Assembly (NCBI GenBank): GCA_937907055.1
Contig: CALCTW010000003.1
Coordinates: 1 to 13,872, forward strand
DNA length: 13,872 nt
Origin: an uncultured Clostridia bacterium
Lineage (GTDB): Bacteria > Bacillota > Clostridia > Christensenellales > Aristaeellaceae
Reading direction: 5' to 3'
Under the pieces are notes generated by a model that was not told the DNA's origin, did not search any database, and saw only the letters and a list, made by a program, of their open reading frames with translations. Of the stretch, positions 1 through 13,872 are shown piece by piece. Numbering within the stretch: position 1 is the first letter of the stretch; every line of letters begins with the position of its first letter. A program made the translations under genes and the position numbers.

Positions 1-36
1 AAAAGCGCCTGTGCTTTTTTTTGCACAGACGCTTTA
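1..36 (-). terminator. Putative rho-independent terminator in minus orientation, distal to the protease gene
   Basis: Inverted repeat aaaagcgcctgtgc / gcacagacgcttt with one C-A mismatch around a T8 loop (A8 on the minus strand). On the minus strand the stem is followed by TTTT (positions 4-1). The homopolymer loop is atypical and the element touches the window edge. Confidence 0.35.
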
Positions 37-52
37 CTTTGTTGATGGTCTG

Positions 53-92
53 AACGCCCTTCACTCAATATGTGAGTGAAGGGCGTTTTCAT
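53..92 (+). terminator. Rho-independent terminator, possibly bidirectional, between the protease gene and an off-window upstream gene
   Basis: Perfect 14-bp stem aacgcccttcactc (53-66) / gagtgaagggcgtt (74-87) with a 7-nt loop, followed on the + strand by ttttcattt. It lies 29 nt past the stop of the minus-strand CDS at 116, so it could also stall minus-strand transcripts, although there is no U-tail on that strand. Confidence 0.6.
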
Positions 93-115
93 TTGGCCGG
101 GTCGTACGCGGCTGC

Positions 116-1567
116 TTATTCAGCGGCATCCAGGGCGACCATGTTGTTGACCAGTGTCAGCTTATGCGGCATGAACTGCTCCAGACAGAGGGTGCGCATT
201 TCAGCCCCTCCGTCGCAGGAATGAACAGAGACGGGATACATCTGATAGATGTTGGGACGATGGGCACGGTCGGGCGTATCAGGATCAATACGCCACAGAC
301 TGCCGTTATCATCGGAATTGGCAATGAACACTGCCTCGATCATATCGCCCGGATCCGTGGCAGACAGGTTCATCACATAGCCGGTCAGCGTGACCGCGTG
401 CTGATGGGACGCGGTTTCCGGCCGGGTCACCCGGGTGTGATCAAACGCGTCCTCCGCTACCGGGATCTCATCGGTCACCAGCAGGGAATCCTCACTGAAA
501 GGCTCGGCCTTCAGCCATTTGCCGCCGCGGTTGTACAGGTAACCGTTCAGCACCCACAGACGGTCGACAACGCTGCCGTTTTCATCCGTGAAGGAGCCGT
601 CTTCCTGCTCGGTCAGCGGCATTGGGTTGCCGACATCATCAAAACAATAGGCTCCGTAACGGCACTCGGCTCCGGTCACATCCAGTACTTCGGTACGCGC
701 GAAGCTTTGGAGCTGCTCGCTCCAGCATACGGTGTCGTTATCATTGCCGGGCATGTGATAATATTCCTCGTTGAAGCCGATCGACATCCCGACGGCCGCG
801 CCGTTCCGGATACGGCGCGCGATGGATACGAACTCGGCCATGGCCGCGGGCTCGGTGTATGAGGGGTTGTTTTGGTCCAGCGTGCCGTGCAGAAGATCGG
901 CCGGGTCAAAGCCTTCCACTTGGGTGGTGTTGTGATCGGTCCAGCGCTCGCGCAGATCGAGGTCGCGGATCTCACCGGTGAAGAACCAGCGCGCCCCGTG
1001 ATCAGACCAGCCGCCGTTGTTGAGAAAATGGTTTCTGAACAGGGTAAACACATCGTCCTCACTTGCAAAGGGCTCGCCGGTCAGCGGATCGATCGCCTTC
1101 CGCGCCCAGCCGGTGCTCCACAGCATATTGGCAGTGGCGGCAGCCCAGCACATGGAGCTGTCGCCCCACATCTCCTGACGGCGTTCCTCGGTGTCGGTCA
1201 CCAGCCAGTCGCCGGTATCCCAGCTCAGGCGGTTGGTGAATTTTTCGGCATCCACCACATCGCCCTCGATCACCGCGCGGCCGCGGGTGCTCCAGGCATA
1301 CAGCAGCTGTGCCAGCTGTTCGTCTGTCAGCGGCTGTCCGAGACCGTTGATGGCGGCTTCATACTCATTGCCGTTGGCCCGCCAGGTCATCACACAGCGG
1401 CAGCCCGCGGCGGCAGGAAACCAGTTCACATTCAGATCCGTAATGCTTTCAGGCAGCGCGGCTTCCCGCGCGCCGGTCACGGAAACGGTCGTTTCGGCAA
1501 ATACAGCCGCGCTCATCAGCAGCATACAGGCAAGCAACAGCGCGATCAATCGCTTTTTCATGGTCAT
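116..1567 (-). CDS. Secreted papain-fold (clan CA) cysteine protease, closest by eye to the IdeS/Mac-1 (MEROPS C66) family; C10 streptopain-like is the alternative
   Basis: The ORF-track frame 116..1645 is trimmed to ATG 1567 (MTMKKRL); ATG 1561 is equally possible. GGGAGA lies at 1576-1571 on the minus strand just upstream. Sec signal peptide MKKRLIALLLACMLLMSAAVFA/ETT. GDSSMCWAAATANMLWSTGW parallels IdeS DDLLCGAATAGNMLHWWF (Cys codon 1150-1148). HQHAVTLTGY parallels IdeS INHVINLWGA (His codon 400-398). AVFIANSDDNG parallels IdeS AIYVTDSDSN (Asp codons 313-308). EFVSIARRIRNGAAVGMSIGF parallels IdeS EISDLIKKELTEGKALGLSH. Confidence 0.75.
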   Translation of the reverse strand: MTMKKRLIALLLACMLLMSAAVFAETTVSVTGAREAALPESITDLNVNWFPAAAGCRCVMTWRANGNEYEAAINGLGQPLTDEQLAQLLYAWSTRGRAVIEGDVVDAEKFTNRLSWDTGDWLVTDTEERRQEMWGDSSMCWAAATANMLWSTGWARKAIDPLTGEPFASEDDVFTLFRNHFLNNGGWSDHGARWFFTGEIRDLDLRERWTDHNTTQVEGFDPADLLHGTLDQNNPSYTEPAAMAEFVSIARRIRNGAAVGMSIGFNEEYYHMPGNDNDTVCWSEQLQSFARTEVLDVTGAECRYGAYCFDDVGNPMPLTEQEDGSFTDENGSVVDRLWVLNGYLYNRGGKWLKAEPFSEDSLLVTDEIPVAEDAFDHTRVTRPETASHQHAVTLTGYVMNLSATDPGDMIEAVFIANSDDNGSLWRIDPDTPDRAHRPNIYQMYPVSVHSCDGGAEMRTLCLEQFMPHKLTLVNNMVALDAAE

Positions 1568-1597
1568 AAATCTCCCGCATAAGATAGGATATAACGC

Positions 1598-1606
1598 ATT
1601 ATAGCA
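1598..1606 (-). promoter_or_regulatory. Candidate -10 element (TGcTATAAT) for the protease gene
   Basis: The minus strand reads gtgTGcTATAATgcg about 30 nt upstream of the start codon. No good -35 is present (tagatt at 17 nt), which fits an extended -10 type promoter. Confidence 0.35.
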
Positions 1607-1819
1607 CACGGACTTTGGTGAATCTACACCATACGCGCCGGTCAACGCTGTTTTTGCCGGCCTGCCCGGTAAATATACGAAAACGAAAACAAAAACTCAG
1701 TTTAATAAACAAATGATGCTCTTTTTTGCTCTGTGATCCCGGCGCCAAATGCAGTATCTTATCAATGTACCGATGAGGTACACAAAAAGAAGAACAACGG
1801 CACAAGATGCCGGGAAAGT

Positions 1820-1945
1820 AATGACAGGCACAAGGTGCCGGAAAGAAGAGAGATTATGAACAAGCAGATGATGAATATGGAAGAACTGGAACAGGTCAAC
1901 GGCGGTAATATTTTTACTGATGTATGGAATTGGGTCTGCGAAAAG
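1820..1945 (+). repeat. Copy 1 of a ~126-nt tandemly duplicated cassette (5' UTR hairpin, RBS, GG leader and the first ~13 core codons)
   Basis: aatgacaggcacaaggtgccggaaagaagagagattatgaacaagcagatgatgaatatggaagaactggaacaggtcaacggcggt... recurs 246 nt downstream at 2066. The stretch atgatgaatatggaagaactggaacaggtcaacggcgg is identical in both copies. Similarity decays after the GG codons. Confidence 0.9.
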
Positions 1946-2050
1946 ACCATCGAGACCGGGAAGCGCATCGTGAAGGACGGCCCGTTTGTCCGGCCCAATA
2001 TCCTGCCTCCTTTTGACCCCATTATCGCTGATAACGGCAAGGATCAATAA
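1856..2050 (+). CDS. Double-glycine leader peptide precursor 1 (64 aa; 17-aa leader MNKQMMNMEELEQVNGG plus 47-aa core)
   Basis: ATG at 1856 is preceded by the purine-rich ggaaagaagagaga. The leader fits the class II bacteriocin/ComC-type GG leader pattern (acidic E-L-E, hydrophobic at -4, GG at -2/-1). Predicted cleavage lies after codon 17 (1904-1906). Core: NIFTDVWNWVCEKTIETGKRIVKDGPFVRPNILPPFDPIIADNGKDQ. A paralogue lies immediately downstream. The ORF-track start at 1733 would add 41 aa that are not conserved with the paralogue upstream of the shared UTR. Confidence 0.7.
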   Translation: MNKQMMNMEELEQVNGGNIFTDVWNWVCEKTIETGKRIVKDGPFVRPNILPPFDPIIADNGKDQ

Positions 2051-2065
2051 AAACGCGACGAATTG

Positions 2066-2191
2066 AATGACAGGCACAGCGTGCCGGAAAGAAGTAAGAT
2101 TATGAACAAGATGATGATGAATATGGAAGAACTGGAACAGGTCAACGGCGGCAATTTCCTCACGGACGCATGGGACTGGCTCTGCAAGAAG
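2066..2191 (+). repeat. Copy 2 of the duplicated UTR/leader cassette
   Basis: Aligns without gaps to 1820-1945 at a 246-nt offset. UTR differences fall mainly in the hairpin loop (aag versus agc) and in one RBS-proximal position. The leader differs by one codon (CAG to ATG) and one synonymous change (ggt to ggc). Confidence 0.9.
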
Positions 2192-2332
2192 TATCAGAAC
2201 AGAAGCAAGGCCCGCACGCCGGAGGAAAGGGAACAGGAGATCCTGGACAGGATCCGTCCCAAGATGCTGCCCACGAATGAACCGAACGGGATCGATAGAT
2301 TCGACTTCGTGAGAAAACGTGAAACCATTTAA
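2102..2332 (+). CDS. Double-glycine leader peptide precursor 2 (76 aa; leader MNKMMMNMEELEQVNGG plus 59-aa core)
   Basis: ATG at 2102 sits in the same context as copy 1 (ggaaagaagtaagatt ATG). Core: NFLTDAWDWLCKKYQNRSKARTPEEREQEILDRIRPKMLPTNEPNGIDRFDFVRKRETI. It shares N(I/F)(F/L)TD(V/A)W(N/D)W(V/L)C(E/K)K and RP(N/K)(I/M)LP with peptide 1. The ORF-track start at 2063 is a TTG extension. Confidence 0.7.
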   Translation: MNKMMMNMEELEQVNGGNFLTDAWDWLCKKYQNRSKARTPEEREQEILDRIRPKMLPTNEPNGIDRFDFVRKRETI

Positions 2333-2362
2333 CGATCAGGAATCAACACATATCGAATCAAG

Positions 2363-2396
2363 AAACCCATCCTCTGCAAGGGGGATGGGTTTTTGA
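2363..2396 (+). terminator. Rho-independent terminator of the GG-peptide transcription unit
   Basis: aaacccatcc (2363-2372) / ggatgggttt (2384-2393) stem followed by a T-run (gggtttttg), 30 nt after the stop of peptide 2. Confidence 0.8.
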
Positions 2397-2491
2397 TTGG
2401 ATATCACGGGCGGTTATATTGACTGTCCGGTGAGACAATGACAAAAAGCGATATGATCGGCGGATCGGGCAGGACAGCATACTGTATAATC

Positions 2492-2522
2492 AAAAAGCGC
2501 GCCGGATCGTCTGTCCGGCGCG
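2492..2522 (-). terminator. Rho-independent terminator of argH
   Basis: cgcgccgga (2498-2506) / tccggcgcg (2514-2522) 9-bp GC stem. On the minus strand it is followed by TTTTT (2496-2492), 29 nt downstream of the argH stop. Confidence 0.8.
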
Positions 2523-2550
2523 GTTTATATACACTTGTTTTCGGAATTTT

Positions 2551-3927
2551 TTATTCCGCCAGCTTTTCGGCTACATAGGCCAGCTGCTTTTCCACGCTCT
2601 CAAAGCCGGTGCCGCCGAAGGAGATGCGTTTCTTCACGCACTCCACAAGATCGACCGCCTCATAAACATCCGCGTCAAAGAGATCGGAATGCGCCTTGTA
2701 TTTTTCGAGAGGCAGGTTCTCCAGCACCAGATGCTCACGCATGCATTCTGCCACGATCTGTCCGCTGATCTTATAGGCGCTGCGGAAGGGCAGACCCTTG
2801 CGCACCAGATAATCCGCCAGGTCGGTGGCGTTGATGAAGCCTTCGCCGGCGGCCTTCTTCATGTTTTCGGGACGGGTCGTCATGGTGCTCACCATGCCGG
2901 TGAAGATATCCAGACAGGCCTTCACGGTATCGACCGCGTCAAAGATGGCTTCTTTGTCTTCCTGCATATCCTTGTTGTAGGCCAGCGGCAGACCCTTGAG
3001 GGTGGTCAGCAGGCCCATCAGATCGCCGTAGACACGGCCGGTCTTGCCGCGTACCAGCTCCGCCATATCGGGGTTGCGCTTCTGGGGCATGATGCTGCTG
3101 CCGGTGGTGAAGGCGTCGGACAGGGCGACAAAGCGGAATTCCCAGCTGCTCCAGAGGATCATTTCCTCGGCAAAGCGGGACAGATGCATCATCATCACGG
3201 CGATGTCGCTCATCATTTCGAGCGCGAAATCACGGTCGCTCACGCCGTCGATGCTGTTCATGCACACACCGTCAAAGCCCAGCTTCTCCGCTTCAAAGAA
3301 GCGGTCGGTATCGTAGGTGGTGCCGCTCAGCGCGCAGCTGCCGATGGGGCAGATGTTCATGCGCCTGCGGCAGTCCTTCAGACGGTCGATATCGCGCAGC
3401 AGCATCATGGCGTAGGCCAGCAGATGATGCGCGAACAGGATGGGCTGCGCGCGCTGCAGATGGGTATAGCCGGGGCAGACATTTTCCTTGTTCTGCTCCG
3501 CCTGATCGCGCACGGCTTCGATCAGCTTCTTTGTCTTTTCGATAATGGTATCCACCTCATCCAGCAGATACATGCGGATATCCAGCGCCACCTGATCGTT
3601 GCGGCTGCGCGCGGTGTGCAGCTTCTTGCCCACATCGCCCAGACGCTCCGTCAGCACCTGTTCCACAAACATGTGGATGTCTTCAGCTGCCGGATCGATC
3701 CCGAGCGCGCCGCTCCGGATGTCATCCAGAATGGCGGCCAGACCGTCGCAGAGCGTATCGGCCTCGGACTGCAGGATGATGCCCTGTTTGGCCAGCATCT
3801 GCGCGTGCGCCATGGAACCGGTGATATCCTGCGCGTACATACGCTGATCGAAACGGATGGAGGCGTTAAAATCATCTGCCGCCTTGTTGGTGTTCGCGTC
3901 TGTTACGCCTTCCCACATTTTAGCCAT
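2551..3927 (-). CDS. argH: Argininosuccinate lyase
   Basis: 458-aa ORF. N-terminus MWEGVTDANTNKAADDFNASIRFDQRMYAQDITGSMAHAQMLAKQGII is typical ArgH. The fumarate-lyase superfamily signature GSSIMPQKRNPD is present. AAGGAG lies 7 nt upstream of ATG 3927. Confidence 0.97.
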   Translation of the reverse strand: MAKMWEGVTDANTNKAADDFNASIRFDQRMYAQDITGSMAHAQMLAKQGIILQSEADTLCDGLAAILDDIRSGALGIDPAAEDIHMFVEQVLTERLGDVGKKLHTARSRNDQVALDIRMYLLDEVDTIIEKTKKLIEAVRDQAEQNKENVCPGYTHLQRAQPILFAHHLLAYAMMLLRDIDRLKDCRRRMNICPIGSCALSGTTYDTDRFFEAEKLGFDGVCMNSIDGVSDRDFALEMMSDIAVMMMHLSRFAEEMILWSSWEFRFVALSDAFTTGSSIMPQKRNPDMAELVRGKTGRVYGDLMGLLTTLKGLPLAYNKDMQEDKEAIFDAVDTVKACLDIFTGMVSTMTTRPENMKKAAGEGFINATDLADYLVRKGLPFRSAYKISGQIVAECMREHLVLENLPLEKYKAHSDLFDADVYEAVDLVECVKKRISFGGTGFESVEKQLAYVAEKLAE

Positions 3928-4003
3928 AAGACTGCTCCTTTATCTGCCCCGGAAAGGGGAGAAATATCGTATTCACGCGGCACCGGAAACGATGCCGGAA
4001 AAA

Positions 4004-4033
4004 ATTATACACTTATCGCGGGATAAAAATCAA
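4004..4033 (-). promoter_or_regulatory. Candidate sigma-A promoter for argH inside the argG-argH spacer
   Basis: Minus strand: TTGATT (4033-4028), 18-nt spacer, TATAAT (4009-4004). The -35 overlaps the descending arm and T-tail of the argG terminator. Confidence 0.4.
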
Positions 4034-4055
4034 GGGAGCAGAACGCTCCCTTGAT
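4024..4055 (-). terminator. Rho-independent terminator immediately after argG
   Basis: Perfect 11-bp stem atcaagggagc (4029-4039) / gctcccttgat (4045-4055) with a 5-nt loop. On the minus strand it is followed by TTTTT (4028-4024), 21 nt after the argG stop. Confidence 0.8.
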
Positions 4056-4075
4056 CGAATGTTCAGTTTGGAGGA

Positions 4076-5293
4076 TTACTTCTTGCCGTCCACCATGGCC
4101 TGGACCTTGATGGGCAGACCGTAGAGGGTGATGAAGCCGGCGCTGTCCTTCTGATCGTAGTCAGAAGCGCCGAAGGTGGCGATATCCTCGCTGTAGAGGC
4201 TGTTGGGGCTCCACACACCGGCCTTGATGATGTTGCCCTTGTACAGCTTCAGGCGCACCTTGCCGTTGACCTTCTCCTGCGTCTTGTCCACGAAGGCGGA
4301 CAGGGCTTCGCGCAGGGGGGTGAACCACTGGCCGTTGTAAACCAGCTCGGCGAAGGTGATGGACAGACGCTGCTTTTCATGCATGGTCATCTTGTCCAGC
4401 GTGATGCTCTCCAGCGCCTCATGCGCCTTGTACAGGATGGTGCCGCCGGGAGTCTCGTACACGCCGCGGCACTTCATGCCCACCAGACGGTTCTCCACGA
4501 TATCGATGATACCGATACCGTTCTTGCCGCCCAGCTCGTTCAGCTTGAGGATGATGTTCTTGGCGGACATCTTTTCGCCGTCGATGGCCACGGGCGTACC
4601 CTGTTCAAAATCAAGGGTGACATAGGTGGGCGCGTCGGGAGCGGCGATGGGGCTGACGCCCATCTCGAGGAAGCCGGGCTTCTCATACAGCGGCTCGTTG
4701 CCGGTGTCTTCCAGATCCATGCCCTCGTGGGACAGATGCCAGAGGTTCTTATCCTTGGAGTAGTTGGTCTCGCGGTTGATCTTCAGGGGGATGTTGTGCG
4801 CTTCCGCGTAGTCGATCTCCTCATCACGGGACACGATATCCCATTCACGCCAGGGAGCGATGATGGGCATGTTGGGAGCGAAATGCTTGATGGCCAGCTC
4901 GAAGCGAACCTGATCGTTGCCCTTGCCGGTGCAGCCGTGGCAGATGGCATCGGCGTTTTCCTTCAGCGCGATCTCCACCAGACCCTTAGCGATGCAGGGA
5001 CGGGCATGGCTGGTGCCCAGCAGATAATCTTCGTATACAGCACCCGCCTTCATGGTGGGGATGATGTATTCATCAACATATTCTTCGGTCAGATCCAGCA
5101 CATAAAGCTTGCTGGCGCCGGTCTTCAGAGCCTTTTCCTCCAGGCCCTCCAGTTCATCGGCCTGACCCACGTTGCCGCTCACGGCAACGACTTCGCAGTT
5201 ATTATAGTTTTCCTTCAGCCAGGGGATGATGATGCTGGTATCCAGGCCGCCGGAATAGGCGAGAACAACTTTCTTGATGTCTTTCTTGTCCAT
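4076..5293 (-). CDS. argG: Argininosuccinate synthase
   Basis: [20 protein letters not shown] carries the ATP pyrophosphatase P-loop SGGLDTS. The sequence is ArgG-like along its length ([31 protein letters not shown]). The start is trimmed from 5359 to ATG 5293 because GGAGGA sits 7 nt upstream and the 22-aa extension is not ArgG-like. Confidence 0.97.
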
Positions 5294-5357
5294 TTCTGTA
5301 TCCTCCGTTTTTGCCCGATGGGCACTCGTTACGCACTCCGGTGCATAAACCTTGTTC

Positions 5358-5385
5358 ATTATATCATCGGAGGCGGAGATGTCAA
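5358..5385 (-). promoter_or_regulatory. Sigma-A type promoter for argG
   Basis: Minus strand: TTGACA (5385-5380), 16-nt spacer, TATAAT (5363-5358), about 65 nt upstream of the argG start. Confidence 0.6.
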
Positions 5386-5394
5386 GACTAAAAT

Positions 5395-5408
5395 TGAAAA
5401 ATTATGCA
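5395..5408. promoter_or_regulatory. ARG-box-like palindrome 1 (candidate ArgR/AhrC operator)
   Basis: tgaaaaattatgca matches the ARG-box core TGAATAATTATTCA at 12 of 14 positions. It lies 10 nt upstream of the argG -35. Confidence 0.35.
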
Positions 5409-5425
5409 CAAACTTCAGTATAAAT

Positions 5426-5439
5426 TGTATAACTATACA
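5426..5439. promoter_or_regulatory. ARG-box-like palindrome 2 (TGTATA-AC-TATACA)
   Basis: Perfect 6+6 inverted repeat with 11 of 14 matches to TGAATAATTATTCA, 31 nt from box 1 in the argG/HAD divergent intergenic region. Confidence 0.3.
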
Positions 5440-5476
5440 TAAAACGGCGGTGATATTCAGTGTTATCCCTTTTTTA

Positions 5477-5505
5477 TTGTATTGACGGGCGTTTGTGTGT
5501 ATAAT
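5477..5505 (+). promoter_or_regulatory. Candidate sigma-A promoter for the long + strand operon
   Basis: TTGTAT (5477-5482), 17-nt spacer, TATAAT (5500-5505), 40 nt upstream of ATG 5545. Confidence 0.5.
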
Positions 5506-5544
5506 AAAAAGAAAGATCCGGTCACAGGCCGGCAAGGAGGGCGC

Positions 5545-6198
5545 ATGGGCGTTACGATCTTATTCGATCTGGACGGTACGCTGATCGATACCGAAAAGTA
5601 TTTCAGGATCTACTGGCCGAAGGCCGCGGAGGCGCTCGGTTATCATATGACGGATGAGCAGGCGCTGCAATTGCGCTCGCTCGGCCGTCCTTTTGCCTTT
5701 GATGTGTTCAAAAGTATGTTCGGCGAGGATGTGGATTACTGGGCAATGCGGCAGAAGCGCCGTGAACTGATGGAGCCTGTGCTGGAAAGGGACGGGGTCC
5801 GATTGAAGAAGGGCGTGAAGGAGCTGCTGGAGTATATGTCCGCGCACGGGCATACCGCCGCGATCGCCACCGCCTCCGATGTGGAAAGAACACGGAAATA
5901 TCTTTCCTCGATCGGGCTGGAGGGCTATTTCAGCCGTATCATCTCAGCCACGATGGTGCCCTTCGGCAAACCGGCGCCGGATATTTACCGGTATGCCTGT
6001 GAGCAGCTGGGGATCGCGCCGGGGGACTGCTACGCGGTGGAGGATTCCCCGAACGGCATCACCAGCGCGTATAAGGCCGGGCTGAAGGTGATCATGATCC
6101 CCGATCAGACACCGCCGGATGAGACCGTGCTGCCGATGCTGACCCATGTATACGAAGACGCGGGCCGGATCATCGAACTGCTCCGCGCGCGTGAATGA
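5545..6198 (+). CDS. HAD-IA family hydrolase (beta-phosphoglucomutase/phosphatase-like)
   Basis: AAGGAGG at 5534-5540 precedes ATG 5545. HAD motifs are present: I FDLDGTLIDTE, II AIATAS, III GKPAPDIY, IV VEDSPNGITSA. The ORF-track start at 5482 lies upstream of the promoter -10. Confidence 0.85.
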   Translation: MGVTILFDLDGTLIDTEKYFRIYWPKAAEALGYHMTDEQALQLRSLGRPFAFDVFKSMFGEDVDYWAMRQKRRELMEPVLERDGVRLKKGVKELLEYMSAHGHTAAIATASDVERTRKYLSSIGLEGYFSRIISATMVPFGKPAPDIYRYACEQLGIAPGDCYAVEDSPNGITSAYKAGLKVIMIPDQTPPDETVLPMLTHVYEDAGRIIELLRARE

Positions 6199-6209
6199 CG
6201 GAGGCGGGG

Positions 6210-6995
6210 ATGGCGGCTTTTTGCGATCGCTGCGGAAAGGAGATCTTTCCGTTCGATAATGTCTGTCCCTTCTGCGGGCAGCTCCATCAAAAAACGGAAG
6301 CGGACGAAATGACGGTCCCGGGGCTTCGCGCGGCCTGCGCGCGATACGGGATCGTGCCGGAAAGCTACGGCTTTTCCATCGGTCAGCAGACAGCGTTCCC
6401 GGGCACCGGGGCGATCTACCGGGATGATGACGGGGGATATGTGCTGGAGCGTGTCCGGGAGGACGGCACACGGGAGATCCTGAGCGAGGGCACGGAGGAA
6501 AAACTGGTGGCGGAAGCCTTTGTCCGCGTGCTGAAGGAAAGCTGGCTGAAAAGGCATCCGGGCTACCGGCTGCCGGGCGCGGGCGGCGCGCCGGCCGCCG
6601 CGAAGGCGCCGTCCTTTTTCGGCACGCGGCACGGCGCGATGGATATGTCCGCGAAGACCCCGGAAAAGGATCCCCTCCGGCTGCGCACGCGCGTGCTCGG
6701 CGCGCTCTTCCTGATCTTTGTCCTCCTGTCGGTGTATTATTTTATCAAGGCGGATAAGAATGACGGCTATTACACCATGAACGGCGTGACCTATGTCTAT
6801 TATCATGATACCTGGTATGAGGGTGAGGGCAGCGAATGGAAGCCGACCGGAACGCCGGAGGGCTTCAGCTGGAAGGGTGACTGGGAATATGACACCATCC
6901 GGGAAGGCGGTTTTGCCGACAGCCCGTATTATCAGCCTGTCACCTGGTCCTCGCTCTGGCGGGGCGGGGAACAGCCCCGGCCGGAAGACCCGTAA
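6210..6995 (+). CDS. Hypothetical single-pass membrane protein with an N-terminal CxxC-x10-CxxC zinc ribbon and a Trp/Tyr-rich C-terminal ectodomain
   Basis: GGAGG at 6201-6205 lies 4 nt before ATG 6210; the alternative ATG 6195 overlaps the upstream stop as ATGA. Features: CDRCGKEIFPFDNVCPFCG; a hydrophobic span VLGALFLIFVLLSVYYFI; then YYTMNGVTYVYYHDTWYEGEGSEWKP...WKGDWEYD. No family was recognised. Confidence 0.6.
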   Translation: MAAFCDRCGKEIFPFDNVCPFCGQLHQKTEADEMTVPGLRAACARYGIVPESYGFSIGQQTAFPGTGAIYRDDDGGYVLERVREDGTREILSEGTEEKLVAEAFVRVLKESWLKRHPGYRLPGAGGAPAAAKAPSFFGTRHGAMDMSAKTPEKDPLRLRTRVLGALFLIFVLLSVYYFIKADKNDGYYTMNGVTYVYYHDTWYEGEGSEWKPTGTPEGFSWKGDWEYDTIREGGFADSPYYQPVTWSSLWRGGEQPRPEDP

Positions 6996-7013
6996 AGAAA
7001 GGAAACCTGAATC

Positions 7014-7619
7014 ATGTCTGAATCAAATGAAGTAAAGCGCGCGCAGCTGATCGCGCGGCTGATGGAGTATATCCCCTATAACGAGCAGGAAGCCCGTGAC
7101 CGGGAGACCATTCTGCGCCTGCTGCGCTCAAGGGATGATATCTTTCTGCGCCTGAACACCTTCGCGCATATGACGGCCTCGGCCTGGGTGGTGGACAGCA
7201 CCCGCACAAAGGTGCTGATGGCCTATCATAATATCTATAACAGCTGGAGCTGGCTGGGCGGACATGCTGACGGCGAGGCGGATCTGCTGCAGGTGGCCAT
7301 CCGCGAGGTCAGGGAGGAGAGCGGCGTAAACTTCGTGGAACCGCTGACCGAGGACATCTTCTCCATTGAGGTGCTCACGGTGGACGGTCATGAAAAGCGC
7401 GGCGCGTATGTGCCCAGCCATCTGCACCTGAATATCACCTATCTGCTGGAGGCCTCCGAAAACGAGGAGACCCGGATCGCCGAGGAGGAAAACAGCGGTG
7501 TAAAGTGGTTCCCCCTGTCCGAGGCGGTGGCCGCGAGCAGCGAGGAATGGTTCCGGGAGCGGATCTACAGCAAATTGAATCAGAAACTGAATCTGTTCCT
7601 GCTCAGACAGCGGCAGTGA
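7014..7619 (+). CDS. Nudix hydrolase
   Basis: Nudix box GGHADGEADLLQVAIREVREESGV (about 7257-7328) with the REVREESGV core. The first Glu is shifted by one residue relative to the canonical GX5EX7REUXEEXGU spacing. N-terminal helical extension of about 50 aa. Confidence 0.85.
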   Translation: MSESNEVKRAQLIARLMEYIPYNEQEARDRETILRLLRSRDDIFLRLNTFAHMTASAWVVDSTRTKVLMAYHNIYNSWSWLGGHADGEADLLQVAIREVREESGVNFVEPLTEDIFSIEVLTVDGHEKRGAYVPSHLHLNITYLLEASENEETRIAEEENSGVKWFPLSEAVAASSEEWFRERIYSKLNQKLNLFLLRQRQ

Positions 7620-7649
7620 CGGGGGATCATTGTGATCCGGGAGGCAAGC

Positions 7650-8309
7650 ATGACGGAATCCAAGGCCTGGAACTGGAAAGAAGCAAAGAATATTGAACAA
7701 TGGATGATCCCGTCGCAGGAATGCGTTTATCTCGCGCAGGAATGGAAAAAGAAGCAGGTGCAGTCGGTGCTGGATCTGGGCTGCGGTCTTGGACGGCACG
7801 CCCTGTATTTCGCGCGGGCAGGCTATCGGGTGACCGCCATGGATCTTTCTCCGGAGGCGCTGGCTTCAACGGAAGCGCTGCTGTGTGAAAACGGCTTTGA
7901 CACTATTCCCTGCATTAAGGGCGATATGATGTCCCTGCCTTTCCTGAACGGTTCCTTTGACGCGGTCTTCTCCTTTCATGTGGTCACGCACCAGAACACG
8001 CAGGGCGTGTATCACGCGGTGCAGGAGATCACGCGCGTTTTAAAGCCGCGCGGGCAGCTGTTCCTTACCCTGTGCTCCAAGCGTCACCGCGCCTATACGG
8101 ATCCGAAAAATGTGCGGATCGATGAAAACAGCGTGATGAAGACAGAAGGGGCCGAAAAGGATGTGCCGCATTTTTACGCGGATAAGCCCCTGATCCGGGA
8201 TCTTTTCCGGGATTACGAGATCCTTTCCCTGCGGGAGATCGCGGAATGCGAGCTTGACAGCGACCGTGAGAAGTGCCATTATTTCCTGATCGCGCAGAAG
8301 AAGGACTGA
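7650..8309 (+). CDS. Class I SAM-dependent methyltransferase
   Basis: GGGAGG at 7639-7644 lies 5 nt before ATG 7650; the ORF-track start at 7632 is a GTG. Motif I VLDLGCGLGRHALYFARAGYRVTAMDLS; post-I/II DMMSLPFLNGSFDAVFS; motif III LKPRGQLFL. Confidence 0.85.
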   Translation: MTESKAWNWKEAKNIEQWMIPSQECVYLAQEWKKKQVQSVLDLGCGLGRHALYFARAGYRVTAMDLSPEALASTEALLCENGFDTIPCIKGDMMSLPFLNGSFDAVFSFHVVTHQNTQGVYHAVQEITRVLKPRGQLFLTLCSKRHRAYTDPKNVRIDENSVMKTEGAEKDVPHFYADKPLIRDLFRDYEILSLREIAECELDSDREKCHYFLIAQKKD

Positions 8310-8353
8310 CATTTTTCCGGCCGGACCGGAATGAATAAAGGAGAAACAGGACA

Positions 8354-9127
8354 ATGGAAATAACATGGGTCACCTTTCTGATCGTGTGCCCGATGGTGTT
8401 CCTGGCGGGCTTTGTGGATTCCATCGCGGGCGGCGGTGGCCTGATCTCGCTTCCGGCTTATATGCTGAGCGGTCTTCCGGCGCACGCGGCTGTCGCGACC
8501 AATAAGCTTTCCTCCTCTGTGGGCACGTTCGCGTCCACGATCCGCTATATCCGCAATAAATGCGTGGATTTCCGTCTGGCCGTTCCCTCCGTGATCATGG
8601 CGGTCATCGGCGCGCAGATCGGCTCCCGTCTGGCGCTTCTGGTGGCGGATGAGGTGTTCAAGATCCTGCTGCTGGTGGCCCTCCCCGGGATCGCCGTCTG
8701 GATGCTGACCCATAAAAATCTGGATCCGCCTGAGGACGCGCGTGTTGACCGCAAAAAGCAGATGATCTATGTGACCGTCGCTTCGCTGGTGATCGGCCTG
8801 TATGACGGGTTCTACGGCCCCGGGACGGGAACCTTCCTCACCCTGGTCTACACGGGCCTTTGCAAGATGAAGGTGCTGAAGGCGGCCGGCAATGTGAAGC
8901 TGGCCAATCTGGCCAGCAACCTGTCCGCGCTGCTGGTGTTCCTGACGGGCGGTCATGTCGTGATCGCGCTGGGCCTGACTGCCAGCGTGTTCTCCATCGC
9001 GGGGAACTGGCTGGGCAGCGGCGTGGCCATCCGCAACGGCAGCAAACTGGTGCGCTGGGTGATCGTGGCGGTGCTGGCGCTGCTGTTCGTCAAGGTCATC
9101 ACCGATCTTCTGGTGCCGGCAGCATGA
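8354..9127 (+). CDS. TSUP/TauE-SafE family (DUF81) anion-exporter-like membrane protein
   Basis: AAGGAG lies upstream of ATG 8354. The protein is polytopic and hydrophobic, with the family-typical FVDSIAGGGGLISLPAYM and ATNKLSS, and an internal repeat (GFYGPGTGTFL). Confidence 0.85.
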   Translation: MEITWVTFLIVCPMVFLAGFVDSIAGGGGLISLPAYMLSGLPAHAAVATNKLSSSVGTFASTIRYIRNKCVDFRLAVPSVIMAVIGAQIGSRLALLVADEVFKILLLVALPGIAVWMLTHKNLDPPEDARVDRKKQMIYVTVASLVIGLYDGFYGPGTGTFLTLVYTGLCKMKVLKAAGNVKLANLASNLSALLVFLTGGHVVIALGLTASVFSIAGNWLGSGVAIRNGSKLVRWVIVAVLALLFVKVITDLLVPAA

Positions 9128-10152
9128 CGCGCGCGAGAGAACACGGGATCGTGACCGGATCCCTGCCGACCGGAAAACTGAATAAGATCTCCGATGTGCC
9201 GGGCGTCACAGTGGGGCATTGCACCATCGCGGATGACACCCATAATACCGGTGTGACGGTGGTCATGCCGTGCGCGGATAATATGTTTATCCGTAAGCTG
9301 CCCTGTGCCGCGTTCGTGCTGAACGGCTTTGGCAAGACCGCGGGCCTTGTGCAGATCGACGAGTTGGGCACGCTGGAGACCCCCATCGCGCTCACCAACA
9401 CCCTGAATATCGGACGGGTGCATGACGCCATGGTGGGCTATATGCTGGATCGCTGCGAAAAGGATCATGTGAGGCTGACCTCGGTCAATCCCGTGGTGTG
9501 CGAATGCAATGACGCCTCGCTGAATGATATCGCTTCCCGCGCGGTGGGGGAAAAGCATGTGCTTCAGGCTATCGCTTCCGCCTGCGCGGATTTTGAAGAG
9601 GGCGCGGTCGGCTGCGGACGCGGCACGACCTGTCATGGGCTGAAGGGCGGCGTGGGCAGCGCTTCCCGGGTGCTGAATTTTGACGGAAATGATTATACTC
9701 TCGGCGTGCTGGCGCAGACCAATCACGGCCGTCTGCGGGATCTTGTGATCGCGGGCGATCCTGTGGGCGAACGCGTCCACGGCGCGCTCACGGAGGGCAT
9801 GCCGGATAAGGGCAGCTGTATCATCATCCTGGCGACCGATCTGCCGCTTTCCGACCGTCAGCTGCGCAGGGTCGTCAAGCGCTGCTCTGTCGGTCTGGCC
9901 AGGCTGGGCAGCTTCATCGGTCACGGCAGCGGAGAGGTGTTCATCGCCTTCTCCACAGTCAACCGGACCCCCGCGCCGGAGGAGACGCGCGCGGTCACGC
10001 CCCTGCTTGCCTTTAACGAAAACAAACTGGATCAGTGCTTCCGCGCGGCGGCTGAATGCACAGAGGAAGCGGTTCTGAACAGCATGCTGTGCGCTGAAAG
10101 CGTGACAGCCGCGTCCGGAGCTGTCCGCCATACGCTTGATGAATTCATTTGA
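9124..10152 (+). CDS. P1/DmpA family (MEROPS S58) aminopeptidase-like protein
   Basis: ATG 9124 overlaps the TSUP stop (ATGA). MTRAREHGIVTGSLPTGKLNKISDVPGVTVGHCTI, TGVTVV, CGRGTTCHGLKGGVGSAS and ATDLPLS are typical of DmpA-like Ntn-type peptidases. The ORF-track extension back to 8860 overlaps the TSUP gene out of frame and is not credible. Confidence 0.8.
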   Translation: MTRAREHGIVTGSLPTGKLNKISDVPGVTVGHCTIADDTHNTGVTVVMPCADNMFIRKLPCAAFVLNGFGKTAGLVQIDELGTLETPIALTNTLNIGRVHDAMVGYMLDRCEKDHVRLTSVNPVVCECNDASLNDIASRAVGEKHVLQAIASACADFEEGAVGCGRGTTCHGLKGGVGSASRVLNFDGNDYTLGVLAQTNHGRLRDLVIAGDPVGERVHGALTEGMPDKGSCIIILATDLPLSDRQLRRVVKRCSVGLARLGSFIGHGSGEVFIAFSTVNRTPAPEETRAVTPLLAFNENKLDQCFRAAAECTEEAVLNSMLCAESVTAASGAVRHTLDEFI

Positions 10153-10723
10153 GGCCGAGTTTGATAAAATTGACAGCAAGGCCGCGTTCCGCCGGATGCT
10201 CCGCGAGCGGGAAAAAATGTCCCCGCAGGCGCGTGAAGCAGCCGACCGGGTGATCACAGCCCGTGTGCTGAAATCCGCGGAATACAGGGCCGCGAAGACG
10301 ATCTTCATCTATGTTTCGACTGCTTCGGAGCCGGATACCCTGCCGGTCATTCGGGATGCGCTGAAAAACGGGAAACAGGTGTGCGTGCCAAGGTGCCTTA
10401 AGGGTCATCAGATGGAGGCGGTCCGGATCACGGGCCTGTCCGATCTGCAGCCCGGCGCGTACGGGATCCCGGAGCCGTCGGAGGGCTGCATCACTGTGCC
10501 GCCGGAGCGGATCAATCTGGCCGTCATTCCCTGTGTGGCCGCCTCTGAAAAGGGGGAGCGTCTGGGGCACGGCGCGGGCTATTATGACCGCTATCTGCCG
10601 GGCGTGAAGGCCTGTAAAATGTGCCTTTGCTTTTCATGGCTTCTTTTTTCAAAGATCCCAACCGATCCGCATGATATCCCGATGGACATCGTCATCACGG
10701 ATGACGGAAAGGAGGCGCGCTGA
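10139..10723 (+). CDS. 5-formyltetrahydrofolate cyclo-ligase (MTHFS family)
   Basis: K..FRRMLRERE...AADRVITARVL, TIFIYVS...EPDT, GAYGIPEP, ERLGHGAGYYDRYL and DIPMDIVITD are family hallmarks. The start is uncertain: ATG 10139 follows the TTG at 10136, has no clear RBS, and overlaps the preceding gene by 14 nt. Confidence 0.85.
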   Translation: MNSFEAEFDKIDSKAAFRRMLREREKMSPQAREAADRVITARVLKSAEYRAAKTIFIYVSTASEPDTLPVIRDALKNGKQVCVPRCLKGHQMEAVRITGLSDLQPGAYGIPEPSEGCITVPPERINLAVIPCVAASEKGERLGHGAGYYDRYLPGVKACKMCLCFSWLLFSKIPTDPHDIPMDIVITDDGKEAR

Positions 10724-11124
10724 TGGACCGCGCTGCCTATGAAGCCTATATTCAGACACAGTACGGCGTGCTGCCGGATCGTCCTTTTTCCGATGATGAT
10801 GACACGGTCGTATACCGTCATCCGGGCAACCGGAAATGGTTTGCCCTCATCATGCGCATCCGGAAGGATCGCCTGATGCCCGGGGAACAGGGAGAAGCGG
10901 ATGTGGTCAATCTGAAGATCGAGCCGCTCCTTGGCTATGCCATCCGCAGGGAGCCCGGCATCTTTCCGGCCTACCATATGAACAAGGAACGATGGATCAG
11001 CGCTGTGCTGGAGGATACGACCTCAGAAGAACAATTGCTGATGCTGACAGATATGAGCTTTTCTCTCACAGAACCGAAAATAAAGTCACGAAAAGGACGG
11101 AGGGATGACAATGCCCCGGTATGA
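10723..11124 (+). CDS. MmcQ/YjbR family protein
   Basis: ATG overlaps the upstream stop (TGATG). PF(S)DDDDTVVYRH..NRKWFALIM, VNLKIEP and FPAYHMNKERWISAVL match the YjbR fold family pattern. Confidence 0.8.
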   Translation: MDRAAYEAYIQTQYGVLPDRPFSDDDDTVVYRHPGNRKWFALIMRIRKDRLMPGEQGEADVVNLKIEPLLGYAIRREPGIFPAYHMNKERWISAVLEDTTSEEQLLMLTDMSFSLTEPKIKSRKGRRDDNAPV

Positions 11125-12499
11125 TATCCTGCTGATGGATGTGGACGGCACCGTGCTGGATTTTCTGGCGGCGGAAAAGGCGGCCATTCAGGCGCTGTTT
11201 TTAAAATTCGGGTTTGGCCCCTGCACGGATGAGATGGTCGCGCGGTATTCCGCGGTGAACGTGCGCTACTGGGAGGCCCTTGAGCGCGGTGAGCTGACCA
11301 AGCCGGAGGTGCTGGTGGGCCGTTTCCGGGAGTTTTTCGCCCTGCAGGGATTGCCTGTTGAAAAGGCCGGAGAATTCAATGACGTGTATCAGCTTGCCCT
11401 CGGGGATACCGTTGTTTTCTGCGATGACTGCCTGCCGCTTCTGAAGCAGTGGAGAAACAGCCTTACCCTGGCCGCCGTCACGAACGGCACCTATTACGCC
11501 CAGCATAAAAAGCTGACTGTCTCCGGGCTGTATCAGGTGTTCCATCAGGTGTTCATTTCGGAAAAGATCGGAACGGAGAAGCCCGGAAAAGCCTTTTTCG
11601 AGCATGTTTTCAGGGTGCTTGACGCGCGGGATCTGTCCCGTGTGCTGATCGTGGGCGATTCGCTCACCAGCGATATCCGCGGCGGCAATAACGCCGGGAT
11701 TGACACCTGCTGGTATAATCCGAAGGGCGCTGTGAATGATAAGGGCGTGACAGTGAACTACGAGATCCGTGATCTGCATGAGCTGACCGCGATCCTGAAC
11801 GGGGAAAATGAAATGGTCAAAAGCCTGCTGACAAACACCTATAACACCCGTGAATTCGGCGGTCATCCGCTGAAAAACGGCGGTTTTACACGCTGTGACC
11901 GCCTGTGGCGCAGCAGTGTGCCCCGGGATATCACAGAAGAGGACATCGCGCTCCTTCAGGAACACCGGATCACCACCGATATCGATGTACGCACGGAATC
12001 GGCCTTGTCAAAGCTGCCGGATCCGCTGCGGTCCCTGCCCGGCATAGCATATCATTTCTATCCCATCGAGGAGGGCGCGTATGTTCCGGCCAGCCTCGCG
12101 GAGGTGCCCGTCACCTATATGGAGATCGCGCGGTCGGGGAGCATCGCATCGGTGTTCCGCGCCATCGCCGCCGCGCCGGGGGGCGTGCTTCTGCACTGCA
12201 CCGCCGGGAAGGACCGGACGGGGGTCATCTGTGCCATCCTGCTGCTTTTATGCGGCGCGGAGGATGAGGAGATCTGCCGGGATTACGCGCTCAGCCGCGA
12301 ATACAACCGTGAAAATCTGGAGCGCATGCTGCGGGAGCATCCGGAATATGACCGTGATGCCGTAACGGCGCGGGAGATCAGCATGATCACCTTTCTTGGC
12401 ATGTTCCGCGAGCAATTCGGCACGGCGGAACAGTATCTGGCAGCCATCGGCCTGACCGATACGGAGATCAGCGCGCTGAAAAACAAGCTGACCGAATGA
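11111..12499 (+). CDS. Two-domain fusion: YjjG-like HAD-IA hydrolase (N-terminal, about 234 aa) plus PTP-type tyrosine/dual-specificity phosphatase (C-terminal, Y_phosphatase3-like)
   Basis: GGAGG at 11099-11103 lies 7 nt before ATG 11111; the ATG at 11105 abuts the RBS. HAD motif I LLMDVDGTVLDF (11138-11152), motif II AAVTNG, motif III EKPGKAFF, motif IV VGDSLTSDIRGGNNAG. C-terminal half: NTREFGG...LWRS...DIDVRTE and the P-loop HCTAGKDRTG (CX5R, 12194-12220). An in-frame ATG at 11813 marks the domain boundary. Confidence 0.85.
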   Translation: MPRYDILLMDVDGTVLDFLAAEKAAIQALFLKFGFGPCTDEMVARYSAVNVRYWEALERGELTKPEVLVGRFREFFALQGLPVEKAGEFNDVYQLALGDTVVFCDDCLPLLKQWRNSLTLAAVTNGTYYAQHKKLTVSGLYQVFHQVFISEKIGTEKPGKAFFEHVFRVLDARDLSRVLIVGDSLTSDIRGGNNAGIDTCWYNPKGAVNDKGVTVNYEIRDLHELTAILNGENEMVKSLLTNTYNTREFGGHPLKNGGFTRCDRLWRSSVPRDITEEDIALLQEHRITTDIDVRTESALSKLPDPLRSLPGIAYHFYPIEEGAYVPASLAEVPVTYMEIARSGSIASVFRAIAAAPGGVLLHCTAGKDRTGVICAILLLLCGAEDEEICRDYALSREYNRENLERMLREHPEYDRDAVTAREISMITFLGMFREQFGTAEQYLAAIGLTDTEISALKNKLTE

Positions 12500-12508
12500 T
12501 CAACCAGA

Positions 12509-12540
12509 CGCGTCCCAGGAAACCGGGGCGCGTTTTGCTG
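12509..12540 (+). terminator. Rho-independent terminator ending the long + strand operon
   Basis: cgcgtccc / ggggcgcg stem (one G-U pair) with loop aggaaacc, followed by ttttgctgttttg. It begins 10 nt after the stop at 12499. Confidence 0.7.
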
Positions 12541-12589
12541 TTTTGTTGCTTTTCTGTGACGGCAAATTATTAAATCATGGGATATGACA

Positions 12590-12617
12590 TTGACAAGCAG
12601 GAAAACTTCTTTATAAT
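12590..12617 (+). promoter_or_regulatory. Sigma-A type promoter for the secreted-protein gene
   Basis: TTGACA (12590-12595), 16-nt spacer, TATAAT (12612-12617), about 85 nt upstream of ATG 12703. Confidence 0.6.
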
Positions 12618-12702
12618 ATAGATGGAATAGTGTCTTTAATGGTAAAAGAATACCTGTGATATTTAAAAGTTTCGACAGAAAATACGAAAAGAGGCCAACA
12701 AC

Positions 12703-13872
12703 ATGAAAAAACGGATGCTCAGTCTGCTCATCGCCTTCATGCTCGTCTGCTCGTCAATGCCGGCAGTTTTTTCCGAGTCTGAAGGGCTGGACGAACCTGC
12801 GGAGGTCGTCAGCACAGAACAGGTGACGGAGACCAGCGAAGAACAGCCTGCCGTAACGGAGGCTGCCGAAGAAACGCCCGTCACGGCTGAAGAGGAGCCC
12901 TCTGTTGTCGAGAACGTGACGGATGCTCCGGTCGTGGAAGAGACCGTTCAGGAGGAAGTCGTTTCCGAAGCGGAAGAGATCGTTGAAGAAGTTTCCGAAG
13001 ACGACGCTTCTGAAGAAGACGCTTCCGAAGAAGAAGTCATCGCGGCCGCCGAGAATGATCCGGCCGTCTACACCGTCAACACCTGGGGCATCAAGCACCT
13101 CACGGCGGACGCGCCCGCGTCTGTGACGGAAGGCAATGCCGTTACGATCGCGCTGACCGCTGAAGAAGGCTACGCGCTGCCCGGCAGCGTCACCCTCACG
13201 ATCGGCGGAAACGGCGTATCCGTGAAGAGCCTCACCCGCGCGGAAGCGGAAGAACTGCGCGAAAAGAACGAACTGCCCGAGGACGCGATCCTCTACTACA
13301 CCGATTCCGGTAAGCTCGTGATCCCCGCCGCGCGCGTGACCGGCGATATCGTGCTGAACGCCGAGGGCGTGCTGATCGAAGAAGAGATCGAAGACTATAA
13401 CAAACTTATCGATAAAAAGGCAAAAGAAGTCGATGCGGCAAAGAACCGCGAGGCTACTCAGCTGGAAAAATACCGTACAAGGGTCCGTGCCATGGAGGAA
13501 AACGGAGGCTATAATATCCTTGCCATTGTTTTGAAGGCGGGGAATTTTTCCCAGCTTCTGACAGCAATGGACGACATGGGCGAGATCATGCAGAGCGATA
13601 AGCAGCTTCAGCGTGATTATGCCGCTGCCCGCGAAGAGACGGAAGAGATTAAGGCTCAGTACGAGGAAGAAAAGGCCGGATACGAGGCTCAGCAGAAGAT
13701 CCTTGAACAGGAACAGGATGAGATCAGCAAGCAGATAGAAAGCGCGTCAGAGCTTCTTGAGAGCCTTGACGAAGAAATAGAAAAAGCCATGGAGCTTTAT
13801 AAGAAATACGATGTATACGTTATTTCCGACGAGATCTGGTCTGATATCCTTCTGAACGGAAACCGTCATATT
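12703..13872 (+). CDS. Partial (3'-open) secreted protein: signal peptide, acidic E/V/T/S-rich linker, beta-rich domain, CwlO/PcsB-like coiled coil, then an aminotransferase-like tail. Possibly mosaic or chimeric.
   Basis: Not in the ORF track because no stop is reached. I translated 390 codons by hand from ATG 12703 (GAGG at 12691-12694) with no stop to the window end. Segments in order: MKKRMLSLLIAFMLVCSSMPAVFS/ESEG signal; EEQPAVTEAAEETPVTAEEEPSVVENV...SEDDASEEDASEEE; AVYTVNTWGIKHLTADAPASVTEGNAVTIALTAEEGYALPGSVTLTIGG; YRTRVRAMEENGGYNILAIVLKAGNFSQLLTAMDDMGEIMQSDKQL, which resembles CwlO RVRSLQESGGSQGYIDVLLGSTSFGDFISR; and the end DEEIEKAMELYKKYDVYVISDEIWSDILLNGNRHI. Confidence 0.65.
   Translation, partial: MKKRMLSLLIAFMLVCSSMPAVFSESEGLDEPAEVVSTEQVTETSEEQPAVTEAAEETPVTAEEEPSVVENVTDAPVVEETVQEEVVSEAEEIVEEVSEDDASEEDASEEEVIAAAENDPAVYTVNTWGIKHLTADAPASVTEGNAVTIALTAEEGYALPGSVTLTIGGNGVSVKSLTRAEAEELREKNELPEDAILYYTDSGKLVIPAARVTGDIVLNAEGVLIEEEIEDYNKLIDKKAKEVDAAKNREATQLEKYRTRVRAMEENGGYNILAIVLKAGNFSQLLTAMDDMGEIMQSDKQLQRDYAAAREETEEIKAQYEEEKAGYEAQQKILEQEQDEISKQIESASELLESLDEEIEKAMELYKKYDVYVISDEIWSDILLNGNRHI

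Follow-up and report, generated by a model that had tools for sequence, protein, structure and literature searches.

Tandem genes for a rare family of putative double-glycine-leader peptides with a Trp-rich N-terminal segment and hypervariable tails in an uncultured Clostridia bacterium

Two small adjacent genes in an uncultured Clostridia bacterium encode paralogous members of a rare, undescribed, and unannotated group of ribosomal peptides with double-glycine (GG) leaders, which we refer to as Pep1 and Pep2. The genes are located in a stretch of DNA of 13,872 nucleotides, here called the window. Judged from comparisons of their sequences, Pep1 and Pep2 are likely to be true secreted peptides with processing at the GG, and members of a new family. 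The overall reading that we prefer, to which we assign a probability of roughly 0.5, is that they are secreted modular peptides, released by processing at the GG site, which combine a membrane-interface helix with a variable tail and probably serve in competition between bacteria. The family is rare and combines a bacteriocin-type export tag with a Trp-rich helix and a soluble, variable tail, and it therefore looks like a new variety of secreted peptide, possibly a new class of secreted effectors.

The gene for Pep1 (positions 1856 to 2050, forward strand) encodes 64 amino acids plus a stop codon, with the leader MNKQMMNMEELEQVNGG at positions 1856 to 1906 followed by the core NIFTDVWNWVCEKTIETGKRIVKDGPFVRPNILPPFDPIIADNGKDQ. 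The predicted mature peptide (1907 to 2047) contains 47 amino acids and has a mass of 5398 Da (average 5398.1) and a pI of 5.0; its first 13 residues, residues 18 to 30 of the precursor (NIFTDVWNWVCEK), correspond to a conserved amphipathic helix, and the Pro-rich tail ends with PIIADNGKDQ. The gene for Pep2 (2102 to 2332, forward strand) encodes 76 amino acids plus a stop codon, with the leader MNKMMMNMEELEQVNGG at positions 2102 to 2152 and the core NFLTDAWDWLCKKYQNRSKARTPEEREQEILDRIRPKMLPTNEPNGIDRFDFVRKRETI. Here, the predicted mature peptide (2153 to 2329) contains 59 amino acids, with a mass of 7266 Da (average 7266.2) and a pI of 9.0, and residues 18 to 30 (NFLTDAWDWLCKK) are followed by a charged tail that is probably helical or disordered. 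The 2 genes share exactly 38 consecutive identical nucleotides (ATGATGAATATGGAAGAACTGGAACAGGTCAACGGCGG), and the 29-nt leader core was present in 2 copies in the window, as compared to none in 200 shuffles. The repeat also extends over about 38 nt of the 5' UTR, which includes a hairpin and the ribosome-binding site. Both peptides contain the motif NxxTDxWxWxCxK behind the GG, past which the identity declines and Pep2 contains extra residues. A preliminary description of the window had reported 17-residue leaders with a 38-nt identity, cores of 47 and 59 amino acids, the shared motif, and a strong divergence after the GG with a longer second core, all of which agreed with the reading of the open reading frames and the DNA alignment. 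The cores had also been described as Pro-rich, which applies only in a moderate sense, since the Pro content of the tails is 15% in Pep1 and 9% in Pep2.

Leaders of the GG class are about 15 to 30 amino acids long and end with GG (or GA/GS), with hydrophobic residues at positions -4, -7, and -12 and acidic residues near position -8. The leaders of Pep1 and Pep2 fit this class in length, ending, and consensus positions, with the GG at -2/-1, V14 at -4, L11 at -7, M6 at -12, and E10/E9 at -8/-9. In the family alignment, the GG was invariant and the residues at -4, -7, -12, and -8/-9 were invariant or nearly so. Searches with the curated GG-leader models (PF10439, TIGR01847, and TIGR03949) returned weak matches to the leader, but both peptides scored below the cut-offs of all models; for the leader-only matches of Pep1 and Pep2, the scores were 18.2 and 16.3 bits with PF10439 (cut-off 27.1; E-values 0.002 and 0.01) and 13.2 and 11.3 bits with TIGR03949 (cut-off 21.5). 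The 17-residue leader is a transferable module, near-identical copies of which are joined to unrelated cores in related loci, such as cores starting with YKYEKKKVD (loci L005 and L009), KDFTDVVVD (protein P0034), and DFYTVMFDW (locus L001). At locus L017, the peptide next to family member P0041 carries a related leader, LNELEQVNGG, and passes both TIGR03949 (35.1 against 21.5 bits) and TIGR01847, and the leader of P0035, which contains 2 leader-core units in one open reading frame, passes TIGR01847 (20.3 against 15.7). Because the same leader precedes unrelated cores and, in one case, the adjacent peptide passes the class IIb bacteriocin model, the GG is very probably the true cleavage site, as the preliminary description had proposed.

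Pore-forming class II bacteriocins are recognized by cores that are cationic and hydrophobic or amphiphilic and that contain either a helix inserting into membranes or GxxxG motifs, a set of features that was not found in Pep1 and Pep2. The GRAVY values of the Pep1 and Pep2 cores are -0.41 and -1.27 and their net charges -1 and +2; neither core contains a GxxxG motif, and the highest Kyte-Doolittle means over 15 residues are 0.73 and -0.55, with no membrane-spanning stretch. Typical cores behind GG leaders are about 40 amino acids long and hydrophobic (bioRxiv 10.1101/2024.07.15.603639), and the earlier view that the peptides are unlike pore-forming bacteriocins was borne out by this comparison. 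It had further been stated that both GxxxG and a hydrophobic helix are lacking, which holds for GxxxG and for a membrane-spanning helix, but the 13 residues after the GG form an amphipathic helix pattern.

The mature peptides of the family share an architecture in which a conserved, Trp-rich amphipathic segment of 13 residues after the GG is followed by a hydrophilic, hypervariable tail. Their GRAVY values range from -0.1 to -1.3, their net charges from -5 to +3, and their lengths from 34 to 71 amino acids; many are anionic, and none contains a membrane-spanning stretch. The GG is invariant, but the motif behind it is variable: at least 90% of the close members contain W24, C28 and K30 vary, and the more distant members have lost both Trp residues with the amphipathic pattern kept. 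Pep1 and Pep2 contain one Cys each, as noted before, but this residue is not conserved in the family, being replaced by W, V, or Y or moved 2 positions in P0004, P0005, P0015, and P0014, which makes dimers linked through Cys less likely. The C-terminal P-[IV]-I-A-[DEG] of Pep1 is shared with the distant members P0035, P0041, and P0007, and P0005 contains a Pep2-type tail (EEREQEILDxIRPKML) joined to a variant of the N-terminal motif. The Cys-rich tail of P0012 was considered as a shared effector domain and rejected, since no relatives were found outside the family.

The family comprises 15 clusters in 5.8 billion proteins, and its members always sit in tandem arrays of 1 to 4 genes. The family profile matched 23 of 1.84 billion representatives, 4 of which are large unrelated proteins; among the matches, P0027 (kinesin-like repeat assembly) and P0031 (repeat protein, FTDxFDY motif) were treated as chance or compositional. 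No annotation for the family was found in Pfam, NCBIfam, or the source records, and a full-text search of the literature for the peptide motifs retrieved no paper. A scan of GTDB genomes for additional loci gave a single match, on a contig of 2.3 kb. No match to the protein pattern was obtained in the JGI metagenomes, where the DNA pattern gave one unrelated GG peptide, and no further loci were identified in scans of IMG/VR, the PLSDB plasmids, and the GenBank phages. Orthologs of both peptides recur in independent samples, with P0003 being 98% identical to Pep1 and P0001, P0002, and P0004 representing orthologs of Pep2. The pN/pS ratios of the cores in ortholog pairs at other loci were about 0.06 to 0.6; the Pep2 core differs from its ortholog in L001 by 1 synonymous and 3 nonsynonymous changes, which are too few to show purifying selection.

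Pep1 and Pep2 form one compact module, with a family-specific upstream region, a hairpin and ribosome-binding site for each gene, and one terminator. A conserved upstream block, here called type I, covers positions 1668 to 1745 of the forward strand and carries direct repeats that are rich in A, ATACGAAAACGAAAAC ... ATAAACAAA, together with a -10-like hexamer, TGTGAT (1732 to 1737), which is TATAAT in L010. The repeat element of the block reads ACGAAAAC. The block could be aligned with the regions upstream of the arrays in L001, L009, and L010 and also with those upstream of a gene for a secreted protein of 286 amino acids in L003 and L005; mean column identity in this six-sequence alignment was 74%. 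The co-regulated 286-residue protein was rejected as a homolog of the peptides, no homology having been found. A simple sigma-70 scan identified no canonical -35/-10 pair in the block, and its assignment as a promoter, presumably an activator-dependent one, is for this reason an inference.

The upstream block is followed by a conserved 5' UTR (1746 to 1855, forward strand) with 3 putative hairpins, GTACC-GATGA-GGTAC (1767 to 1781), GGCA-CAAGA-TGCC (1799 to 1811), and GGCAC-AAG-GTGCC (1827 to 1839), and then by the purine-rich ribosome-binding site GGAAAGAAGAGAG (1840 to 1852) before the gene for Pep1, all on the forward strand. A second hairpin and ribosome-binding site, GGCAC-AGC-GTGCC followed by GGAAAGAAGTAAG, is located at positions 2073 to 2097 of the same strand within the 51-nt spacer before the gene for Pep2, and the unit GGCAC-N3-GTGCC-GGAAAGA(A/G)G was found upstream of 16 of the 18 distinct family genes. 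The RNA structure recovered for the 5' UTR consists of 2 small hairpins in which all stem pairs are invariant, with no covariation or compensatory changes in the stems across the loci compared. A sigma-54 promoter in GGCAC-N3-GTGCC was ruled out, the spacing from GG to GC being 10 nt rather than 12 nt, and an Rfam scan of positions 1500 to 2600 with E-values of up to 10 returned matches at chance level only. The 2 genes end with an intrinsic terminator on the forward strand at about positions 2363 to 2396, AAACCCATCC ... GGATGGGTTT followed by TT, which is kept in L001. As described previously, the module is AT-richer than its surroundings and has its own terminator: the GC content is 0.44 to 0.49 in positions 1501 to 2400 versus about 0.57 to 0.63 in the flanks.

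A repeat unit of 246 nt, consisting of the gene for Pep1 and the spacer (1856 to 2101, forward strand), is present in the window and missing from the otherwise near-identical contig L001, which instead contains a single gene that has a Pep1-type upstream region and in which the Pep2 core follows an MNKQ leader. The 246-nt indel and the hybrid gene in L001 indicate unequal recombination between the repeated UTR and leader segments. The arrays gain and lose units by recombination between these segments, and the hypervariable tails are reshuffled through recombination between leaders; the gain or loss of the 246-nt unit between near-identical strains represents a simple, directly observable route to diversify secreted peptides. 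A frameshifted copy, which we consider a pseudogene, was observed in L005/L006. The arrays sit in varied and partly mobile contexts: the array in L009 is carried by a conjugative element with MobA/MobL, a serine recombinase, TrbL, and PrgI, and most members are found on contigs of less than 4 kb. The contig end of the window was examined as part of a third peptide gene, which was ruled out since nucleotides 1 to 45 do not match that gene.

Pfam searches of the open reading frames in the window and of the families on the syntenic contig L001 identified no C39/ABC transporter, histidine kinase, response regulator, radical-SAM protein, or Lan enzyme. The other window genes with Pfam assignments are ordinary, encoding ArgH, ArgG, HAD, NUDIX, methyltransferase, TauE, peptidase S58, 5-FTHF cyclo-ligase, phosphatase, and PcsB-like proteins. 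Nor was a C39 peptidase-containing ABC transporter (PCAT) found at any of the 9 distinct sites of the family, with flanks of up to 10 kb that were often much shorter, several contigs being only 2 to 8 kb long. With no such gene in the available flanks, export is entirely inferred. Between the terminator and argH there is no conserved open reading frame that could serve as an immunity gene, and the spacer differs from that in L001 by indels; possible immunity candidates were seen only in L009 (a polytopic membrane protein of 209 amino acids) and L010 (a lipoprotein of 112 amino acids). The orphan state attributed to the 2 genes, with no PCAT, modification enzyme, two-component system, or immunity gene in the window, thus extends to every related site examined. 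Divergent from the gene for Pep1 is a gene for a secreted protein of 482 amino acids, which in L001 is flanked by family members on both sides. It resembles the IdeS cysteine protease in 2 short motif alignments, on which its assignment rests; no match was obtained in Pfam and PDB HMM searches, and the AlphaFold model has a pLDDT of 44. A gene for an M13 peptidase is divergent from the array in L015.

AlphaFold predicted helices at residues 8 to 14 and 20 to 37, with a mean pLDDT of 54 and of about 70 in the latter block. The best profile match in the PDB was the membrane-anchor helix of the hepatitis C virus (HCV) protein NS5A (1R7C, GSWLRDIWDWICEVLSDFK), with a database-wide E-value of 0.14, which is not significant. 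In a pairwise comparison, 7 of 14 residues were identical between this helix and the peptide motif, with the apolar face in the same register. The hydrophobic moment of the motif was matched or exceeded by 7.6% of shuffles, and the Wimley-White sums of the 2 motifs in the window were -0.02 and -1.02 kcal/mol versus -1.48 kcal/mol for NS5A, the motifs being less hydrophobic. Given the resemblance to a known membrane-active in-plane helix, membrane activity is conceivable, and by analogy we tentatively suggest a membrane-docking, antagonistic function for Pep1 and Pep2, albeit at somewhat less than even odds.

In the reading that we prefer, a PCAT whose gene lies elsewhere in the genome would export the precursors and cleave them behind Gly17, which would release an acidic peptide of 5398 Da from Pep1 and a basic peptide of 7266 Da from Pep2. 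The new N-terminus, an N-cap Asn followed by Phi-Phi-x-D-Phi-W-x-W-Phi, would fold into an in-plane helix and dock on the membrane interface like the near-identical stretch of NS5A, and the variable tail would supply specificity or effect. The most likely role would be in competition among related gut anaerobes, through a bacteriocin-like activity that does not form pores, rather than in quorum sensing. A bolder version, which we consider improbable, would be a modular class that joins the GG tag, a 13-residue helix acting as a membrane-interface address, and an exchangeable hydrophilic payload tail, with an unlinked transporter and a non-pore action; the division of such payloads into Pro/aromatic-rich, charged helical, and Cys-rich tails is equally doubtful. 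Such peptides could coat the membranes of competitors or perturb them at the surface, act on membrane vesicles, or, given their resemblance to repeats in tape measure proteins, interfere at the membrane with the injection of phage DNA.

It is also conceivable, if rather unlikely, that the peptides are pheromones that are secreted via the GG leader, possibly trimmed outside the cell to a short C- or N-terminal fragment, and perceived by a receptor encoded elsewhere. Hydrophilic mature parts that lack bacteriocin features, the lack of an adjacent immunity gene, and a constant leader with a strain-variable mature part, which resembles pherotypes, would suit such a role; the C-terminal P-[IV]-I-A-[DEG] of many members could mark a processed end, and genes for secreted peptidases are divergent beside 2 of the arrays (IdeS-like in the window and L001, M13 in L015). 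However, no histidine kinase, response regulator, or RRNPP-type receptor was found near the members at the 9 sites, the arrays contain 2 to 4 different paralogs and in one case a pseudogene, as is typical for bacteriocin cassettes and not for a pheromone gene, and mature peptides of 34 to 71 amino acids are long for signals of the ComC/BlpC type. Homologs of the IdeS-like protein with 70% to 76% identity (L012 to L014) moreover have no peptide neighbors. The signaling role suggested in the preliminary description is therefore not favored. These lone homologs also argue against a functional link with the protease itself, for which the peptides might serve as substrates, pro-peptides, or inhibitors. 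The location of the protease gene between family members in L001 and beside Pep1 in the window, and that of the M13 gene in L015, would suit this idea, but the arrays in L003, L005, L009, L010, L017, and L020 have no peptidase neighbor and, with the protease itself assigned from 2 short motif alignments, we regard it as highly improbable.

[quoted passage not shown] By analogy, the W-N-W or W-D-W followed by C and K, directly after the cleavage site, could be cross-linked or modified in another way by an enzyme encoded elsewhere, for instance by a radical-SAM enzyme that forms Trp/Lys or Cys links of the kinds known from darobactin, streptide, and sactipeptides. We consider this quite unlikely: no radical-SAM, LanB/C/M, YcaO, or other tailoring gene was found in the window or near any member at the related loci, Cys28 and Lys30 are not conserved, the amphipathic pattern outlasts both Trp residues in the distant members, and conservation of the leader-proximal region next to a hypervariable remainder is unlike a defined modification scaffold. 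Only slightly more credible is that the products are not exported at all, being either cytoplasmic helix-GG-helix proteins or decaying remnants of bacteriocin islands that have no transporter. The lack of a transporter near any member at the sites examined, the frameshifted copy, the unit missing from L001, the predicted helices on both sides of the GG, and the Pep2 ortholog comparison are all in line with this. On the other hand, divergent loci have kept intact, conserved reading frames with their start codons and ribosome-binding sites, and the same holds for the upstream elements and the terminator; pN/pS is well below 1 in the other ortholog pairs. The leader agrees with the consensus for export, and a bacteriocin precursor that passes the models has it as well. 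In the blp, com, and mutacin systems of Streptococcus, one PCAT encoded at a distance commonly exports GG peptides whose genes are not linked to it.

Double-glycine leaders serve to find bacteriocins and pheromones. Mining pipelines usually ask for a C39 transporter in the vicinity and for a core that is hydrophobic (bioRxiv 10.1101/2024.07.15.603639), and they would therefore miss the family described here, which has neither. Provided that they are exported, the peptides would add acidic, soluble, modular molecules to the cargo known for PCATs, and they would represent a natural equivalent, in bacteria, of a well-studied viral helix that acts on membranes. For now, the practical value of the family, which is very rare, is limited.

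Among known systems, the precursors of class IIb bacteriocins (lactobin A/cerein 7B, TIGR03949; PF10439, Bacteriocin_IIc) are similar in having a short GG leader with the same spacing of hydrophobic and acidic residues and small genes in tandem arrays, and P0041 directly adjoins a peptide with a matching leader that passes TIGR03949. They differ in that the cores of the family are hydrophilic, often anionic, and devoid of GxxxG or a membrane-spanning helix, that Pep1 and Pep2 match the models below cut-off and over the leader only, and that nearby transporter, accessory, or immunity genes are lacking. With the ComC/BlpC pheromones the family shares a GG leader, a hydrophilic mature part that appears unmodified, and variability between strains, whereas the mature parts of Pep1 and Pep2 are 47 and 59 amino acids long, as compared to about 17 to 30, a kinase/regulator pair next to the genes is lacking, and every locus has several paralogs. 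A tailoring-enzyme gene in the cluster, by which RiPPs are recognized, is missing from the window and the related loci. In the pediocin-like bacteriocins of class IIa, a conserved box after the GG is followed by a variable C-terminal half that is thought to set specificity. The likeness to the family is in this layout only, since their box is YGNGV with a disulfide rather than NIFTDAWDWVCEK, and their C-terminal half is hydrophobic or amphiphilic and inserts into membranes, whereas that of the family is hydrophilic or Pro-rich.

Similarities to the N-terminal motif itself were found outside the bacteriocins. Tape measure proteins of siphophages (P0032 and P0039; PF20155) contain the Trp/Phe repeat IG-x-FF-[SG]-D-x-W-x-W-I 5 to 7 times per protein, and the family profile matched them with E-values of 4.6e-8 and 4.1e-4 over the whole proteins, which sum several weak repeat matches. 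These repeats are internal to structural proteins of 1700 to 2100 amino acids with no GG leader; aromatic repeats in siphophage tape measure proteins have been described (PMC5099701), and their function is unsettled. The C5A peptide, derived from the same stretch of HCV NS5A as the 1R7C helix, ruptures viral envelopes in a manner that depends on amphipathicity (PMC3089603). Common ancestry with the bacterial motif is not plausible, the database-wide E-value is 0.14, and the likeness would be one of functional analogy; NS5A has 3 Trp residues as compared to 2 in the less hydrophobic bacterial motif, and its helix anchors a large protein to the membrane rather than being part of a secreted peptide. 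Nevertheless, DIWDWICE in NS5A corresponds to DAWDWVCE or DAWDWICD in the family with the same apolar register, and in both cases the helix begins 2 to 3 residues after an N-terminus generated, or in the family predicted to be generated, by proteolysis.

The 2 adjacent genes for the double-glycine (GG) leader peptides, Pep1 (nt 1856-2050, forward strand, 64 aa) and Pep2 (nt 2102-2332, forward strand, 76 aa), share a 17-aa leader, MNK(Q/M)MMNMEELEQVNGG, followed by the motif NxxTDxWxWxCxK, which reads NIFTDVWNWVCEK in Pep1 and NFLTDAWDWLCKK in Pep2. In a DNA alignment of the 2 units, the repeat began about 38 nt upstream of the ATG and contained 38 consecutive identical nucleotides; its upstream part consisted of the inverted repeat GGCAC-N3-GTGCC and a purine-rich ribosome-binding site. 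The 29-nt leader core was present in 2 copies in the window and in none of 200 shuffles. Beyond the motif, the peptides diverged, with only a short homologous patch, (V/I)RP(N/K)(I/M)LP, retained. The GC content of the module was 0.44 to 0.49 vs. about 0.57 to 0.63 in the flanks, and an intrinsic terminator closed it at about nt 2363-2396. The window genes with a Pfam family were ordinary (argH, argG, HAD hydrolases, NUDIX, methyltransferase, TauE, peptidase S58, 5-FTHF cyclo-ligase, tyrosine phosphatase, and a PcsB-like coiled-coil protein), and these families included no C39-peptidase ABC transporter (PCAT), kinase, regulator, or peptide-modifying enzyme. The preliminary description, of tandem GG leaders in an AT-richer module with its own terminator and no PCAT, two-component system, or modification enzyme in the window, was thus confirmed.

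The leader showed canonical spacing, in which V occupies position -4, L position -7, M position -12, and E positions -8/-9. Almost identical leaders preceded unrelated cores, namely YKYEKKKVD...WLWNGIKSIF in contigs L005, L006, and L009, KDFTDVVVD... in protein P0034, and DFYTVMFDWVLFK... in L001, the near-identical and syntenic relative of the window locus. A tandem pair in L017 (nt 538-693 and 758-958) consisted of a hydrophobic, GxxxG-rich GG peptide, FVLAAFIVAGIGGAIAGAIAYYEMKR, with the related leader LNELEQVNGG, directly followed by the distant family member P0041; the former passed TIGR03949 (class IIb lactobin A/cerein 7B) with 35.1 vs. 21.5 bits and also scored above the curated TIGR01847 cut-off. 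The P0035 gene (L015, nt 3604-3963), located divergently from a peptidase M13 gene, encoded 2 leader and core units in a single ORF, with a leader that passed TIGR01847, and LEQVSGGNVFTDPP was present as a repeat in P0036. The canonical spacing, the unrelated cores, the bacteriocin-type neighbor in L017, and the repeats in P0035 and P0036 provide good evidence that the GG is a putative signal for cleavage and export.

With a profile of Pep1 and Pep2, a search of 5.8 billion proteins retrieved just 15 clusters, all without a name or Pfam domain; when 1.84 billion cluster representatives were searched exhaustively by HMM, 23 proteins were identified at E ≤ 0.001, 4 of which were large unrelated proteins. 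Matches to Pfam and NCBIfam were below threshold and confined to the leader (PF10439, with E values of 0.002 and 0.01, and TIGR03949), and a full-text literature search for the peptide motifs found no paper. In close members, the conserved part comprised the leader and GG-NIFTDAWDW(V/I/L)C(E/D)K, followed by hypervariable tails that were rich in Pro, aromatic, and acidic residues, rich in Lys and Glu, or of a 58-aa Cys-rich type. The more distant members P0033, P0035, P0037, and P0040 to P0042 had lost the Trp residues and retained GG-N-Phi-Phi-x-D and the amphipathic pattern. Many distant members also shared with Pep1 (PIIADNGKDQ) a C-terminal P-[IV]-I-A-[DEG] followed by a short charged tail. 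The single Cys in a Trp-rich motif, as previously described, was present in Pep1 and Pep2, but the Cys did not extend to the whole family: P0004, P0005, and P0015 have W, V, and Y, respectively, in its place, and in P0014 it is shifted by 2 positions. Cross-links or dimers formed through this Cys are therefore improbable as a defining trait of the family.

Family members formed arrays of 1 to 4 tandem genes at all of the 9 further distinct sites (L001/L002; L003 to L007, a single site with a variable downstream flank; L008; L009; L010; L015/L016; L017 to L019; L020/L021; and the unrelated L011). The arrays were located between housekeeping genes in the window and L001, after a TetR/flavodoxin pair and a gene for a 286-aa protein with a Sec signal in L003, L005, and L006, on a conjugative element in L009 (MobA/MobL, serine recombinase, TrbL, PrgI), and beside a replication-like gene in L010. 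Most members were on contigs of less than 4 kb, a pattern that repeated or mobile DNA would be expected to show. No C39/PCAT, kinase/regulator, or tailoring enzyme was identified in flanks of up to 10 kb at the 9 sites, several of which were on contigs of just 2 to 8 kb. The lack of partner genes in the available flanks, first noted in the window, thus characterizes the family as a whole and is not peculiar to the window. The sole immunity-like candidates at any array were a 209-aa polytopic membrane protein in L009 (nt 4839-5468, reverse strand) and a 112-aa lipoprotein in L010 (nt 2753-3091, forward strand) with a weak EexN-like match; neither had a counterpart in the window.

Upstream of Pep1, a conserved block spanning about 190 nt (window nt 1668-1855) aligned with the regions upstream of the arrays in L001 (nt 9815-10000), L009 (nt 4135-4304), and L010 (nt 1885-2047). 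The same block preceded the gene for the 286-aa protein, which is rich in Ala, Gly, Val, and Thr and of no known family, in L003 (nt 3170-3351) and L005 (nt 8170-8353). The 6 sequences had a mean column identity of 74%, and the block contained direct repeats rich in A, ACGAAAAC, together with a -10-like hexamer and 2 invariant putative hairpins. Since the same block precedes both, the arrays and the 286-aa protein gene may form a shared regulon under a common regulator. A different upstream type, TGCCGTGGATT...GCGTAT...GTCAGG...CCTGACAGAAAC, was common to L001 (nt 7800-7980), L009 (nt 3750-3925), and the distant L015 (nt 3420-3603), where it preceded the first gene (starting at nt 7981 in L001 and 3926 in L009). 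In L001 this gene is a third family member (nt 7981-8163; MNKTMMNMEELEQVSGG|DFYTVMFDWVLFKRPEQ...), located on the far side of the putative protease gene, and window nt 1-45 did not match it. The unit GGCAC-N3-GTGCC-GGAAAGA(A/G)G preceded 16 of 18 distinct family genes, and its imperfect palindrome was located at window nt 1799-1811, 1827-1839, and 2073-2085, directly upstream of the ribosome-binding site. It could be an mRNA-stabilizing or processing hairpin, or an operator. No covariation was observed in the upstream and palindrome hairpins. A sigma-54 promoter in the palindrome was ruled out by the wrong spacing.

Comparison of L001 nt 9925-10295 with window nt 1780-2400 revealed that exactly one 246-nt unit (window nt 1856-2101), comprising the Pep1 gene and the spacer, is absent from L001 and that the single gene of L001 is chimeric, with a Pep1-type upstream region and MNKQ leader joined to the Pep2 core. 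The missing unit and the chimera show that units have evidently been gained or lost by recombination between repeated UTR and leader segments. A frameshifted copy, MNKQMMNMEELEQVVWR* with the remaining core in another frame, was present within a four-gene array (L005, nt 9551-9737; L006, nt 3167-3220). The pN/pS of the core was about 0.06 to 0.6 in orthologue pairs with enough differences, Pep2 and its L001 orthologue having too few changes for an estimate.

The predicted mature peptides were 47 aa (5398 Da, pI 5.0) for Pep1 and 59 aa (7266 Da, pI 9.0) for Pep2. Family-wide, the mature parts had GRAVY values of -0.06 to -1.32 and net charges of -5 to +3, and no 15-residue window exceeded a Kyte-Doolittle mean of 1.2; they are thus hydrophilic, whereas typical class II GG-leader cores are hydrophobic and have a length of about 40 aa (bioRxiv 10.1101/2024.07.15.603639). 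An AlphaFold model of Pep2, built with the family alignment at low confidence (pLDDT 54), placed helices at residues 8-14 in the leader, 20-37 in the motif, the best-scoring block, and 40-51. The register of the motif was amphipathic, with apolar residues at i, i+1, i+4, i+5, i+8, and i+9, also in the Trp-less distant members; the hydrophobic moment alone was unremarkable and was reached by 7.6% of shuffles.

The top PDB match of the family profile was 1R7C, the amphipathic helix of 31 residues at the N-terminus of HCV NS5A, with a database-wide E value of 0.14 (GSWLRDIWDWICEVLSDFK aligned with GNIFTDAWDWVCEK...) and 7 of 14 residues identical to the peptide motif in a pairwise comparison. The window motifs were less hydrophobic, with Wimley-White sums of -0.02 and -1.02 vs. 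-1.48 kcal/mol for NS5A. The aligned stretch corresponds to the C5A peptide, an amphipathic helix that ruptures HIV and HSV envelopes and of which a non-amphipathic variant is inactive (PMC3089603). The profile also matched the phage tape measure proteins P0032 (about residues 730-1215) and P0039 (about residues 675-995), which both passed PF20155 and contained 5 to 7 tandem repeats of about 58 aa each, ...W.GW..IG.FF[SG]D.W.WI...; aromatic repeats are known in tape measure proteins, where their role is unsettled (PMC5099701). We treated both matches as resemblance rather than homology; they agree in that the conserved 13 residues would fit a Trp-rich interfacial helix.

Divergently from Pep1, the window encodes a signal-peptide-bearing protein of 482 aa (nt 116-1564, reverse strand), for which we found no Pfam or PDB HMM match, only 6 homologous clusters among 5.8 billion proteins, and an AlphaFold model with a pLDDT of 44. 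In pairwise comparisons with the presumed sequence of IdeS, the streptococcal IgG-degrading protease, 2 colinear motifs, SSMCWAAATANML at residues 135-148 and HAVTLTGY...FIANSDDN at residues 386-423, aligned with the regions of the catalytic Cys and of His/Asp, respectively (E values of 0.26 and 0.006). The protein may thus represent an orphan secreted cysteine protease of the IdeS/Mac-like type. On the other side, a GC-rich palindrome, CGCGCCGGA...TCCGGCGCG, located at nt 2498-2522 between the module and the convergent argH, scored as a terminator on both strands and is probably that of argH. A 266-aa ORF (nt 6195-6995, forward strand), conserved in L001 (261 aa), had weak N-terminal zinc-ribbon matches, a probable transmembrane segment, and no Pfam family. 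A secreted acid-rich protein (about nt 12520-13872, forward strand), which runs off the window end, had a PcsB-type coiled-coil domain (PF24568, 26.9 bits vs. a cut-off of 27) and is probably associated with a cell-wall hydrolase.

Overall, we consider it likely, with a probability of about 0.8, that Pep1 and Pep2 belong to a new family and are genuine secreted peptides processed at the GG. They form a compact 2-gene module with family-specific control elements and a modular GG leader, in which a conserved amphipathic N-terminal segment is followed by hypervariable hydrophilic tails; units are gained and lost in a cassette-like manner in varied, partly mobile contexts, and the available flanks contained no gene for a transporter, receptor, or tailoring enzyme and no clear immunity gene. 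A PCAT encoded elsewhere would export the precursors and cleave them after Gly17. Unlinked GG peptides served by such a transporter are common in streptococci. The new N-terminus would fold into an in-plane helix that docks on the membrane surface, and the tail would provide specificity or effect. Because the arrays contain several paralogues and pseudogenes, a bacteriocin-type GG peptide co-occurs with a member, and the motif is membrane-active-like, the role would be competition rather than signaling, and a membrane-docking, antagonistic function is our tentative proposal.

That the products are signaling peptides we regard as unlikely. Non-exported or decaying genes are a distinctly poorer explanation. 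RiPP precursors modified in trans seem very improbable, and a functional tie to the neighboring protease is hardly to be expected.

The leader of Pep1 and Pep2 is of the same working type as those of class II bacteriocins and ComC/BlpC pheromones, and the peptides have the sequence features of the GG-leader class while scoring below its curated HMM thresholds. Of the defining features tested for pore-forming class II bacteriocins, for ComC-type pheromones, and for RiPP clusters, Pep1 and Pep2 lack at least one in each case. They are therefore best placed as GG-leader predicted secreted peptides whose mature part is atypical in being modular and soluble and whose genes are not linked to a transporter gene in the available flanks; they represent a real, coherent, and undescribed family, extremely rare and outside the current mining rules for such peptides.
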